IMG/VR virus record: IMGVR_UViG_3300022902_000006
Length of the DNA: 64,000 bases
DNA from: a virus
Strand: one strand, 5' to 3'
This document shows, in pieces, positions 1 to 64,000 of the stretch; within the stretch, counting starts at the first letter, position 1, and every line of letters starts with the position of its first letter. The notes beneath the pieces were generated by a model, which worked only from the letters and a program-made list of their open reading frames with translations, had not been told where the DNA came from and did not search any database. Made by a program: the position numbers and the translations under genes.

Positions 1-2
1 TC

Positions 3-332
3 CCGGAGGCCGACGCCGCTGGCGCAGCCGTCATCAGCGCGGGCACCACGCCCGACACGTCCCAGACCGACAACGCCCCAGTGTGGCTGGTGGTCGAGGG
101 CAACGACGACTTCTCCGGGGACTACGTCAAGAAGGCGCACTGCCTGCGCCTGGGCTCGGGCCTCATCTGGGAGACCGATCAGTTCGCCGCCGGAACCTAC
201 GCCGTGAGCACCCCCGTGTCGTTCAGCGCGGGCAAGATCAAGGTCAAGGGGTCCAACGAGCAGATCATCGGCTACGTGGTGGCGAACGAAGTCACCGCGC
301 GTGGCGTCCTGCGCATCGCCGACACCGCGTAA
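3..332 (+). CDS. putative head decoration/cement protein (5'-truncated by window)
   Basis: Frame is open from base 3; beta-rich ORF directly upstream of the major capsid gene, the usual position for a decoration protein. Confidence 0.5.
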   Translation, partial: PEADAAGAAVISAGTTPDTSQTDNAPVWLVVEGNDDFSGDYVKKAHCLRLGSGLIWETDQFAAGTYAVSTPVSFSAGKIKVKGSNEQIIGYVVANEVTARGVLRIADTA

Positions 333-409
333 GGAGTGGTGATTCCTCGTCGGTTGTACTAAGCTAAACACGAAACGCACCACGTAAACGGTTCTGGAGG
401 ACCAAACAA

Positions 410-1324
410 ATGGAACAGTACGCCACGCAAGAAAGCGAAGTTGAAGCGCGGCTCGTCAACTCGAACTTCGTCAAGAAGATCGAGGAGGGGCGCACCAAAG
501 AGGCCCAAGACGAGGGCTCCGCATTCATCCGCATGAAGGTCCGTCAGGAATCCTTCGCCCGCGAGATCATCCACCCCATCCTTCTGGAAGACGACCAGAT
601 CGACCGGGACGAGAACTCCGACCAGCCCAAGAAGATCGTGGAGAAGGAGCCAGACAGCGTGGCCACCTTCGTGACCTTCCAGGGCACCGGGCGGCGTACC
701 TGGTTCCGTGGCCTCCGCTTTGCGGTGAAGTTCGGGAAGACCGAATCCCAGCGCTTCACCAAGAACAAGTGGGAGCTGATGACGTACCAGAACGACATCC
801 GCAAGATCCTCTCAGACAACTCGGTCAAGGACATGGCCGACCAGGAGGACACCCACTTCATCGGCACCATCGATGACCTGATCGCGCTGAACCTCGCGAC
901 GCAGATGACCACGGCCACCGGCTTCAACTCCGCCAGCTTCAAGAAGGCGTTCCAGGCCATGGTGCGTCGTCGCCAGCCCATCGGCAAGATGCTGATGACC
1001 AAGGAGCTGTACTACGAGGCCCTGGACCTGCCCGCCACCTCCGTCGGCAACACGGTCGCCTCGCGGCACTACGACGAGGGCATCGAGGACGAGGACGTCC
1101 TGTGGGGTCTGCCGGTGGTGTCCACCATGAAGAGCGACGTCCTGAACCCCAAGAAGGCGTACGTCTTCGCCCCCGAGGAGTTCCTGGGCTGCTTCTTCCT
1201 GCTGCAGGACGCGACCCTGTACATCAAGCACGAGGCCGACATCATCGAGTTCTGGAGCTACGCGGCTCCGGGCATCGGCATCGGGAACACGCTGGCTTTC
1301 CAGGCCATCACCTTCCCGGCGTAA
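410..1324 (+). CDS. major capsid protein (HK97-like fold, divergent)
   Basis: 304 aa, strong codon bias, SD GGAGG; motifs RQESFAREII, KIVEKEPDS, DIRKILSDNSVKDM resemble large-phage capsid proteins; heads the structural operon. Confidence 0.75.
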   Translation: MEQYATQESEVEARLVNSNFVKKIEEGRTKEAQDEGSAFIRMKVRQESFAREIIHPILLEDDQIDRDENSDQPKKIVEKEPDSVATFVTFQGTGRRTWFRGLRFAVKFGKTESQRFTKNKWELMTYQNDIRKILSDNSVKDMADQEDTHFIGTIDDLIALNLATQMTTATGFNSASFKKAFQAMVRRRQPIGKMLMTKELYYEALDLPATSVGNTVASRHYDEGIEDEDVLWGLPVVSTMKSDVLNPKKAYVFAPEEFLGCFFLLQDATLYIKHEADIIEFWSYAAPGIGIGNTLAFQAITFPA

Positions 1325-1405
1325 GAACGGCTGCATCACTCCCAGGCCCCCGACTAATGAAACGGGGAGGGGCCTGGGCTGCTTGACTGCTACAAGGAGT
1401 ACGAC

Positions 1406-1807
1406 ATGACGAAAGTCCGTCTGACATGGTGTGGGCAGGGCGCTCTGGATCTTTCCCATCTCACCACCGACGAGGGGCTTCCCCTCATGTTCGCCGCCCC
1501 AGGGTGTACGGCAGTTGTGAGTACGGACACCACCAAGCACCCGCTTCTCTCCTCGTTCCTCAAGCCACTGGGGGATCTTCACAGCGTGGACGCCGAGTCC
1601 CCAGAAGAACCCCTCGTAGCCGCTCCATCCCCGGAACCACCTCCTCCAGAACCAGTACCGGAGAAGGAGTCAACACCCGCACCCGCCGTCGTATCTGAGC
1701 CGGAACCCGAGCCCGAGCCCGAGCCCGCCCCGGAACCCGACAAGCCTAAGCCGGGCCGAGGTCGGGGACGTGAGAGGGCAGGCGGTGAGAAAAAGAACGA
1801 CAAGTAG
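1406..1807 (+). CDS. hypothetical protein with Pro/Glu-rich C-terminal linker
   Basis: SD AAGGAG; PEPEPEPEP low-complexity tract. Confidence 0.7.
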   Translation: MTKVRLTWCGQGALDLSHLTTDEGLPLMFAAPGCTAVVSTDTTKHPLLSSFLKPLGDLHSVDAESPEEPLVAAPSPEPPPPEPVPEKESTPAPAVVSEPEPEPEPEPAPEPDKPKPGRGRGRERAGGEKKNDK

Positions 1808-1849
1808 AGGGGCATCACGCACCTCAACCTCAACACCCGATTCACCCAA

Positions 1850-1883
1850 AGGCGCGTGCTGCTCTGCGGTGCGCGCTTTTTTT
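1850..1883 (+). terminator. Rho-independent terminator
   Basis: GCGCGTGC..GTGCGCGC stem followed by T7. Confidence 0.7.
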
Positions 1884-1908
1884 ACATGACATTTACGCGG
1901 TAAATCAC

Positions 1909-2163
1909 ATGACAGAAAAAACAGATGAGACAGTAGATGTAACGGAAACCCACGACCTCAATATCGCAGCCTACATCAAGGAAGTGAAGGAGGTACCTAC
2001 AATGGGGCACGTAGTTCGGGACCGGAAAGTCTATATCCAGTTCGGACTATCTGCTGAGGTGTTTGCGGCACACCAGAACGACTACTGGAACTCGGTGCAC
2101 GCGAGGTGTGACAGCACACGGAAGAACTTCCTGCAGCTAACGAAGCGCGCCAAACATAGGTAA
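1909..2163 (+). CDS. small phage protein (DUF5659-like)
   Basis: THDLNIAAYI resembles the T.DLY.AA.L motif of DUF5659; recalled, not searched. Confidence 0.45.
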   Translation: MTEKTDETVDVTETHDLNIAAYIKEVKEVPTMGHVVRDRKVYIQFGLSAEVFAAHQNDYWNSVHARCDSTRKNFLQLTKRAKHR

Positions 2164-2168
2164 AACCA

Positions 2169-2561
2169 ATGCTGTTATCAGCGGTACCCGCCCAACCCAA
2201 CGAATTCCTAGCGGTGTCGTGCCTGAGTGCTGACGCAGTAGGGGACGTCGTCTACTTCACAGGGGTGGACGCAGTGGCGCGAGTGGTCATGACCGACCGC
2301 ACAAAGGGACCCGGCGTAGGGATCATCATCAAAAAACGCGGCGCTACTTCTGCCGTAGTCCAGACACGCGGAATAGTACGCAACGTCTACGCGGGTCTGC
2401 CCACACGTAGTACCCTCTTCGTCTCCGACGATGGTGGACTCACCGCACTGGTGCCCTCGTTTCCTTCTACCGGAATACGCTACATTCACCGCTTCGCAAA
2501 AACAATAAATCCGACTACATTACTGTTGTTGCACGAAACGCCTATTGTTTTAAACGCGTAA
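2169..2561 (+). CDS. virion structural protein (DUF2190/decoration-like beta domain)
   Basis: AVGDVVY..G...GII....A.VQT.G.V pattern, shared with the C-terminus of 3277..4923 and the N-terminus of 53254..54081. Confidence 0.55.
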   Translation: MLLSAVPAQPNEFLAVSCLSADAVGDVVYFTGVDAVARVVMTDRTKGPGVGIIIKKRGATSAVVQTRGIVRNVYAGLPTRSTLFVSDDGGLTALVPSFPSTGIRYIHRFAKTINPTTLLLLHETPIVLNA

Positions 2562-2661
2562 TACCTTTTCGACTACTCGGAAGATAGTGCTCACGCGGTG
2601 GTGAGCGGTGCACAACGGGTAGTCGAATTTTTTTCTACACCACACCACAAGGAGCAGTGCC

Positions 2662-3210
2662 ATGCCCAACACCAACGCCCCCACCACACGAGCCCTCGAA
2701 GAAGACGTCGACGTCACCCCCGAGGTTGAGGAGGAGACTCCCAAGGAAGAAGAGCCCGTGGTTGAGGAGGAGACTCCCAAGGAAGAAGAGCCCGAGGTTG
2801 AGGGAGAGCCCGAGGTTGAGGGAGAGCCCGAGGTTGAGGGAGAGACCCATGCCGAAAAGGTAGCGCGCATGGTCAGCGGCGACACCATCGAGCTGCCCGA
2901 CGGTACCCCCGCCGTGAAGCTGTCCGACCTGGAATTGTGGGCCTTCCGTGCCAAGACCGCCGAGCGGGAGTCTGCGTTTCACACGCACACGATCGCAGTC
3001 CAGAAGCGGGACATTACGGACCTGCGTCACCGTCTCACCATGTCCGAGCAGGACAACCTCATCCTGCAAGCCAAGCACGCCGCCGAACAAAGCATCGCTG
3101 AAGAGGCTTCGTACACCCGGACACTGTGCGAGCGGTACAACCTCGAACCCACCAAGTTGGGTATTGACATCACATCCGGGTTGTTGCACGATCTTCGTAC
3201 TCAGAGTTAA
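2662..3210 (+). CDS. acidic hypothetical protein with Glu-rich repeats
   Basis: SD AAGGAG; repeated PEVEEETPKEEE/PEVEGE; coiled-coil-like C-terminal half. Confidence 0.75.
   Translation: MPNTNAPTTRALEEDVDVTPEVEEETPKEEEPVVEEETPKEEEPEVEGEPEVEGEPEVEGETHAEKVARMVSGDTIELPDGTPAVKLSDLELWAFRAKTAERESAFHTHTIAVQKRDITDLRHRLTMSEQDNLILQAKHAAEQSIAEEASYTRTLCERYNLEPTKLGIDITSGLLHDLRTQS
2719..2844 (+). repeat. in-frame tandem repeats (2 x 36 bp, then 3 x 18 bp)
   Basis: cccgWggttgaggaggagactcccaaggaagaagag x2, then cccgaggttgagggagag x3. Confidence 0.9.
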
Positions 3211-3276
3211 AGGGTACGCAGTACCCCCACCACCGCTAACTCTACACGGAAACCATCAGCAAGGAGAGTTAGCCTC

Positions 3277-4923
3277 ATGACCGCACGCCCACAATTTTTC
3301 AACACCTCCACCGGAGTCGTGGAGTCCCTCCCAGCAGGGACCGCACTCGACCTCGGTACCGGGGGCCTCAACGTCGGCGGTAACATCGCCTTGTCCAACA
3401 GCGCCAAGATCACCGGCATGGGTGCAGGTACCCAGGCAGGCGACGCGGCACGCTACGAACAGGTCCTCCTGCGCAGTGGCGTCAACGCCATGTCCGCTGA
3501 CCTGGCCATGGGTGACAACCAGATCACTGGTCTGGGGAGCCCGAGCGCCGCAACCGACGCAGCCTCCAAGCAGTACGTGGACGGTGTGGCCCAGGGTCTC
3601 AGCGTCAAGCGCAGCGTCAAGGCCGCGACCCAGGCCAATCTGGTGGGCACCCGTACGCTCAGCGTGATCACCGCCGGTGCCAATGGCGCCTTCCCCACCG
3701 TGGACGGCATCACGATCACCACGGACGGCTCCGCCGGGGCCAACGATGGTACCGAGGCCGCTTCCGACCGCGTGCTGGTCAAGAACCAGACCGCCGACGT
3801 GGACAACGGCGTCTACTTCCTGTCCGATCCCGGCGACGGCAGCAACCCATGGAAGCTGACCCGCTGCTCCGACGCCGACGAGCAAAGCGACGACATGAGC
3901 GGCGCCTTCATGTTCGTGGAGCAGGGCACCGTTGACGCCGACACCGGGTGGGTCTGCACCGGCGACGGTGACATCCTCCCCAACACCCACGACATGGTCT
4001 TCACCCAGTTCTCCGGCGCAGGCAGCTACACCGGCGGCGACGGCGTCGCCATCACGGGCACCTCCGTGGCCGTGGACCTGGGCACCGCCCCCGGCCTCCT
4101 GTTCAACGCTGGGAAGCTGCTGGTCAAGACCAAGACCAACGGCGGCGTCACCCTGGACGCGGACGGCCTCAGCGCCACCATCGGCAGCGGCGACGTCGGG
4201 GTCAACGGCTCCGGGCAGCTCTACGTGCCCGACGGCGCGCTCGACAACGACCACATCAACGCCTCCGCAGGCATCGTGGACACCAAGCTGGCCACCCTCG
4301 CCACCGCGAACAAGGTGTCCGGTTCCGCCGTGCAGCTCGGCACCAACCCCGGCATCGAGGACAGCACCGGCCTGAAGATCAAGATCGGCGACAGCAACAC
4401 CCTGTCCCTGGATGGTGACGGCCTCGCCGTCGATGGTGTGCCCACCACGTTCAACATCGGCGCCACCGCCGTCGGAGCTGCCGTCACGGCCCCGAACCTG
4501 GACACCCTGACCGACGTCAGCCAGGCTGACAGCCTGCACACCCACGGCCAGGTGCAGAACAAGGAGAACTTCACCGCCGACACCGCTGGCGTGACCGCCG
4601 ACACCGCCGTGCGCTGCAGCACCGCAAGCAAAGTCGTCACCGCAGCCTGCGACACCGCCGCCAACGCCCGCATCATCGGCGTAGCCCCCGCCGCCGCAAC
4701 CAGCGGAAACCCTGCCCTGTTCGTGGCAGCGGGTTACACGGAGGGCGTGACCGTGGCTGGCACCCCCTCGATCAACGACCCGGTCTTCCTGCAGTCCAAC
4801 GGCACCCTGAGCAGCGTTCAGCCCAGCACCGCTGGCCACCAGATCGTCCGCGTGGGCTTCTACTGTGGTACCAACGCGATCTTCGTGCAGATCGCCTACC
4901 TCGGCACCGTGCCCGCAGCGTAA
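3277..4923 (+). CDS. virion fibre/structural protein
   Basis: 548 aa, Gly/Thr/Ala-rich; DAASKQYVD, RVLVKNQT..NGVY and GAFMFVEQGT motifs typical of phage fibre/collar proteins. Confidence 0.75.
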   Translation: MTARPQFFNTSTGVVESLPAGTALDLGTGGLNVGGNIALSNSAKITGMGAGTQAGDAARYEQVLLRSGVNAMSADLAMGDNQITGLGSPSAATDAASKQYVDGVAQGLSVKRSVKAATQANLVGTRTLSVITAGANGAFPTVDGITITTDGSAGANDGTEAASDRVLVKNQTADVDNGVYFLSDPGDGSNPWKLTRCSDADEQSDDMSGAFMFVEQGTVDADTGWVCTGDGDILPNTHDMVFTQFSGAGSYTGGDGVAITGTSVAVDLGTAPGLLFNAGKLLVKTKTNGGVTLDADGLSATIGSGDVGVNGSGQLYVPDGALDNDHINASAGIVDTKLATLATANKVSGSAVQLGTNPGIEDSTGLKIKIGDSNTLSLDGDGLAVDGVPTTFNIGATAVGAAVTAPNLDTLTDVSQADSLHTHGQVQNKENFTADTAGVTADTAVRCSTASKVVTAACDTAANARIIGVAPAAATSGNPALFVAAGYTEGVTVAGTPSINDPVFLQSNGTLSSVQPSTAGHQIVRVGFYCGTNAIFVQIAYLGTVPAA

Positions 4924-5029
4924 TCCTGAACACCCCCTCCTGTAACACCTCCTAGCTGAATCCTGCTCCATCCAAGACTGGTCAAACCCAACCGGGACCG
5001 CTACAATACTGCGTAGCGCAAGGAATCCA

Positions 5030-5743
5030 ATGAGTTCTATAATCCAGACAGGTGAAACCGAGCCCGTTGAAATCTACGTTACAGATATCGTAGGTGACGC
5101 GCTTCTCGGAAAAACGGACATCAAACTGCGTATCCGCCGCCACGCAGATGGGTACTATCTGGACTGGAGTGACGATACCTTCAAAATTGCAGGCTCAGTT
5201 GTCACGATGTTGGAAGCGTTGTCTGAAGTTGACGCCACCAACAGTCCCGGAATGTACGCTTTAGACACCGCTACACACAAGCACGGCTTGGATACTAACG
5301 CGATAACGAACCCCGGCACTAATGACATCTACGCCATCACCGTCCTACAGGACGGAGGTGCGGACGCCACCGGACTACCCACCAACAGCGAACTCAAAGT
5401 AGGCTTCTGGGCTGACCAAATAGGCGGTGTACCCGTCAGCGTAGCCAACGCCGTGTGGAACGCCATGCAAGCTGACCACGTCGTACAGGGGTCCTTCGGC
5501 GAACTACTGCTCCGTGTAGAGGCACTGAAACACGGCAACCACGTCCTGGACAACCTCGTCTACAACAGCCAGAACCTAATCATCTCCGGACGCATGCGTC
5601 TATTCACCACAAAAACCGCTGTTGCCGCAGCCACGGATGGGGGCACCGGAGAAGGGGAGTTTGCTTCCTACTCCTTCACCACTACCGTTGATAGCCAGAA
5701 CGACTACCGCGCAGATGTGATCCGCGCCAGCAAGGATAGTTGA
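5030..5743 (+). CDS. putative virion structural protein
   Basis: 237 aa ORF in the structural operon; AVWNA motif; SD AAGGA. Confidence 0.6.
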   Translation: MSSIIQTGETEPVEIYVTDIVGDALLGKTDIKLRIRRHADGYYLDWSDDTFKIAGSVVTMLEALSEVDATNSPGMYALDTATHKHGLDTNAITNPGTNDIYAITVLQDGGADATGLPTNSELKVGFWADQIGGVPVSVANAVWNAMQADHVVQGSFGELLLRVEALKHGNHVLDNLVYNSQNLIISGRMRLFTTKTAVAAATDGGTGEGEFASYSFTTTVDSQNDYRADVIRASKDS

Positions 5744-5745
5744 CG

Positions 5746-5898
5746 ATGTTTAGTCTACTAAACCTCGTAACACGCGGTTCCGTGACCATAGGACTTAAAC
5801 CAGCACCGATCACCGCCCCCAAGAACACACAGGCAGTGATCGACGCTGCGCCTGCGGCGCCCCAGGGGGCTTCCGCCGTCAAAAAAGAGACCAGCTAA
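5746..5898 (+). CDS. small hypothetical protein (50 aa)
   Basis: Read by hand: MFSLLNLVTRG...KKETS; stop overlaps the next ATG (TAATG). Confidence 0.5.
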   Translation: MFSLLNLVTRGSVTIGLKPAPITAPKNTQAVIDAAPAAPQGASAVKKETS

Positions 5899-6458
5899 TG
5901 AGTGTGCGCATCCAGTGGTCCCCGAACACTGAATCAGATATTAAGTCCTACGAACTGGTGCGCTGCGCCACGAAGACGGGAACCTACGCACTGGTGACCA
6001 CCATCGTGCACGACCTGCTCGGAGCCAACTACGACGCCACCGCGTCCAAGTTCTTCTACGACGACACTGCAGGCACAACCGCGCACTGGTACAAACTACG
6101 CGCCGTGGATCAGTACAGTAATCCCAGCGGCTACACAAACCCTTTCCAACCGGGGGAAAGCACAACGCCCCCTGTATTTCCCAACACGGTGTCCCTAACT
6201 GAAGACTACCCCACGACCGATAACCTTCGGTACATCACTGCAGGGGCTGCGGGGGTGGGTGACGCTCAAGTCCGCGTCTACAAAAAAACGGACTACGACC
6301 AGGGAAAACTAACCCTCATCCAGGGTCAAACCACCACCGACGCCAATGGACGCTGGAAAGTCCCTATCCTGGTGGAGGCCGGAACAACGTACACTATCTA
6401 CTTCCAGAAACCCCACGCCTTCGGCCCTGATACCACAGAAGTGGTAGTGCCCTCATAA
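5898..6458 (+). CDS. virion protein with FN3/Ig-like domains
   Basis: IQWSPNTESDIKSYEL ... WYKLRAVDQYSNPSG is an FN3 signature. Confidence 0.65.
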   Translation: MSVRIQWSPNTESDIKSYELVRCATKTGTYALVTTIVHDLLGANYDATASKFFYDDTAGTTAHWYKLRAVDQYSNPSGYTNPFQPGESTTPPVFPNTVSLTEDYPTTDNLRYITAGAAGVGDAQVRVYKKTDYDQGKLTLIQGQTTTDANGRWKVPILVEAGTTYTIYFQKPHAFGPDTTEVVVPS

Positions 6459-6468
6459 GGAACTAGCC

Positions 6469-6945
6469 ATGCTCATCGAACAGAAGAACGTCGAACCTGA
6501 CCACCTCATCACAACGGTAGAGCAGGCCATCAAGATAGGCGCGCAGTTCACCGGCGAAATACCCTCCATCGACGATGGGGGTGAGGACATCCTGTTCGTC
6601 CCCTACATGAACGACGCCGATGGCATCTATCGCATGATGAGGTCCGCTACCACCCCAACCGTGGTTGAGGGCGACAAAGGGGGCCTGTTTCTCTTCGCAA
6701 ACAAGGTGCCCGTGCGTATCGAGTACATCCTGGCCGACCTCGGTACGTCCCAGGCGTGGAACCTCCACCACGCCCTGGCACACGGGAACTTTCCCATCGC
6801 CAACGCCACCAGCCAATACATCCGGCGCACCTTCGATGACGACGGGCTGATCCTGGCCCCCACGGAAGGGGTAAAGCTGATTACTACCGCTGCCACGAAA
6901 GCGATGTGGATGCGGGTAGGCGTCAGCGTTTGTCGCGCACTCTAG
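6469..6945 (+). CDS. hypothetical virion protein
   Basis: 158 aa ORF tightly packed in the operon. Confidence 0.6.
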   Translation: MLIEQKNVEPDHLITTVEQAIKIGAQFTGEIPSIDDGGEDILFVPYMNDADGIYRMMRSATTPTVVEGDKGGLFLFANKVPVRIEYILADLGTSQAWNLHHALAHGNFPIANATSQYIRRTFDDDGLILAPTEGVKLITTAATKAMWMRVGVSVCRAL

Positions 6946-6966
6946 GAATTTACGGGGTAAATCGCC

Positions 6967-7452
6967 ATGGCCGTCACAGCCACACCAGCAACTCCCAGCG
7001 TCGTCAGTGCAGACGAAATCCGCATGTTTTTGCGCGACTTCGCCCTGGGGCACCTCACCAGCGGGCAGGGGAACCTGATCCTGGATGACGTGCAGTTCTC
7101 CCCCAAAGAACTTGCCCTGGCCATCAAGATGGCAGTGTCGGCGTACAACCTGGTGACCCCTGTATCCAACGTCACCGCCGCCAACTTCCCCAATGAGTAC
7201 CTCCTGCTGATTGGTGTCACGCGCTTCCTGCTCCTCTCTGAGGGCTTCCATCAACTCCGCAACCAAGTGAACGCACAGGATGGGGATATTGCCCCCGCAG
7301 GCATCTACGAGAAGGCTGCAGCCTACATCGCGCTCTCCAATACCTTGAACGCGGAGTGGACCACCTCTGTCAGATCGCTCAAAAACCAACTGAACATGGA
7401 AGGTGCGTACAGCAGCCTCGGGTCGGGCATGGGTGGGGGTAAAACAATCTGA
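6967..7452 (+). CDS. putative head-tail adaptor (neck) protein
   Basis: Helical; SADEIRMFLRD start; position between head and tail genes. Confidence 0.55.
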   Translation: MAVTATPATPSVVSADEIRMFLRDFALGHLTSGQGNLILDDVQFSPKELALAIKMAVSAYNLVTPVSNVTAANFPNEYLLLIGVTRFLLLSEGFHQLRNQVNAQDGDIAPAGIYEKAAAYIALSNTLNAEWTTSVRSLKNQLNMEGAYSSLGSGMGGGKTI

Positions 7453-8276
7453 TGTCCTTCTCAGTAGAGATCGTGAAGGTGACACCGCTGTACCCAAAAA
7501 AGGTACTGCTGCAGTGGGACATCCAGGATCCACCCGCTGCTGGGTCCTACACCTTCACCATCGAACGTAGTGGCTCCACTTCTGGACCGTGGACCCTCGT
7601 CGTAGCTGGACTACAAAACACGTACAACTACTTCGATGACTTCAGCACACTAACCAAAGAACACGACATCAACCTCCTCTCCCTGCAGCGAAACGTCTAC
7701 TATCGCATCACTGCTGCACCTCCCACGGGAAGCGCTGTAACTAGCGAGCCGCACGGCTTTGAACCCAGTGAACTCAGTCCTATGGCACGGGGACTCCGCC
7801 GCCGCCTCCGCCACGACCAACTCATCACTTACAAAAAAATCAACGGCGTAAAGCTCGCTATCTCCAAGCGCCGCCGCTGGGGTCCACGCTGCACCGTGTG
7901 CTTCGACCCCGTATCCAAGGCAGCACTGCATTCACACTGTGAGGCGTGCTATGGCACCGGCTTCGCAGACGGGTACTGGACAAGCGTCATAATGTGGGGG
8001 CGCATTAGCCCTGACAAAGTTGCTGTACAAGGTGCGCCCGCTGGGGTGGTGGAAAGCTCAGGGCATGTCATCACACTGCTTGATGTTCCCAGACTGCAAG
8101 ACGATGACCTGATCACCGAGCTGGATACAAACCGCCGCTACGTCGTACGCCGTCAGCTCCAAACAGAGCTGCGCCGCTACCCTGTGCATCAGCAAGTACA
8201 AGTATCCCAGCTATCTCGAAACGCCGTCGAGTACCTCATAGCGGTAGACAGCTCCTTATCTCCTCCGCTACTCTAA
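7452..8276 (+). CDS. putative neck/head-closure protein with FN3 N-terminus and Zn motif
   Basis: RCTVC...CEACYGTGF motif; LQDDDLITE..RRYVV beta-barrel; translationally coupled to the previous gene. Confidence 0.55.
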   Translation: MSFSVEIVKVTPLYPKKVLLQWDIQDPPAAGSYTFTIERSGSTSGPWTLVVAGLQNTYNYFDDFSTLTKEHDINLLSLQRNVYYRITAAPPTGSAVTSEPHGFEPSELSPMARGLRRRLRHDQLITYKKINGVKLAISKRRRWGPRCTVCFDPVSKAALHSHCEACYGTGFADGYWTSVIMWGRISPDKVAVQGAPAGVVESSGHVITLLDVPRLQDDDLITELDTNRRYVVRRQLQTELRRYPVHQQVQVSQLSRNAVEYLIAVDSSLSPPLL

Positions 8277-8280
8277 GCGT

Positions 8281-8967
8281 ATGGATCCGCCCACTCGCTC
8301 AGACCCGCCAGCACCCCGTGTCGCCACCCAGAATGCCCTCATCGTTGAGGCGTCACCCTTAGCAATCATTGGTATATTTGTAGTGTTCCTACAGGAGCGA
8401 TTTAGGGAGGGGAACGGTCCTACCGCGTACACCCACCACCCAAACCACACGCAATCAAAAATAATCATTGAATCAGCGTTTGAGGACACCCGCGCAGAGC
8501 GAGGGTCCCACCCGGCTATTTACGTGGACAAAGACTCCTCCACCTTTCGAAAAATATCAATCGGGGACCGTTCACAATTCTCCCCCAAATCAGGCAAAAA
8601 CTGGGGGACGTGCCACTCCCACATGCCCATTCGCATTGAATGTGTTTCCGCGAACAAGGGGGAGAGCGCCACCATTGGCGACCTGGTACACACCAGCACG
8701 ATGATGGCCTCCGATGTGATCCAAGCCGCGTTCAACCTTCACGACATAACACCACCTGTTCTAAGCCGTACCATCCCTTACGAAGAAGACACCAAGGTAT
8801 GGAATTCCGTCGTCACCTTCAGTGTGGTATGCACCATGAACTGGTCTACTCTCCCGATTTCTCCTGTGCTCCAGGAGTGTGTACTCCGCATACAAGGTGG
8901 CGCAGGAGACGCATCACCCACACAACACCTCATCGACATCGCCACTCGCAGCAGGGGACTTCCGTAG
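8281..8967 (+). CDS. putative tail terminator/completion protein
   Basis: PAIYV motif and position just before the sheath gene. Confidence 0.45.
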   Translation: MDPPTRSDPPAPRVATQNALIVEASPLAIIGIFVVFLQERFREGNGPTAYTHHPNHTQSKIIIESAFEDTRAERGSHPAIYVDKDSSTFRKISIGDRSQFSPKSGKNWGTCHSHMPIRIECVSANKGESATIGDLVHTSTMMASDVIQAAFNLHDITPPVLSRTIPYEEDTKVWNSVVTFSVVCTMNWSTLPISPVLQECVLRIQGGAGDASPTQHLIDIATRSRGLP

Positions 8968-8994
8968 CCGTTCTTGTGTAATCAATAGGCGCAG

Positions 8995-9002
8995 CCTATA
9001 AT
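8995..9002 (+). promoter_or_regulatory. putative late promoter CCTATAAT (also at 15653, 19960, 38739; variants at 5001 and 12704)
   Basis: The same octamer lies 7-55 nt upstream of four + strand structural-type genes; no sigma70 -35 box is evident. Confidence 0.6.
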
Positions 9003-9045
9003 TTGGGCGAAATATCACGCGTTTTTTCCTCGTAGGAGATGCACG

Positions 9046-11676
9046 ATGCGACCAATCGTCCTGCTTTACCAAGAATATACCGCCACGGCAGCTACTCCAG
9101 CCACACCGGATATGAATGCCCTCATGGTGGCCCCGGCGTACTGGATTAAAGACTACCTGGATGATAAGGCGTCCATCAAAGTCTCCCTGACCTACGGTAC
9201 CAAGGATGAAGACAACCCGTACACGCCTCCCGTCCTGAACACAGACGCGGTCATCGTGGCCGAACCCCCAGGGAACAAGACAGGTGCACTGCTCGACGCC
9301 TCCAGCGTCAAGGTCTACCTGGACGAGTGCCGCGTCCTCATCGGCCAGGACACCACCACCGGAGTGCCCAGCGTAGCGAACAGCAACTACCTGGACTGCA
9401 CCGGCGCTGCCGCCGCGTTCAAGACTGCGCTCGCCGATGTACTGCCGGGTGACTACCTCATCATCGAAAACCCAGCAGGGGGTGGCGCTTCCGACCTCGT
9501 GAAGAGGGTTCAGGCCGTCGTAAGCACGGCAGGCAGCGAGGCGATCTACACCATGACCAACTTCGCCGCCGCCACTGCGGGGTTGTCGCTGCGCATTGAG
9601 CGCCAGGTCACGGACGTCCTGGTCGGATCCTCGTTCATCACCGTGAACAAAAACGCCGTCACCATCGGCGGTGGGGTCACCACGCTCCTCACGGGTGAAA
9701 CCGTTGCCCGCGCCGTGCAGTACGGCCAACCGTACATCGAGTACCGTTCCCTGCGCCAAGACCTGTGTGTCGTGGACACCGTCAGCTCTTCCACAGACGT
9801 CACCACCAAGATCGGAAAGGTGGACTCCCGCAACCCCCTGGCTGGCATGTGCACCGCCGCACTCGCCAACACCCTGACCCCCATCCAGTTCTTCGGCCTG
9901 AAAACGGACGACGCCGCTGGCCACAACTACTGCATGGACGTCATCGAAGGGCGCACGGATATCTACGCCATCGTGCCCGCCACGACCAGCGTGAGCATCC
10001 TCACCACTTACAAGACGGCAGTCGAGGGCCTGGCAAGCGTCACCCTCGCCAGCACCACTGGGATCCCCCAGAAGTTCCGTGTTGTCATCGGCTCCCAGGC
10101 GCTCCCCACCTCCAAGGTCATATCAGGGACCACCACGGGGTACACCGCAGGTGCACACAACACCGTGGACGCTGCTGTCCCCAACACCGCCATCACCGTG
10201 GCTGACGCCATTGGCGTCTTCGCAGATGGGGACGCCGACTTCGTCACGGACGGCGTGCGCGCCGGGGACATCCTGGTCGTCACCAACTCAACCGGCGCAG
10301 TGAACCTCGGGTCCTACGCTGTCGCCGAGGTGTACGACAAAAACCGACTGCGCACCACCACCGCGTTCACTGCGCAGAACACCGCCCTGGCAGGGGTACA
10401 CTACTACATCATCCGCAGCACGGGCACCCTCGTCGCCAGCACCGCCTTCACGGGGGGCCTGGCCTCTGCTGGCTCCAGCGCAGACGCTCTCGACGGCAGA
10501 GTCACCATGACCGGCGCTGCGGGGCTCACCACATACGCAGGCAAGGTCCTGCGTCTGTCTGCCGAAGCGGGGAACGCAGCCGACTGGCTCATCGTCTCCT
10601 GCACCGCTGCAACGCCGGGTGTGGCTACCGTGGACCACGGTACCAAGACCCTCGCCGCCGATGCAGTAGGCAACACCGTTGGTGCGATCTATGACACCGT
10701 CTCGTACGGTATCAACCGCACCGTGGCAATGCGCCGCCCCTTCCGCATCATCACGGACAACAACGCCACCTTCATCACTGACCTGGTGAAGGCAGGTGAT
10801 TACCTCCAGGTGCCAAACCCCATCACGGGGTCCTCGTACACCGCGAGCTTCGCCCACAAGATCGCCTACATCAGCAGCGAAAACACCGTGGTCCTGGATA
10901 CCAACGTGGACTGCGTTGCCACTGACCCGGAAGCGGGGGACACCACTCTGAAGTTCCGCGTCAGCCGCACACTGTCCAAGGACGACCAGGTCAAAGAACT
11001 GGGGGCCATCGCACAATCCTTCAACAGCAAACGCGTCATCCTCGTGTGGCCCGACTCCATCAAGGTTACGGGACTGAAGGACGGGTCCAAGACCCGCGCC
11101 GTGAGCACCAAGGCAGAGAACGCTGACGCGCAGCCTGGGTACTACATGTCCGCTGTCGTGGGTGGCATGACCGCTGGCCTGCCCTCTCACCAGGGCTTCA
11201 CCAACCTGGGCATCGCAGGCATCGACGAAATCACCAACTCCACTCGGTACTTCAGCGACACGCAGATCACCAAGCTGTCGGACAGCGGGTGGTTCGTCTT
11301 CGTGCAAGCCAGCCCCAACACACTGCCCTACTGCGTGCACCAGCTCACCACTGATGCTGACGCCCTGGAGACAGGTGAGTACAGCCTGGTCAAGAACTTC
11401 GACTTCATCTCCCTGTTCTACCGGGACATCGTCGACGACTACCTGGGTGACTGGAACATCAACACGGACACCATCGACTTCATCAAAGCCGACATCAACG
11501 CGGGTACTGACCTGCTGAAGCTGCGCAAGGTCGCCAAGATCGGTGCCCCCATCATCAGCGCCACACTGTCCAGCATCGCCCAGCACAAAACGGCCAAGGA
11601 CCGCGTCGAGGCGTACCTGAACGTCACCATGCCCAAGCCCCTGAACGTCATCGGGCTACACATCCTCAGCAGCTAA
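9046..11676 (+). CDS. contractile tail sheath protein
   Basis: 876 aa; C-terminal sheath-like region (SKRVILVWPD, GFTNLGIAG, L...G..VFVQ, EYSLVKNFDFIS); followed by a tube-like gene. Confidence 0.75.
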   Translation: MRPIVLLYQEYTATAATPATPDMNALMVAPAYWIKDYLDDKASIKVSLTYGTKDEDNPYTPPVLNTDAVIVAEPPGNKTGALLDASSVKVYLDECRVLIGQDTTTGVPSVANSNYLDCTGAAAAFKTALADVLPGDYLIIENPAGGGASDLVKRVQAVVSTAGSEAIYTMTNFAAATAGLSLRIERQVTDVLVGSSFITVNKNAVTIGGGVTTLLTGETVARAVQYGQPYIEYRSLRQDLCVVDTVSSSTDVTTKIGKVDSRNPLAGMCTAALANTLTPIQFFGLKTDDAAGHNYCMDVIEGRTDIYAIVPATTSVSILTTYKTAVEGLASVTLASTTGIPQKFRVVIGSQALPTSKVISGTTTGYTAGAHNTVDAAVPNTAITVADAIGVFADGDADFVTDGVRAGDILVVTNSTGAVNLGSYAVAEVYDKNRLRTTTAFTAQNTALAGVHYYIIRSTGTLVASTAFTGGLASAGSSADALDGRVTMTGAAGLTTYAGKVLRLSAEAGNAADWLIVSCTAATPGVATVDHGTKTLAADAVGNTVGAIYDTVSYGINRTVAMRRPFRIITDNNATFITDLVKAGDYLQVPNPITGSSYTASFAHKIAYISSENTVVLDTNVDCVATDPEAGDTTLKFRVSRTLSKDDQVKELGAIAQSFNSKRVILVWPDSIKVTGLKDGSKTRAVSTKAENADAQPGYYMSAVVGGMTAGLPSHQGFTNLGIAGIDEITNSTRYFSDTQITKLSDSGWFVFVQASPNTLPYCVHQLTTDADALETGEYSLVKNFDFISLFYRDIVDDYLGDWNINTDTIDFIKADINAGTDLLKLRKVAKIGAPIISATLSSIAQHKTAKDRVEAYLNVTMPKPLNVIGLHILSS

Positions 11677-11681
11677 CATAC

Positions 11682-12716
11682 GTGGCGCCCGCGTCCCATA
11701 ACGCTCGCGAAGCGGGGCGCGTCACTGCGCTGCAAGAGCTTGGCCTGGCCGAAGCGGGGGAGGAGAAAGTTGCCTTCCCCGCTGGTGCTGCGTTCAATGC
11801 TCTTGCAGGTGCAGGTAAGTGGGGCTTCAAACAACTGGGGCGCGCAGCGGGCTTTGCTATGGGCGGGGGTCCCCTCAACCCCGTGATACGCGGGGCCACC
11901 AACTACGCAGGCAGGGGCATAAACGCCGCAATGAAACACCTGCGCGTCCCCGAGAAGGTACGAAAAACGCTCGGGTACATGGGCAAGACTGCGCCGCTGC
12001 ACGCGGGAGCCTGGGGGGGATTCGGGGGCCTGATGGGTGGGGCCATGGGCTACGCTGATCCTAACAAACGAAGCTGGGATTGGGCGGGAGCAGGGCGCGG
12101 GGCACTCATGGGTGCCGCATCCGGTATCGGCATGGGGCTCATAGAGGGCGGCGCTCGCGCAGGTCTACGCGGGGTGCTAGGGCAGCAGCGCTGGAGGGGC
12201 CTCCAAAACACCGCACGCCGAGGGCGCGTCGGCACAGCTACGCCAGGCGGCGTACGCAGCCAATCCATGCTACCGGGCATTGGAGCCGCCGCTGGTGCCG
12301 CCGGTGGCTACATGACACGTGACCCCAACCAGGAGGGTATCCCCTGGCAGCGCATGGCGGCAGGTGCAGCCATAGGCGCAGGCGCAGGTCTCGGGGGCAC
12401 CGCCCTCATGCACGGCGGAAAAGCTGCCAGGGGCTGGCTCGCAGGGGGCGTCACCGGCACTACCGGGCGTCTAGGTAATACCGCCAACTACAACAAAATG
12501 CGTATGCTGAGTATCCCCGGTATCGCGGGCATGGGCCTCGGAATGGGTGTCATCGACCCCCTGATACACGGAGATGGGGGCGAACAGTCACAGCACCAAC
12601 AACAGTACGGTCCCCAAGGCCCCATGGGCTACGCACCACACAGACTAGCAGGCCACGGTATTTCACAATTGCCCCGCCCGTACAATCCGTACTACAATCG
12701 GTACTATAATCGGTAA
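11682..12716 (+). CDS. Gly-rich (glycine-zipper) putative internal virion protein
   Basis: GAAAGAAGG repeats; N-terminal GRVTALQELGL...EKVA tag. Confidence 0.65.
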   Translation: MAPASHNAREAGRVTALQELGLAEAGEEKVAFPAGAAFNALAGAGKWGFKQLGRAAGFAMGGGPLNPVIRGATNYAGRGINAAMKHLRVPEKVRKTLGYMGKTAPLHAGAWGGFGGLMGGAMGYADPNKRSWDWAGAGRGALMGAASGIGMGLIEGGARAGLRGVLGQQRWRGLQNTARRGRVGTATPGGVRSQSMLPGIGAAAGAAGGYMTRDPNQEGIPWQRMAAGAAIGAGAGLGGTALMHGGKAARGWLAGGVTGTTGRLGNTANYNKMRMLSIPGIAGMGLGMGVIDPLIHGDGGEQSQHQQQYGPQGPMGYAPHRLAGHGISQLPRPYNPYYNRYYNR

Positions 12717-12739
12717 CGCCATGAAGGAGGCGTAAACAG

Positions 12740-13537
12740 ATGCCCAGTCCAGGAATCACAACCAACACCAATACGTGGTACGCGCAGGACAACTACGTTG
12801 AGCGGGTGATGGACAACTCCGCGTACACCGCCGCGCACCCGGATGACACCTTGGTGCTCGCTGGGCCTCCCAGGATCCCCGCTGACATGAAGGCCGGGAC
12901 AAAGGGCAACGGGACAACGGCAACGGGCGCGAGCTTCAAAGCCACCGATATGCTGGCCATCGGGCACCTGCAGAGCCTCAACTTCACGCAGCAGAAGGCG
13001 ACGCAACCCGTGATGGCCATCGGGTCCGGGCGCTCCTTCTACGTCTCAGGCAAAGCACAAGGCCAGGCGTCCCTGGGACGGCTGTTCGTCAACGGGCGCA
13101 ATCTGATGCGCGTCCTGATGCACAACATGCGGCGCTCTGACGGTCCCGACATCACCAAGTTCGATGAGAAGCCCGCGCACACCAAGGACGCCACGTTCCT
13201 CATCAACCTGGACTCCGAGATGTACCTCATCCCCATCGGGCTCGGCGTGCTGTTCCGCGACAAGGTGCACCACACCCTGGGCAGCTTCTACGCTGAGCTG
13301 ACCATGATCACCAGCTACGCCATCAGCGCCACGGCGGGGCAGAACATGATCATGGAATCCACCTCCCTGCTGTTCGACCGCCTGTGCCCCTTCATCCCCG
13401 AAGTAGGGGGCCAGGGTGACTACGCAGGCATGACCGACACCGCCATGGCAGCGGTCATCGGCTTCATCGACAACACCATCACCAACGCCCAGAAGACCGG
13501 CAGCGGCAGCGCCCAAGCGCAACCCAAGGCAGGATAG
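12740..13537 (+). CDS. tail tube protein (putative)
   Basis: SD AAGGAGG, strong codon bias; IGHLQSLNFTQQK..QPVMAIGS resembles myophage/eCIS tube proteins. Confidence 0.65.
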   Translation: MPSPGITTNTNTWYAQDNYVERVMDNSAYTAAHPDDTLVLAGPPRIPADMKAGTKGNGTTATGASFKATDMLAIGHLQSLNFTQQKATQPVMAIGSGRSFYVSGKAQGQASLGRLFVNGRNLMRVLMHNMRRSDGPDITKFDEKPAHTKDATFLINLDSEMYLIPIGLGVLFRDKVHHTLGSFYAELTMITSYAISATAGQNMIMESTSLLFDRLCPFIPEVGGQGDYAGMTDTAMAAVIGFIDNTITNAQKTGSGSAQAQPKAG

Positions 13538-13579
13538 CCCATCGTTGCTCTTTGAGCCCTGAGCACGTATTCTCACTGC

Positions 13580-15178
13580 ATGGGTTCCAAGCTCCCACCT
13601 GACGCAGACGCAAACGCACAAGCACTTCGCCAACAGCAACGCGTTGCGCGCCCTCTCCCTGAGAAATGTCATGGGATGATCAGCGCCGTAAACCCAGCTC
13701 GCCACTCCTATGAAGTATCCATCAAAGGACGCCGTCCCGCACAGAACGTTCCGCGCATGCAAAGCTCCCCCGCAGCGCAAGACCTTCTCGAAGTAGGTAC
13801 CATGGTGGCGGTGGACTCCACGTACACCGGACAGCCCCTAATCGTAGGCGTGATACCCCAGGCCCAGCTCACTCCCAATACAGGTGTGAGCGTCACCGGC
13901 GTAGATGCTGATGTTGCCGAGGACATTGGTGGTGTTGGATACTACCACGACCCAAACACACCCAGCGACGTCAGGGACGGTGACTACGCCCGTGTCTGCC
14001 CCGATGGGACCGCAGCCATGGTACTCCTCAACGGAGGTATCGCTGCGCTCCAAGGTGGGAGCGCGCGCATCGCCGCACAGCTCATCGATGCTGCGATCGA
14101 CATGAAGTGCCGAAATCTACGTCTCGAAACAGATATGGGCACGCTCGAAATGACCAACAAAGCAGGGAGGACTGGGCTCACTTTCCAAGGTGGGAGCGAC
14201 CACCACAGTGAGTCCAGCCAGGGACAATGGAGCATCGACTACGCTCTCGGTGCTGGGGGCAACGTATCCCGTTTCTCCGTACGGAAAGCAGGGGGCAAGT
14301 GCGTCTACGAATCCCACATCGACCCCGAGGGGAATTGGGCTGTAACGCAACAGGGGGATGTCAACTTCATGGCTGTGGGGCACCTCCTTCAACAAACCCT
14401 GAGCAATCGTGAGCTGCACGTCTCTGGGACAGACCTGCGCAAAATAGAGGGTGCGCAAACCATGCGTGTTTCGTCTGACCGCACACTTCGTGTTGGTAGC
14501 AACACCTCCGACTTTACAGGCAACGACCGCACCGAAGCCACCATGCGCAACAAAGTAGTAAGCGTGGGTGGGTCCATGGAAGACAGCTACGGCGCAGGCG
14601 ACCCCATAAAAGCAACGGATAGTGACGTCGCACGCAAGACAACGATGCACGCCTCTTGGGAAATAAACGTAGGGCGCACAGGGCCTACGGCACTAAAAAA
14701 TAAAGCAGGATTCCATCTCAAAGTTAAAAAGGGAAATGTCTCTCACGAAATAGCTACATCGGGAGACATCAAATACACCACAAAAATGGGCAAGGTGACC
14801 GTCCTCACCAAGAGCGGGACGACCAACATCGACGGCACCAAAGTTCACCTTGGTAATACCAACGTAGCACCAACCAACGCAGTGCTTCGAGGCAACGTCC
14901 ACAATACAGGCGTCGATGCTTTCCTCACGACGCGCATGGCCGCGCGCCCCTCTTACCTGGGCCTCACTCAATCCCTGTCCACCACCATCTCCCCACCACT
15001 CCTAACCTTATTCATGATCCCTGTAGTGGGTCCAATGTTGTTCTTCATAATCGCTGGTCCCGTATGGATCGCGAAGCTCCAAGCAGAGTTCGCATCCGGC
15101 ACCGCAAACCAAGCAGCGGATGTAGCCCTAAAAGCAGCCCTCCGAGGCATGCTCTCCACGAAGATATTTACGGAGTAA
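13580..15178 (+). CDS. baseplate hub/spike (gp5/VgrG-like) protein
   Basis: N-terminal OB-like region, then short beta-repeat tracts; VLRGN motif near the C-terminus. Confidence 0.55.
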   Translation: MGSKLPPDADANAQALRQQQRVARPLPEKCHGMISAVNPARHSYEVSIKGRRPAQNVPRMQSSPAAQDLLEVGTMVAVDSTYTGQPLIVGVIPQAQLTPNTGVSVTGVDADVAEDIGGVGYYHDPNTPSDVRDGDYARVCPDGTAAMVLLNGGIAALQGGSARIAAQLIDAAIDMKCRNLRLETDMGTLEMTNKAGRTGLTFQGGSDHHSESSQGQWSIDYALGAGGNVSRFSVRKAGGKCVYESHIDPEGNWAVTQQGDVNFMAVGHLLQQTLSNRELHVSGTDLRKIEGAQTMRVSSDRTLRVGSNTSDFTGNDRTEATMRNKVVSVGGSMEDSYGAGDPIKATDSDVARKTTMHASWEINVGRTGPTALKNKAGFHLKVKKGNVSHEIATSGDIKYTTKMGKVTVLTKSGTTNIDGTKVHLGNTNVAPTNAVLRGNVHNTGVDAFLTTRMAARPSYLGLTQSLSTTISPPLLTLFMIPVVGPMLFFIIAGPVWIAKLQAEFASGTANQAADVALKAALRGMLSTKIFTE

Positions 15179-15181
15179 ATC

Positions 15182-15424
15182 GTGGCCGACGAACCCACCA
15201 CCAAGCCCCCACCTCCTGACGTATCCGCGCTCCTTGGAAAATTGAAGGTCCAGTTCCCCACACAACTAGAGGGGTACGAGGACACCGTACGCCGAGGTCT
15301 ACAGCATATGGCTGACAACCTGCCTGAAGGGATGGACTTCGACGCCTACGTGGCCCAAGTTGAGGGGATGCTTGCGAATATCCCTGCCCCCACAAAGACA
15401 AACGACCCGGCCACCCGGGGGTGA
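15182..15424 (+). CDS. hypothetical protein
   Basis: 80 aa, GTG start, follows the hub gene by 3 nt. Confidence 0.55.
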   Translation: MADEPTTKPPPPDVSALLGKLKVQFPTQLEGYEDTVRRGLQHMADNLPEGMDFDAYVAQVEGMLANIPAPTKTNDPATRG

Positions 15425-15712
15425 CGAGGTCGTTTGCTGACCCAAACTGCGGCCATGCCTCAAGGGCTTGACCCATCCTCACGCCTCCCGCCCGCGTGGC
15501 GAAGATGGTGTCGTCAGTCCGAAGACTGCGCAGGAGCTGGGTAGTCACTTCCCATCCGAAGACGTTCTGCGACCTTCGCGAGACCAGGCCCAGTAACTCT
15601 GGTTCCTTTATACTCCTACTCTCTCCCACCCTTGTCAATACGGAGGCACTCACCTATAATTCAGTGTGTTTTCAAAAGATAGATAGCCACGCCACAGCGC
15701 TGGAGGAGATTT

Positions 15713-16555
15713 ATGTTCACCCTACGCATCGTCAATGTCGGTGAAACCGATATCACGCTCCAAGACCCCTCCGGGATCACGAGCTTCTCGTGCACCATCG
15801 CCAAGGGCGCGACCGTCGACAAGGACGTCTCCCAGGACCTGCTGGAGAGGCTCGCACCCCTGCTCAAGAAGTGGGAAGGTGAGACGCGTGACGCCACCAC
15901 CAAGAAGGTCATCGCCGGTCTCCGCTGGTCCCTGCTGAAGGGTGACGACATCGACATCCGCATGCTGAACGAGGGTGTCGTGGGCCAGCCCGTGCTGACC
16001 CTCTTTCCCGCCGCCAGCTACAGCACCGGCACCGGCGCCGCAACCGTCGCCTGCGTGGGCACCGGCCTGCTCGGCGGGCAGACGAAGGCCACCGCACAAC
16101 TCCTCAGCGGCACCGCGCGCCTGGACCTGGAGGCCGTCATCCCAGGGAGCCCAAGCAACGCCTACTCCTGTGAGATCGTCATCAGCGGCTCTTCGGCCAT
16201 CGACGTGGCAGTCGCCAACGGCAAGATCACCATCACCGTGAAGACCGCCGGGGAAACCGTCGCCGACATCTTTGCCGCCGTCAACGCCGACACCGACGCC
16301 AAGCTGCTCGTGAAGGCCAGCGAAGGCGTGGCGGGCACCGTCACCGCCGCTGTGGCGGAGACAAACCTGGAAGACGGCGAAGGCCCCGGCGCCTCCCTGT
16401 CCCTGGGTGGCACCGCGTGCAGCATCCTGGCCGTCACCGCCACCGCCCTGACCTGCGCACTGCCAACCGGCGTCGGCGCCAACGGCAACATCGTTCCGCT
16501 GACCTACAAGTGCGGCCCCACCACCACCCAGCTCTCCATCCCCGTCGTCACGTAA
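15713..16555 (+). CDS. putative virion structural protein
   Basis: CCTATAAT upstream, SD GGAGGAG, strong codon bias, Thr/Ala/Gly-rich beta content. Confidence 0.7.
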   Translation: MFTLRIVNVGETDITLQDPSGITSFSCTIAKGATVDKDVSQDLLERLAPLLKKWEGETRDATTKKVIAGLRWSLLKGDDIDIRMLNEGVVGQPVLTLFPAASYSTGTGAATVACVGTGLLGGQTKATAQLLSGTARLDLEAVIPGSPSNAYSCEIVISGSSAIDVAVANGKITITVKTAGETVADIFAAVNADTDAKLLVKASEGVAGTVTAAVAETNLEDGEGPGASLSLGGTACSILAVTATALTCALPTGVGANGNIVPLTYKCGPTTTQLSIPVVT

Positions 16556-16630
16556 ACGTCGGAGCTAAAAAGCTGGGGCACGTCCCCATACCTCAGCCTC
16601 CCCCAGGCCACCCAAGCGCATCTTGCGCCA

Positions 16631-17086
16631 TCACCCCCTGTAGCTCTGCATTATTAGCCATTTCTTGCCTTCGCATTCTGCGCAGCGATGTATGGGGTCC
16701 ACTTCCTGAACTTGGGGAGGTGTAGTGGGGGCTTGATCAATGTTTTGAAAAGCTGTTTTGGTTTGGATGACGCCGCTTGTGACTGCCGTAGGTTTCAAAC
16801 CGGAGCCGTTGCACACTGAACACACGACACGAACTAAAGAACCATCGCGCAACTTCAGCGACACCTCCAGATTCTCCGTCTCGCGCTTCAAGAACGCGAG
16901 CGTATCCTGTGCGTGTCTCTTCGCCGTCGTACACTCCACGACGTAACCCTCCCACTCCTCCACTGCCTGTTCCAACACGACGCGCCGCGCCTCTACGTCC
17001 TTGGGCAGCATGACATGCGCCAAACTGTGAACTGGAACATGGCGAACCGGGATGTCTATCTCAGTAACTTTCATAACCACCATCAT
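16631..17086 (-). CDS. coiled-coil protein with DnaJ-type CxxCxGxG Zn motifs
   Basis: CSVCNGSG and CAECEGK motifs; exact start uncertain. Confidence 0.6.
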   Translation of the reverse strand: MMVVMKVTEIDIPVRHVPVHSLAHVMLPKDVEARRVVLEQAVEEWEGYVVECTTAKRHAQDTLAFLKRETENLEVSLKLRDGSLVRVVCSVCNGSGLKPTAVTSGVIQTKTAFQNIDQAPTTPPQVQEVDPIHRCAECEGKKWLIMQSYRG

Positions 17087-17169
17087 TGATAAAGAAGACG
17101 CAGCCGTCAAGGCCATGTGTGCGTGGTGAGCGCACGCGTCTTCAGTGGAGCTGGATTGTGTACTGTTTA

Positions 17170-17826
17170 CTACGCCGACTGCACTTTGATGATGTCCCCC
17201 AACGGAATCCGGTGGAGCACGGAATCAATGAGGTGCCCTCCCATCATCTGATGTTCAATGAGGGACAACATCGCGCTCCCCACGGACTTCACGTCCCCTG
17301 TCAAGACGCCCGCCACGCGGTGCATCTCAGGATTATCGTGCCCATCCAAGATGGGATCGCCGTTGCCGTCTAGCTGCTCCGTCTCGTGCCAACGCGTAAC
17401 GTGCAGCGTAGTGCCGACGAACTTATGGAGGAACTCCATCGCGTCCTTCTCGCGCTCACGAAGGTCCCGATCATCCACACGCCAGGTCTCGGCCCGGTCG
17501 CGGTCTTCCGTACGTTGTGCAGCACGGAGGTCCAAGTCCTGCTTACGCTGCTCTGCCGCGAGGGCCTTGTCCTCACCACGCTGCCGGGTACGCAATTTGA
17601 GGTCTTCAACGCGCTCACGCCTCTGGCGCAGCACATCTTCCGCTCGCTGTGCAGCACGCAAGCCCATATCCTCATTACGCTGGACATCCTTCTTCGCCGC
17701 TTCGAACGACGCGAAAAAGGAACCGCCTTCAACGTACTCCTTGGGGGGAGCATCGGCGTGGCCTTTCAACCACGCAACAGTAGCCAATCCAACCCCACCG
17801 AGCACCAAGGTTATCCCGAGTGACAC
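17170..17826 (-). CDS. membrane-anchored coiled-coil protein
   Basis: GTG start after GGAGG; N-terminal hydrophobic helix; charged RAAQR repeats. Confidence 0.6.
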   Translation of the reverse strand: MSLGITLVLGGVGLATVAWLKGHADAPPKEYVEGGSFFASFEAAKKDVQRNEDMGLRAAQRAEDVLRQRRERVEDLKLRTRQRGEDKALAAEQRKQDLDLRAAQRTEDRDRAETWRVDDRDLREREKDAMEFLHKFVGTTLHVTRWHETEQLDGNGDPILDGHDNPEMHRVAGVLTGDVKSVGSAMLSLIEHQMMGGHLIDSVLHRIPLGDIIKVQSA

Positions 17827-17900
17827 AGGGCACCTCCACGGTAAGGGTTTCCTCCTACGTATGCAGGAAGATTGGTGATATGAGTGCGTTTCCACACTCA

Positions 17901-17912
17901 TTTTCTTATACC
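17901..17912 (-). promoter_or_regulatory. putative early promoter GGTAYAAGAA (copies at 17901, 28976, 36468, 44461, 58223, 58826)
   Basis: Recurrent +strand TTCTTRTACC in intergenic DNA upstream of - strand units; three copies read TGG-TATAAG, like an extended -10. Confidence 0.6.
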
Positions 17913-17937
17913 AGGCATACTGGTATACTTTTGACCT

Positions 17938-18138
17938 ATGCCTACCTGGACCAAAGTCAGCAGCGATAGCACCCCCGTCCGTCTCGCCAATTTGGTAGGG
18001 CGACTCCAACGCGTCCTACTCGCACAGAAGATATCGCGTGTCGATCAAATACTCGAAATGCACCCGCTGGATGCTGACACCCACACTGCGGTCAAGGCGC
18101 ACCTCGCGGACCTCAAACAGCGGCTTCAAGGTATATAA
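17938..18138 (+). CDS. hypothetical protein
   Basis: 66 aa; coupled to the next gene. Confidence 0.6.
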   Translation: MPTWTKVSSDSTPVRLANLVGRLQRVLLAQKISRVDQILEMHPLDADTHTAVKAHLADLKQRLQGI

Positions 18139-19938
18139 ATGGCCACCCCTCCTGACGCGCTAACCACCACTGTAACGGACGAGGAAAACAACGACCTCCT
18201 CCAAGATTGGCAGTCTGTCAACATATCAGTCTCCGGTCTTGAGCCCGCCCTCACCGGCCTCCAGAAGATAATCGCTGCCAAGAAACAGATCCTGGTTCTC
18301 ACAAAGACGATGCTCCAGATTGTGTCTGCCGTCACCTCGAACGCCATAGACACTGCGTCGAATATCATGTTGCAAGCCATTACAGGCGTCGAAAAAACTC
18401 TCGATACTTTCACAGGGTCCGATATCAAGGTACACGTCCTTGCCGTACCTCCGCACCGACGTGAAGCCCCTGCAGCACCCCGCACATTCTCCGCCCCCAC
18501 CGACGTGGGTTCCTGGAGCCTGGACTCCGAGATCTCTGAAGAAACGAAAAAAGGGCTCCGTGATTTTATGGCCAAAGCACAAGCCTGGGATGGGGGCAAC
18601 CCCGGCTACGTGCAAACCGTACTAGAGACCCTGTCCGATATTTACGACGTAAATCGCCCCACGTACGACGCCAATTCCGCAATCGCGTCCTTGGTTCTCG
18701 TAGGGGGTGCCGACTCATTAGCAGGAATCCGCGACATCATGCGGTTTCTTAACGGACTATTCGGCGCCACCCTCCGTGGCAACATGTACGTCAACGGAGA
18801 AGTGGGGCCTCAAAGCCTGACCGCAACACCTATCGCTGCTCTTGAATCTGCCTCGTCAAAACCCTCCCCCATCGGCATCCGACTGGATTGGCGCAACCCC
18901 ACCATCGTCAGCACCAGCACAGGGCGCGTGCGTATAGACGAAATAGCCGTTATCCAATCCACAGACCCGGAAGTAATGCGTTCCGAAACATGGGGCGACC
19001 TATTCGGAACCAGTGACCCAACCGCACTCAAAAAAGGAGAAAACTCCCTTACCTCCAGTCTCCCAAAATCGGCTAACGCCAAAACAGAGGTAATCGAAGT
19101 TTTTCGCTACAACCCCGTAACTTCCTCATACGTGGTGCCCCGCACATACGAAAAAGGAAAAACGTACTACTTCATGTTGGCCTTCCGTACCGCCACTGGG
19201 ACTGTGAATAGTGCCGGAAAGGTAATATGGACACAGCACTCCTTCTCTGACACCAACCTCCTGAGTGGCTTCACACGTGTACGTATCCCCGACACACGCA
19301 TTCCGTCCGGCGCCGCCCCCGCACCTAATTGGTACACCCACCCGGGGGTACTGGAATTGGTTCCAAGCCTGTACCAACTCATCATCATCATCAAAAACTT
19401 TCTCGGCACACTCAAGAATCAAACCACAGGGAGCGCCGACCTCCTCAAGGACTACCTCGCGTACCTGGAAGACGAGGTCACCCGCTATGGTGACTACGGT
19501 ACGCAGATGACTGATGCACTAAACAACCTGTCCAGCATTCTGAAACCACCTTCTGCTGGCCTGTACGCTACGTTCATCATGTTGGAAGAAGGTGGCATGG
19601 ACGCATTCATCGCCGAGCTAGTCGGACGCATGAGTAATGAAAGTGACCCCCTAGCACCACCGTTCCACAAAGGGGGTTTTGTATGCGGTGCTGTGCTCCT
19701 GGCTGGTGCCCCAAACCCGGCGTCACTGGAGTCATTTCAGACCATGGTGGAACTGATCACCGGCGTGGAAGCGCAGGCCACAACTGCCTACGAATCCGCC
19801 GTCAACTCCATCGATACGGAACTGGCTACTCTGGAAGCCACCACCTTCACTACAGACCCGGGAGAAGCCACCTTCAACGACGCAGGCGAACCCGTCGATC
19901 CTTCGAGTGCAGAGGCCAACGTACCCCACGACCCTTGA
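18139..19938 (+). CDS. putative baseplate/virion structural protein
   Basis: 599 aa; central FN3-like segment (GIRLDW...YYFMLAF) flanked by helical regions. Confidence 0.55.
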   Translation: MATPPDALTTTVTDEENNDLLQDWQSVNISVSGLEPALTGLQKIIAAKKQILVLTKTMLQIVSAVTSNAIDTASNIMLQAITGVEKTLDTFTGSDIKVHVLAVPPHRREAPAAPRTFSAPTDVGSWSLDSEISEETKKGLRDFMAKAQAWDGGNPGYVQTVLETLSDIYDVNRPTYDANSAIASLVLVGGADSLAGIRDIMRFLNGLFGATLRGNMYVNGEVGPQSLTATPIAALESASSKPSPIGIRLDWRNPTIVSTSTGRVRIDEIAVIQSTDPEVMRSETWGDLFGTSDPTALKKGENSLTSSLPKSANAKTEVIEVFRYNPVTSSYVVPRTYEKGKTYYFMLAFRTATGTVNSAGKVIWTQHSFSDTNLLSGFTRVRIPDTRIPSGAAPAPNWYTHPGVLELVPSLYQLIIIIKNFLGTLKNQTTGSADLLKDYLAYLEDEVTRYGDYGTQMTDALNNLSSILKPPSAGLYATFIMLEEGGMDAFIAELVGRMSNESDPLAPPFHKGGFVCGAVLLAGAPNPASLESFQTMVELITGVEAQATTAYESAVNSIDTELATLEATTFTTDPGEATFNDAGEPVDPSSAEANVPHDP

Positions 19939-19986
19939 TTGTATCCCCAGTGCTAATCGCCTATAATTGCAGCAGGAAATTACCAC

Positions 19987-20295
19987 ATGGCATACGAAAA
20001 TCCATACAGCCCTCACGTCCCGCGCCCCAGTGTGGACACCGACGTGTTATCCCAACTCCCGGAATCTGCGAAGTATTACCCCGGTGGGAAGGCATTCTCT
20101 TCTGGAGCATCCGACAACGCCCTCTACGGTACCGTCGCCCTGGGTATGAGTCCTTTACTACTCCCTTTTCTGGTCATGGCGGGCAAGAAGGGTCTGCGCC
20201 GCTTCCGCAAAACGTCCTCCGCGCCCCCGACTCGCCGAGCCTCCACCGTCGCCGCTGCCCTCGGCCTCATCTCACGATGCCCCTCTTCCAAGTAA
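19987..20295 (+). CDS. hypothetical membrane-associated protein
   Basis: CCTATAAT upstream; one hydrophobic helix. Confidence 0.55.
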   Translation: MAYENPYSPHVPRPSVDTDVLSQLPESAKYYPGGKAFSSGASDNALYGTVALGMSPLLLPFLVMAGKKGLRRFRKTSSAPPTRRASTVAAALGLISRCPSSK

Positions 20296-20885
20296 CAGAT
20301 GCACGCCTACGCGTCGAACACGCGAAGTGGCACAATGTGTTCAACCGCTACCGTGGCCCTATCCCATTGGGGTTGTGCTTCACGTGCATGATCGCAGACA
20401 CCAACGGAAACGCAGCCACCCCCAGAGCACCACGCCTCGAAGGCATCATGGGTATACACCTTCGAGAAGGTCTCAGCATCGGCCTCACGCGTGAAGACTT
20501 CGTGAAAGACACCAACAACATCTACGCCTGGTGCACGTACGTCAACGCACTCGCCGATGCGGTGCACACCGCGTACCCAAAAAGGTGGTTACGCGCAGAC
20601 TACGACTTCTGGAGCGCCGTACGTCTCTACCAACTGCTGGGCGCGCTACACTTCGCCAACTTCCCAAAAAAAGCAACCATCGAAGCCATCGAACAGATGC
20701 TGGCTACGAACCCCACCATCGCAGTGTCCCACGTCGTGATCAACAGACAACTCATGGCGCACACAAAACGAGTGCGCACAGCGTGTAAACTACTCGACGG
20801 CGCGGACAAAAAAGGATCCGTTTTCTCAACCCGGCCAAATACACTCCCTGGCAACGGATTGCAGCGCTTGGAGGCCACAGCATGA
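20277..20885 (+). CDS. lysozyme/SLT-like fold protein, possibly degenerate
   Basis: GIMGI...DTNNIYAW resembles SLT motifs GLMQ and DP..NI; ATG at 20277 chosen by hand. Confidence 0.35.
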   Translation: MPLFQVTDARLRVEHAKWHNVFNRYRGPIPLGLCFTCMIADTNGNAATPRAPRLEGIMGIHLREGLSIGLTREDFVKDTNNIYAWCTYVNALADAVHTAYPKRWLRADYDFWSAVRLYQLLGALHFANFPKKATIEAIEQMLATNPTIAVSHVVINRQLMAHTKRVRTACKLLDGADKKGSVFSTRPNTLPGNGLQRLEATA

Positions 20886-21676
20886 ACACGGAGAAAACAG
20901 AAACGGAGGAACTGGCACAGGTAGTACAACGCCTGCTGCCTCCAAAATTCCGCCCTGCAGCAAAAGCAAGTCGTCTGCTCGAAAATATAACAGACCCGGA
21001 GCCCACCATGACGCCAACAATCCAAGGTAAGACCGCTGCACTGGTCCTCCTCAAAATCGCAGCCCCCGCCCCGGGACCCTACCAGGACCCCAGCGCCAGC
21101 ACCGACGCAGGCGACATCACCTCCACGCTCCTTGGGGGCATTCCTGTACTTGGCCCCGCAGCCGCAGGTCTCGCCAGCGGGTACATGACTCCACGAAACA
21201 ACACCAGCGTCGGGGCCATGACCACCGCAGGTAGTGCCTTCGGGCAGGCCGCTGGTGGCATGGGTGGCGCGGCCATCGGTGCGGGCCTGGGAGCTGGTGG
21301 TCTGGCCCTGGCCAAACGCCTGGGCTTCGACCCCGGCATCAGCACGGGTGACGCAGCCGCGATCGGTGGCCTCCTGGGTGGTGGCCTCGGCATGATCGGC
21401 GGTGGAAGCTACGGTGCCAGCCGAGGGCGCGACGCTACCGAGAGCGCGGCCATGAAAAGCGAGATTCGTGGCATTGTCCAAGAACAGCTCGCCCAGGCGC
21501 GTGAACAGCGTCGTGCCGCGCAGCAACAACGGGCAATCATCGACTCTCGCCGCCAGGGTGCCCAGATTGGTGCCCAGCGTGGGATGCAGCTCTACGCCCG
21601 GAAGCTCCATGAAGCAATGCGTCAGCGTCAGCAACAGCGTCAGCAACCACAGCAGCAGCCCCAATACTTCCAGTAG
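20882..21676 (+). CDS. Gly-rich putative internal virion protein
   Basis: Glycine zippers, Gln-rich tail, KTAA/KIAA motifs. Confidence 0.65.
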   Translation: MNTEKTETEELAQVVQRLLPPKFRPAAKASRLLENITDPEPTMTPTIQGKTAALVLLKIAAPAPGPYQDPSASTDAGDITSTLLGGIPVLGPAAAGLASGYMTPRNNTSVGAMTTAGSAFGQAAGGMGGAAIGAGLGAGGLALAKRLGFDPGISTGDAAAIGGLLGGGLGMIGGGSYGASRGRDATESAAMKSEIRGIVQEQLAQAREQRRAAQQQRAIIDSRRQGAQIGAQRGMQLYARKLHEAMRQRQQQRQQPQQQPQYFQ

Positions 21677-21685
21677 GAGAGGCAG

Positions 21686-22054
21686 ATGGCCCGTGAACTC
21701 AAAGTAACCGCCACCGTCGAATGGCCCATGGTCGCAGGTCAGCAGGCCATGAAGATCCCCCTCGCCGTCGCGTTGACGTACGAAGAGGCCGTCGCCATCG
21801 AGAACAAGTACGCCAGTCCAGTTACGGATGAGGCCGTCACGCTCCCCATGACCACTGCCAAGTTCCTTCTCGTACAGTGCACAGGGGAAAACGCCTCCAT
21901 CAAGATCAACGGCGGTGGTGCCATCCCCATCACGAAAACCGTGGGCACCACTGGGGGCTTCGCAATGGTCTGGAGCAACGACGGCGCAATCACAGCCTTG
22001 TCTGTCACGCTCGCCGCTGCACCCGCCACCGTCACCATTCTCGCGTTCGCGTAG
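21686..22054 (+). CDS. small beta-rich virion protein
   Basis: SD GGAGAGG; 122 aa. Confidence 0.65.
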   Translation: MARELKVTATVEWPMVAGQQAMKIPLAVALTYEEAVAIENKYASPVTDEAVTLPMTTAKFLLVQCTGENASIKINGGGAIPITKTVGTTGGFAMVWSNDGAITALSVTLAAAPATVTILAFA

Positions 22055-22065
22055 GGAGAACCACC

Positions 22066-22869
22066 ATGGATAAAATCGCCATCCGTCAGTTCGCACAAAA
22101 CCTACTGCGCCGCACGCAGGGGGCGAAGGGGCACATACCCGGTGCAAACCAGCTCAACCTCGCCGCGAGCCCCCAGAACGCCGCAGCCGGGGGTGGTCTC
22201 CTGGGTGGGGCCGCAGGCGCAGCCAGCGGGGACGACTACTCCCTGTCCCGCATCCTCGGAGGCGCAGCAGCGGGCGCGGGTCTGGGATACGGCGGTGCCA
22301 AGGGGTTGAAACACCTGACGGGCCAGCGACACGGGTCGCGCCTACTGGGACCGGGGGTCGGAGTTCCACGACAACCACCCCCTTCCTCTGGTGCGCCCAT
22401 CATCACACCTTCACCCGCAGGAGCGGCAGGGGGGACTGCGGCAACCCCCGCGCGCCAAGCAGGCCAAGAAGCGGCGCGGAAGCAACTCGCGCTGCCTCAA
22501 CACGCAGGACAGACCCAGCAGGGTGCTGTCGAGCTGGAAGCAGGTCTCCCGTCGCTGGCCGAACGCGCTGCGCCACGCGTCGCACCCCCATCCAGCGGAC
22601 GCCCCATCGAGCTGGGCCAAACCGCAGGCAAGTCTGAGGGCATGGGCGCGGCTGCGAAAAGCTGGATGAACACCCCCGAGGGGAAGAACCAAATGTTCAA
22701 CGACCTCCGCCGTAAGATACAAGCTGGTAAGCCGCTCAGTTCACAAGAGCAGGGTCTCGCCCGGCAACTCGGGGTTCCCCCCCAGAACCTCCCCGGCCCT
22801 GGACTCGGACGCATCCCCACTCCACAGCAAGCCCCCACTCCACCAATCTACGGCCCATTCGGCATGTAA
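22066..22869 (+). CDS. Gly/Pro-rich putative internal virion protein
   Basis: Starts MDKIA after GGGAG; glycine zipper. Confidence 0.65.
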   Translation: MDKIAIRQFAQNLLRRTQGAKGHIPGANQLNLAASPQNAAAGGGLLGGAAGAASGDDYSLSRILGGAAAGAGLGYGGAKGLKHLTGQRHGSRLLGPGVGVPRQPPPSSGAPIITPSPAGAAGGTAATPARQAGQEAARKQLALPQHAGQTQQGAVELEAGLPSLAERAAPRVAPPSSGRPIELGQTAGKSEGMGAAAKSWMNTPEGKNQMFNDLRRKIQAGKPLSSQEQGLARQLGVPPQNLPGPGLGRIPTPQQAPTPPIYGPFGM

Positions 22870-22870
22870 G

Positions 22871-23116
22871 GTGCGAAAGCTCGGGCAAATACACGCACTT
22901 GCGTCGCTAGGTTACGGCGTAAAGCACGCAAGTGCGATGATACCCGTCCAGGGATCCAGGGACCCATACAGCGACGTGCAGCGTAAGTTGACCGACGCCT
23001 TCTCTGTTAAGATGCCGAAGTTCGACATCTCCGAATCCCTCTCTCGCATGTTGGGTAACCCATTCAAGCAACCCCAGGATCAAATTGCGGGGAAGATAAC
23101 GCCAGTGAGGATGTGA
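22871..23116 (+). CDS. small protein with G-x3-AL-x2-LG tag
   Basis: GQIHALASLGYGVKHA. Confidence 0.55.
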   Translation: MRKLGQIHALASLGYGVKHASAMIPVQGSRDPYSDVQRKLTDAFSVKMPKFDISESLSRMLGNPFKQPQDQIAGKITPVRM

Positions 23117-23901
23117 TGATGCCCTCTCCCTACTACAAATTCGCCACCACCGCACTCGGCATCCTGGCTGAACAGGAGAAGCTCGCCAAACACAAGCTCT
23201 CCCGCCGCATGGACTTCCATGGCCTGAAGATCTCCATCGAGACGGACAAGGGCGAGTTCCGCCACTGGTATGACCCTCACAACAAGGAGAAGGGTAAGAC
23301 CAAGATGTCCCACCCCTACGGCTACATTCGCCGTACAGAGGGTGTGGACGGCGACCACGTGGACGTCTACATAGGCCCCCACCTCGATGCCCCCTTCGTC
23401 TACATCGTGCACCAGATGAAGGCCCCCGACTTCACCGCGTACGACGAAGACAAGTGCATGTTGGGGTTCCAAAACGCTGCTGACGCGAAGGCCGCATACC
23501 TCACCAACTTCAATGACGACCGTTTCTTTGGTACCATGGACAAATTACCGTTCGCCACTTTCAAGACGAAGGTCATGGCCACGTTCAACAACCCAAAGAA
23601 GGTCACCGGACAGCGCCTCAAGAGCGCCGAACTCGCCTACCAGGTCAAGGTGAGCAACGCATTCACAAACCTGTTCCGGCGCGCGCCCAAACCTGCTGCT
23701 CCTGCTGCCGTACCTGGGATGCCGTCCTCGGCGTGGGCACTCGCCGCTCCCGCTGTAGGTGTCCCACTCGGCCTTGGTGCTGCATCAGCGTACACGAATC
23801 ACCAAGTACCACCCCCACCATCACCTGACCAGAGTGTGGTCACCACAGCGGGTAACTACCTGAAGGACCTATTGGGCGTCGCGCCCACGACTGAGGATTA
23901 G
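23113..23901 (+). CDS. inorganic pyrophosphatase-like (InPase) domain protein
   Basis: GLKISIE..KG, YGYI..TEG.DGDHVDVYIG and YDEDKCMLGF match the polyvalent-protein InPase domain. Confidence 0.8.
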   Translation: MMMPSPYYKFATTALGILAEQEKLAKHKLSRRMDFHGLKISIETDKGEFRHWYDPHNKEKGKTKMSHPYGYIRRTEGVDGDHVDVYIGPHLDAPFVYIVHQMKAPDFTAYDEDKCMLGFQNAADAKAAYLTNFNDDRFFGTMDKLPFATFKTKVMATFNNPKKVTGQRLKSAELAYQVKVSNAFTNLFRRAPKPAAPAAVPGMPSSAWALAAPAVGVPLGLGAASAYTNHQVPPPPSPDQSVVTTAGNYLKDLLGVAPTTED

Positions 23902-23903
23902 CA

Positions 23904-24767
23904 ATGAACCCACGTGAGCACCAAGCACTACTCATCAAACTCGGACTGGATACAAGCCAGGGTATCCCTGCTGGGTCCATGGAAGAGCAGCTCCTCGGGT
24001 ACGGGAAGCCCCTGCTCGCCATCGGTGGTGGCGCTGCTGGTGGTGCCATCCTGGGTGGCTTGGGCGACAAGCTACTGGGGACCGCACTCAACCGTCAAGA
24101 CCTCCCACCAATCCTCACCATGTTGGGTATGGCGGGTGGTGGCTACGGCGGGTACCAAGCAGCACAGCCCACCGATGGACAATCCAGCTTCTGGGATAAA
24201 ATCCGCAGGAAGACCAACGACGCCTCGCAGAGCGTCTTCGGTAGCAACTGGACCGAACCCCAAGGCACGGGCGGTGTGGGCGCAGGGGCATTCAGAGACA
24301 CCACCTCGAAAGACGCAGCGTTCCTCGGCGACAACGTCCCCAGCATCACCCCTCGGCCTCAACCCCCCATGCCCAACAAGGTGGCCGCTGCACAACCATC
24401 CTTGGGTGACCCCGACTACTGGGCGGGGGGCCAAGCTGAGATCATCAAGCAGCAACTCGCCTCTCAAGGGGGCACTCCGATGCCCGAGGCCCCTATGCCC
24501 GAGGCTTCCGCACCCGGCGGTGCAGAGGGCGGCGGATCCACTGGCGTGGAGCAAGTAGCGGCGCAGCTCCCCCCGGGGTCCTTCCAGGGACTCAACATCC
24601 GTGTGACGCCCGAAGGAAAACGCTCCACGGGCCTGAAGGTCACCCCGGATGCCTTGGCTTCTCCCGAGGTGCTGCAGCAGGTATTCCAGACAGAACCCGA
24701 AGCCCGCATCGAAATCACCTCACCCGAGACCTCCGCATCCGTGACGAGCTTCAGTGAGCGTGGCTGA
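23904..24767 (+). CDS. Gly/Pro-rich putative internal virion protein
   Basis: Glycine zipper; LLIKLGL and KVAA motifs. Confidence 0.6.
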   Translation: MNPREHQALLIKLGLDTSQGIPAGSMEEQLLGYGKPLLAIGGGAAGGAILGGLGDKLLGTALNRQDLPPILTMLGMAGGGYGGYQAAQPTDGQSSFWDKIRRKTNDASQSVFGSNWTEPQGTGGVGAGAFRDTTSKDAAFLGDNVPSITPRPQPPMPNKVAAAQPSLGDPDYWAGGQAEIIKQQLASQGGTPMPEAPMPEASAPGGAEGGGSTGVEQVAAQLPPGSFQGLNIRVTPEGKRSTGLKVTPDALASPEVLQQVFQTEPEARIEITSPETSASVTSFSERG

Positions 24768-25084
24768 TGTCCCAGCACGCACACCATGGGGCCGCTGCCG
24801 CCCTTACGAAGCTGGGGTTCAACGTGGGCCTGTACCCCTACTTCCCACGCACTGAGGAAGCCACTCCTCCCACTGCGAAGAAACCCGAACGCGACCCCTG
24901 GACCAAGGTTCGCATGATGGGTCCCGCCGTCGGAGCAACCACTGGGGGTGTCCTGGGTTTGGTCTCAGCCCTACGCAACCCCCGCAGCATCGGGAAGACC
25001 CTCAAGCACACCCTCGGCGGTGCAGGCACGGGCTCTCTGCTCGGCTGGGCACCCGACTTCTACTCCACCGCATACGAAGCATAA
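24767..25084 (+). CDS. small glycine-zipper protein with G-x3-AL-x2-LG tag
   Basis: GAAAALTKLGF; GAVGATTGGVLG. Confidence 0.6.
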   Translation: MSQHAHHGAAAALTKLGFNVGLYPYFPRTEEATPPTAKKPERDPWTKVRMMGPAVGATTGGVLGLVSALRNPRSIGKTLKHTLGGAGTGSLLGWAPDFYSTAYEA

Positions 25085-25148
25085 CCCCCTACATTCACGT
25101 ACATAGCTCCCTTGACAGCTACACCATTTGTATGTTTATCTTACCAAC

Positions 25149-25622
25149 ATGGAAAATGACCACCGACTCATTGTACGCCTACGCAGCATGGATGCGCCGC
25201 CTGCCACACGCAGCCTGATACACCTCCGTGTTTCCCAACTCGGATTCAAGATGGCACGCACCACACGCTTCGAACTCCACGCCAACGCCGAACGCTTCAC
25301 CACCATTTTCGAATACGCAGGTGCCCCCCGCCTCCTACCCCCTGACATGGACCGCTGCACCGCCGCGATGTTCATCCTCGCCAATGACGCCAGCACCGAC
25401 CTCATGGTGACCTATGTCGACGCCCAACTGCATATGACCCCCATCGGCCACATCCAGAACCTCGATGTGGTCCTCACCCCTGATACCCGCGACGTGAAAA
25501 TCCGCCTCGTACGTGCTAATGGTGTAGGGCTATCCGACGCCCTCATGGAAGAGATCGCCACTCTCGGCGGCATCGAATTCATGGTCGACGAAATCGGGGA
25601 GACCCCAGAGGAACCTGCGTAA
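25149..25622 (+). CDS. hypothetical protein
   Basis: 157 aa; TTGACA upstream at about 25112; stop overlaps the next start. Confidence 0.6.
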   Translation: MENDHRLIVRLRSMDAPPATRSLIHLRVSQLGFKMARTTRFELHANAERFTTIFEYAGAPRLLPPDMDRCTAAMFILANDASTDLMVTYVDAQLHMTPIGHIQNLDVVLTPDTRDVKIRLVRANGVGLSDALMEEIATLGGIEFMVDEIGETPEEPA

Positions 25623-25939
25623 TGCCCACCATCATGCAAAACTTCGGCTGTTTGAAATGTGGCCACGTACAGGAAGAGTTGCTTCACGGCAACTACACCG
25701 CTGGTGCGCCCTACACCGCCGACGATGTAAAGTGTGAAGAATGTGGGGGTAAGATGAGCCCTGAAGTACCTGCCACCCACACCTTCAGTACCATCGTACC
25801 CACGACCAACACCAGCAAGCGTCACAAGGCAGGTTATGTTCACCAATACGTGGACCGCCCCGCCGAGAAGACCTCAGTGGGTCCCATGGGGGGTGTCACC
25901 AAGGGAGTGCACAAGGGAACGGGTTGCCTGAATGAATAA
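25622..25939 (+). CDS. FmdB-like zinc-ribbon protein
   Basis: CLKCGH...CEECGG Zn ribbon. Confidence 0.65.
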   Translation: MPTIMQNFGCLKCGHVQEELLHGNYTAGAPYTADDVKCEECGGKMSPEVPATHTFSTIVPTTNTSKRHKAGYVHQYVDRPAEKTSVGPMGGVTKGVHKGTGCLNE

Positions 25940-26606
25940 GAAGAAACCTATATCCCGCCCCCTCTTCTGGGTTGAAGGCATCATCGGCTGCGGTAAAACC
26001 ACCTTCTGCCGCGAAGTAGGGAAGCGCCTCAAGCTGCGTGTCATTGAGGAGCCCGTCGCCGAAAACCCGTACCTCGCACCCTTCTACGACAACCCCGCAG
26101 ATCACGCCTTCGCCATGCAGATCTTCCTCCTCGGAAAACGACACGCCATGCAGCAGCTCGCCGCGTGGGAGTCCACTGGGGTAGGCGGATACGGCGGAGC
26201 CATGCTTGACCGCTCACTGGCCGGGGACCGTGTCTTCGCCAAGCTGCACCGCGACGCGGGGAACATCACTGCCCTCGACTGGGAAACCTACGAGATGTGG
26301 TACGACATCGCGTGCCGCAACCTCCTGCCGCCCACACGCATCATCTACCTTGACGCGTCCCCTGAGACTGCGCTGGAGCGCATCCGCAAGCGCACCGAGG
26401 AAGACCCAAAGACACGGGGGTGTGAGTCCAAAATCCTGCTCCCCTATTTGCAACAACTCGAAGCGGGCTACCACGCACTGCTCGCCGAAGCCCGCGTGGG
26501 GTTGCTGCCTTGGGCACACGCCATAACCGTGAAAGAGATGGTGTGGGACCCAATCAACGACCACCCGGACTGGGACCGCATCGCAAACAATGTGGCCCAG
26601 GACTAA
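25932..26606 (+). CDS. dnk: deoxynucleoside kinase
   Basis: VEGIIGCGKTT P-loop, EEPV, DRS..GD.VF, IIYLDASPE..LERI.KR. Confidence 0.9.
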   Translation: MNKKKPISRPLFWVEGIIGCGKTTFCREVGKRLKLRVIEEPVAENPYLAPFYDNPADHAFAMQIFLLGKRHAMQQLAAWESTGVGGYGGAMLDRSLAGDRVFAKLHRDAGNITALDWETYEMWYDIACRNLLPPTRIIYLDASPETALERIRKRTEEDPKTRGCESKILLPYLQQLEAGYHALLAEARVGLLPWAHAITVKEMVWDPINDHPDWDRIANNVAQD

Positions 26607-26607
26607 C

Positions 26608-26823
26608 ATGCGCGGCATCGAATACACGTACCCCCTTGCGCTAGGTGACTTCCTACAAGACCATGGAGACGGGACCTACTCCACTTTACGTGGTAAATAC
26701 CAAGGTGCCCTGACCAACGCTCCTACTGGATACATCCGAAACTTCGTACTAAAAAAATGGGACCTCACTGACCAAGAACGCCGCGTGCTAACGCGGTACA
26801 GCGTAAAGGATAAAGAAAAATGA
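26608..26823 (+). CDS. hypothetical protein
   Basis: 71 aa; tightly packed. Confidence 0.5.
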   Translation: MRGIEYTYPLALGDFLQDHGDGTYSTLRGKYQGALTNAPTGYIRNFVLKKWDLTDQERRVLTRYSVKDKEK

Positions 26824-27413
26824 GTGGAAACCAAGATGGCGACAACCCCTCAGTCAAGATGTCCGCTGGCCCCGGAGATATGTTCTCCAGCATGCTCGCT
26901 GCAGGAGCAGAACGGGATGTGGCCAAAGAGGCGCTTGATGCTGCACTTCGTCGGCTCCCCACACACTACACTGAAGAAGTTGATGTGGGTTGCACGGAAT
27001 TCGGCCAACTGGACCGCAACAACAAAAACACGTTGGGGATGTGCATCTCAAACGACGTGGCCTGCGTACGCCCCCTTGGGGGTGATGGCCCTGATACTCC
27101 ACCCAAAACCCTCGTGTGGGTGCCCGTCACAAAGATCGAACTGGAAAGGCGCGAGTGGCCTATTGGTACCCATGGTCCCACGGACACAGCAGAGAACCTC
27201 GCCGACTCCGTCATTGCAGCCATCACCCACGATGTACTCCAGGTGCTGAACCCCACCTTGAGTAACCTGGAGTTCCGCGTCCTGCGCATCAGCGTCATCA
27301 ACGAAACGACGACCCTGTGCTTCTCCAGAGAGGCCGATATCCTCGTCCTCGATGGGGCCATCACCGCCCTCATCTTCACCGTATCTGAACCAGAGGTTGA
27401 CAGCGCGGGGTAA
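26820..27413 (+). CDS. hypothetical protein
   Basis: 197 aa; ATGA overlap with the previous stop. Confidence 0.6.
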   Translation: MSGNQDGDNPSVKMSAGPGDMFSSMLAAGAERDVAKEALDAALRRLPTHYTEEVDVGCTEFGQLDRNNKNTLGMCISNDVACVRPLGGDGPDTPPKTLVWVPVTKIELERREWPIGTHGPTDTAENLADSVIAAITHDVLQVLNPTLSNLEFRVLRISVINETTTLCFSREADILVLDGAITALIFTVSEPEVDSAG

Positions 27414-27471
27414 GTACCCCTACACTTTACGTCAGCCGTGGTAATAACTCTCCTGTTGGTCAGTAAAAGGT

Positions 27472-27502
27472 AAAGGGCCTGGAAACGGGCCTTTTGCTTT
27501 TT
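27472..27502 (+). terminator. Rho-independent terminator
   Basis: AAGGGCCT-GGAAAC-GGGCCTTTT followed by a T-rich tract. Confidence 0.55.
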
Positions 27503-27512
27503 GGGGTGCACA

Positions 27513-28076
27513 ATGCGTAGCTCCATTGCTCCCATACGCCGCTTCAATAAACAAAACACCTCCCCAATGGACGCACTTCTAGCGTACTTCGAAGAGCTGC
27601 GTGTGCATTGCCGCAACAACGTACAGGGACACATGCTCAACGCGCCTGCAAGTGCGTCTACGGCCACCAGTTGGAAGGTATCGGTGACTTCCAGCATCAT
27701 CACTGTGAACGGCGTAACCAAATCCCTCCACAACAGCGGCTCCGACTACATCGTCTACTCAAGTGGCACCCCCATCATAGGGGCTAACCAATCTTGCGTC
27801 GCAGCGTTCATCGCGTATATCAACAGCGGCAGCATCACCCACACCGCCATGCTTGGCACCGCTGCGACTACCGGGGTTGCCCCCACCGCTGCACAGATCA
27901 CTTCCGCCCTAACCGAACGCCCCTGGATCCGCCTTGGAGAAACAACACTCCATGATACTGGTGGTGTCATCACGCAGAGCTACGACAGCGCTCGCCGCCC
28001 CATCCTCGGTGTCACTGTAGCGCCAACGATTGGGGACTGCTCCTTCATTGACCGCCTCAAAGACGCTGGCTTATAA
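27513..28076 (+). CDS. putative virion protein
   Basis: Thr/Ser/Ala-rich beta protein; start uncertain. Confidence 0.55.
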   Translation: MRSSIAPIRRFNKQNTSPMDALLAYFEELRVHCRNNVQGHMLNAPASASTATSWKVSVTSSIITVNGVTKSLHNSGSDYIVYSSGTPIIGANQSCVAAFIAYINSGSITHTAMLGTAATTGVAPTAAQITSALTERPWIRLGETTLHDTGGVITQSYDSARRPILGVTVAPTIGDCSFIDRLKDAGL

Positions 28077-28083
28077 TCCACAC

Positions 28084-28650
28084 ATGGCTGAGACCGACAC
28101 CCCAACCCCTCCAAAGAAATCACCCATCACCATCTGGGCAACAGCAATTGCTACGATACTCACCGCTGCCACCGGACTCGTTCTAGGGCTTGTGGCTGTC
28201 TACAGTGGGGAAGATGGAGCTAAAAAAGCGTACACCATCACCAAGGATGTCATCGAACGACAACAGAAGGATATCGAGGACGCTTGGAAGGATATTGACA
28301 AAGCAAACGACCGCATCGACGTGCTCTACGCCATGCTGATCGGTAAGGTCCCTACATCGTCACCTCATCACCGTGTCAAAACAGAAGTGGAAGAAGAGCG
28401 TAGGTCTCCCGCCCATGTGCGTATGCGCATGACCACACGCCGCGTACGCGTCCCCACAGCACACCGCCGCCCCACCCCCGTTGCTCGCATTGAGACTGCA
28501 TCTGCAGCGGTCCCCGACACCCGAGACACCCTCAGCCCCGACGCAGGTGTTGGTCCTGACATCACCATGCCCAAGGCCCTCAAGCGCGTACACCGCGCTC
28601 CTCGTCGCCCCAAGAAGGCAATGCCCGCGTGGGGCCAAGTACAACAGTAG
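28084..28650 (+). CDS. membrane-anchored coiled-coil protein (i-spanin/holin-like architecture)
   Basis: One N-terminal TM helix, coiled coil, basic Pro-rich tail. Confidence 0.5.
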   Translation: MAETDTPTPPKKSPITIWATAIATILTAATGLVLGLVAVYSGEDGAKKAYTITKDVIERQQKDIEDAWKDIDKANDRIDVLYAMLIGKVPTSSPHHRVKTEVEEERRSPAHVRMRMTTRRVRVPTAHRRPTPVARIETASAAVPDTRDTLSPDAGVGPDITMPKALKRVHRAPRRPKKAMPAWGQVQQ

Positions 28651-28970
28651 GATCTAAAAACTCCATGTCGTCCTGACCATGGAGGTAGCACCCACTTGAA
28701 TCCTTGCAGAGGTATGAGTCCAGTCGTCGAAAGGCGCCTTTCGTACCGTGAGGAATACTTCAATTTGCGTACAAAGCGAATGACTTCTTCACCTTTTACA
28801 GCGAGTAGTAAATTGAAGTAATCGGAGCGGTACGAAAGGATGCCGATCGTTACTGGAACTCATGTTGGCCTTTGTCGGGAACTGGTGACTGTAAAAAAGG
28901 CCGTCGACGATGTATGGTGAAAATCTCGACGTTACGCCGAGGGGTGATCGTCACATCACACTACTGGGTA
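28651..28970. ncRNA. putative structured ncRNA carrying one copy of the array hairpin
   Basis: No convincing ORF; 12-bp + 11-bp inverted repeat at 28738-28839; GGCCTTT/AAAGGCC stem; hairpin CTCGACGTTACGCCGAG at 28925-28941; promoter motif at 28976. Confidence 0.5.
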
Positions 28971-29042
28971 CTACATTTTCTTATACCAACCCCTTGACAC
29001 TAATTCGCACGTGCTTACCCTATAAACACAGAGGAGAAAACG

Positions 29043-29391
29043 ATGCGACCTTGCCCTTGCTAAACACCCCGAGCCCCACAACCCCCTGACTCACTACATC
29101 ATCGTGCGCCGAGATATCCCCCGAGGCGTGCAAGCTGCCCAGATTACCCACGCAGCAGGTGAGTCCAGCCCTGGCGACCTTGCCAGCGGCACCTACGCAG
29201 TCGTGCTAACCGTCCCTGACGAAGCCGAGCTGCGTGCCCTCAGCGCCCGTCTACACACCAAAGAGATTCGCCACAGGACCATCTGTGAGAACGCACCTGC
29301 GTACGCTGGCCAGGCCATGGCCATCGGCGCCGAGCCTGCGCCCCGCAGCGTACTGAGGAGGCACTTCAGCAGCTTACCGCTGCTTCGATAA
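29043..29391 (+). CDS. peptidyl-tRNA hydrolase, Pth2 family (5' end frame-disrupted)
   Basis: THYIIVRRDIPRGVQAAQITHAA, VVL.VPDEAEL and GQAMAIG motifs; the SD-backed ATG at 29043 is out of frame with the main ORF. Confidence 0.75.
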
Positions 29392-29401
29392 GTAGTACCC
29401 C

Positions 29402-29487
29402 GCGCGGGTAGCTCAGTGGTCAGAGCGCTCCGTCCTGTCCTCGGACAGCAGACGGCGAGGTCGGAGGTTCAACTCCTCCCCCGCGCA
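29402..29487 (+). ncRNA. tRNA-like RNA with the anticodon arm replaced by a long hairpin
   Basis: 7-bp acceptor GCGCGGG/CCCGCGC, canonical D arm, T arm GGAGG-TTCAACT-CCTCC; central arm CCGTC-CTGTC-CTCG-GACAG-CA-GACGG has no 7-nt loop. Confidence 0.8.
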
Positions 29488-29550
29488 CTCATTCCCCTCA
29501 CGGGTGTAAGGCCCGATTACCTAGTTTGACTCTGGGGAGGGGAGCCACAT

Positions 29551-29627
29551 ACGCCTGTAGCTCCAAGCTGGCAGAGCGCCCGGACTAAGGTCCCGGGAGG
29601 TCGCAGGTTCGAACCCTGTCAGGCGTA
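29551..29627 (+). ncRNA. tRNA-like RNA with an atypical anticodon arm
   Basis: Acceptor ACGCCTG/CAGGCGT, D and T arms canonical; anticodon stem CCCGG/CCGGG closes 9 nt (ACTAAGGTC). Confidence 0.75.
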
Positions 29628-30110
29628 TCAGGAACCCAGGCTCTTGATGTAGAAGTAGGCCGCTGCAATCGCGGCGGGGATCATCCCTCCCAGCAAACCG
29701 TAGAGCCCCGACTTCGCCTGCAGCCGTGCCACATCCACCTTCACCGCGTGGACGCTATCCTTCAATGCAGAGAGGGCGACTGTGAGCGCATCTGCACTCT
29801 CTTTGGCCGCTGTGGCTACCCCGGCGTCCCCTTTGGCAAACGCAGCCTTCAGCTTCTCTACTGCCTTCCGTAGTTCTTCGGCAGCGGCCCGAATCTCAGC
29901 CACGTCCTCCTTATGCATGTCGAAGATTTCTTCCTGGACCTGCGCAAACCACTCCAGGTAGTGCTGCACGTGCCGTGCCCACTCCTCCCACACGGGGAGA
30001 TCCTTCTCACTCTTGATGGGCGGCGGTGGTGGTAGAAGGAATTTACCGCTGTTCCTACGCGCCACCTGGTGCACCTGGGTAACCGTCGATTGAGGGCACA
30101 ACGACACCAA
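29628..30110 (-). CDS. coiled-coil protein with C-terminal TM helix (holin/XhlA-like architecture)
   Basis: Long amphipathic helix, then GLYGLLGGMIPAAIAAAYFYI; true start probably near 30066. Confidence 0.55.
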   Translation of the reverse strand: MVSLCPQSTVTQVHQVARRNSGKFLLPPPPPIKSEKDLPVWEEWARHVQHYLEWFAQVQEEIFDMHKEDVAEIRAAAEELRKAVEKLKAAFAKGDAGVATAAKESADALTVALSALKDSVHAVKVDVARLQAKSGLYGLLGGMIPAAIAAAYFYIKSLGS

Positions 30111-30474
30111 GAATCCAGGTATCCTCTAGCGCCAACGCCCCGTGTCCCGTCTCTTTGTCCAAGTACAAGAAATCCCCCCGCTCCAGCACTTCGGTCTTCT
30201 TCTCCCCCGCTTCCGCGTACACCACCTCAAGACGCCCGCTCAGAACGATGAGCCACTCCTGGGCTCTCTCGTGCTGATGACACGGCAGCTTGGTACCTTT
30301 GCTGAACAAGCACTTCTGAACCGCACCATGGTGGTCATGCATCAGCCCATGACCAACCGCCGTGCCCCCCTCCACCTCATATTCAACAACGCTAGACATC
30401 GGCGTGGTCCCCTTGAGTTTCTTGGTCATAGCCGCCAATTCAGGCAACTTTGTCCCTGGCTTCGGAATGGGCAT
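30055..30474 (-). CDS. cupin-domain protein
   Basis: LPCHQHERAQEWLIVLSG ... LERGDFLY...GHG cupin motifs 1 and 2. Confidence 0.85.
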   Translation of the reverse strand: MPIPKPGTKLPELAAMTKKLKGTTPMSSVVEYEVEGGTAVGHGLMHDHHGAVQKCLFSKGTKLPCHQHERAQEWLIVLSGRLEVVYAEAGEKKTEVLERGDFLYLDKETGHGALALEDTWILGVVVPSIDGYPGAPGGA

Positions 30475-30594
30475 ATTCGGTGTTCCTACGTGGTCAGGTT
30501 CGTGTGCACGAAGGCTCCTGTTGTACCCATGAATAATAGTATCTTCCGCCGAAGAATTCAAACACACAAGAAAATTACACGATATACGAGAACT

Positions 30595-30635
30595 AAAAAG
30601 AAAACCCCCAACGCAAGCCGATGCGCGGGGGTTCT
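30595..30635 (-). terminator. Rho-independent terminator
   Basis: AACCCCC..GGGGGTT stem with an A-tract on + (U-tract on -). Confidence 0.55.
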
Positions 30636-30689
30636 CATCTACCAGGAAGCAGAACTTGAATGTCAGAGTGATAGACTTCGCACGGTGTG

Positions 30690-31064
30690 TCAAGGCTTGT
30701 TGACCAGGGATTCTTCATCCGTGGTGCGGTCTACAGAGAATACGACCCACTCATGTGGTGCGGTACAAACAAACATCTCCTCCGTCGTCTCAATGAAGGT
30801 CGCCGCTTCCGCAACGTAAGCCTCCTCCAACCACAGCAGCAACCCATCACTCGGCTTTTCATTCACACCCCAAACCAATGTACCAATCCCCGCAGTTGTA
30901 ACGAGTACACGCTCGTGTAAACGCACTTGGCCACTAGCGAAAGCTCTCTTCACAGCGGCAACATCATCAAACACCCACTTGACGGAGTGCTGTATGTTCA
31001 TATCTTGCACCTCATCTATGTAGGTGACCGTGACCTGGGTACCCCTAACCCCCGGCGCAGCCAT
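30690..31064 (-). CDS. hypothetical protein
   Basis: 124 aa ORF in a - strand run. Confidence 0.5.
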   Translation of the reverse strand: MAAPGVRGTQVTVTYIDEVQDMNIQHSVKWVFDDVAAVKRAFASGQVRLHERVLVTTAGIGTLVWGVNEKPSDGLLLWLEEAYVAEAATFIETTEEMFVCTAPHEWVVFSVDRTTDEESLVNKP

Positions 31065-31494
31065 CGTCAGTACCTGGGAAGCTATCGCCGTTTAGATTGA
31101 GCTTGACGTGGTCGAGGGGGCGCGGTATCGCGACCTCAACTATCACTGAGTCATGCACGTGTGCCACCACGTGCGCGTCCATCGCACCCTCCGCCGCTGG
31201 GTCAATGCCCACAATGACCTTGGTGTTCGCAGGAAGTATCTGCACCAATCCATCCTGGGGTGAGTTCCCAGGGGCAAGTACCACCTCGTACAGGCGATCA
31301 CCCACATTGCCCCGTGTACCAAGGGGAAGCGCATCTTCGTACGCCACGGCCCTGAACTCTTCCACCGACGCGTACCTCGCAGCTAAGCCCAGGGCCTCCA
31401 TCTCCGCCATGAAGTTCTTCGCGAACAACGCACCATACGCCAGCGCTTGTGCTTGTGCAGCGTCGTCCGAGGTCCCCATCACCAATCCACCCAT
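31045..31494 (-). CDS. hypothetical protein
   Basis: About 145 aa; start uncertain. Confidence 0.5.
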   Translation of the reverse strand: MGGLVMGTSDDAAQAQALAYGALFAKNFMAEMEALGLAARYASVEEFRAVAYEDALPLGTRGNVGDRLYEVVLAPGNSPQDGLVQILPANTKVIVGIDPAAEGAMDAHVVAHVHDSVIVEVAIPRPLDHVKLNLNGDSFPGTDDGCAGG

Positions 31495-32081
31495 CCAATC
31501 TGAGGGGGTCCGTCGCTCCCTGGCTCGCGCCCATCCATCGTGAAAAAAGCGTACTCCGCGCTGTCGTTGCCCTTCTCATCAAAGCTGGGCCTGGGGCGGA
31601 TGACATCCACGTTGAGTAAATTGATCTCATTCCACAGGTCAACGCGGCAGTTCGCGCCGAGAACGCTGAGGCGCATCAAGTAGAACATCAGAGACGTGGG
31701 CTTCGCCAGGAGCGTATGGCTCTTGCGGATAAACCTCTCCGCGTACGTGAAGGGAGGGTTGCCTGGTACGAAGTCGAAACGCGTGCGCGTATTCCACAGG
31801 AGGAAGTCGGCGTAGACGCGCCGCACCCCTTGTGCGCCCCCAGTCATGGAGTGTCGGAATCGCTCCACCCCGATAGGGCTCTCCTCCATGTTGCGACAGT
31901 AAATCTGGGATATGCGCGCAAAGGGCGCCGGGCCACAACCGGGTTCCAGCACACGCTTTACGCGGTAAAGCTGCTCCCCACGGCGCTCTGCCAGCATTGT
32001 GTAACCTGCGTGCACCAACGCAGGAGGGGTCAGGTACACATCCCCAAGCTCGGATTGTTTCTTCCTGTTTTTGCTACTCAT
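31479..32081 (-). CDS. small amino-DNA methyltransferase (N6A/N4C class)
   Basis: DVYLTP, VLEPGCG (motif I), GNPPF (motif IV), RPSF..G.D..EYA; no restriction partner seen. Confidence 0.8.
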   Translation of the reverse strand: MSSKNRKKQSELGDVYLTPPALVHAGYTMLAERRGEQLYRVKRVLEPGCGPAPFARISQIYCRNMEESPIGVERFRHSMTGGAQGVRRVYADFLLWNTRTRFDFVPGNPPFTYAERFIRKSHTLLAKPTSLMFYLMRLSVLGANCRVDLWNEINLLNVDVIRPRPSFDEKGNDSAEYAFFTMDGREPGSDGPPQIGWVDW

Positions 32082-33364
32082 TTTGCCACTTTATCATGGT
32101 TCTCCGACCGGCGCGTAGACGGGATGTATGGTGCATCGTCTGGACCTCGTGTATGATCCGCCACCCTCGTCACCAGCACCGCCATCCACTCGTCGGGCCG
32201 CTTACGCCGCACACCCCGCTTCCACAACGCAGACGCCAACGACCCTGTCGGCTCCATGGTCTCGAAGATGTGGTACTTCTTCTTTGATGCTACCCGGGGC
32301 TTCTCCAGCCACGCACGCGTGTCCTCACCCAAAGGAAGGGGTCCACGTCGAACGCGGATGCGATCATGCGCCCGCACATCGTACTGATACGCCTGCAGAA
32401 TGCGGAAGTCAGCCTCCTTTTTCACCTTGCGGGTCACCTCTTGAATCACCTGGTCTCGCATCACGACGGTGTAGTACGGTGGTGGCATCACCCGACCACG
32501 TATTGTGTTCTTCTTCCTAAACGATTGTACGATACGCCGATGCGCCTGCTTGCCGTGTTTGGTCTCCAAAACCGTCTTGTGATCATTCAACCACTGCACG
32601 ATGTGGGGCACGATAGTGTTCGTCCCCGTGAGGGGATACTGCCGGGAGGGCTTCAACTCGTGGCCTTTATAACGCTCAACAACCGGAGCCATGCGATGTG
32701 CATACTGCTGACGACTACCTTCAACAACACCCGCAGGGACAGACATCTCGTTGTCTAAATCTTCAAACGAAACCAGGGACACAATGTCTCCCTCCGACGT
32801 GATCAGGTGCCCATACAGCTCCCCATCCCCAAAACGTGCAGTACCAAACGACGTGGGGCCAGGGGGCTGAGTCCAACACTCTACACCGTTGAGGTCCATA
32901 CTGAAGCCCGCAGACGTAAACTCGTCGTACCCCAAGTAAAGCGTGGAGAATGGCATCTCCTTACTCAGTTCATTCCACACGAAAATATCGTCATACGTTC
33001 TCTTGGCCGCTTCCTTCACAACAGCGGCGGGCAGCGTTGGCATCACACCACCGCGCGCACGGTCTTCCACGCTCTTAGGGTGTAGCTGAACCACCAGGTC
33101 ATCCCGAGCAAGAAGAAGCGCAGCATATGCTGACTCGTACAGGCGCGCGGGTACCTCGATGATGTGTGCACGCCGTAGTAGCTCTCCAACGAACTTCACG
33201 GTGTCTCTTGCCTCTGTAGCGGCATGCGTATGGAACTTCTCGTCCTTGACGGCACCCCACTGTACGTACATCCCCCTTGTGGAGAGGAAGCGCTGCACAA
33301 TCCCAGAGTGACCGACGTCCCTGGAAAAACTCTTCATCCCTTCCGGAAGTAACGCTTTGCCCAT
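32078..33364 (-). CDS. hypothetical protein (428 aa)
   Basis: SD GGAGG; long ORF; C-terminal VRAHDRIR..V..HTRGP motif. Confidence 0.7.
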   Translation of the reverse strand: MGKALLPEGMKSFSRDVGHSGIVQRFLSTRGMYVQWGAVKDEKFHTHAATEARDTVKFVGELLRRAHIIEVPARLYESAYAALLLARDDLVVQLHPKSVEDRARGGVMPTLPAAVVKEAAKRTYDDIFVWNELSKEMPFSTLYLGYDEFTSAGFSMDLNGVECWTQPPGPTSFGTARFGDGELYGHLITSEGDIVSLVSFEDLDNEMSVPAGVVEGSRQQYAHRMAPVVERYKGHELKPSRQYPLTGTNTIVPHIVQWLNDHKTVLETKHGKQAHRRIVQSFRKKNTIRGRVMPPPYYTVVMRDQVIQEVTRKVKKEADFRILQAYQYDVRAHDRIRVRRGPLPLGEDTRAWLEKPRVASKKKYHIFETMEPTGSLASALWKRGVRRKRPDEWMAVLVTRVADHTRGPDDAPYIPSTRRSENHDKVAK

Positions 33365-33395
33365 CTCACCTCCTCCATGCTACTTTAAATTCATC

Positions 33396-33785
33396 ATGTA
33401 CATCTGGTACCCAGGACGACCTCCCGAATGCACCCCCGAACTGCTCCAACACCTCACCACTGTGCTGGAGTTATTCGACGACCTCGTAGCGCATCGAGAC
33501 AGTGTGCACCTGGACGCCATTAACAGGCAGTTCGGCCTCATGTGTGCCCTCGTAGGTGCTGAACAAGACGCCTGCCTTGACAGCGACCTGAGCCTGCGGG
33601 ACTTCCGCATGTTCTGCGAACAGGTCCCACAAGCCACCGCGCTCATGTACACCCACGAGGACTGGAAAGCACTGTTCGAAATATCCGTGGGCGTCACCGA
33701 CCTGCACCAATCCCTGGAGATTGACCATGCCCACACCTGCCCCACCCCCGAAGTTGCCAGCACGGGAGCCACCGCCACCAACTGA
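33396..33785 (+). CDS. hypothetical helical protein
   Basis: Protein-like composition; divergent from the 32078..33364 gene. Confidence 0.5.
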   Translation: MYIWYPGRPPECTPELLQHLTTVLELFDDLVAHRDSVHLDAINRQFGLMCALVGAEQDACLDSDLSLRDFRMFCEQVPQATALMYTHEDWKALFEISVGVTDLHQSLEIDHAHTCPTPEVASTGATATN

Positions 33786-33899
33786 GCCAGGGCCTACCGT
33801 GACCCCTGCGTCCCAAGCCAAGAACAAGGGCTTGCGCGCCACGACCCCCAGAGAGGAGGATCGTGCACGCTACACCCGCACCACCGGAAGAGACCTGGG

Positions 33900-34253
33900 C
33901 TAAGCGTCCTTCCCCTTCAGCTCCCCGTCCTCTTCCTTCAACCACTCGAACACCGCTGACCGCGCCTTAAAGGTCTGCCGAACCCACAACGCCGTCTTCA
34001 GGTACGCCGATGTGAGGTCCTCACGCGTGCGTGCATTCACGGGAGCAATCAGCAGCGAATACTGCCCATTCAACAGAAACACTGCACGGAAGCGGTCCTC
34101 CGCTGCGTTACTGAACAGCGCCCCTTGACCGTCTTCCAGCGTAATGTTGTTCTCCGCGAGCACCGTCTGCAGCCGCGTCTGCGACACATACCGCAGGTCT
34201 GTATTCGGCATCCAATCAATCATGTTCACCGGAATTCTGCCGCCCATTTTCAC
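33900..34253 (-). CDS. hypothetical protein
   Basis: 117 aa; coupled to the upstream gene. Confidence 0.55.
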   Translation of the reverse strand: MKMGGRIPVNMIDWMPNTDLRYVSQTRLQTVLAENNITLEDGQGALFSNAAEDRFRAVFLLNGQYSLLIAPVNARTREDLTSAYLKTALWVRQTFKARSAVFEWLKEEDGELKGKDA

Positions 34254-34666
34254 ACCTCTTCAAGTTTGATGAGGGCGTATACCTCCACCCACTTCTTCCC
34301 ACACCCAGGACAGCGTACACCTCCGCGAAGCTGCGCTTCAGGGAATTGGACCAGCTCCTCGCTGACAAGGCCACCCTTACCGCAGTACGGACACTTTGTA
34401 GGTTCTTTGAGATACTTCTCGTAGGCCGCTGTACCCAAGACACGTAGCTTGAACCGTGTCACGAGAACTGCTTCTGTGCCCACCCAGTCAACGATGAGCT
34501 GTATTTTGCACGTGGGGCAACGAAGGATAAACCCCTCCGTAATGTGTACTGTACCGTCGTCCTGTCGCCAAAGTCGTCTGTTGGTCCTTGGGCCAGGAAT
34601 ATCAGCGCCACAATCTGGACACTTGGCGCGGTGTATACTTCCTTGCGTAGTCCTCGGTGCTGTCAT
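34250..34666 (-). CDS. multi zinc-ribbon protein
   Basis: CPDCG, CPTC, CPYCG and CPGCG motifs; SD GGAGG before the ATG at 34666. Confidence 0.65.
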   Translation of the reverse strand: MTAPRTTQGSIHRAKCPDCGADIPGPRTNRRLWRQDDGTVHITEGFILRCPTCKIQLIVDWVGTEAVLVTRFKLRVLGTAAYEKYLKEPTKCPYCGKGGLVSEELVQFPEAQLRGGVRCPGCGKKWVEVYALIKLEEV

Positions 34667-35147
34667 CGCACCTCCAACACGTGCTTCATACTCCTCCTCT
34701 TTTTTTGATAAACACATCCCGTGTAGCCAGATTAGATCTGGGTCCGAGGTTCCTATCGGGCAACGAACCCCGGGAGGGGCATCATGGAGTTGTTTCTGGT
34801 GGGCGCTCCATGAACACAAGCCTGCGCATCTGACCCTAACGCGTACAACATGGCAGCAGCAGCAGCCGCCCACCTACCTACGTGTGTGAATCATTCCTTA
34901 ATTCGTGCCTCGGGGGCGCCAGTGGAATGGCGCCTACGTAGTGTCAGCGTTACGCTAACGACGCTTTCGCAACGAAAGATTCACGGCGAAGATTCTCGCC
35001 TTCTTCCACCTAATGTACAGCCTGGGTGTGGCCACGCCCTGCTACGAGGCATTACCCTCGTGGTGCACGGTGAGTCACTATACGGCAGTGAACTCCGCGC
35101 TCATCCCCCGCCCTGCCACACCCCTTGTTGCGCTGTACACCAAGACC

Positions 35148-35627
35148 TTAAATCAACAGCAGCTCTTCGTGGGGGAAGTACCCCACCTCCTCGGCGCCCA
35201 TGATCAGGGACAGCTCCTCACCGTCCGTGACGAACTCAAAGTTCATGTCGCTGTCACGACGCACCAAGGACCCCACTGCGCTGTAGAGCGCCTCGTTGCA
35301 CGCACGCCTCAGCTCTGCGACGGGCGGATTGTAGTCCGACGCCTCCATGCCGTAGAACGTCGAGTAGCGCATGTCGTTGGGGTCAAACGGGACCGTCTTC
35401 GCAGCAGCGACGCTCGCCGACATGTACCCAGTGTCGTTACGCACCAATCGACAGACCACCGTGGGGCCATCCAAGGCGAACACGGGGGTGTAGAACTCGT
35501 CGATGAAGTGGTACAACCGCGCCCAATTCTGCCACGCCTTGACCTGCGCCTGCACAGCGTCCAGGGTGGTGTCTGCCAGCTTGCGCCACACCGACACTGG
35601 AACCGAGATAACCTTCTGTTTTGTCAT
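35148..35627 (-). CDS. hypothetical protein
   Basis: SD GAGGAG; 159 aa. Confidence 0.65.
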   Translation of the reverse strand: MTKQKVISVPVSVWRKLADTTLDAVQAQVKAWQNWARLYHFIDEFYTPVFALDGPTVVCRLVRNDTGYMSASVAAAKTVPFDPNDMRYSTFYGMEASDYNPPVAELRRACNEALYSAVGSLVRRDSDMNFEFVTDGEELSLIMGAEEVGYFPHEELLLI

Positions 35628-35654
35628 GTCGCTCTCCTCGTTTGTCTCAGCATA

Positions 35655-35909
35655 TCATTTACCAGAAGGTGTTGTACCCAAAGATGGGTACAGGACGCCC
35701 ACTGTGGTGATGGGTGCTTTCAACAGCTCCTCGGACTCCATCATCCCGGGGACACTCGTGCAGTACACGGGGTCATGCTTTGCGCTACGCCCTGCGCAGT
35801 AGCTGCACATGTAATCACCCACCAAGGTACACCGTGTATTCCTGGGCAGGGTTCTGAATTGTCCTACATGGTTGAGTACCGGAATCCGTCCGTTGTCAGT
35901 CGTTGCCAT
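35655..35909 (-). CDS. small Cys-containing hypothetical protein
   Basis: CSYC motif; 84 aa. Confidence 0.5.
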   Translation of the reverse strand: MATTDNGRIPVLNHVGQFRTLPRNTRCTLVGDYMCSYCAGRSAKHDPVYCTSVPGMMESEELLKAPITTVGVLYPSLGTTPSGK

Positions 35910-36066
35910 CTTCGTTCCCTGGAATCACCACTATCACAGTGGCGTCCTTGTCGCTCGGTGGTGGATAGATCACGGCAACGCCGCGCCCACCCTCTTCAGG
36001 TGCAGCTTCGTCCGGTACCGGGGGGTACGGGTACTGATCTTCAATGTATACGTACGGCTGGTCCAT
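35896..36066 (-). CDS. small hypothetical protein
   Basis: Follows tRNA-Ala; overlaps the next gene start. Confidence 0.4.
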   Translation of the reverse strand: MDQPYVYIEDQYPYPPVPDEAAPEEGGRGVAVIYPPPSDKDATVIVVIPGNEDGND

Positions 36067-36079
36067 GTTGTTACCCATG

Positions 36080-36152
36080 TGGAGGATAAGGGACTCGAAC
36101 CCTCGACCCCGGGCTTGCAAAGCCCATGCTCTCCCAACTGAGCTAACCCCCC
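36080..36152 (-). tRNA. tRNA-Ala(UGC)
   Basis: Full cloverleaf, G3.U70, anticodon loop TT-TGC-AA; CCA not encoded. Confidence 0.95.
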
Positions 36153-36220
36153 CGAAAAAACCCGTGCACGTTACACGGGGCGCATCTCTTGTACATGATT
36201 GACCAGAGGCGTCCCTCTCA

Positions 36221-36295
36221 TGGCTGGGGCAGGAGGATTCGAACCTCCGAATGCGGGCACCAAAAACCCGTGACTTACCACTTGTCGACGCCCCA
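36221..36295 (-). tRNA. tRNA-Gln(UUG)
   Basis: Full cloverleaf, loop TT-TTG-GT, encoded CCA. Confidence 0.95.
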
Positions 36296-36481
36296 AAAAA
36301 CGCAATGTATCACACTCCTTCCTGATTTTGGGCTCCTCACCGCCGGGCCTCCCTGCAGCTACCCTGTCGGCCTTCTCAGACGAGATCCGAAGGAACAAAA
36401 AATGAAAGACGTTGCGCCTCTCTGCTCACATGAGCTTAACGAAAGAATGTAACTACGAGCTACGTGATTTCTTATACCAGT

Positions 36482-36751
36482 TTACCGCGTAAATTCGAGA
36501 ACTGTTGAGGGTGTGGTGAACCCCGGGACGACGGCGCTTGTCACGCCCGTGATGTGCCGCCCCGGGAGAGGGTCGCACCCTCGATGTCCTGGCGTGGGAG
36601 GCCAGTATTGAGGGGTCACCTCTACTACGCCATCGTGACTCTCCCGGGGGACCCAGCTATTGGCCCATGCGGTTTTTCCGAGTTGAGTCGCCTGCAACGC
36701 AAGCACTATCCACCACGAAAATAGCAATGCGCTCACCAGAACAAGGATCAT
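36482..36751 (-). CDS. secreted/membrane hypothetical protein
   Basis: SD GGAGG; N-terminal hydrophobic helix. Confidence 0.55.
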   Translation of the reverse strand: MILVLVSALLFSWWIVLALQATQLGKTAWANSWVPRESHDGVVEVTPQYWPPTPGHRGCDPLPGRHITGVTSAVVPGFTTPSTVLEFTR

Positions 36752-36876
36752 GGCTCACCTCCCTGGTGTGTTAAGGGTTGGACTACTCATTTGCAATTAC
36801 CTGCATCATCTCCTCTGCGCGACAGCGAAACCTGGAAACTCTCGGCCCCGATTAGGTGCCTACCCAGGATGACCCG

Positions 36877-37275
36877 TTACTTAATCGTTGGAGCTGCGGC
36901 CTCGGTTACCTCTTCACCGGGGAAGCGCCAGCAAAAACCTCGTGCGGTACTGCTGGTCCAGTGCACGACCGAAGTGACTCCCTCCTTCACCGTCTGCCGT
37001 CCGTACTGATCCTCCGCACCCTGATTCTTGTCCACCACGACCAAATTGATGCACGGCCAATGCTCTCCAGCCTCTTTGTAGTCGTTAAGGATGACGCCAT
37101 CGTCGCCCGTATCGTACACGTAAGGATCCTCGCTCCCCTCGGGGGCGGGTTTCCTACGCGGACAGACCAGGCGTCCTTTGGGGTCACCGTGGATGCAAAG
37201 CAGCAATGCGTCACGCTCAACGCGGTCAGCATCGATGAACACCAGGTGCATTCCAACTACCAGTTCTCGTTTCAT
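36877..37275 (-). CDS. hypothetical protein
   Basis: SD AAGGAG; PCINLVVV motif. Confidence 0.65.
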   Translation of the reverse strand: MKRELVVGMHLVFIDADRVERDALLLCIHGDPKGRLVCPRRKPAPEGSEDPYVYDTGDDGVILNDYKEAGEHWPCINLVVVDKNQGAEDQYGRQTVKEGVTSVVHWTSSTARGFCWRFPGEEVTEAAAPTIK

Positions 37276-37339
37276 ATCACTGTCTCCTTGTTGCGGCTCC
37301 GTTGCCGCGCAGAGGAGATCTGCAATTTGTTATCATCTC

Positions 37340-37759
37340 TTACGGGTACCGCCGTGTCCAGAGTCCGCACGGATTATCGAAGTCGAGGCACCAGGTTGTG
37401 AACTCCGGTGTACGAAACGGGCGTTTCCACACACAACAATAGGACCTCACCTTGTAGTGGCTCGCGGGACCGGTGAAGCACACACGGGGCTTGCGCTCTG
37501 GGGGCTGCGTTTTGTACCCATTGCTCACACACCAATCCCGCAACTGACGGTGATTCATCGCACAACCGCTGCCGAAGACGCCTGCCAACGCGAACGCCAC
37601 AACGACCGCAAGCATCCAAAGACATCCAGAACCTGTTGTTGCCTTCGGGGCCTTCGCAGGGTTACCCCCACATCGATAGCACACGTTGCCTCCCAGCCTC
37701 CACGTAGACTGCTTGTTGCAGCTACGACACAGGCCCTGAATTTCAACTTCCATGTACAC
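37340..37759 (-). CDS. Cys-rich membrane hypothetical protein
   Basis: CxxC pairs and a TM helix. Confidence 0.45.
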   Translation of the reverse strand: MYMEVEIQGLCRSCNKQSTWRLGGNVCYRCGGNPAKAPKATTGSGCLWMLAVVVAFALAGVFGSGCAMNHRQLRDWCVSNGYKTQPPERKPRVCFTGPASHYKVRSYCCVWKRPFRTPEFTTWCLDFDNPCGLWTRRYP

Positions 37760-37785
37760 AACCTACGTTGGGCACGCCGACAGTG

Positions 37786-38088
37786 TCAACCGGCATTCTG
37801 CTCAAGGGCTTTTGCGCGGGCACGTGCGCGCGTCTCCAACTTCTGTAGGTAGTTCTTGAGCTTCCACTCAGCCATAGGCGCGTGGCATTTCACCTCGTGC
37901 CGCAGGTACGTAGCCTCCTCCATTGCACCTTTTCCCGCCCAATGCACTAGCGCAGATTCTCGCATCTCCTGCAACAAGGCAATCTGCTTCACATAGTTCT
38001 CCTCCAGCGCACGCGTGCTCTTCAGCAGCGCTACTACCTTCTCCGCTGTCATCGGAGGTTTCGTATCAATATCATCGATTCCTGCCAT
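37786..38088 (-). CDS. hypothetical coiled-coil protein
   Basis: SD GAGGGG; 100 aa. Confidence 0.6.
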   Translation of the reverse strand: MAGIDDIDTKPPMTAEKVVALLKSTRALEENYVKQIALLQEMRESALVHWAGKGAMEEATYLRHEVKCHAPMAEWKLKNYLQKLETRARARAKALEQNAG

Positions 38089-38162
38089 AACCCCTCTCAG
38101 GTTGATTAAATAAACTCAGTTGATGTAGAGTGCGAAGTACACAACTCACACGGAGACGAAAC

Positions 38163-38723
38163 ATGACCCACATCGGAAAGATTCTGACCAAGGCACGCCC
38201 CACCATCCAACACTTCCGCGCACACATCCTCCTGGTGTGCCTCGCAGCCATGCTCGTCGCTTGCCCCGCTGGGATGTCCGTCTATGACCACATGCGCAAC
38301 GTGCTCAGCTACCAGGATGTGGGCACCGCGTTCTCCGACGCCATCGTGAAGCGTTGGATGTCCAAGCAGACCGACGAGGCCAAGAAAGCCGAGGTCCAGG
38401 CCAAGTACGACAAGATCAAGCTGAGCACCCTCAAGGGCATCGCCGCCCTGGAGGCGACCATCGATACCGCTGAGAACGCCGGGACCGGAGGTGACCCCAA
38501 GAAGCTGCGCGAGGACGTCAAGAAGCTCGTGGCCAAGCTCCTGGACTTCGGCCTGTCGCTGGAGAGCGCCATCACGCCCGTGGACCCACTGCCTGCGACC
38601 CCTGCGCCCGACACTGCCACACCTGCATCTGCGCCGAACAGCAACTACCTGGACGTGGTGCGCGAACGTAACCGGATCCTGGCCAGGATCGACGCGGACT
38701 TCGAGCGCCGGTTCAACTTGTAG
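38163..38723 (+). CDS. putative lipoprotein
   Basis: Basic N-terminus, hydrophobic stretch, lipobox-like LVAC; strong codon bias. Confidence 0.6.
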   Translation: MTHIGKILTKARPTIQHFRAHILLVCLAAMLVACPAGMSVYDHMRNVLSYQDVGTAFSDAIVKRWMSKQTDEAKKAEVQAKYDKIKLSTLKGIAALEATIDTAENAGTGGDPKKLREDVKKLVAKLLDFGLSLESAITPVDPLPATPAPDTATPASAPNSNYLDVVRERNRILARIDADFERRFNL

Positions 38724-38752
38724 CGCCCGCACGCCCCGCCTATAATGCTGGC

Positions 38753-39367
38753 ATGTACACTGCTGGCCACCACCACGCCCTCACACAACTCGGTCTCGAA
38801 AAAAGCGCCGGGCTCGCCGACACCATCCAAGCAGGGAAGACCTTCCTTGCGGGATTCAAGGATAAGGCACGCGCCGCGTCAGATGCTTTGAGCACAGGCA
38901 CAGCCACTACGCTCCCCGGCGTAAGGCGAGGTGCTGTACCCACCCCTGTGGGACACAACCCACAACAGACAGCAGACGCCCTCCACCGTGCGAGCGCTTC
39001 GGGGTACCCTATCGCTCACCGTGCGCATAAAGGCGTGATGCTGCCCTTCCACCCCACCGATAACCTGGTGTACATGAATGGGCGTTGGGTCAACCCAGAT
39101 GAAGGGCTCGCCGCGTTCCGCAAAATAAACGTACGTGAGGGGCTACGGCACTCAGCACAAGCACCTCACCCCGTATCCCGGCCCATGGGTCCCGTGACAT
39201 CCAGCGCACCCCCACAAGCAACCACGATGGGGGAGAACGGGCTATCCATGACAGGAGCCATCACGCCGAAAGCAGAGAACATGCTCCTGCGTGACATCGA
39301 GCTGGCACGACTAGGGGCTGCTGCAAAGATGGGGTCGTACAACGCACTCGCTGCTCTGGGGTTCTAA
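38753..39367 (+). CDS. putative internal virion protein with two G-x3-AL-x2-LG tags
   Basis: GHHHALTQLGLEKSA at the N-terminus and GSYNALAALGF at the C-terminus; CCTATAAT at 38739. Confidence 0.65.
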   Translation: MYTAGHHHALTQLGLEKSAGLADTIQAGKTFLAGFKDKARAASDALSTGTATTLPGVRRGAVPTPVGHNPQQTADALHRASASGYPIAHRAHKGVMLPFHPTDNLVYMNGRWVNPDEGLAAFRKINVREGLRHSAQAPHPVSRPMGPVTSSAPPQATTMGENGLSMTGAITPKAENMLLRDIELARLGAAAKMGSYNALAALGF

Positions 39368-39375
39368 GCCACCAC

Positions 39376-39624
39376 GTGGAACTAACCCGCTGCGACGATA
39401 AAAACTTCGGCCCGTCGTCCGCACCTGTGGGTACCTGGATACCATGGACCCATGGAAGCACCTACCTCAAGACCGCCGCTCTACGTTGTCCCACGTGTGG
39501 CCACATCTTCTGCCTCGCGGAACACACCATGGATGAGGACGGCGCCGTATCCCCTTCCGTGGTGTGTCCCCGTAAATGTGGCTTTCACGTGTTCATGTGC
39601 TTGGTGGGGTGGTCTCCTACCTGA
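39376..39624 (+). CDS. small zinc-binding protein
   Basis: CPTCG..H and CPRKCGFH. Confidence 0.55.
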   Translation: MELTRCDDKNFGPSSAPVGTWIPWTHGSTYLKTAALRCPTCGHIFCLAEHTMDEDGAVSPSVVCPRKCGFHVFMCLVGWSPT

Positions 39625-39916
39625 GTGCGTCCAGCGCAGCCTGCTGTCTTGCCAACTCCACCTCGCGATCATGCTCCGCATCCCGCAACATCGCCCCCAG
39701 GGCCTCCAACACCACCCGAAACTGATCCGGGGTGCACACCAGCACCGTCGTCGCGCACTGCACCGTGTAACCACCTGGGCACGCTTCGAAGCACGCCTCC
39801 GTCCCACACTCGAACTCCACCTGCATGGACGTAGCGTTCCCGCTGTGCTTGAACCCGACAGCGGTTGACTTCTTCACCGCCGCCCGTAGTTTTGCCATGG
39901 TAGGGCCATCAGGCAC
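39617..39916 (-). CDS. hypothetical protein
   Basis: SD AGGAGG; GTG start. Confidence 0.55.
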   Translation of the reverse strand: MPDGPTMAKLRAAVKKSTAVGFKHSGNATSMQVEFECGTEACFEACPGGYTVQCATTVLVCTPDQFRVVLEALGAMLRDAEHDREVELARQQAALDALR

Positions 39917-40781
39917 ACTGCACCTCCTTCTGAAGTATCGCCTCTTGCTCTTTGTCCTGCTGCTGCTCCAGCTTCATGTCGAACACCGCGCGCATCCTCT
40001 CAGCGTCCGCATACCGCCGCTCCTTCGCAGCCTGCAGCATCAGCGTCTCCAGGCGCTTCATGCGTGCACCCTCAGAGATGTGGCGTCCTCGGAGACCACC
40101 CTCGGGTACCGTATGACGTAACTCGTGACTCCCGATGTTGTTGAGGCCGTGCGTGCCCACCTTGACCCACCACATGTTGTTGATGTTGTGCTCAGCGATA
40201 CCAACGCCCCAGCGCTTGTCCCAACCCAGGAAGAAAACACGCTCCCCGTTGCGAATCACCCCATCTTGCCCTTTGCTGTTGTACGGGGAAATCTCCGCAT
40301 TGTTGTAGACGCTACGCCCACGCCCAAAGGTCTCGTGCTCCGCTCTATAGTCCAGGAACTCATCCACGGTAGCGTCGAGGGCGCCGTACTTCGGTTTGGA
40401 GTCTTTGTACGTGTACTCAGTGTTTTCACGACACCACGCCACGAACTGTTGTATTTCGTACTTCACGCGCACCTTCAACAGATACGGCATCTTGCGCAAC
40501 TTGTCGTGCTCGTACTTCCCACCGCTGGGGTGTTTGCAATGCCGGTGTCCGTTACGCAAGCAACGATGGTGCTTCAGGATGTTCTTATCCTGCCGCACAG
40601 ACCACCCGCGTCGCCGCAGCAAGCGAATAATGGGGTGCAGAATATCGTACTCGAACCCCTTGTCGTACTGCGGCCAATTCGCCTGCATCTCCTCCCGCGT
40701 GGGCTCCTCCCACACATGAAACGACGCATACTCCATGAACACCCGCACCTCACCCGGGGGACGCTGCGCCAGGGCCTTCAC
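39909..40781 (-). CDS. hypothetical protein (290 aa)
   Basis: Coupled to its neighbours; protein-like composition. Confidence 0.65.
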   Translation of the reverse strand: MKALAQRPPGEVRVFMEYASFHVWEEPTREEMQANWPQYDKGFEYDILHPIIRLLRRRGWSVRQDKNILKHHRCLRNGHRHCKHPSGGKYEHDKLRKMPYLLKVRVKYEIQQFVAWCRENTEYTYKDSKPKYGALDATVDEFLDYRAEHETFGRGRSVYNNAEISPYNSKGQDGVIRNGERVFFLGWDKRWGVGIAEHNINNMWWVKVGTHGLNNIGSHELRHTVPEGGLRGRHISEGARMKRLETLMLQAAKERRYADAERMRAVFDMKLEQQQDKEQEAILQKEVQCA

Positions 40782-41179
40782 TTCTTCACCTCTGGCATCG
40801 CATCCTCTGGCACGCGCTCACCGTCTGCGACCTTCACCTCGTAATCCTTCATCTGGTGCCCGCCGCCTGTCTTCTTATGGCCCAGCCACTTAACGATCAT
40901 CGGGTCTCCAACCTGTGCTGGCGACACATCCACAAGCTGCACCAGCTTCATCCCTGTGAGCATGTACGAACCACCCTGGGGCACGTGCAGAATGATGACC
41001 GTGTACTCGCCGAAGGTGCCGTTCTGTACCGTCTGGCCACCGTAGTAGCCCACCAGCTCGTCGCCCTCTTCAGGGTCCCAACGCTGGGCCTTGGTAACCT
41101 TCTTCCAGTTGTAGCGTGCTCGCAGCTCCTCGGCTGCGGTCTGTGCAGGGATGTCAGGGAGCGGAGCTGGATCAGCCAT
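40778..41179 (-). CDS. putative OB-fold ssDNA-binding protein
   Basis: WDPEEGDELVGYY...G..VIVKWLG.K.T..G..MKDYEV pattern seen in phage OB-fold SSB-like proteins. Confidence 0.45.
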   Translation of the reverse strand: MADPAPLPDIPAQTAAEELRARYNWKKVTKAQRWDPEEGDELVGYYGGQTVQNGTFGEYTVIILHVPQGGSYMLTGMKLVQLVDVSPAQVGDPMIVKWLGHKKTGGGHQMKDYEVKVADGERVPEDAMPEVKK

Positions 41180-41459
41180 CAGCGGGTTCCTCCTCCTTGG
41201 TCGTGTCGATGTCCAACTTGCGCTCCTCGTCGAATGTCATGTTATCGAGATTCAGCGCCCTGCAACTACTCGGCTCCCACGGCTCACCATCGGTGACCGT
41301 CAGGTCCAGGTTCTCCCGCTTGTCGGGGTCCTCCAACACATCCTGCACTGCGTTCTCCGCCAGCGTGTGCGCCTGTTTTAGGTCAGGCGCATCCACGCGC
41401 ACAGTAACCGTGGTCCGTACGAGTGCTTCGAGTTCGACCTCTACGTCGATGATTGGCAT
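41172..41459 (-). CDS. acidic hypothetical protein
   Basis: 95 aa; coupled to neighbours. Confidence 0.55.
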   Translation of the reverse strand: MPIIDVEVELEALVRTTVTVRVDAPDLKQAHTLAENAVQDVLEDPDKRENLDLTVTDGEPWEPSSCRALNLDNMTFDEERKLDIDTTKEEEPADG

Positions 41460-42296
41460 TTATTGATCTCCCTCACCCCAGAATTCACCCACAACACGAT
41501 CCATATCCTCCAGTACACAAGAAGAGAACCACTCCCCGTGCAAACGGAACGCGTCAAAAATGGTATGTAAGTATCGCTCCAGTGCTTTAGGTCCCGTGTA
41601 CTGTTTGACCACCGTAAGTTCTACAGAGCTATGCGTCCGCAACGTCGACAGGCGCTTCTTGAGTTGTGTCGTGTACCCAATCTTAACATTGCCCACTTCT
41701 GAAGCCTGGACGACGTAAATTGTTTGTGTATCCGCAGAGTTCTCAGGGAAGCCGAAACACAACAAGTGGTTACACACCCGCTGATGAAAACGCTCCCCCT
41801 TCCCAAAGGCTTTCAAAATATCCAAAAGCAGTTCTTTAATGAAGTGTACGCCCGAAGCCTCTATGACATCCAATGTCACACAGGTCCCATGATCAGAGGT
41901 ACATCTCACATGGCTAACGCGCCCGGTGGCCAGGTGAATAATGGCACTATCCAATTCCGTGAGTTCAATGACGTCGTTGCACACATCACAACCCACACGT
42001 AGTGACCTGCGCATTGGATACTTAGTCCAGTATTCCAGCCACGCCTTCTGTAACGCGTCCACAACTTGCTCGGATTGTTGTGACTTCCGCCGTACGTACT
42101 TATACCAATCCCAGTAACTCCACCCCCAACACGCACCTTCCTCCACAGCAGCGTCACGCTGCGCATCACTCGCCAAATCTCCGACAACATCATCACGCGT
42201 CAGACTACCTAGCAACCACGGAAGGAAGGAGCCACCTTCGGCCTTAGCGCGCACCCTGGCGTTACGTAGTGCGGTCTTACTACGGCAAGTACCCAA
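41460..42296 (-). CDS. YozE-like N-terminal domain fused to T5orf172/GIY-YIG domain
   Basis: FLPWL...DDVVGDLASD at the N-terminus; IYVVQ..VKIGYT..KRL..L..HGEWF at the C-terminus. Confidence 0.7.
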   Translation of the reverse strand: MGTCRSKTALRNARVRAKAEGGSFLPWLLGSLTRDDVVGDLASDAQRDAAVEEGACWGWSYWDWYKYVRRKSQQSEQVVDALQKAWLEYWTKYPMRRSLRVGCDVCNDVIELTELDSAIIHLATGRVSHVRCTSDHGTCVTLDVIEASGVHFIKELLLDILKAFGKGERFHQRVCNHLLCFGFPENSADTQTIYVVQASEVGNVKIGYTTQLKKRLSTLRTHSSVELTVVKQYTGPKALERYLHTIFDAFRLHGEWFSSCVLEDMDRVVGEFWGEGDQ

Positions 42297-42735
42297 GCAA
42301 CCGTCCGATGCCCCGCGCCATCGCGTTGGAGGGCTCCTTGATGTCGTGCATCATCGTCCTGTTGTACATGTACATGGCGAGGTCTTCCCAGAAGTCCAGG
42401 CCACTATGCATCGAGACCACGCTGTCTGCGTCCACGCCGAGCATCGACCCGATGAACAGCTTCTCAGCGTCTTCCATGGGGCCGTAGTAGGTCTGGTCCC
42501 CGGAGTCGAACAGTTCAACCTCTTGCACTTGTATGTCCGCGATATCTGCGGGCAAATAGCTGCTCGCGTCCATAGCTGTGCGTAGCGTACTCGCGTCCAT
42601 GGTACTGGGGCCGTCCTTGATGAGAAACTCAACAACGAAGCGGCGGCGTACCGATTTACCGCGTAAAGGCAGTGCTGCAGTACGGAACGGAGGACTCAGC
42701 GGGGCACTTTCTGGTTCATCGAGGATGCTACCCAT
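42280..42735 (-). CDS. hypothetical protein
   Basis: ATG overlaps the upstream stop. Confidence 0.55.
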   Translation of the reverse strand: MGSILDEPESAPLSPPFRTAALPLRGKSVRRRFVVEFLIKDGPSTMDASTLRTAMDASSYLPADIADIQVQEVELFDSGDQTYYGPMEDAEKLFIGSMLGVDADSVVSMHSGLDFWEDLAMYMYNRTMMHDIKEPSNAMARGIGRLLGYLP

Positions 42736-44123
42736 CAGCGTTTCTCCTTGACAAGACGGGGAAGAAGCTCCCCATACATTCGTGCTCGGAACTCTTTGCG
42801 CACCACCTCCGACTCGTTCAGGATCGCCTGGTGGATGCTCCCGTCGAAGCAAGCATCAATGGCTCTGCGCGCCAGGCTGCGAAGCACTTGGGGGTCCAGA
42901 GCATCAAGCTCCCAGGCGTCGTTCCCAGCCCAACCGTGGTCCCGCACGTACTTCGCATGGCGCGTCGACGTCGGCTTCGCCCAGAAGGGCGGAGGGCTGT
43001 ACTGCTGGATCTGGTTCTTGTTAAGCGCCATACGCTCCACCGTGAAGGGCACGATGACGCCCTCGCGAACCTGGATAATCTTGAGGCGCCGCTCCAGGTC
43101 CAGAGGGATCTCCATCCCATCGGGGTCATGGTCGCCGAAGTACAGAATCTTGATCTCTTGATTGCTACCCTCGTGCCACTCCAGCCCTGTCAGCTTGCCG
43201 TATCCGTACCGCTTGATGCCACCGTGAGTACCCTCTTCGCGTGAGTCAACAGGGATGTCGTCCTCATCCTCTTCGGCCCAGTCCACGTAGTTCTCTAACT
43301 GGTCAATCGCGTCCTCGTGGTTGACCAACAACCGCGCCAACCCCTTGGGTGTTGTGGGGTCATGCTCCTGCGCCTCACTGAAACCCAGCGAGAAGAGATC
43401 ATTTTGATCCTGTATTGAACTGTTCATCACCGACGCCATCATCAGGTGGAGCTGATGCAAGATGGACACCGAGGGATAGCCCTTCGTCGCCAACCAGGAC
43501 ACACCGAGCTTCTGGCACGGAGGGCCGAAGACATTGGATAACGCCTCTTTCTCGAACAGCACGAAGGGGATGATGGGCTGGCGAAACCAGCGACTCACCT
43601 GCACGAAGAACTGATCCAGCTTGGGAATCCAGTCCCCGGCTGACTCCAACGCACGCTCTTGATTCAGGTCGAAGCGCATCACGTCTCCGTAATGCAGCGT
43701 GCGGGATGCATCGGACAACAGTTCGAGAGGGAAGTCCCCTTTGATCCTCGCCGCCGACAAGGTGTTCTTGACCCGGTTGTACTCCGCCTGCCCCGAAGGG
43801 ATGTATCCACGACTGACGAGCTGGTAATACATGCCCCTGACGGTAAGGCTCATACCGTCCTGCTGGTACTTCAGAGCGATGCTGTTGCACACATCCAAGA
43901 GCTGCTGCTTCGTGAGGTATGTGACGCCTTTGAGCCTGGCCCGGAACTGCGGCGTCATCTTGTTAACTGCGCACTCTTCGAAAGGGGGTGTGTCCTTGCC
44001 GTCGACAGCACGAGCCTTGGCAGCACGCGCATACGCCTCCAACAACGCCTCCTCACCCTTCTTGCCCTTGACCTCGATGTTCCATGCTTCCCCATCAGGA
44101 AAGCGCACGTGGAATTTGGGCAT
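42735..44123 (-). CDS. TOPRIM-domain protein of the Topo VI-A/Spo11/JetD-like class
   Basis: LTVRGMYYQLVS (winged-helix Tyr), FEKEAL, YFGDHDPDG (DxD), WELDAL. Confidence 0.75.
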   Translation of the reverse strand: MPKFHVRFPDGEAWNIEVKGKKGEEALLEAYARAAKARAVDGKDTPPFEECAVNKMTPQFRARLKGVTYLTKQQLLDVCNSIALKYQQDGMSLTVRGMYYQLVSRGYIPSGQAEYNRVKNTLSAARIKGDFPLELLSDASRTLHYGDVMRFDLNQERALESAGDWIPKLDQFFVQVSRWFRQPIIPFVLFEKEALSNVFGPPCQKLGVSWLATKGYPSVSILHQLHLMMASVMNSSIQDQNDLFSLGFSEAQEHDPTTPKGLARLLVNHEDAIDQLENYVDWAEEDEDDIPVDSREEGTHGGIKRYGYGKLTGLEWHEGSNQEIKILYFGDHDPDGMEIPLDLERRLKIIQVREGVIVPFTVERMALNKNQIQQYSPPPFWAKPTSTRHAKYVRDHGWAGNDAWELDALDPQVLRSLARRAIDACFDGSIHQAILNESEVVRKEFRARMYGELLPRLVKEKR

Positions 44124-44395
44124 CAGTCTCGGAACGCCTCGGGGCAGCTTTCCTGCATCCGCTCCAGCATGAACTGCGCCGACGGGCAGTTGCCCACCCC
44201 TGCACGGGTCTCCAAACTCTTACGAAGCATCAAGACCGCCGCACCGTAGCTATTGCCTTGAGCTTCAGCCAAGACACCCAGCGACAGCCTCAAATCTTGC
44301 GTCGGGCTATCTGTACCCCGCACCATCCATTGCACTGGCATGAACACGCCACCCACGACGTCGAACGCCGCGAGCAAATAAGCTGTGTGATCCAC
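44123..44395 (-). CDS. hypothetical protein
   Basis: SD AAGGAGG; GTG start; downstream of the promoter motif at 44461. Confidence 0.55.
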   Translation of the reverse strand: MDHTAYLLAAFDVVGGVFMPVQWMVRGTDSPTQDLRLSLGVLAEAQGNSYGAAVLMLRKSLETRAGVGNCPSAQFMLERMQESCPEAFRD

Positions 44396-44493
44396 ACTTC
44401 CTCCTTGGGCAAAAAAAGAGATAAATGAAACCCACTACTAAGCTAGTAGGGGCCTCTGTGTTTTCTTATACCTGATATGTATTGGGATTTCGG

Positions 44494-44568
44494 TCGGGGT
44501 GAGAGGATTTGAACCTCCGACATCCTGCTCCCAAAGCAGGCGCGCTGACCAGACTGCGCTACACCCCG
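44494..44568 (-). tRNA. tRNA-Pro(UGG)
   Basis: Full cloverleaf, loop TT-TGG-GA. Confidence 0.95.
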
Positions 44569-44602
44569 TGAACCGCAGAATAGAGCCCTCTACAGCCCAC
44601 TG

Positions 44603-44809
44603 TCAAACCTTCGTGATGTACCGCTCGCCGAGCCACACTTTGCATATACCACAGGGGCAAGGCTTCCCGAAGCGGTCTGCGGCCAGATGTGCAGCGTGGT
44701 CCACGACCCAGTCAACAACCTGGAAGATGCGCCACAAAGGGAACAGCGTCCCGTAGGTACAGAACGCCCCACCTCGGAGCTTGAAGTATCTGGGTCCGCG
44801 TAGCTTCAT
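44603..44809 (-). CDS. small Cys/His hypothetical protein
   Basis: 68 aa; ATGA overlap. Confidence 0.45.
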   Translation of the reverse strand: MKLRGPRYFKLRGGAFCTYGTLFPLWRIFQVVDWVVDHAAHLAADRFGKPCPCGICKVWLGERYITKV

Positions 44810-45225
44810 ATCATCTCACTCTCGAAGTATCGCACGTCGAACTCGTAACGTGAACACACATGTGGAAAGAGGCGCTGCGCCGTACGCCACATCGTCAGGA
44901 AGTCATGCCTGCCCCGCATCATGAATCCGCTGTTACAACCCCCACGCCCATCCACGGAACGGTCCCAGAAGGAGATGAGCGTCCAGTGCTTCTTCGACGA
45001 GTACGTAACACGCACCAGGCCCTCTGTCTGAATCCGTGACCGCTCTGCACGGCGACCACGCACCCGAGAACCAGGGCAGTGGCCCCCATCCAACCGAGGG
45101 AACGCCTCCCACATCTCTTTGCCCACACCGTCGCCCATCGACGGCGAATTCATGAACTGGTCCCACAAGTAGTGACCCGCGCTCTCGATGCACCCGAAGT
45201 AGTACATCACTCTGCGCTCGTCCAT
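44806..45225 (-). CDS. hypothetical protein
   Basis: MYYFGC...GHYLW, LDG..CP, WT.ISFWDRSVD.R.GCNS motifs. Confidence 0.6.
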   Translation of the reverse strand: MDERRVMYYFGCIESAGHYLWDQFMNSPSMGDGVGKEMWEAFPRLDGGHCPGSRVRGRRAERSRIQTEGLVRVTYSSKKHWTLISFWDRSVDGRGGCNSGFMMRGRHDFLTMWRTAQRLFPHVCSRYEFDVRYFESEMI

Positions 45226-45240
45226 CGCTATCTGCGCTGC

Positions 45241-45372
45241 CCCGGGAACCGCGCGCTTACCCCGCTCCACCTCACCAAGACGCACCGCGCTCGCCTACAG
45301 CGCAGCAGCGAAGTCACGCAGCGACAGGTTGTACTTCACGCGCAGGGCACGCAGCTCGTGGCCGAAGGGCAT
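45241..45372 (-). pseudogene. XRE/Cro-C1 helix-turn-helix interrupted by an in-frame TAG
   Basis: MPFGHELRALRVKYNLSLRDFAAAL*ASAVRLGEVERGK; stop at 45295-45297. Confidence 0.7.
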
Positions 45373-45375
45373 CGA

Positions 45376-45564
45376 TCAGTCTTCCTCAGACTCAGCCAAC
45401 GCCTCCTCTTCCTGCGCGGCCAGGTCCTCTTCCCCCGCCGCAAGCGCATCCGCGATGCGCCCCTGAATGATCTTCAAACCATCGCAATACTCCTGAAGGG
45501 AACACTTCACCTTCGTAGCAGCCTGCGCCGCCTCTTCACCGATTGCTTCGAATTTCTCATCCAT
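45376..45564 (-). CDS. small acidic helical protein
   Basis: SD AGGAGA; 62 aa. Confidence 0.55.
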   Translation of the reverse strand: MDEKFEAIGEEAAQAATKVKCSLQEYCDGLKIIQGRIADALAAGEEDLAAQEEEALAESEED

Positions 45565-46205
45565 CAGCTCTCTCCTCCTATCGCCATTAGCATTCGATAC
45601 AGTGTATCTGCTTCTGAAAGCACCAGCGCACGTTTGTAGTTGGGGTACCAGGATTCCGAAGTCTGCTTCTGGTTCCACTGTTCGAGGAAGGCGTGCAGCT
45701 CCATCTCATCTGTCAGGTACGCGCCCTCCCAATGGTCATCGAGCGCCTCTTCCCGGCATCGGTCGAAGTCCACTGAAGGGCTCTCCGACGTACACGTCCA
45801 CACGTACCCAGGAACGTCCCGTCCGTCGTCGTTGCACACCTCAAGAAGTAGCCCCACGTTCTCAAAGAACCCCTCGTTCCAATTGGACAACGCCTCACAA
45901 TACACCGGGCCGCTCCACTCGTGGACCTTGTCGGCTACCATGAAGCGCTCCACCTCTCGCGCTGCATTGCGGTCGTGCGTCGAATCTGCGAAGCACTGTG
46001 GGCATAAGCACTGGTGTGCTCGATCATGTTCCGCACCACAGGTATCACACACCCAGGGGCCACAATGGCCCTCTGCGTGCTCCCGTGCCCCGTCATCACC
46101 ACTATTCTTAACCGACCCAACGACGCTGCCACACCCGCCACACGCGTACGCGATGACCTTGTCTGTACCTTGCTTCGTCAGCGCTATCGGGGGCGCCTTA
46201 TCCAT
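45564..46205 (-). CDS. zinc-finger hypothetical protein
   Basis: CGGCG, CDTCG, CPQC motifs. Confidence 0.6.
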   Translation of the reverse strand: MDKAPPIALTKQGTDKVIAYACGGCGSVVGSVKNSGDDGAREHAEGHCGPWVCDTCGAEHDRAHQCLCPQCFADSTHDRNAAREVERFMVADKVHEWSGPVYCEALSNWNEGFFENVGLLLEVCNDDGRDVPGYVWTCTSESPSVDFDRCREEALDDHWEGAYLTDEMELHAFLEQWNQKQTSESWYPNYKRALVLSEADTLYRMLMAIGGES

Positions 46206-46395
46206 CGAGGACCCACCGTAGCAGCGTTCCCTTCTCGATGTCCTCCACGCTCGCCGGACGGTGTGCCCCGCCGTCCAGAACGACAGCCACCAACGGCACT
46301 GAAACGGTGCACCCAGGAGTGGGGCACTTCCTTCTCGCGTACAGCGGTGACTCCTGCACAAACTCCAACGCCACGTTACATTTCCCGCAGTTCAT
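46198..46395 (-). CDS. small zinc-ribbon protein
   Basis: CGKC..CPTPGC. Confidence 0.5.
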   Translation of the reverse strand: MNCGKCNVALEFVQESPLYARRKCPTPGCTVSVPLVAVVLDGGAHRPASVEDIEKGTLLRWVLDG

Positions 46396-46612
46396 CTTCG
46401 CTCCCTCTGTTGGGTGCGTCCCACCCGATAGCTTTGCTCGCCGCTACGTGACCACCCTGACCCACCTCTCGCTTCTTCGTACCCATCACTTTTATGTAGT
46501 GCTGTCCCGTTTCCCCCTGGAACACCGGGTCCCCAAGAGGGGCGAACCGCCACCGTCGCAGAAGATCTTCGTAGCTCGCTGCGTCGATCCATGCTTTGTC
46601 GCTCTCACTCAT
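46376..46612 (-). CDS. conserved-type phage hypothetical protein
   Basis: [28 protein letters not shown]...SK.IGW. Confidence 0.6.
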
Positions 46613-47317
46613 CACGACTCTCCATGTCCAACCCCTTAGCCTCAAACACATCGTACAGTGCGTCGTGCAGCGCCTTAGCCTCGGGGGATACATCGCTATT
46701 CATCGGCGTGTGCTCCAGGATCTCCATGAGCAGAGCCTGGTCCTTCTCATCGATGGCGTCGACGACATCGAGCAGCTTCTTCTTCACCTCGGGCTCAGGC
46801 ATCTCAACTTCCTCTGGTTCGGGTTCAGGTTCGGGTGGTGGAGGTGGGAGCGGGGGCTCAGGTTCCGACTCTATTGCAAACTCTTCCAAGAGAGCGATGG
46901 CACCTTTCAACTTCAACAACGCACGCACCTCCACTTGCCGTATGCGCTCCCTGGTCAAGTTGAGGATCTCCCCTACTTCCTCAAGTGTAAGACCCTCCCC
47001 ATCAACACCACCTGCAACAACCAGAACACAAGTGTGCGCCATTTCATGGACTTCCAGATGTGGGAAGTTCAGCTTGAGGGAGCCGGTATTGGGATTCACG
47101 TCCGTGTAGATGTGGTATTTGCACGAGACATAAGGGCACGGTCCCGTCTTGTCACACTCGCCCCACGTACGCGGTTTACGCGGTAAATTAAAAGCACTGA
47201 GTGCAGCACCCTCCAGTAGCTCTGCACGTGATAGCTTTTTTGCGGCAAGGTCTTAGCGCGTGGCCCCCGCGTCTCACGACGATGCTGCCGTGTAGGGTGT
47301 TTGCGTTCGCTATCCAC
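46605..47317 (-). CDS. sigma-70 region 4 HTH protein with N-terminal Cys/His motif (frameshifted near 47240-47252)
   Basis: [24 protein letters not shown]; the frame is open upstream through [18 protein letters not shown], but the start lies in the neighbouring frame. Confidence 0.7.
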
Positions 47318-47729
47318 CGCGCGCCTTCACCTTTCCCGGAGGTGTGTACTGCGCCTCAAGTGCCCTCTTATCCGCCGCACTCAGCTCCAACGTACGCCCT
47401 TTGCCGTGTGCACATTTGTACACCTTCTTGGCAGGTTTCTTCGCTGCATTCTTCGCTGCCTTCTTGGCGCGCTTCTTCTTCTTGGGGGGCTTCCGTTTCA
47501 CCTTCTTCGCGTAGCGCTCCTTGTGTTCCTTCAACAACATGAGCCACCCTTGTCGTTCATCGCCCTCGGAAGCCATCACATTCCAGTGCAGTATGGTCCC
47601 GACGCGGTCGTGCCACGCCAAGTCGAAGTCACAAGACTTGCACCAGGCAAACCACTTATTGGTGTTGCTATCCATGATCTCAGGCTTATGCCTGCAGATA
47701 GGACACGGCTTGATGATGGGTGGTGGCAT
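47310..47729 (-). CDS. Lar-like zinc-ribbon protein with Lys-rich tail
   Basis: IKPCPIC...WCKSC...WN pattern of restriction-alleviation Lar family; histone-like KKPAKK tail. Confidence 0.55.
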   Translation of the reverse strand: MPPPIIKPCPICRHKPEIMDSNTNKWFAWCKSCDFDLAWHDRVGTILHWNVMASEGDERQGWLMLLKEHKERYAKKVKRKPPKKKKRAKKAAKNAAKKPAKKVYKCAHGKGRTLELSAADKRALEAQYTPPGKVKARGG

Positions 47730-47956
47730 CAGCGCGGGAACAGACGCATCGGCACGGAGCGCAGCACGGCGTCGCCGCCGTGACCATATTCCTCCATGAC
47801 CCCATTCTTGTAGTCCATGCAGATCAGGTCACACTTGTCACCCGCCTTGAACGCGCCGAAGTCGACCTTGAAAATCACGTCGGCGTACTGGAAGCACTGC
47901 TCGTCAACTTCTTCGACATCGTTGTGGGATGTGTGCTCGAAAATCTCGTCAACCAT
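47729..47956 (-). CDS. hypothetical protein
   Basis: 75 aa; coupled to neighbours. Confidence 0.55.
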   Translation of the reverse strand: MVDEIFEHTSHNDVEEVDEQCFQYADVIFKVDFGAFKAGDKCDLICMDYKNGVMEEYGHGGDAVLRSVPMRLFPR

Positions 47957-48185
47957 CTTTGGACTCCTTGGCCATATTCTCTGTAGTGGTGTCCGTCCCC
48001 CAATCCCGAGAACCGCAACACGAGCACCGTGGCAGAGGCACCGGCTCTGGTTCTTCCTTCACCGAATGTATTTTCCAAGTGCGCGGACCAATTTTCTCAA
48101 ACCAGACCGGCATCCCCGGTGCTATAGCCCTGCTCATGGTTTCTCCGTGTCCGCAGTGGTTGATTATGGCATGTCCATGGGCCAA
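47949..48185 (-). CDS. hypothetical protein
   Basis: 78 aa with a CxxC motif. Confidence 0.45.
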   Translation of the reverse strand: MAHGHAIINHCGHGETMSRAIAPGMPVWFEKIGPRTWKIHSVKEEPEPVPLPRCSCCGSRDWGTDTTTENMAKESKDG

Positions 48186-48412
48186 ATCAGCCGCCCAAAA
48201 ATGTGACGTTCCGCCTCGGACACAATGTTGGCGATCTTTTCGTCTCCCTGATCCCGCCCTTCCTCAACAGGATCAATGTCCACATAGATTTTATCCGGCG
48301 GCGGGGGAGGTGCATGCCGTCTCATTGTGGCCAAGACTTTCCTGGTACTCCAGAACACAATCGGCGCGGCCTCTTTGCACCACGGCGAACAGTGGTGAAG
48401 GAGGGGGGTCAA
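48164..48412 (-). CDS. hypothetical protein
   Basis: 82 aa. Confidence 0.4.
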   Translation of the reverse strand: MTPLLHHCSPWCKEAAPIVFWSTRKVLATMRRHAPPPPPDKIYVDIDPVEEGRDQGDEKIANIVSEAERHIFGRLIWPMDMP

Positions 48413-48459
48413 TCTCGCTGTACCTGATCGCTTTTCCGCACGCCAGGCAGTCCCTCTTT

Positions 48460-48786
48460 TTATACATGCCGCTTGCCGCTCCCTGTTGATTGCAGCACGG
48501 CAGACGGTCGCATCATGCTTACGTGATCCACTCCATCCTCTGCGTCACCCAGACACGGGGACTTGTCTTTGCCTGTCAGTAACGACGTAGCTGCATCATA
48601 CCCCGCCTTGTACAACACAAACGTCTTCTTCGATTGACACCCGCCGCACGTCACCTCTGCGGGGTCCTTGCTCACCCGCAACGCGGAACGTGTGTACCCG
48701 GGATGTGGTCCGCGCCCCGGGATCTTGCCACCGCACGCACTCTTCTTCGCACCATAATCGAGGTGTACCTTCTCACTTGAGGACAT
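48460..48786 (-). CDS. small Cys-rich hypothetical protein
   Basis: KVH...SACG...VTCGGC motif. Confidence 0.45.
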   Translation of the reverse strand: MSSSEKVHLDYGAKKSACGGKIPGRGPHPGYTRSALRVSKDPAEVTCGGCQSKKTFVLYKAGYDAATSLLTGKDKSPCLGDAEDGVDHVSMMRPSAVLQSTGSGKRHV

Positions 48787-49096
48787 CGCGCAGCACCTCC
48801 GGTTCCTCCAACCAGCGAACCGGCTTACCGTGGTCCAGCGCATAGCGGTACTCGCGCCGCGTCCCGTTGCCGATGTAGCCACCCGGGTTGATGACCAGCA
48901 CCTCGTTGCACAGGTCAATCTTGCGCAGGTGTAGCTCGTTCAGCGCTCGCCGCTCCTTGTCATCCTTCGGGTGGAAGTCCTTGAACACCCCAACAGTAAG
49001 CACGATGTTCCCTGCCAACGTCTCTGCACGGTTCGCAGCGTGGAACGCCTCTTCGAAGCGGGTGCTGCCGATGAGACAGACGATCTTTGTTGTCAC
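48773..49096 (-). CDS. nucleoside 2-deoxyribosyltransferase-like protein
   Basis: IVCLIGSTRF, LHLRKIDLCNEVLVINPGGYIG.GT.RE..YA...GKPV. Confidence 0.65.
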   Translation of the reverse strand: MTTKIVCLIGSTRFEEAFHAANRAETLAGNIVLTVGVFKDFHPKDDKERRALNELHLRKIDLCNEVLVINPGGYIGNGTRREYRYALDHGKPVRWLEEPEVLRDVLK

Positions 49097-49293
49097 CCCA
49101 CCACCTCCTTCCAGTCCTCACGCATTCGTTTCAGCTCCTCCAGCACACCATCCCGCAGATCGTACAAATCCTCGCAGAGTCGGACCCAGGTCACACAGTA
49201 CGCACGCTCCCAAACGAAGAGTGTGATGGAATGCGCCCCCACCTCTACACCGTAGCCCCGCTGGTTCTCACCCCGGGGAATCCACCCGCGCAT
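49093..49293 (-). CDS. hypothetical protein
   Basis: Coupled small ORF. Confidence 0.45.
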   Translation of the reverse strand: MRGWIPRGENQRGYGVEVGAHSITLFVWERAYCVTWVRLCEDLYDLRDGVLEELKRMREDWKEVVG

Positions 49294-49300
49294 CACCCAC

Positions 49301-49462
49301 TCACCTCTTATCTTTGGCATCTTTGCCCTCCTCAACGGCACGTCGGAACGCCGCCGTCAACTCCTGCCACTGCTTCAGCAACCCCTGCTGCTTGGCCCAG
49401 CGCTTCTCCTTGAGGATGGCGAGCCGGTCAGCCTTGAGCCCCTGCATGTTGTACTTGGTCAT
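49301..49462 (-). CDS. hypothetical protein
   Basis: SD GGAGG; 53 aa. Confidence 0.5.
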   Translation of the reverse strand: MTKYNMQGLKADRLAILKEKRWAKQQGLLKQWQELTAAFRRAVEEGKDAKDKR

Positions 49463-49644
49463 CTCTCCCCCTCCGTGCCTCCAGTGGTTGGATTCGGTTC
49501 GTGTTGCTTCTCCACCTCGCCGTACAGGTAGGCGTCTGAGCACTCATCTGAGCACCACACCAAGGGGATGCCCGGATACCAGTGCCACCCCGCCTTCTTG
49601 TCCCATGGCTCGCGCTTACCGCATGTCCCGCAGGTGTAGGTCAC
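49459..49644 (-). CDS. small zinc-binding protein
   Basis: CGTCG...WCSDEC. Confidence 0.55.
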   Translation of the reverse strand: MTYTCGTCGKREPWDKKAGWHWYPGIPLVWCSDECSDAYLYGEVEKQHEPNPTTGGTEGER

Positions 49645-49826
49645 TTGCTGGATCCGGTCAGATCGTGTGCCCCCTTGAGTGCCAGGTACCGCTCCTGTTC
49701 GCCACTGACCCGCTCCCTCAGCCGCTCAATCTCGGCGTCCTTCTCCTCTGCCACCTCAATAATCCTGTCCTTGAGCGCGGTAATCTCACGCTGCATTTTT
49801 CGTTGACTATCCATTTTTCTCTCCAT
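49641..49826 (-). CDS. small coiled-coil protein
   Basis: 61 aa; overlapping starts and stops. Confidence 0.5.
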   Translation of the reverse strand: MERKMDSQRKMQREITALKDRIIEVAEEKDAEIERLRERVSGEQERYLALKGAHDLTGSSK

Positions 49827-50382
49827 CTTTGAGCGCCCGCACGATGTCCTGATACAGGGTCTCGTCGTGGCTCTTGGCTAGTGGTATGCACCTGGTCAAC
49901 AGTGCGCAGGTAACGGTCATGGCGGCTACACGCTTCCGAACACGGGCCAGCTCCACGTTCAGCGCATCCACGTTATCAGCCTCTATGCCGGCCCACTTTC
50001 GCACGCCCTTAACCTCGGATCGGAGCGCATCACGTTCTTTATCCAGGGCCTCAACCCCCGCCTCAACCCGACTCCCCGAAACAATCCGCCACACGGTAGC
50101 CAGATCTGCGACGGCCTGCTCTGGAGCCCACCCGTTGCAGTTGCGGATGTGGTTGCGCTCCAGGCGCTGTAGTGCCAGCGGTGCATCGCCGTCCGATCCA
50201 TCTTGACGCCCGGACACGAGCCGGGTCAGGGTCGCGAGGGCTTCCAGGGTTTCTGCCTTGGGGTGTATGCCGAGTCGGCCTGTCGCGTTGATATAGTGCC
50301 GCACGGTGTCCAGCGCCCGCAGCCCGTCGCGCTCCTGGTCCTGGTTAGGCCTCCGATCTCGGCTGTTAGGTTTTGGATTCAT
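49807..50382 (-). CDS. hypothetical helical protein
   Basis: 191 aa. Confidence 0.55.
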   Translation of the reverse strand: MNPKPNSRDRRPNQDQERDGLRALDTVRHYINATGRLGIHPKAETLEALATLTRLVSGRQDGSDGDAPLALQRLERNHIRNCNGWAPEQAVADLATVWRIVSGSRVEAGVEALDKERDALRSEVKGVRKWAGIEADNVDALNVELARVRKRVAAMTVTCALLTRCIPLAKSHDETLYQDIVRALKDGEKNG

Positions 50383-50566
50383 TTCTCGTCTCCCCCTTGC
50401 TGCAAGCGGTAAGAAGTGGGCGTTTTAGAAAGCACCACGCGATACTGGTTTTATGGGGGTCATGGTATGCAGACACCAACTCCCACCCCTCTGCGCCTAA
50501 TTCATTCAACAATGCTTCGATACATTCACCAGGGTGCTCGCACGTCGTTTTATACTCCCACTTCAT
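50366..50566 (-). CDS. DUF4177-like protein
   Basis: MKWEYK...LNELGAEGWELVS...FLKRP. Confidence 0.75.
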   Translation of the reverse strand: MKWEYKTTCEHPGECIEALLNELGAEGWELVSAYHDPHKTSIAWCFLKRPLLTACSKGETRNESKT

Positions 50567-50748
50567 GGCTGCTCCTTAGTGGTGGGAAGCGGACGCCCCA
50601 TTGAGTCGACGGTCGGCTCAGAGCAAAGCTTGTCCATTAATTTGCGGAGGCGCTTCCTGTTGGTCTCAGAGCACTTGCCGCACCGAGTCTTCCCAGGGTG
50701 CCCGGGCATGGCTTCGGCGTATTCCATTCCGTGTTTTTTACAGATCAT
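50563..50748 (-). CDS. small Cys-rich protein
   Basis: CKKHG..CGKC. Confidence 0.5.
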   Translation of the reverse strand: MICKKHGMEYAEAMPGHPGKTRCGKCSETNRKRLRKLMDKLCSEPTVDSMGRPLPTTKEQP

Positions 50749-50954
50749 GACTGCCCCTTAGATCTGGCTCGGCGTTCCAGGTCGCACATCTCGCCCTCTT
50801 CCCTGACCTGATAGAACGCGCCCTGCCAGAAGATGGATATCTTGCTCTTGGCTTTGTGTTTTATTTCCCCAAATACCACCCCGCGCCCCAACGACAAGCC
50901 AAGGGTGAAAGCCACCAAGATCAAAATACCGCCGATTGTGTAGAGAGTTATCAC
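50745..50954 (-). CDS. small membrane protein
   Basis: N-terminal TM helix. Confidence 0.5.
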   Translation of the reverse strand: MITLYTIGGILILVAFTLGLSLGRGVVFGEIKHKAKSKISIFWQGAFYQVREEGEMCDLERRARSKGQS

Positions 50955-51442
50955 GTCACTTCTCCTGTCCGGATCCGGCCTTCGCCTTTAGTTCTGCCTT
51001 CTGTTTCGCCCTGGCCAACGGCCCGCGCCGCTTGTGCGTGCCCTTGCGCCATCCAAGGTGGCGGCGGATCACGCTGTGATGGATGCCTATGATTTTCTGA
51101 ATCTTCGGCCATGAGCAACTCCACACTCAACCAAATCAGCCACCGCGCACCCGGCAAACCCAGCGCCTGGATCCGCAACCATGTGCCGGTCGCCGCGCCA
51201 GTGGTTCGGGTCGCCGTCGTAGGGTATGCCGCACGTGGAGCAGCGGTGGACGCAGGCCCCGCACACCGCCAGCACCAGGACCGCGTCCCGTTTTAGCTCG
51301 GCGAACCTGTGACAGACGGGACACCAGCCCCATCCGCACTCCGGGCACGTCGGGCGGTGGTCATCGGCCTCGCGCTGGAACTTGTGGCCGCAGTGGTCGC
51401 ATGTGTCGCGGACTGGCGGCGGGGCGTCGTAGGGGTAGCCGG

Positions 51443-51703
51443 TCACGAGACCGCCCCCAAGTGCCACAGGAGCCGCCAGGCGATCCCCTCGTGCGCGTAC
51501 CTGGTCTCCTCACAGCCTGGTGTCGCGCAGGAGCCGCCCCAGAGGCCGTCCTTGGGTCTGAACTCATGATCGAGCCGCGGGGCCAGGAGGGTGCTCAGGG
51601 CGCGGTAGGTGGCCAGGCGTCTGGCGTATGCCTTCAGGCGGGCGCCGTTGCCTTGTTGGTGGGTTGTGCTATTCTGTTTGGACATCTGATCTCCTTGTTT
51701 CAA
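51443..51703 (-). CDS. hypothetical protein
   Basis: 86 aa; C..PGC motif. Confidence 0.4.
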   Translation of the reverse strand: MKQGDQMSKQNSTTHQQGNGARLKAYARRLATYRALSTLLAPRLDHEFRPKDGLWGGSCATPGCEETRYAHEGIAWRLLWHLGAVS

Positions 51704-51845
51704 GCCAGGCCCTGTTCACGCGGGGCCTGGTGTACCTGAGTAATACGCGTCGTACGTCCAGTGCATCCTGTACTCGTCGGGACCGAACCTTTCGAGGCCG
51801 TGATCGTAGCTGCCGCTGGTGTTGTATCTACCCATCACCACCTCC

Positions 51846-52052
51846 TCACGCGTAGTGCGCATGGTCTGGGCAATAATGCCACTCAAACCTAGCGGACCCA
51901 GGACCCCCGGGGGGTTCTATCTGCACACGCTTCATCCACCCGCTACTGCTAATCTCCGGATGCGGTTTAATCGTGGCGTCACAAGCGTCACACTCCAGTC
52001 GCACAAGAAACCTCCTGCCGGTACCCTCTTCAACTGCGTAGACCTTAGCCAT
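51846..52052 (-). CDS. small zinc-binding protein
   Basis: CDACD..YCPDH. Confidence 0.5.
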   Translation of the reverse strand: MAKVYAVEEGTGRRFLVRLECDACDATIKPHPEISSSGWMKRVQIEPPGGPGSARFEWHYCPDHAHYA

Positions 52053-52239
52053 CGATCGGCCCCTGCGGCAGAAGCGCCCAGTGTTTGCCGTCCCAGTAAT
52101 ACCACCCCAGGTCAGTCTCGACGTACCAAGCGTTGCGCTCCGTGTTGTAGCGCATGGAAAGAACCTCCTTACCGGGAGGATCAGAGAAGCTGTACTGTTT
52201 GAGAATACGTGCATGGTGCTCCGTCATCCGCATCGTCAT
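52045..52239 (-). CDS. hypothetical protein
   Basis: SD GGAGGAGG; 64 aa. Confidence 0.55.
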   Translation of the reverse strand: MTMRMTEHHARILKQYSFSDPPGKEVLSMRYNTERNAWYVETDLGWYYWDGKHWALLPQGPIDG

Positions 52240-52964
52240 GCCTCCTCCTCCTCATGTGCAGGAAGTTGTAGCTTCTCCCCCACCGCCAGCGCGTGCAACT
52301 GCCGAATAGACGAAAGGCCAAGACGCATCACCGCTGACATCGTGAACGCCTCAATCTCCGCCTTGCCTGCCACGACAACCTTCTCCGCAGCCTCCTTGAA
52401 GGACTCAACGGCAAAGGGGCGGTTGGCCTCCACCTCGCGCATCACGTACTCCAGGACACCTCGTAAGTGCTCGCGGTCTCCCTTACCGATGCGTGACTTC
52501 CTGAGTAGCGACAGCCCGTGGTCAACCTTCGCCCGGAGCTTATCGACGATCTCCGCCTGGTCCTCAACGAAGCCACGCACAACCCTCTCAACCTCTGTCT
52601 TCATCGACGGTGCGATGCCTGGCACAGATTCACCACCGAGACGCGAAAGCGTACAGGGGACACCCTCTCCCATGTTGGGCGTCGTAAGGAACTCTGCGTA
52701 TTGTGCTTGGCTCAGGTGCACTTCAACGATGTTGCGCCCCGAGGAAAACCAATACCTCAAGAGGTGAAACCGTCGCTTGCTGTGTTTGATTTTGATGCAG
52801 ATGAAAGTACCGTGGTCTTCGATTGCGGAGCCATACAGCTTGGCGTGGCCCTGCACGCGAGTCACACTGATCTGTCCGTACGCCGGATGTGTCTCCAGCT
52901 CTTCAGTCTCTCCTGGAGTAGTGCCCGGGACCTTGGTGATCTTCGGTTCGCGAGTGGGGGTCAT
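52236..52964 (-). CDS. conserved-type phage hypothetical protein
   Basis: HPAYGQI..SR..G..LYGS, EVHLS.AQ.AE, GEGVPCTL. Confidence 0.7.
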   Translation of the reverse strand: MTPTREPKITKVPGTTPGETEELETHPAYGQISVTRVQGHAKLYGSAIEDHGTFICIKIKHSKRRFHLLRYWFSSGRNIVEVHLSQAQYAEFLTTPNMGEGVPCTLSRLGGESVPGIAPSMKTEVERVVRGFVEDQAEIVDKLRAKVDHGLSLLRKSRIGKGDREHLRGVLEYVMREVEANRPFAVESFKEAAEKVVVAGKAEIEAFTMSAVMRLGLSSIRQLHALAVGEKLQLPAHEEEEA

Positions 52965-52973
52965 CAGCGCAGC

Positions 52974-53225
52974 TCAGCTATTACGTCGGATGAGTTCATC
53001 GACCCTCTCTGCCTTTGTGGGACCCTCGCTCCAACCCTTCTCCGGATCAGGGGCCTCAATTTGTTGTACTCGGTTCAGCGTCGTGGGGTGGAGAATCCAC
53101 AAGCTCCCATCCGCGAATCGCTTCCGGGGCCACGACGATCTCTTCTTCGCACGATCCCGCGTGAGGCGGTCCAGCGCACGTTTCAACGACGCACGCCGCT
53201 GCTCCTTCGACTTTCTCTTGGGCAT
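52974..53225 (-). CDS. basic hypothetical protein
   Basis: 83 aa; SD AAGGA. Confidence 0.5.
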   Translation of the reverse strand: MPKRKSKEQRRASLKRALDRLTRDRAKKRSSWPRKRFADGSLWILHPTTLNRVQQIEAPDPEKGWSEGPTKAERVDELIRRNS

Positions 53226-53253
53226 CTATTCCTTTTTTAGCTTAAAGTGGTGT

Positions 53254-54081
53254 ATGGCCAAAGATCATGTAACCAAATTCGACGCTGTAGCGGGTGGTAT
53301 CGTAACAGTAACAACCTCCGACAACATCGAAGATTGTACCAACGCCGCAGATGTCGTGGCAGTCAACGATGTTGTTTACCTCAACGCGGACAACCAAGTA
53401 GCCAAGGCAAGTGCCACTAGCGCGCACAGGGTATTTGGGATCGTCTTTGAGATAACCGACTCCACGCATTGTCGTGTTATCACAGGCGGATTGATTGAAG
53501 GCTTCAGCACTGGAATGTCAATCGGCGACGACTACTTCCTGGCGGAGAATGGTGCACTGCACCTGGTCCCCGACCCCTACCACCACCGCATCGGTTTTGC
53601 GTTCAACGCTACGGACCTGTTCCTCCGCATCGAGAAGCCCCAAGCAGTTGTCATGGGCTCGTGTCTGGTCACCACTCTCGGGGGAATAACGTTAACCACA
53701 AAAGATACGTGGTACTCGTGGACGGGGCTTTCTCCTGCGGTGTGGGCGGATGTAGATGAGGACTTGTTCACTCACGCGGATGGCGTCCTAACCCACATCG
53801 GCGGTGCACATTGCTGGGCGCTGTGTTCCTGCCACATCTACGCTTCATCCACTACGATAGGGCCGTACCACCTCGGTATTTCACACAACGGGGATGACCC
53901 TGACCTCTACAGCACCATGCGCTTAGCTGGAACAGCTAACAGCTTCACCATGCAAAGAGCCATTTATGTGGCAGAGGGCGACACATTGGAACTTATGATG
54001 CAGAAGCCCGGTGTAGACGGCTGTTGGGTACAGGTCAATACCGGGTCCTGGTTCTCTGCGGTGGGCTTGAATCTGAAGTAG
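53254..54081 (+). CDS. isolated virion-type protein (DUF2190-like N-terminus plus beta-sandwich)
   Basis: VAVNDVVYL..KASA..GIV..VITGG..GDDYFL..G matches the 2169 and 3277 domain; C1q/BclA-like C-terminus. Confidence 0.55.
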   Translation: MAKDHVTKFDAVAGGIVTVTTSDNIEDCTNAADVVAVNDVVYLNADNQVAKASATSAHRVFGIVFEITDSTHCRVITGGLIEGFSTGMSIGDDYFLAENGALHLVPDPYHHRIGFAFNATDLFLRIEKPQAVVMGSCLVTTLGGITLTTKDTWYSWTGLSPAVWADVDEDLFTHADGVLTHIGGAHCWALCSCHIYASSTTIGPYHLGISHNGDDPDLYSTMRLAGTANSFTMQRAIYVAEGDTLELMMQKPGVDGCWVQVNTGSWFSAVGLNLK

Positions 54082-54156
54082 CAACCCCAACGGGATTTGA
54101 ACCCGTGTCACCGGCGTGAAAGGCCGGTGTCCTTGGCCATGCTAGACGATGGGGTC
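54082..54156 (-). tRNA. tRNA-Glu(UUC)
   Basis: Full cloverleaf, loop CT-TTC-AC. Confidence 0.95.
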
Positions 54157-54193
54157 TAAACAACAGGGGGAACTCCTCCCCTGCTGCGGCAGT

Positions 54194-54283
54194 TTACAGC
54201 ATGAACATCATTCCGATCCAGAGCGCGATGACGACAGCGCCACCAACGGTCTGAACCAACTCTTGTTTGTCTTCCCGCGTCAT
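54194..54283 (-). CDS. 29-aa membrane peptide
   Basis: Read by hand: SD GGAGG, MTREDKQELVQTVGGAVVIALWIGMMFML. Confidence 0.5.
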   Translation of the reverse strand: MTREDKQELVQTVGGAVVIALWIGMMFML

Positions 54284-54314
54284 GTACAGTCCTCCGGGCA
54301 TTCTCTTGTACCCG

Positions 54315-54569
54315 TTAGAAGCGTTTCTTTGTGACGTACACGCGGTCCTCGTTGTCCCAATCCTCCCACGTATCGCCGTTGTCCAACTCCAGACTACGCA
54401 CGAACTCAGTGGGGTGCTTGATGACCTTGATGACCGTCAGACACTCACTCTTTTTCGGCGGTGTGTCTGTGGTGAGCGTAACGAGCATGTCACCCTTCTT
54501 GACCTTCTCTACCTTCTTCAGGGTGAGACCAGCGGGGAGCTTGGATGTCTTAGTTTTGCGTTTCGCCAT
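54315..54569 (-). CDS. basic SH3-like hypothetical protein
   Basis: VKKGDML..VIKV. Confidence 0.55.
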   Translation of the reverse strand: MAKRKTKTSKLPAGLTLKKVEKVKKGDMLVTLTTDTPPKKSECLTVIKVIKHPTEFVRSLELDNGDTWEDWDNEDRVYVTKKRF

Positions 54570-54834
54570 CTGGCTCTCCCACGAGGTGGCTCAAAAGCTG
54601 ATGACACTTCTGCTCATATGTCTGGATCCGCTCTTCAAGAGAACGCACCAGCGCCACATCCTTCGTGATGCCCGCCTCCAGCTCCATGAACTGGCGCAAC
54701 CGTTGAAAACGATCAGTGGTTGACACATCAAGGCCCAACTCCTTCGCGCGTATGTGCACACGCGGGTCCCACCCACCATTGAGCTGCGACGCCTGTACGA
54801 CGACAACCTTCGGTCCTGTACTGGTATCCGCCAT
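54550..54834 (-). CDS. hypothetical protein
   Basis: 94 aa; coupled to the YkgJ gene. Confidence 0.55.
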   Translation of the reverse strand: MADTSTGPKVVVVQASQLNGGWDPRVHIRAKELGLDVSTTDRFQRLRQFMELEAGITKDVALVRSLEERIQTYEQKCHQLLSHLVGEPDGETQN

Positions 54835-55256
54835 CAGCCCACCTTCCATTCGTTGGGTTTTGTCGCCATGGTACCACCACGCGTCATGGGCAGACCCCCG
54901 GGCGCGTGATCACGATAGAACGTCGCAATAGCGTTCTTGCAGTGCTGACTGCCTGGCGTGAAGTCCCGGCACACCTTGGGGCGCCCCTCGTAGACATCGC
55001 AGCGACAATCCACGAGGACACGCCCCTTGAGCGCGATGCACGCGGGGCCGTCTGGGTGTGACTTGTTCACCCGAAGACCTTGGTAGAAGTGTCCATGCAG
55101 GTCAGGAGAGCACACGTAACGCTGGTACGCCTCGGGGAGTCGCTCCAAGTCCGCGTCAGTCACCTCAGCGTAGTAGTTGCTGGCGTGACCGCCGCTCGCC
55201 GGAATGTCGGAGAGGCAGCAGATGCCACACTCTTGGCAGTTGAATTCCTCTGGCAT
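54834..55256 (-). CDS. YkgJ-family Cys-cluster (Zn/Fe-S) protein
   Basis: CQECGICC ... CIAL...CRCDVYEGRPKVCRDF..C. Confidence 0.85.
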   Translation of the reverse strand: MPEEFNCQECGICCLSDIPASGGHASNYYAEVTDADLERLPEAYQRYVCSPDLHGHFYQGLRVNKSHPDGPACIALKGRVLVDCRCDVYEGRPKVCRDFTPGSQHCKNAIATFYRDHAPGGLPMTRGGTMATKPNEWKVG

Positions 55257-55258
55257 GA

Positions 55259-56209
55259 CTACGCCAGCTCGTCGAGGTAGCGCTGGACGAAACCCTGCTC
55301 GTGGCCCAAGGCAACCCACTTCCAGAAGCCACGACTCAGCTCAGCGGCGTCGACGCGCGCCAGGAACTCGGTGCACTCCTTGTCGTGCTGCGCCACCACG
55401 CGCTCACCCGCGTCCTGCAGCGTATCCACCAACTGCTTCACCACCCCGTTCTCCCGCCGCAGCCGGTACACCTCATCCTGCAGCGCGTTGACGTCCTCGG
55501 GGATGTTGTTCCCCTCAGCCCAGAGCGCGCGGGTTTCCTCATCCATGGGCTCCTCGGGGGACTCGCTGGTGACACCCGCGTACATGGACTCAGCCGAGTC
55601 ATTCGCCTGAATGGCCGCGTTGTGGTCCACGTGATCCACGGAGGACGCATGCATCTCCGCCTCCTGCTCGGGGGTGAGGAGCTTCTTGAGAGGGGCGTTC
55701 TTCACCGCCTCAGTGATCTCCGCGCCCTTGCCCGTGCCGACGTTGAGTGCCATCGCCTTGAGCTTGTTGCTCTCCCACTTCCTCTTGCACACCTGGAAGT
55801 ACGCCTTGCTGACCGGGCACTCACCCTTGAACGCCGCGACCCACCACCCGGAGAAATCCTCGAAGGTGAGGGTGGGATCCGTGTCCAGGTACCGGTGGAT
55901 CATCTTCGCCTGGGAGTCACCCTTCTGCGGCTGCACCTTGGTCTTGGGGGTAAACCCTGGCTCCTTCTGAGGGAGCACCGCCGCTTCCTCACCCAGCAAC
56001 TCGATACGCTGCTTCTTGTACATGCTCTTGGCCTGGATGTAATACTTCTTCTTCACCGGGCAGATAGCGCGCTTGCCCTTACCCTGGGCCTTGCGCCACT
56101 CGTTGGTGAACTGCACGTAGTTCATCTTGACCCACGTACCATCTGCCGCGTGCTCATTGAGCACATCCCACACCTGCTGCTGCAGGCTCGGTCCTTTCTT
56201 CTTTTTCAT
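55259..56209 (-). CDS. hypothetical protein with a duplicated N-terminal motif and coiled coil
   Basis: F..W......CPV.K.Y...K repeated twice; strong codon bias. Confidence 0.65.
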   Translation of the reverse strand: MKKKKGPSLQQQVWDVLNEHAADGTWVKMNYVQFTNEWRKAQGKGKRAICPVKKKYYIQAKSMYKKQRIELLGEEAAVLPQKEPGFTPKTKVQPQKGDSQAKMIHRYLDTDPTLTFEDFSGWWVAAFKGECPVSKAYFQVCKRKWESNKLKAMALNVGTGKGAEITEAVKNAPLKKLLTPEQEAEMHASSVDHVDHNAAIQANDSAESMYAGVTSESPEEPMDEETRALWAEGNNIPEDVNALQDEVYRLRRENGVVKQLVDTLQDAGERVVAQHDKECTEFLARVDAAELSRGFWKWVALGHEQGFVQRYLDELA

Positions 56210-56211
56210 TT

Positions 56212-56988
56212 CTACGTCTCCGGATGGTTGTACGGCTGATACGTCGCCGCGTAGTTCTTCGCCACAGGCAGCTCTTCGAACTGACGCCATTCGCGCCACA
56301 AATCCTCAAGGAACCGCTGCAACATGTAACGCTTCGCCGCTTTGTCCCGGTGGCTTCCATTCATACCCCAGGGGGCGGGTCCACCTGACCCACCGCAGTT
56401 GCGACACTCGTGTCCGTAGAATGTACCCTTGCCTTTGCAAGCCATGCAGATGGGGACCATGGTGGTCTCCTTCCGCTGCTTGTAGTTGTTGTAGTGTGTG
56501 ACGTACGGCTCTGTGCCGTGCTGCAGGAACTGATTCGCGATGCGGTCTGAACGGCACTTGCGGTACGAGGATACCTGGGTAGCAGGGAGTGCACGCCCGT
56601 TGCGGGGTGCTACGCCCCACCAGGCCCACAGGGATGAGGGGTGTGGGGCCTTGCTAATATCGATCTCCCCAATCAGCGCAGCGCCGAGCGCCGGGCCAAT
56701 CCCTTTGATGTCCCGCAACCAGTGCTGCCAGAACTCCTCTTCCTTGAGCGCCAGATGCATCCGTCGGTACAGGTCCTTCTCCGACACATTCGCAACGTGG
56801 ATCATCTCCCGCGCGAAGACCGGCGTACGCCCCTTACCCACCACCTTGAGCAGCTCGATACGACACTGCTGGGTGTGGTGGTAGACACGCGCCACCTGAG
56901 CCAGCTCCGAGTAAATGCTCTTCTTGACCACCACCTTGCGCACTCTGGTTGCCCTCTTCTTGGGCGCCACCTTCTTCTTGGGCCTCAT
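56212..56988 (-). CDS. IS110 C-terminal / Nop-like RNA-binding domain protein lacking RuvC (TasA-like)
   Basis: WLRDIKGIGPALGAALIGEI...SSLWAWWG (Transposase_20 HhH motif); H.DKAAKRYM..FL..LW..WR..E.LP; CxxCxGxG Zn insert; no DEDD domain. Confidence 0.7.
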   Translation of the reverse strand: MRPKKKVAPKKRATRVRKVVVKKSIYSELAQVARVYHHTQQCRIELLKVVGKGRTPVFAREMIHVANVSEKDLYRRMHLALKEEEFWQHWLRDIKGIGPALGAALIGEIDISKAPHPSSLWAWWGVAPRNGRALPATQVSSYRKCRSDRIANQFLQHGTEPYVTHYNNYKQRKETTMVPICMACKGKGTFYGHECRNCGGSGGPAPWGMNGSHRDKAAKRYMLQRFLEDLWREWRQFEELPVAKNYAATYQPYNHPET

Positions 56989-56993
56989 GGCAT

Positions 56994-57233
56994 TTAGGGC
57001 CTCCTCTGCCCTCGCTCTTCCGGCGTCAAACAACTCGCCGGGTGCTCCATCTCATCATACTGCTTGTCCGAGATTCTTCCGTCTTTGCACAAGCCGTCTG
57101 TGAAATCGTTGAACGCCTCGCACCGTGCTACGTAGTCAATCTTTCTATCCTGCTCGTAGGTGTCACGCACACCCGGAAGTACGCACTGCGTGAACTCGCG
57201 AACCACCTGGGTCCACGTCATGTAACGACTCAC
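56994..57233 (-). CDS. hypothetical protein
   Basis: SD AGGAGG, GTG start; R.AFNDFTD.LCKDG.I motif. Confidence 0.65.
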   Translation of the reverse strand: MSRYMTWTQVVREFTQCVLPGVRDTYEQDRKIDYVARCEAFNDFTDGLCKDGRISDKQYDEMEHPASCLTPEERGQRRP

Positions 57234-57638
57234 ATCCCTCCTACAAAGAAAACGTGCACCGCCCCCGTATCCTGCCGTCCCCGCAGGGACGACGAGTTGG
57301 ACATAAGGGGCAGTGCACCGATGGGATAACGACCTCCGCGCGATCCGTGATGCGTCGCCGGGGGTTGGGAGTGGCGCGCAGACTCTTCCGGAGATACGGG
57401 CTAATGTCAGCCCCGCACAAAGCCTACGGCCCCCACGTGTTAGGGCTCGCTGGGTCGACGCTCGCCGGTCTTGGAGCGTCGCCTTTGAGTGGCGAGTTAC
57501 TGCGGTACTACTTCTCCTCCTCGTTGTGATGTCGTGTAAAGGTGATTCCGGACTCCCCGGATACCACCCGCCGCTCCCACCACACCCGCCGAAGCAGGTG
57601 CAGTGAGGGCGGTCTTGTCTTGTTGGTCGTCGCACCCG

Positions 57639-58106
57639 CTACGCGGGGGCCTCCTCCGTCTCCAGCGGACCCTCGAACGGCGTCTCCACGACCTCCTCCT
57701 CCTCCTTGGGCGGCACGCTGGTGGGGTACATCCACAGGGACGGCGCCTCCAGGTCGCGGTCGCCGAAAACGACGCAGGGGATGTTCTCGTCCGGGTCCGC
57801 GTCGCCCGTGGGGATGACGACACCGTGACCCGAAGCAGCGGACACCGTGCCAGCGGCAGCGAGAGACACACCACGCTCGGCCTTGGTGGAGGCGAAGTCC
57901 AGCTTCACCGACGCCCATGCGCACGCCTTGCCCATCATGCGGAAAACGAACCCCAGGGCGGCGAGCACCATCGCCGGGACCCCGAAGACGAAGGCACCCA
58001 TCATGCACAGCACGACCGCCACGACGGCCACGATGACCAGCACCATGCTGAAGGAGTACGCCAGGCCACGCAGGGCCACAAACTTCGCACTGAGTTCTTT
58101 CTTCAT
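57639..58106 (-). CDS. membrane protein (two TM helices)
   Basis: SD GGAGG; long hydrophobic N-terminus. Confidence 0.65.
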   Translation of the reverse strand: MKKELSAKFVALRGLAYSFSMVLVIVAVVAVVLCMMGAFVFGVPAMVLAALGFVFRMMGKACAWASVKLDFASTKAERGVSLAAAGTVSAASGHGVVIPTGDADPDENIPCVVFGDRDLEAPSLWMYPTSVPPKEEEEVVETPFEGPLETEEAPA

Positions 58107-58207
58107 AATTCCCTCCGTAGGAATGTGGTTGAAGAATGGCTGCTCATCTTCTCGCGGTAACGAGAACACTTATTACGGTGTGGGGTCGAGTTGATGAGCG
58201 AATTAAG

Positions 58208-58251
58208 ACACTCGACCTTACTTTCTTGTACCTGTTTGGGTGGTTATTTTT
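58208..58251 (-). promoter_or_regulatory. duplicated promoter-leader block, copy 1
   Basis: ACACTCGACC-N5-TTCTTGTACCTGTTTG..TTTTT, same as 58811-58855. Confidence 0.65.
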
Positions 58252-58267
58252 GAACGATTTACGGCAT

Positions 58268-58294
58268 AAAAAAACGGGGGTTACGGCCCCCGTT
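58268..58294 (-). terminator. Rho-independent terminator
   Basis: AACGGGGG/CCCCCGTT stem with A7 on + (U7 on -). Confidence 0.75.
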
Positions 58295-58316
58295 GTACTG
58301 CTCACACCAGCCCGCG

Positions 58317-58718
58317 CTAATGCACCTGCACCCAGCGCCAGGGCTGAGGCGTGGTGTAGTCACGCGGGTCGAACGCCCCGAAGATGGGCTCATCCATGTT
58401 CACGCGACGACGCAACCCGTACCGCGTGGACGAGAAGGACTGCGTGTCCTCCAGGATGACGCTGTCAATGCCCAGCAGCACCTCGGCCATGAAGAAAAGG
58501 GACCGGGTATTGCGCACGTCGCTCTCGCGCCGCTCGTACAGCTTGTGCAACAGCGGAACCATGTCTGGGTTCACCAGCAGGACCTGGGTGAGCGCCTGCT
58601 CAACCACAGCACCCTTCGCCGCCAGGTAACGGTTGTCCGATGCCCCAACAACCTTGAACCACGCCTGCTCAGCGCCATACTGGATGATATCCAGAACCAA
58701 CTCTGCTACATCTTTCAT
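58317..58718 (-). CDS. orphan protein (133 aa) adjacent to the hairpin array
   Basis: SD GAGGAG, own promoter and terminator, strong codon bias. Confidence 0.75.
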   Translation of the reverse strand: MKDVAELVLDIIQYGAEQAWFKVVGASDNRYLAAKGAVVEQALTQVLLVNPDMVPLLHKLYERRESDVRNTRSLFFMAEVLLGIDSVILEDTQSFSSTRYGLRRRVNMDEPIFGAFDPRDYTTPQPWRWVQVH

Positions 58719-58810
58719 GATGTATTGCTCCTCTCTCCGGATGAGAGATCATTACGCCTCGTCACTCTATAAGGGCACGGTCGATAAGACGAGACGTGTT
58801 CAATGGTTGA

Positions 58811-58855
58811 ACACTCGACCGCATATTCTTGTACCTGTTTGAGTATCATATTTTT
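58811..58855 (-). promoter_or_regulatory. duplicated promoter-leader block, copy 2
   Basis: See 58208-58251. Confidence 0.65.
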
Positions 58856-58862
58856 AGGATCT

Positions 58863-58885
58863 AAAAAGCGGCGTGGGAGCGCCGC
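58863..58885 (-). terminator. Rho-independent terminator closing the array on the - strand
   Basis: GCGGCG/CGCCGC stem followed on - by T5. Confidence 0.65.
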
Positions 58886-61240
58886 AGTGATGCCTTATGT
58901 AATGGGGCCAGAGACCAACTTCGAGGTGCAAGCTCGAAGTTGGTCTCAGCAGGCAGTAATAGCATCTCCCTCACCCCGGAGATGCCGAGCACTGCCGAAG
59001 GTCTAATACCGACGTTGCGCCGGTCGCTCTAGGAGCACGCATCACTTGTTGGTACTTACTTACTACAAACAACCACGATACTTGAATCTCCCGCTCCTGC
59101 TGGTGTGGGACAGTTTTGTGGGGTAGTACGTAGGCCACCCCACAAAGTCTCGTGACCATCCCGCCAGGCTTGGTGGGGTGGGTAAGAACGCCCCACGGCG
59201 CAGTATGTGCCTAATACGTGGGCGTAGCACCCACACGCCGCCAGGACGTACTATCGTGGTGATTCCTTCAGTTGACGATCCAGGTGGGGTTCACGAGGTG
59301 GGGACTAACCTCGTGAGCTTCACCCAGTCGCCGTAGTGCCCGGTACACGACCTTCGGTCGTAGTCCGGGTCAGGCATTTGTTACTACTCCCTGCGAGCGT
59401 GTCGCTCGCCGTGCATGCTAGTACACACGAATCACCGGTCTCACTTCACTATCCCTCAGAGGGTTCTTTTAATAAGGCGTGCGCCGCGATGTTTGTGGAA
59501 GGGATGTCGCGTAGGCATGGGTGTAGTCACTTTGTCAAAGTGTCTGTACCCAGGGCGTCCACGTGACATCACTCCACGTGTATCAGCGAAGCTACCCCGT
59601 GGGCGGTGCGCCCACCACTTACGTCGTGCGTTGAGACCTAGTTTTGAACTAACGCGCTTACTTGTCTGTCACCGGAGATTGACCTATTCGGCTGAGGTGT
59701 TGGTGGAGTCCGGCACGAGCCGGACGCCCAACATATTCAGCGATGTCGCCCTTTTCGTTTATATGGGTGTAGCACCCACCACGTATCAACAACCACTAAG
59801 CGCGAGTTGCTAGAGCTAGAGAATGTGGCGAATCACTTCGTCGCGCCCTCTGCTTCGTGGGGTGTGACATCGGCGCGCGGCACCTTGCGCGACAATGTCG
59901 CATATCGTGAACCGGAGTTCAGTACCGTATGTGGGCGTTGCACCCACGCCACGTCCTGTGAACCAACTACACGCTTTCGTATGTACCTTATTCGCTTATT
60001 GGTGAGGAGGGAGCCCTCCTCGTCGTTAAAGGTGCAAATACACACCCGCCGAACAACCCTCGCATGTATTTGTACCGTAACGCGGGGGAGGTGCGTACGC
60101 CCGAACAACTCACCGAGGTTTCTACCACTCTACGGTGTCGTTTCAACACCTGTGAATTCGTTGACCGAATAAGGAAACGCTCACTAACAATTTTGACAGG
60201 GCGGAGTCGCGTAGGCTTCGGGAGACTCAGTGTTCCGAAGTCTAGGTGGCTCCGCACAAAGATGTTCTGGGTTCGGATACGGTGGAGGAGCCTCGCTTTA
60301 TCGGCGCCGCCTTAGCAAGCTGATTGAGGCGACGATATCCGAAGCTCCACCGCGTATCGTGTACCTGGCGACGTTTCGTCACCACCACGTCTGTGACGTG
60401 TACTGAGCGTTCAGGTTGTTGCTTTGGATTAGGACCCCAGTGGAGAGCGAATCGCAAGTTCGGATCACGTGATGACAGTGCTTTTGAGCACAGACTCAAA
60501 GGGATCCGTGCGCAGCGAGTCGCGATATCTTGATGAATGATCTAACTGCACGTCCAAGACGTAGTCGTCGGACTGCACCAGAGGGAAGTTAGATCAGACG
60601 GCAAGATCTCCTGAGCAATCACGTGGGCGTAGCACCCACACGCGCGCAGCGTACCAACAACCAGTTTACGGCGTAAATCGTACCTTATCCTCACTAGGGG
60701 CTGTCATCGACCAAGATGACCTATTGCTGAGTGTGGGACGCGCTAGGCGAAGCCTGAGCGGCGTACCGCATGTAGCGTGTGCTGCTTACTACTTGTGGTG
60801 GCGGTGCGCCACCTATGTAACCGACGTCGGTTAACGACTGAGGACAAAACACTCGCTTGAGTCTCTAAAAGGTGTTGTTCAAGCACGGCAATTGAAGGGG
60901 TCAAAACACGCTTTGCACCGCCGCAGCGGGGCAGTGTTTTGGGAACTACAACTGTCGGGGATGGATATAACACCTCTAACAGTAATGGTGGTGTTGCACC
61001 ACCGCCTGACCTGATCAGGTTTACCGAGTGTGTACTGTGAAGCGCTGACTTCATTTTACGATAGAAACAGATAGTGGGATGTCACACGACATCCGCTTTG
61101 GTGTGGCGGTCATCTCCGGGTGTCCCCGGGGACTGGCCTACCGCTACGGCGGAGACACTACTGTGTGGACTGCTCTTATCCCGCGCATCCTTCCGCTGAC
61201 GTTACGTCAGCTCCCTGGGAACCTGGCCAGGCTTTCTCAG
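58886..61240. ncRNA. structured non-coding array: 12 units of about 200 nt, each marked by a 17-nt hairpin
   Basis: No credible ORF over 2.35 kb; dense long helices; periodic hairpin (see next feature). Confidence 0.8.
59008..61211 (-). repeat. 12 periodic 17-nt hairpins (7-bp stem ending YG/CR, 3-nt loop)
   Basis: Starts at 59008, 59218, 59393, 59599, 59763, 59931, 60134, 60367, 60623, 60797, 60987, 61195; all fully paired (WC or G.U) on the - strand. Confidence 0.85.
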
Positions 61241-61246
61241 CGCTAC

Positions 61247-61975
61247 TTACTTCTTGTTGAACATCGCCACCATATCGGCGTACGAGGAGGGCTTGAACTG
61301 CTTGAGGATATCGAAGGAATTGTCTTGTAGGATGGAGAGTCCCATGAGTGTGACCGTGGGAAGTGTTCCAGGAGCCATCACGCCACCTTGCCCCGCCGCA
61401 CGCATAAATGCGACCGACGACTTGAGCACATGAGCCTCTGCCTCAGTGGTGTCTGGAGTAGCCACGGTGTGCCCTGAATCCTTGGCGCAGTCCTCGGCGG
61501 GGGAGATGACGCAGTGGAAGCGACACATCGCCGGGCGGTACTTGTAGATGGTGCAGTCGTGTGTCTTCTCATCCACGAACCCACACATATTGTTGCTATC
61601 GAACCAATCTACTGCAGATACCTTATCCTGGAACTTGGCCTGGAATTCCAGCACGGACAGGAGCGACATCAACTTCTCTTTTGGGTAAAGTTTGAGGAGG
61701 TAGCGAGCGATAACCAACCCTTCGGCGACCGTGGCAAGGACCTGCTGCTTACAACATGCAGTGCACCCACGCGTGCAGGAGACGGTTTCACCCTGTGCCT
61801 CCTCGAATGCTTGTATCTTGCGCAGAAAGCGCTGATGCACGAGGTCCAACATATCCTCGAACACGTCAAGAAGTAGGTTCAGCTCTCCACAAGGTGCGTA
61901 GTGCCCGCGCTTGGTCAGTCTTCTGCTCTTGTAGCCCTTCGGCTTCTTCCTCGGCTTCTTTGTCTTCTTGGGCAC
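61247..61975 (-). CDS. YkgJ-family Cys-cluster protein with Lys-rich N-terminus
   Basis: SCTRGCTACC ... CGFV...CTIYKYRPAMCRFHC; SD GGAGGAG, GTG start. Confidence 0.85.
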   Translation of the reverse strand: MPKKTKKPRKKPKGYKSRRLTKRGHYAPCGELNLLLDVFEDMLDLVHQRFLRKIQAFEEAQGETVSCTRGCTACCKQQVLATVAEGLVIARYLLKLYPKEKLMSLLSVLEFQAKFQDKVSAVDWFDSNNMCGFVDEKTHDCTIYKYRPAMCRFHCVISPAEDCAKDSGHTVATPDTTEAEAHVLKSSVAFMRAAGQGGVMAPGTLPTVTLMGLSILQDNSFDILKQFKPSSYADMVAMFNKK

Positions 61976-62660
61976 GCCACTCCTCCCTGAGTTTGTCGTA
62001 TTCCTTTCGCATGCTGTGAAACCGTCGACCTCCATCAGGTCTCTGGTTGTCTTTAGGGTCCGACAATATACGCCAACCCGCGTCGTCCTCCGTTCCACGC
62101 CCACAGAACCACGCCTGGCACGTAATGGGCCTCGTAGCGTAGATGGAGCAGCGGCAACCCTTGAGGAAGGGACAATCCCCGTCATCGAAGTGCTTGAGGT
62201 ACGTGTATGTGTTGGGGCGAAACACCCCAAAGCCCGACGCAAGGTTAGGCGTCTCCTTCTCCCCGGGCTCTGGTGCCATGGAAGCGTTGCGTATGAGCCC
62301 CCGGAAACGCCACAACCTGTCCCGAGGATACACGCACACCTCGAACACACGGCAGCAGCGAGCGTCGCACGTCGCACACACCTCGTGGGATGTCTTGTTG
62401 TCGTGGGAGAATGCACTGTGGGGCCAGCGGTCATCAGGGCCAATCTCGTGGTCGTCGAAGTCGGACTCCACGATTGTTTTTAGCCTCTCCACAAGCTCTG
62501 GCTCTTCAGCCTCCACCTCTTGGACGGCCTTAATGCACTCTTGCAGCTCCACCATCTCGTCTGGGGTGATGACGCCACGAGGGGTGATGGTGTCCTCTTC
62601 GCTAAGTGCTTGTTGCTCCCCCTTGAATGTTTTGAGAGACATGAAGACACCGTCAGCCAT
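61866..62660 (-). CDS. YkgJ-family Cys-cluster protein with acidic N-terminus
   Basis: CATCDARCC ... CPFLKGCRCSIYATRPITCQAWFC. Confidence 0.85.
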   Translation of the reverse strand: MADGVFMSLKTFKGEQQALSEEDTITPRGVITPDEMVELQECIKAVQEVEAEEPELVERLKTIVESDFDDHEIGPDDRWPHSAFSHDNKTSHEVCATCDARCCRVFEVCVYPRDRLWRFRGLIRNASMAPEPGEKETPNLASGFGVFRPNTYTYLKHFDDGDCPFLKGCRCSIYATRPITCQAWFCGRGTEDDAGWRILSDPKDNQRPDGGRRFHSMRKEYDKLREEWRAQEDKEAEEEAEGLQEQKTDQARALRTLWRAEPTS

Positions 62661-63264
62661 CGAGCATCTCCAGCACGCTCTCCGCCAGAAGCGCAGCACC
62701 CTTGACTCGTAGGGGGTCTCGGTTGTCCTGCGCCAACGTGGAAACCTCTTCAGCCAGCTTGCGCAGCAGCTCGTGTTCCATGGTTAGGCGTGTGGCCCAC
62801 ACCAACGTGTCGTAGTGTGCATCGAAGAGCCGAATAGCGTCTGCCTGGGTCTCCGGCTCCTCCCCCTTGCACAAATCGCCGAAGAACTCCTCCGCGTAGA
62901 ACCTAAGTGCCTTCTTGGTAGCGTCGAGAGCACCCTGCACACCTTTGGACCACTTCACAGGGCATTGAGGAGAACCCACAGGTCCCTTTTGCCCCTCTGA
63001 AGCAGGAGTATGGTAGTACATCGCCTTCACGGAGCCCTCGTACAACCCAGGCCAACACGCTGGGCACGGTTTTCCGTAAAGGAAGCGGTTGTGCTTGGCG
63101 CAGCACGCATCGGCGGGGGTATTGAAGCGGTGACTCTTCAACAGGTCCACGTCGAGCTGAAAGCCAGGCAGGTGCACGCCACATATAATACACATGACCT
63201 CCGTGGGGCTTCGGAACGCCGCGCTGCCAATGGGGTGGCCGCAGGGGAGTAATACATTACTCAT
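62653..63264 (-). CDS. Cys-rich hypothetical protein
   Basis: SD GGAGG; CGH, CIIC, CC..H and CPAC motifs. Confidence 0.55.
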   Translation of the reverse strand: MSNVLLPCGHPIGSAAFRSPTEVMCIICGVHLPGFQLDVDLLKSHRFNTPADACCAKHNRFLYGKPCPACWPGLYEGSVKAMYYHTPASEGQKGPVGSPQCPVKWSKGVQGALDATKKALRFYAEEFFGDLCKGEEPETQADAIRLFDAHYDTLVWATRLTMEHELLRKLAEEVSTLAQDNRDPLRVKGAALLAESVLEMLDG

Positions 63265-63643
63265 GGCGAGCCACCTCCAACGCTTCCTGCTGCTGCATGT
63301 ACGCCGCCACACCCTTCAAAGTACCAAACACCGGGATACCACACATAGTTGCCCGCGCACTCTCCGCCCGTGCACCCGCCGACGCCTCCCAGTTGGGGAG
63401 TAGCACCATGATGTCGCACCGCTCCAGCAGCTCCACAGTCCCGGCCAACCAAAACTCCTCTGTCAACTGCCCGAAAAAGAGATGGGTGTTGGCATGGGGA
63501 ATGAGGGGCATCACCCCCAGCTTCGCTACCTCCAGGGCAAGCTCCTCCGCTCGCCGCACATTCTGTGCGATGTCCCAGGTCGTTTCACCAGTGAACGGGC
63601 CTGCGATGTAAGCGATCTTCAACCGCCTCTTCGTCTTTGCCAC
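63257..63643 (-). CDS. DUF4406/DUF1937-like (deoxyribosyltransferase-fold) protein
   Basis: IAYIAGPFTG, PLIPH, ELLERCD..VLLPNWE.S.GA..E. Confidence 0.8.
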   Translation of the reverse strand: MAKTKRRLKIAYIAGPFTGETTWDIAQNVRRAEELALEVAKLGVMPLIPHANTHLFFGQLTEEFWLAGTVELLERCDIMVLLPNWEASAGARAESARATMCGIPVFGTLKGVAAYMQQQEALEVARHE

Positions 63644-63745
63644 TCTGCTCCCTCCGTTGGGTAAATATTTCGTCGCTGCAGCGTACATGCACAGCGCACC
63701 TTCTAGTACCACTACGTAGTACGTATTTGTGAGTGGTACACCGTA

Positions 63746-63958
63746 CTACGGAGCGCCGTCCTTGTCCGACTCCCGGTGCGGAGCGTCGAGCACGTCATCC
63801 ACGGCGACGAGCCCACGCTGCAGTGCACGCCACCCGCCGACCACGAACTTGAAGCCCAGCACGATGGTGAGGAGCGCAGCCACAATCAGCGCGTACACCC
63901 CCCAGAAGAACACCACACCACCTCTCGTGGCTTGTGGTTCAGAATCCTGCACCATCAA
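63746..63958 (-). CDS. small membrane protein
   Basis: SD GGAGG; TM helix. Confidence 0.55.
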   Translation of the reverse strand: MMVQDSEPQATRGGVVFFWGVYALIVAALLTIVLGFKFVVGGWRALQRGLVAVDDVLDAPHRESDKDGAP

Positions 63959-64000
63959 TCACCTCCAGAATTCACGACCTGGGCACCCAGCGCAGCGCTG

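Follow-up and report, generated by a model that had tools for sequence, protein, structure and literature searches.

The gene analysed here, tasA, lies on the minus strand of a 64,000-nt stretch of DNA (hereafter, the window, to which positions refer unless the genome is named) from a marine phage genome represented by one contig of 180,179 bp. Genome positions 1-133 recur at the contig end (180047-179), as would be expected if the assembly is circular and closed or if the genome has a short terminal redundancy, and because the first bases recur in this way, we treat the assembly as closed. The gene is the second of three in an operon that runs from a 75-aa ORF through tasA to a 316-aa ORF, behind a structured leader that opens with a degenerate hairpin copy (57625-57637, 2 mismatches; Table 1). 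The tightness of this operon, with its stop/start overlap, does not suggest that tasA is a mobile unit. If translation began at a TTG at 57033 instead, the protein would be 15 residues longer (273 aa); the ATG at 56988 is the likelier start, given its distance of 5 nt from the stop of the 75-aa ORF and its position behind GGAGG. The product of the 316-aa ORF is a candidate operon partner of TasA; this ORF stands where some TasA loci carry tasParB, and none of the tasA neighbours is ParB-like.

Table 1. Features of the tas operon and of the hairpin array, with positions in the window
Feature	Position	Strand	Basis or remark
316-aa ORF, no known family	55259..56209	(-)	ATG overlaps tasA stop
tasA (P0001), 258-aa solo Nop-domain TasA-type protein	56212..56988	(-)	ORF call, Pfam, PDB profile matches, AF2, Foldseek
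13-mer GGGTGCTACGCCC	56605..56617	(+), antisense to tas	identical to array hairpin cores 59220, 60625 (-)
75-aa ORF, phrog_336 (E 1.8e-11)	56994..57221	(-)	stop 5 nt ahead of tasA ATG
tas operon leader, 415 nt, gene-free, strongly folding	57225..57640	(-)	z -4.0, 0/100 shuffles fold as well
Intrinsic terminator after 133-aa gene 58317-58718	58273..58294	(-)	
Intrinsic terminator closing the hairpin-array transcription unit	58868..58885	(-)	
12 hairpin-headed non-coding units, candidate TasA RNA partner	59008..61211	(-)	7-bp stem, 3-nt loop, YG-NNN-CR closure

The hairpins of the array start at 59008, 59218, 59393, 59599, 59763, 59931, 60134, 60367, 60623, 60797, 60987 and 61195, so spaced that units recur every 164-256 nt, with unit bodies of 147-239 nt. 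When G-U pairs are allowed, the stems are fully paired in 12 of 12 cases on the minus strand compared with 6 of 12 on the plus strand, which indicates a minus-strand RNA. Hairpins of this class occur 12 times in these 2.2 kb, whereas shuffled sequences contain about 0.07 per kb on each strand. The unit bodies share no k-mers beyond shuffled expectation, no relatives turned up for the proteins encoded on either side of the array (58317-58718 and 61247-61900), and the two-hairpin DNA pattern had no match in viral contigs. In phage lambda, the boxB consensus has a loop ending in A; a lambda-boxB-like hairpin was rejected here, given that the loops end in C. From the two terminators (Table 1), we conclude that the array forms its own transcription unit, apart from the tas operon.

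Hairpins of the same class are found elsewhere in the genome. A second element, of two units, lies on the minus strand at genome 41,860-42,290 (window -45,195 to -44,765; L131:3858-4292), with hairpins at genome 42026 and 42239, 213 nt apart (GCTGGCG-CAA-CGCCAGC and GGGGGTG-CTA-CACCCCC); the pair lies in a gap of 430 nt that separates the DNA polymerase A operon from a convergent terminase large-subunit gene, about 100 kb from tas. Single hairpins with a CG-TAA-CG or CG-TAG-CG closure are located at window positions 28925, 34943 and 40305 (-), the first two in gaps between ORFs of at least 70 aa, about 0.5 kb from a tRNA pair at 29402-29629 and about 1.1 kb from another at 36079-36295, respectively. 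The hairpin may be a genome-wide signal of transcript punctuation or processing.

Three CxxCxxCC genes (PF03692, YkgJ-type; 54834-55319, 61247-61900 and 61866-62699, all on the minus strand) bracket the tas and array region, and the latter two overlap each other directly upstream of the hairpin array. An Rfam search of positions 50000-64000 at E <= 1 returned tRNA-Glu only. Six contigs of metatranscriptome X17 match the region with 100% identity; tas accounts for one of them (56350-56539), the 133-aa gene for two and the array for at least three. Being RNA-library contigs at a depth of 2-4, they demonstrate neither transcription nor its strand or ends. The DNA sequencing runs contain no variants and accordingly offer no population-level covariation.

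The initial annotation described the tasA product, P0001, as a TasA-like, nuclease-less Nop-domain protein, and the comparisons of sequence and fold made here support this assignment. The motifs quoted in its support are present, namely the HhH motif KGIGPALGAALIGEI, the terminal motif HRDKAAKRYMLQRFLEDLWREWR (H..A.RYM..FL..W..WR), and CMACKGKG and CRNCGGSG, the zinc ribbon thus having the form CxxCxGxG...CxxCxGxG. In Pfam, the IS110 C-terminal domain (PF02371, Transposase_20) matches residues 90-130 with 27.1 bits against a cut-off of 21.3, the DnaJ-type CxxCxGxG match falls below threshold, and there is no match to the Nop domain, to DEDD (PF01548) or to HNH; at 258 aa, the protein is too short for a DEDD domain. 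In PHROGs, it falls in phrog_4285, annotated 'transposase' (E 1.5e-24). In a phmmer search of the PDB, P0001 by itself already matches two solved Tas structures, TaTasR (9MTY) at E 2.4e-7 and SpTasH at E 1.7e-5, and a family profile built from P0001 and 43 relatives (44 sequences) matches the same structures across the whole Nop domain, with E-values of 9.3e-42 and 9e-31, respectively, compared to only about 1e-3 for IS621 and ISCro4.

The AlphaFold2 model, for which the family alignment served as input, has a pLDDT of 92.7 and a pTM of 0.85. It begins with a basic disordered tail, followed by a coiled-coil hairpin (helices 13-50 and 57-82), the HhH motif and a beta wedge loop (124-140); two helices then lead to the zinc ribbon (176-210), after which residues 211-237 form the long terminal helix and a short tail ends the chain. 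The zinc ribbon is common to most of the 43 aligned relatives and is therefore a subfamily trait rather than a peculiarity of tasA of this phage; it occupies the site of a loop of similar length in SpTasH. A Foldseek search with the model places 9MTY at the top (TM 0.66, rmsd 2.3 A over 222 columns), followed by eight TasH chains and only then by IS621 and ISCro4. No Nop5/56/58 structure is among the Foldseek matches listed, the only spliceosomal entry listed being 5gan_F with E about 1. Given the matches to solved Tas proteins by both sequence and fold and the lack of a nuclease, P0001 is a true Tas/Nop protein and a TasA as Faure et al. 2025 use the term, namely for a solo Nop domain that lacks a nuclease (PMC12045711).

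An exhaustive HMMER search yielded 1,408 cluster representatives at E <= 1e-3, the best 150 of which are mostly 200-450 aa long. Among the representatives listed, P0002 alone is close to P0001 (63% identity), the remainder showing at most 47%. A single-protein scan of viral contigs and a tblastn search of GenBank phages found no relative of P0001, and a scan of genome contigs recovered just four distant loci. We collected 126 loci of relatives from viral and metagenomic contigs, 114 of them distinct; one of these, L050, is the locus of P0003 and came from the metagenome scan.

Most of these loci carry a TIGR array next to tas. Canonical arrays were read directly in L001 and L002, and the family unit is 36 nt long, with the form AGCGAGCC-N10-AGAAACCC-N10. 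A regular expression for this unit (GCGNGCC-N8-12-NNN[AC]CCC-N8-12-GCGNGCC) gave 700 matches on the tas-sense strand of the 126 loci versus 5 on the antisense strand. At least three unit matches within 3 kb of tas were found in 82 of the 114 distinct loci, and in 44 of the 61 loci that have at least 1 kb on both flanks. In the loci L047-L049 and L050, the array abuts the tas start codon, the spot filled in this phage by the 75-aa ORF. The array of L050 is a mini-array of one or two units with diverged repeats, directly abutting the tas ATG, and is missed by the family HMM.

Across the 126 loci, the two TIGR repeats are uniform among very different phages (AGCG[A/T]GCC and AG[A/C]AACCC, with 10-nt spacers). 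Moreover, the tas-proximal units of L001 (9490-9560), L047 (2813-2900) and L050 (8985-9057) contain a near-identical spacer, ATTGCCCGGAA or ATTGCCCGCAG, twice running, although the TasA proteins of these loci are well diverged from one another. A first guide that is conserved in this way could serve autoregulation or be directed against a conserved target. This leader-proximal spacer (ATTGCCCGG) has no counterpart in the 64-kb window.

The phage genome analysed here, in contrast to most of the relatives' loci, contains no canonical array. The initial annotation reported no 36-nt periodic array near tasA; this observation holds for the entire 180,179-bp genome, which was searched by four methods: fixed-period conservation of stacked units, clusters of recurring 6-mers, the family regular expression, and nhmmer with a model built from 400 real TIGR units. 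As positive controls, all four methods detect the arrays of relatives (L001, L002 and the 82 of 114 loci). In the whole genome, the regular expression gave 0 matches compared with 0.1 expected, and the best nhmmer match had an E-value of 9.4 and was far from tas. The only fixed-period array with a period that is not a multiple of 3 is a Cas12m CRISPR array (47-48-nt period, genome 158.4-159.6 kb), and the remaining fixed-period and k-mer signals are coding repeats. The family-specific searches would miss single units that are dispersed and have diverged repeats, as the mini-array of L050 illustrates.

Two candidates for a guide in the tas leader were considered and rejected. The first is a module resembling a stem-loop tigRNA at 57387-57434 (-), with a 6-bp stem, CUU, 10 nt, UG, a 7-nt loop, CCC, 11 nt and AG; the scan for such modules found 1 compared to 0.6 expected, which equals chance, and the two spacers of the module have no paired target in the genome. 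The second is a degenerate two-unit TIGR remnant (AGCGAGCC near 57450, followed 71 nt downstream by GCGCGCC), which has no nhmmer score and in which the intervening 'repeats' mismatch.

The C-terminal Tyr/His pair of SpTasH, Y289/H296, cuts pre-tigRNA, and H268 of that protein is also needed for tigRNA processing; the wedge loop and the region next to H268 contact the tigRNA (PMC13421893). In our alignment of 44 sequences, Y246 of P0001 is invariant and H255 is present in at least 90%; in the profile alignment, Y246 aligns with Y289 of SpTasH, and H255 is two residues off H296. Both residues of the putative processing dyad, known from the dual-repeat clade, are present in P0001. Arginine R235 is likewise the kept equivalent of SpTasH R278. 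In addition, P0001 has retained all six columns that are invariant across the 44 sequences. Of 61 columns with a conservation of at least 75% in the remaining 42 sequences, it has kept 44.

P0001 and P0002 jointly depart from the family at positions that are otherwise close to invariant. Both carry G139V, which alters the 'KG' of the wedge loop, and K224Q, each at a position 98% conserved in the other sequences, the latter equivalent to SpTasH K267, beside H268. Both also have a wedge loop shortened by the deletion of several residues near G139V and a coiled-coil motif changed from YD..R to HH..V, and the coiled-coil tip of P0001 is shorter than in its dual-repeat TasA relatives. In the maximum-likelihood tree, the two proteins form a pair with support 100/100 on a stem branch of 2.29 substitutions per site, nested within a 100/99 clade with the array-bearing L047-L049 and with L050 (mini-array). 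Thus, the proposed tree placement comes out among array-bearing Tas proteins; because of the long branch, the exact position of the pair is unsure. The substitutions common to two proteins that are only 63% identical point to a persisting lineage with altered properties rather than to a recent wreck and argue for persistence under constraint, as judged from the alignment; the loss of two near-invariant residues could equally mean that the ancestral activity has been lost.

Taken together, these results lead us to read P0001 as a functional, strongly diverged, array-less TasA of dual-repeat descent, with a probability of roughly 0.6. This reading follows from the contrast between the missing array and the retained fold, invariant residues and Tyr/His pair, and it builds on family membership, the nuclease-free fold, the genome-wide lack of canonical units and the divergence at conserved positions, all of which were established here. 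The ancestor would have belonged to the dual-repeat branch, with a 36-nt array adjoining the gene and its RNA cut by the C-terminal Tyr/His pair. A typical TasA, the nuclease-free effector of TIGR-Tas systems built from a coiled-coil and a Nop domain, forms a dimer, takes up a 36-nt dual-spacer tigRNA and represses by occupying matching DNA; TasA has been shown to repress transcription (Xu et al. 2026, bioRxiv 10.64898/2026.09.09.750476). In the lineage of this phage, the canonical array would have been lost genome-wide while the protein fold, the family-invariant residues and the Tyr/His pair were kept, and tasA would be expressed from its own operon behind the 415-nt structured leader. By homology, the array-less TasA would still bind, and probably still cut, some RNA, and would dimerise and act as a DNA-binding regulator or repressor; accordingly, dimerisation, RNA binding, RNA processing and repression are to be regarded as predicted properties of P0001.

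The nature of that RNA is the point at which the possible explanations diverge. The initial annotation proposed that the hairpin-headed units of about 200 nt may be guides or ligands of the protein. In its fuller form, this explanation takes the 12 units of the array together with the tas leader as the RNA partners of TasA, the Tyr/His pair cutting at the hairpins and the resulting RNP acting on DNA or RNA, possibly tas itself. We consider it possible but unlikely. Array and tas are encoded on one strand, with the array 1.9 kb upstream; the strongly folding leader (z -4.0) begins with the degenerate hairpin copy; and P0001 is devoid of a canonical guide source yet keeps the processing dyad. 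Furthermore, the changes specific to the subclade fall in the wedge loop and beside the equivalent of SpTasH H268, that is, in parts that contact the tigRNA in SpTasH (PMC13421893). In the sister-clade locus L050, the 295 nt directly upstream of tas open with a perfect hairpin of the same class, CGTGGCG-TAA-CGCCACG; RNA of about 190 nt that folds strongly (z -4.6) comes next, and then the mini-array. However, the case of L050 stands alone, and it would arise by chance with a probability of about 0.02.

A further hint comes from the 13-mer GGGTGCTACGCCC, the core of two array hairpins. It has three copies in the 180-kb genome, the sole copy outside the array being inside tas in the complementary orientation, so that 13 nt of the tas mRNA are an exact complement of the hairpin core; at up to one mismatch, the window contains 5 matches compared to 0.15 expected. 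The copy in tas falls on the WWGVAP codons, where the wedge loop starts, and there is no significant structure in the folding of the tas mRNA around it. However, the 13-mer is largely set by the conserved peptide WGVAP, and because 9 of its 13 bases are fixed by this peptide, we treat the match as unexplained rather than as evidence.

Several observations speak against the hairpin units as partners of TasA. The unit bodies share no motif beyond chance, and modules of the type stem-boxC-spacer-boxD-loop-boxC-spacer-boxD are not enriched (1 versus 0.6 expected). The units lack the four conserved boxes and the dual short spacers of any tigRNA, and the family TIGR repeat is absent from the array by both the regular expression and nhmmer. 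Two intrinsic terminators and two genes separate the array from tas, and hairpins of the same class occur at the distant sites described above (genome 42026 and 42239; window 28925, 34943 and 40305). The co-occurrence of homologues with the hairpin array, which could have linked the two, is not seen: hairpin clusters are absent from all 114 loci of relatives, and near tas the class shows no enrichment. Conversely, 82 of these 114 loci are paired with ordinary TIGR arrays, which weakens the guide hypothesis. What stands of the original suggestion are the faint hints from the leader, L050 and the 13-mer, and it has found no solid support; beyond proximity and these hints, nothing ties tasA to the hairpin array, and the connection is not established.

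A more elaborate scenario along the same lines appears distinctly improbable. It would have the P0001/P0002 lineage swap 36-nt tigRNAs for long hairpin-punctuated RNAs (the 12-unit array, the 415-nt leader and the dispersed copies), with the Tyr/His pair cutting at the 17-nt hairpins and the 13-nt complementarity to the wedge-loop codons of tas giving feedback. If this were true, the hairpin-RNA TasA would represent a third guide-RNA architecture in the Nop/Tas superfamily, nearer in size to the IS110 bridge RNAs.

The array-less TasA could also be served by guides that escaped detection, either dispersed, diverged solo tigRNAs in the phage itself or guides that the host, a prophage or a co-infecting phage provides in trans. 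This explanation, which we deem credible if unlikely, finds a precedent within the clade in L050, where the diverged mini-array of one or two units was missed by the HMM. It would also be in accord with the general shortfall of arrays across tas loci, only 6,685 arrays for 20,096 loci, for which the choice between another guide source and missed detection has been called open (bioRxiv 10.64898/2026.09.09.750476). The single stem-loop-like module in the tas leader near 57387-57434 could be counted in its favour as well. However, this module equals chance expectation and its two spacers lack a paired target in the genome, and no unit is found at E < 9 anywhere in the 180 kb.

Alternatively, the gene might be an orphan relic that lost its array and now either evolves by drift or has taken on a guide-independent function, for example, as a structural DNA or RNA binder. 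The long stem branch (2.29), the loss of two 98%-conserved residues, the change of the coiled-coil motif from YD..R to HH..V and the genome devoid of a canonical array would all fit such a course. We nonetheless find it quite unlikely, given that the ORF is intact, the model has a pLDDT of 92.7 and all six invariant columns are kept, that the substitutions common to P0002 at 63% identity indicate a lineage persisting under constraint, and that tasA sits inside a translationally coupled operon. The RNA-library contig over 56350-56539 also counts against a relic, though weakly, since DNA carry-over is possible.

Finally, the reading of P0001 as a truncated remnant of an IS110-family transposase, to which the PF02371 match and the 'transposase' label of phrog_4285 might lead, is refuted for practical purposes by profile scores that favour Tas structures over IS621 and ISCro4 by about 30-40 orders of magnitude and by the TIGR arrays at most relatives' loci, the lack of a DEDD domain and the abundance of full-length relatives (1,408 representatives) also counting against it. 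The share of the odds on the RNA partner that is left after the hairpin units, undetected or trans-supplied guides, guide-independent function or decay, and the IS110 remnant goes to other possibilities.

TIGR-Tas systems consist of a Tas protein and an array, and arrays were found at about a third of the tas loci in the 2026 survey; most array-less tas loci are on short metagenomic contigs, where the array could lie off the contig. The literature has thus already acknowledged array-less Tas loci, and what stands out here is the combination of a complete genome, clear descent and a retained processing dyad. Given the closed 180-kb genome, the array-bearing ancestry, the kept dyad and the lack of any canonical unit, we regard this phage as a clean test case. 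If long RNAs marked by hairpins prove to be the partner, they would constitute a new guide architecture; if P0001 binds nothing, it would be a record of how Tas proteins are repurposed or decay. The present analysis adds the family-wide comparison, the absence of the array from the whole genome, the dispersed hairpin copies and the terminators.

Among known systems, P0001 most resembles the dual-repeat TIGR-TasA (PMC12045711; e.g. FpTasA), with which it shares the solo Nop domain, the coiled-coil hairpin, the HhH motif, the wedge loop, the long terminal helix with a Tyr/His C-terminal tail, the basic disordered N-terminus and the location in a phage; the loci with context that are nearest to tasA are L047/L048/L049 (38% identity), L002 and L055. 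It differs from this type in having no 36-nt array beside the gene or genome-wide, in the shorter coiled-coil tip and wedge loop, in G139V and K224Q, and in its long branch. The Nop fold is like that of SpTasH (Salicola phage CGphi29; PDB 9W03/9W04; PMC13421893) and TaTasR (9MTY), with TM scores of 0.62-0.66, but P0001 has neither the HNH nor the RuvC domain; relative to SpTasH, it has Gln instead of Lys at the equivalent of K267, beside H268, and a Tyr-His spacing of 9 rather than 7 residues.

The array-less Tas loci of Xu et al. 2026 (bioRxiv 10.64898/2026.09.09.750476) are similar in that a viral tas lacks a detectable array. The array-less branch in that survey, however, consists of divergent compact TasR proteins without a coiled-coil, in stem-loop clades and in dense viral genomes without intergenic room, whereas P0001, a coiled-coil TasA, falls within the dual-repeat type and has kept Tyr/His, and the complete genome that encodes it contains large non-coding RNA-like regions. 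With IS110/IS621, P0001 shares a homologous coiled-coil and C-terminal domain, and the size range of bridge RNAs includes the hairpin units of about 200 nt near tas. However, P0001 lacks the DEDD domain, its profile match to this group is weak (about 1e-3) and there is no IS structure, and the hairpin units lack a conserved two-loop architecture.

What the first reader, a model, noticed from the sequence alone, without database searches (positions are those of the whole stretch)
58886..61240. A 12-unit non-coding array with ~200-nt period, marked by a covarying 17-nt hairpin: candidate new phage RNA system
Seen in sequence: 2.35 kb without a credible ORF carries 12 hairpins, written here as + strand: ACCGACGTTGCGCCGGT (59008), GTGGGCGTAGCACCCAC (59218), GCGAGCGTGTCGCTCGC (59393), GTGGGCGGTGCGCCCAC (59599), ATGGGTGTAGCACCCAC (59763), GTGGGCGTTGCACCCAC (59931), GGTGTCGTTTCAACACC (60134), GGCGACGTTTCGTCACC (60367), GTGGGCGTAGCACCCAC (60623), GGTGGCGGTGCGCCACC (60797), GGTGGTGTTGCACCACC (60987), GCTGACGTTACGTCAGC (61195). 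Spacings are 210, 175, 206, 164, 168, 203, 233, 256, 174, 190 and 208 nt. The outer 5 bp change sequence but stay paired; the inner YG-NNN-CR is conserved. Spacers are unique but full of long helices, e.g. a perfect 15 bp at 58911-58947 and 17 bp at 59283-59324. Established knowledge: this does not match CRISPR (repeat too short and variable, spacers about 180 nt), 36-nt TIGR arrays, or rRNA. Inference: a polycistronic array processed into, or templating, about 12 distinct ~200-nt structured RNAs, with the hairpin as the signal recognised by a phage protein.
Basis: partly seen in the sequence, partly recalled or inferred. Interest (0 to 1): 0.95.

Follow-up and report, generated by a model that had tools for sequence, protein, structure and literature searches.

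The report
Hairpin-marked RNA array beside TasA
A 180-kb marine phage carries a real 2.4-kb gene-free stretch made of 12 different, strongly folding ~200-base units, each headed by the same small hairpin; it matches no known RNA family and lies 1.9 kb from a guide-RNA-binding TasA gene that lacks its usual guide array, so it may be a new kind of phage RNA array, but its function is not shown.

Summary
All 12 hairpins are at the stated coordinates: 12 found against about 0.5 expected. It is the longest stretch without codon periodicity in the 180-kb genome. On the minus strand all 12 form a 7-bp stem with a 3-nt loop and a conserved YG-NNN-CR core. Seven G.U pairs there are A.C mismatches on the plus strand, so the hairpin works on the minus strand.

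That is the strand of the flanking genes. The array follows an operon and ends at a minus-strand intrinsic terminator. The same hairpin occurs 30-140 nt after three minus-strand sigma70-like promoters elsewhere in the genome, and in distant relatives.

There is no Rfam match, no ORF per unit, no CRISPR, TIGR or retron architecture, and no homologous array elsewhere. Every other assembly of this phage is 100% identical, so there is no comparative test.

New here: the 258-aa gene 1.9 kb downstream on the same strand is a confirmed nuclease-less TasA. It keeps the Tyr/His tail that processes guide RNA in TasH. Its relatives carry canonical 36-nt TIGR arrays; this genome has none.

Best reading (0.4): a co-transcribed, processed array of structured RNAs, with TasA the leading candidate reader. 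Transcription evidence is weak.

The parts
58886..61240 (-). Array of 12 hairpin-headed non-coding units. In minus sense the unit lengths are 208, 190, 174, 256, 233, 203, 168, 164, 206, 175, 210 and 163 nt.
61195..61211 (-). Hairpin U12, GCUGACG-UAA-CGUCAGC, 35 nt after the stop of the upstream gene
60987..61003 (-). Hairpin U11, GGUGGUG-CAA-CACCACC
60797..60813 (-). Hairpin U10, GGUGGCG-CAC-CGCCACC
60623..60639 (-). Hairpin U9, GUGGGUG-CUA-CGCCCAC (one U.G pair on the minus strand)
60367..60383 (-). Hairpin U8, GGUGACG-AAA-CGUCGCC (one U.G pair)
60134..60150 (-). Hairpin U7, GGUGUUG-AAA-CGACACC (one U.G pair)
59931..59947 (-). Hairpin U6, GUGGGUG-CAA-CGCCCAC (one U.G pair)
59763..59779 (-). 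Hairpin U5, GUGGGUG-CUA-CACCCAU (one G.U pair)
59599..59615 (-). Hairpin U4, GUGGGCG-CAC-CGCCCAC
59393..59409 (-). Hairpin U3, GCGAGCG-ACA-CGCUCGC
59218..59234 (-). Hairpin U2, GUGGGUG-CUA-CGCCCAC (identical to U9)
59008..59024 (-). Hairpin U1, ACCGGCG-CAA-CGUCGGU (one G.U pair)
58862..58885 (-). Intrinsic terminator closing the array on the minus strand: GCGGCG-CUCCCA-CGCCGC followed by UUUUU
58824..58835 (-). Sigma70-like extended -10 motif (GGTACAAGAATA, of the genome-wide family TGGTAYAAGAAAA) that starts the next operon
61247..61849 (-). Last gene before the array: 200-aa CxxCxxCC (PF03692, YkgJ-type) protein. A second copy lies just upstream.
58317..58718 (-). 133-aa gene of unknown family, first gene after the array
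57221..57639 (-). Structured 418-nt leader before the 75-aa gene and tasA. It has blocks conserved with the 62%-identical relative L055, including AGCGAGCC, and a terminator-like hairpin with compensatory changes.
56212..56988 (-). tasA: 258-aa nuclease-less Nop-domain Tas protein with a coiled coil, a CxxC..CxxC zinc insert and a conserved Tyr246/His255 tail
28925..28941 (-). Stand-alone hairpin CUCGGCG-UAA-CGUCGAG, about 30 nt after a minus-strand promoter motif (28976-28987), followed by a non-coding structured stretch
36405..36421 (-). Stand-alone hairpin AGAGGCG-CAA-CGUCUUU followed by CAUUUUUU. It lies about 45 nt after the promoter motif at 36467-36478 and ahead of tRNA-Gln and tRNA-Ala.
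34943..34979 (.). Two adjacent hairpins of the same type in opposite senses, 3 nt apart: minus-sense GUUAGCG-UAA-CGCUGAC and plus-sense GCUUUCG-CAA-CGAAAGA

Best explanation
The array is the non-coding tail of a minus-strand operon. It is transcribed from the operon's promoter through 12 tandem units to the intrinsic terminator at 58862-58885. Each unit is one small RNA hairpin (7 bp, 3-nt loop, conserved YG-NNA-CR top, free outer stem) followed by a unique, strongly folded body of 150-240 nt. The hairpin is a phage-wide RNA signal read by shape plus a few bases. In the array it marks unit boundaries, where a phage protein binds and probably cuts, giving about 12 distinct ~200-nt RNAs. The leading candidate reader is TasA, 1.9 kb downstream on the same strand. 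TasA is a Nop-domain protein; this family binds a G-C pair flanked by box D (UG) and box C (C..) and, in TasH, cuts its own precursor RNA with a Tyr/His tail. Shown: the hairpins, their strand, the non-coding and folded nature of the region, the terminator, and the identity of TasA. Inferred: transcription of the whole array, cutting, and which protein reads the hairpin.
For: The hairpin excess and covariation are strong. Strand: seven stems carry one non-Watson-Crick pair, and all seven are G.U on the minus strand and A.C on the plus strand, which is 0.008 by a sign test. The flanking genes are on the minus strand, and the only canonical terminator lies at the minus-strand end of the array, not after the upstream gene's stop. 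The same hairpin lies at +31, about +45 and about +140 behind three minus-strand TGGTAYAAGAAAA promoter motifs, and right after a gene's end at genome 42239. In distant relatives, L057 and L058 have a conserved GCGAGCG-UAA-CGCUCGC right after a stop codon, followed by about 110 nt and a terminator. L053 has CGUGGCG-UAA-CGCCACG 250 nt before tasA. Stemless YG.UACR heptamers are enriched in the unit bodies on the minus strand only: 11 against 2.3 expected, P = 3e-5. TasA identity: NCBIfam TIGR_Tas_endo E = 1.8e-27 over the whole profile; PDB TasR 9MTY and TasH by sequence and by fold (pLDDT 91.9, TM 0.66); Tyr246 invariant and His255 at least 90% conserved in 36 homologues, aligning near the place of SpTasH Y289/H296 (PMC13421893). 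Relatives at 38-40% identity have canonical dual-repeat TIGR arrays next to tas, whose loop repeats GG-AUA-CCC, GG-ACA-CCC and AG-UCA-CCC are also a G-C pair closing a 3-nt loop that ends in A. This genome has no such array. Three of the seven phage contigs in an RNA library fall in the array, and each ends 10-25 nt on the upstream (minus-sense) side of a hairpin.
Against: There is no direct proof of transcription or cutting; the RNA-library contigs have depth 2-4 and could be DNA carry-over. No homologous array was found anywhere, and all other assemblies are 100% identical, so there is no cross-species covariation. The units have no dual 8-12-nt spacers, no regular box spacing, no enclosing stem and no shared body motif. 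A terminator, a promoter and three genes separate the array from tasA. The hairpin also occurs in relatives that have their own canonical TIGR array, so it need not be a TasA signal. The tasA leader may hold its own guide. Body helices show more G.T than A.C when read on the plus strand (16 against 7), which is opposite to the hairpins.
Confidence: 0.4

Rival explanations
1. The hairpin is general transcript punctuation and the array gives no discrete RNAs. In this reading it is a phage-wide RNA element that controls termination, antitermination or nuclease attack, like nut/boxB sites or 3'-end stabilisers. The array would be a long structured 3' tail, or a sponge that titrates the hairpin-binding factor.
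For: The hairpin occurs in leaders just after promoters and just after genes. Three copies are followed by U-rich tracts that make them terminator-like: window 36405, window 28925 and genome 42239. It also occurs in relatives away from any array. Twelve copies in a row would make an efficient decoy.
Against: The array hairpins have no U tract. It does not explain why each hairpin is followed by a unique body that folds 3-5 SD better than shuffles. It does not explain the regular 165-255-nt spacing.
Confidence: 0.2
2. The hairpins are DNA hairpin promoters on the template strand, as in phage N4. They extrude on the minus DNA strand and a phage RNA polymerase starts a few bases past each one, making 12 short plus-sense RNAs.
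For: The design is the same as N4 virion RNA polymerase promoters: a conserved GC-rich heptamer centred on a 3-nt loop, a variable outer stem that only has to pair, 5-7 bp, selected on one strand (PMC4496689). It would explain why body helices look better on the plus strand (16 G.T against 7 A.C) while the hairpins are minus-strand. Two opposite-sense hairpins 3 nt apart at 34943-34979 fit a start 3 nt past the stem. The phage has its own fused beta/beta' RNA polymerase.
Against: No N4-type or T7-type polymerase was found among the large proteins tested. Three hairpins sit behind minus-strand sigma70-like promoters in the sense of that RNA. There is a minus-strand terminator at the array's end and no plus-strand terminators before the hairpins. 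Plus-sense RNA from hairpin 12 would run antisense into a gene. The polarity of the body helices is only weakly significant and the plus strand is richer in G+T.
Confidence: 0.12
3. It is decayed or selfish DNA: a gene-free block colonised by a small palindromic element of REP or MITE type, or the remains of duplicated units, with no present function.
For: Stems fall into two sequence families, GUGGG and GGUGN, as duplication would give. A few weak shared patches such as GGTTGTT occur in 4 units. No relative carries the array.
Against: The G.U polarity, the invariant G7/C11/A10 on diverged stems, and the strong folding of every unit argue for selection. The block is identical in at least 11 assemblies. 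Phage genomes rarely keep 2.4 kb of junk.
Confidence: 0.08
4. It is a replication or packaging element working on single-stranded DNA, with the hairpins as priming or initiator sites on the minus strand.
For: The structure is conserved but the sequence is not, and G.T is tolerated on one strand, which also fits ssDNA hairpins. One copy of the genome-wide palindrome TTTAC-N3-GTAAA lies in the array at 60665-60677.
Against: There is no AT-rich unwinding region and no iterons, and GC content is as in the rest of the genome with no global skew switch here. The hairpins elsewhere sit in transcribed leaders. A better origin candidate is the AT-richer 1.2-kb divergent region just beyond the window's end.
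Confidence: 0.07
5. The units are retron-like templates for the phage's own reverse transcriptase, which other readers report encoded about 100 kb away. Each unit would be an msr-like hairpin plus a long msd-like stem copied into DNA.
For: Unit size and the order 'short hairpin then long imperfect hairpin' resemble retron ncRNAs.
Against: Array units have no a1/a2 closing repeat. Pairing between a unit's own 5' flank and 3' end is no better than between non-cognate units. There is no conserved branching-G context. The RT gene is far away and was not examined here.
Confidence: 0.05

Closest known systems
TIGR-Tas systems, dual-repeat type (Faure et al. 2025, PMC12045711)
   Same: A Tas (Nop-domain) gene lies on the same strand within 2 kb. 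The array is long, unidirectional and ends in a rho-independent terminator. Its repeated element is a tiny G-C-closed loop flanked by YG and C, like box D, loop and box C of a loop repeat. Units are unique in sequence between the repeats.
   Different: Units are 164-256 nt, not 36 nt. There is one repeat type, not two alternating ones. There are no 8-12-nt spacer pairs. The 5 nt on either side of the core pair with each other. The array is separated from tas by a terminator, a promoter and three genes.
TIGR-Tas systems, stem-loop type (PMC12045711; Xu et al., bioRxiv 10.64898/2026.09.09.750476)
   Same: Stems are variable but always palindromic, with conservation limited to the bases next to the loop. 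Unit positions relative to tas are flexible. TasA partners lack a nuclease.
   Different: In known stem-loop units the stem encloses box C, spacer A, box D, a loop, box C, spacer B and box D (about 54 nt or more). Here the stem encloses only 3 nt, and the box order is D-loop-C rather than C...D. The paper's rings split linker length at 9 nt and it examines linkers under 20 nt, whereas here they are about 150-240 nt. This TasA keeps the Tyr/His tail typical of dual-repeat binders.
IS110 bridge RNAs (IS621, ISCro4)
   Same: Unit size (about 180-200 nt) and multi-helix folds with internal loops are similar. The partner protein shares the Nop/Tnp domain; the TasA model's next-best folds are IS621 and ISCro4.
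   Different: The protein has no DEDD/RuvC domain and no catalytic Ser domain. There are no IS ends. There are twelve tandem units rather than one per element. No conserved bridge-RNA scaffold was found.
Phage N4 virion-RNA-polymerase hairpin promoters (PMC4496689)
   Same: The design rule is the same: a 5-7 bp stem, a 3-nt loop, a conserved GC-rich heptamer at the top, a free outer stem, and selection on one strand.
   Different: No N4-type polymerase was found. There are 12 copies at 200-nt spacing instead of 3 before early genes. The loop bases differ (N4 has A-G-G). The hairpins here lie in the sense of nearby host-type promoters and terminators.
CRISPR arrays and phage solitary repeat units or RNA anti-CRISPRs
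   Same: Both are a tandem array of a structural repeat with unique intervening sequence, carried by a phage.
   Different: The repeat is 17 nt and varies in sequence. The 'spacers' are 150-240 nt and folded. No cas gene is adjacent; the genome's Cas12-linked 47-nt-period array lies about 10 kb away and has a different repeat.

Membership tests
TIGR array, dual-repeat | Two alternating 8-12-nt repeats (edge and loop) separated by 9-12-nt spacers, with a period of about 36 nt | tested here: not met
   Tandem Repeats Finder, a k-mer cluster scan and a regex built on the relatives' repeats find none in the window or genome. The same regex finds 12 and 8 hits in L057. Array spacing is 164-256 nt.
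TIGR array, dual-repeat | A Tas (Nop-domain) gene next to the array | tested here: met
   TasA at 56212-56988 lies on the same strand, 1.9 kb from the array's end.
TIGR array, stem-loop | [quoted passage not shown] | tested here: not met
   The conserved stems enclose 3 nt. No consistent outer stem surrounds the hairpins. Stems with 26-80-nt loops show no shared loop-edge motif. The spacing of YG..ACR modules is not TIGR-like: my tally of positions gives 3 of 29 neighbouring pairs 8-12 nt apart against about 1.5 expected.
TIGR array (any) | Processing into unit RNAs bound by Tas | not testable with these tools
   The only data are three short RNA-library contigs with ends 10-25 nt from hairpins.
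Tas protein family | Nop domain with a coiled coil, homologous to TasR and TasH | tested here: met
   NF052498 gives E = 1.8e-27 at 96.7 bits (curated cut-off 100) over positions 11-215 of 215. Phmmer finds 9MTY at 2.4e-7. The AF2 model has pLDDT 91.9 with helices 13-50 and 57-82. Foldseek gives 9MTY E = 6e-9, TM 0.66, rmsd 2.3.
Tas protein family | Nuclease domain (RuvC in TasR, HNH in TasH) | tested here: not met
   Only about 12 residues precede the coiled coil in the model and there is no DEDD or HNH hit. It is therefore TasA-type.
CRISPR array | Repeats of 25-40 nt with conserved sequence, spacers of similar size, cas genes nearby | tested here: not met
   The repeat is 17 nt with a variable stem, intervals are 147-239 nt, and no cas gene is in the neighbourhood.
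Retron ncRNA | a1/a2 inverted repeats closing each msr-msd unit, and an adjacent RT | tested here: not met
   Cognate flank pairing is no better than non-cognate. No RT lies in the neighbourhood.
IS110 element with bridge RNA | DEDD RuvC-like domain plus Tnp domain with catalytic Ser; one ncRNA per element | tested here: not met
   Only a weak partial Transposase_20 or IS110 match (E about 1e-5, far below the cut-off) and no DEDD domain.
N4-type hairpin promoter | Template-strand hairpin of 5-7 bp with a 3-nt loop and a conserved heptamer | tested here: met
   The geometry and conservation pattern match the published description (PMC4496689).
N4-type hairpin promoter | A cognate single-subunit virion RNA polymerase and transcripts starting about 11 nt from the loop centre | tested here: inconclusive
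   No such polymerase is among the large proteins scanned, but not all proteins were scanned. Starts cannot be mapped with contigs.
Any Rfam family | Covariance-model match | tested here: not met
   Only tRNAs reach gathering score in the window. In 58600-61400 nothing falls below E = 1.

The most novel reading that the evidence does not exclude
The array is a long-unit descendant of a TIGR array. In this reading, TasA of this phage lineage has lost the 36-nt dual-repeat array of its relatives. It instead reads the box D-triloop-box C-like top of the 17-nt hairpin, cuts the precursor with its Tyr/His tail, and carries about twelve ~200-nt RNAs of bridge-RNA size as guides or scaffolds. That would be a third architecture of Nop-domain RNA-guided systems, lying between tigRNAs and IS110 bridge RNAs.
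Probability: 0.15. Interest if true: 0.9.

Novelty: new variant of a known kind. Interest (0 to 1): 0.72.

Why it matters
Arrays of a structural repeat with unique units are the hallmark of RNA-guided systems such as CRISPR and TIGR. This one has units five times longer than any described TIGR unit and lies beside an array-less TasA that keeps its RNA-processing residues. If the two work together, it would show how Nop-domain guide systems change their RNA architecture, and it would bridge tigRNAs and IS110 bridge RNAs. It would also add about 12 natural ~200-nt RNA scaffolds to a protein family already used for genome targeting. If they do not work together, the phage still devotes 2.4 kb to an RNA array of unknown kind, and its hairpin signal is reused across its early transcripts. 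That signal is directly testable with one co-expression and pull-down experiment.

Tried and rejected
- **RNA families:** Rfam at gathering score and at E up to 5 gave only tRNAs and noise.
- **DNA similarity:** the array against 50,697 phage records gave no match. A hairpin 17-mer pattern in IMG/VR gave 30 single chance hits and no arrays. The 178-kb and 420-kb contigs among them are unrelated.
- **Flanking proteins:** the flanking proteins and the DNA polymerase as single queries in IMG/VR and in the phage records found no close relative. The best polymerase identity was 25%. The flanking 398-aa ORF has no homologue but itself.
- **Strain variation:** 11 other assemblies are 100% identical over 3.7 kb, so they carry no information.
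- **Low-share DNA runs:** X16, X18 and X19 gave only sparse pieces.
- **Shared sequence in units:** MAFFT of the units, k-mer sharing against shuffles and fixed-offset information content found nothing beyond the hairpin and weak patches.
- **Unit-level structure:** an enclosing stem around each hairpin and a retron-like a1/a2 closure were not found.
- **Antisense matches:** unit bodies against the rest of the genome gave only the dispersed TTTAC-N3-GTAAA palindrome, no better than a reversed control.
- **ORFs:** no unit has its own SD-led ORF.
- **Canonical or stem-loop TIGR units in the array:** none was found. One loose regex hit at 61142 (GGUAGGCC-N9-GGACACCC-N9-...) is within chance.
- **More relatives:** the conserved leader 18-mer is absent from IMG/VR. 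TasA relatives are absent from 185,579 prokaryote genomes.
- **Related phage G003:** this 87-kb record (49% complete) has no hairpin array. Its 885-nt non-coding block has other repeats.
- **Hairpins upstream of tasA in L057 and L058:** these lie in coding sequence and come from CxxC codons, so they were discarded.
- **Gene-call look-up:** a look-up for window 35013-36089 failed, and codon-position GC shows that ORF is not a gene.
Full report
**What the window is.** The window is bases 87,056-151,055 of a 180,179-bp IMG/VR phage record rated complete. The source is seawater. GC content is 58%. The phage has a fused beta/beta' RNA polymerase, a family-A DNA polymerase only 25% identical to any cultured phage's, and six tRNAs in the window. 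At least 11 other public assemblies hold the array region at 100% identity over 3.7 kb. It is therefore one clonal population and gives no variation to study.

**The observation.**
- Read on the minus strand with G.U allowed, every one is a 7-bp stem with a 3-nt loop.
- The count is 12 in 2.36 kb, against 0.48 expected from Markov simulations (maximum 4 in 300) and 63 in the other 178 kb.
- G7 and C11 never change. Position 6 is Y and pairs with R12. The last loop base is A in 10 of 12.
- The outer five pairs differ between copies and always pair.
- Part of this is family resemblance: five stems are GUGGG/CCCAC and four are GGUGN/NCACC.
- Seven stems have one non-Watson-Crick pair. All seven are G.U on the minus strand and A.C on the plus strand. 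By a sign test this is 0.008, or 0.016 if the two identical copies count once. Pairing is therefore maintained on the minus strand.

**The region is non-coding and folded.**
- No unit has an ORF with a ribosome-binding site.
- Gene callers of the public assemblies leave 2.4 kb empty.
- It is by far the longest stretch of the genome without codon periodicity.
- Stop-containing words are enriched and ATG-containing words are depleted.
- Every unit folds better than its dinucleotide shuffles, with a mean z of about -2.8 on either strand.
- Apart from the hairpin, the units share no motif at any fixed offset, only weak patches.
- Rfam has nothing.

**Context and direction.**
- The flanking genes are all on the minus strand.
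- In minus sense the order is a five-gene operon ending in two CxxCxxCC (YkgJ-type) genes, then hairpin 12 35 nt after the stop, then the 12 units.
- Next comes a textbook intrinsic terminator at 58885-58862.
- After it comes a promoter-like motif of a family (TGGTAYAAGAAAA) found before many minus-strand units of this genome.
- The terminator sits after the array and not after the last gene, so the array is most simply the tail of that transcript.

**The hairpin outside the array.**
- It lies about 30 nt behind such a promoter at window 28925, ahead of a non-coding stretch.
- It lies about 45 nt behind another at 36405, where a U tract follows it, ahead of two tRNAs.
- At genome 42239 it lies directly after a gene's end.
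- At genome 42026 it lies inside a promoter-driven ncRNA of about 300 nt.
- It is thus a general minus-sense (RNA-sense) signal of this phage, and the array is where it is concentrated.

**Expression.** One metatranscriptome holds seven short, exact, low-depth contigs of this phage within the 14 kb laid. Three fall in the array, and each ends 10-25 nt on the upstream (minus-sense) side of a hairpin, at 59434, 59625 and 59967. This fits unit RNAs with 5' ends just before each hairpin. However, it is only three contigs, they are unstranded, and DNA carry-over is not excluded.

**The neighbour.**
- The 258-aa gene at 56212-56988, 1.9 kb past the array on the same strand, is a Tas protein.
- It matches NCBIfam TIGR_Tas_endo at E = 1.8e-27 over the whole profile, just under the curated cut-off.
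- By sequence it matches TasR (9MTY) and TasH.
- A confident model (pLDDT 91.9) has a long coiled coil. Its best solved folds are TasR and TasH, then the IS621 and ISCro4 recombinases.
- It has no nuclease domain, so it is TasA-type. It carries a four-Cys insert.
- Across 36 homologues Tyr246 is invariant and His255 is at least 90% conserved in the C-terminal tail. These align near the place where SpTasH has the Tyr/His pair that cuts pre-tigRNA (PMC13421893).
- The family is large: 1,408 representatives at E below 0.001.
- Relatives at 38-40% identity (L057, L058, L067) have canonical dual-repeat TIGR arrays touching the gene. In L057, for example, GGCGUGCC and GGAUACCC alternate with 10-nt spacers.
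- L053 has about 1.5 such units (GGACACCC twice, with GGCGUUUUCC between them) just before its tasA.
- This genome has no such array anywhere. The contig of the 62%-identical Tara relative is too short to tell.

**Resemblance between the hairpin and TIGR repeats.**
- The loop repeats of those relatives (GG-AUA-CCC, GG-ACA-CCC, AG-UCA-CCC) are a G-C pair closing a 3-nt loop that ends in A.
- The invariant part of the array hairpin has the same form: YG, then NNA, then C.
- In solved Tas complexes the G of box D (UG) pairs with the C of box C (PMC12045711).
- Stemless YG.UACR heptamers are also over-represented in the unit bodies, on the minus strand only: 11 against 2.3 expected, P = 3e-5.

**Why it is not a TIGR array.**
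- There are no paired 8-12-nt spacers and no second repeat type.
- There is no regular spacing of the heptamers.
- No stem encloses a guide loop.
- Units are five times longer than any described TIGR unit. The published survey splits linker length at 9 nt and looks at linkers under 20 nt (bioRxiv 10.64898/2026.09.09.750476).
- The five bases on each side of the core, where spacers would lie, pair with each other.
- The hairpin also occurs in L057 and L058, which have their own canonical arrays.
- The tasA leader contains conserved blocks, including AGCGAGCC, which is the edge repeat of L067. These could be TasA's own guide.
- The link to TasA is therefore a lead with about 0.2 absolute probability, not a finding.

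**Unexplained.** Local helices in the unit bodies carry 16 G.T against 7 A.C mismatches when read on the plus strand. This is opposite to the hairpins. The plus strand is slightly richer in G+T, and the bias alone is weak (about 0.03), but the contrast with the hairpins is clear. One explanation is the N4 model, in which the hairpin is a promoter on the template DNA strand and the product is plus-sense. N4 promoters have exactly this design (PMC4496689). Against it stand the host-type promoters and terminators in the hairpin's own sense and the lack of a matching polymerase. I keep it as a rival at 0.12.

**Verdict.** The feature is real, strongly non-random and strand-specific. It is non-coding, highly structured, and without a known family or a homologue. 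The best reading is a co-transcribed, probably processed array of 12 structured RNAs marked by a protein-recognition hairpin. The adjacent array-less TasA is the most interesting candidate partner. Function, processing and even transcription remain to be shown.

Noticed in passing
window 56212-56988 (-) and leader 57221-57639 (-): A TasA gene has no canonical TIGR array in the whole genome. Its 418-nt leader shares blocks with the 62%-identical Tara relative (AGCGAGCC, CUCCCAACCCC, GGUCGUUAUCCCAUCGGU). It ends in a long hairpin with compensatory changes followed by a U tract. This may be a solitary guide or an attenuator.
   Followed up: partly
L057:9480-9950, L058:4990-5340, L067:1-210 and 1230-1350: Canonical dual-repeat TIGR arrays lie beside TasA relatives: GGCGUGCC/GGAUACCC in L057 and L058, and AGCGAGCC/AGNCACCC in L067, with 10-nt spacers. 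In L067 the arrays lie on both sides of the gene.
   Followed up: partly
genome 158,444-159,767 (L010:18444-19767), beyond the window: About 25-unit array with a 47-nt period. A variable but always paired 5-6-bp stem flanks a conserved loop AUACAAAGCC and is followed by UGGCGUA. Other readers call it a CRISPR array beside a cas12-like gene. Like the array studied here, its stems covary while its loops stay fixed.
   Followed up: no
window 2471, 17912, 28987, 36478, 44472, 54312, 58232, 58835 (all minus strand) and more in the genome: A recurrent motif (T)GGTAYAAGAAAA, which looks like an extended -10 promoter, lies before minus-strand transcription units.
   Followed up: partly
window 60665-60677 and many sites genome-wide: The dispersed palindrome TTTAC-GGC-GTAAA has one copy inside array unit 9. 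It was the only array sequence with repeated matches elsewhere in the genome.
   Followed up: no
genome 63,818-68,527 (L008:3818-8527): A single 1,569-aa ORF joins RNA polymerase beta (Rpb2 domains 3 and 6) and beta' (Rpb1 domains 1 and 2) modules, a fused multisubunit-type phage RNA polymerase.
   Followed up: no
genome 41,857-42,291 (L007:1857-2291): A stand-alone promoter-driven ncRNA of about 300 nt on the minus strand contains an array-type hairpin (GGGGGUG-CUA-CACCCCC) and a long hairpin closed by UGAUCUCA/UGAGAUCA. A second array-type hairpin with a U-rich tail ends the gene just upstream. The region folds at z = -4.2.
   Followed up: partly
window 54834-55319, 61247-61849, 61866-62660: There are several paralogous CxxCxxCC (PF03692, YkgJ-type) genes around the array and tasA. 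A CxxCxxCC gene also follows tasA in the Tara relative L055, so this family may be linked to TasA.
   Followed up: no
G003 (L061:12716-13600): The 87-kb relative has an 885-nt non-coding block with long inverted repeats and three copies of (G)GUGUUGCGCCCCGG-like words. It is unlike the array studied here.
   Followed up: no
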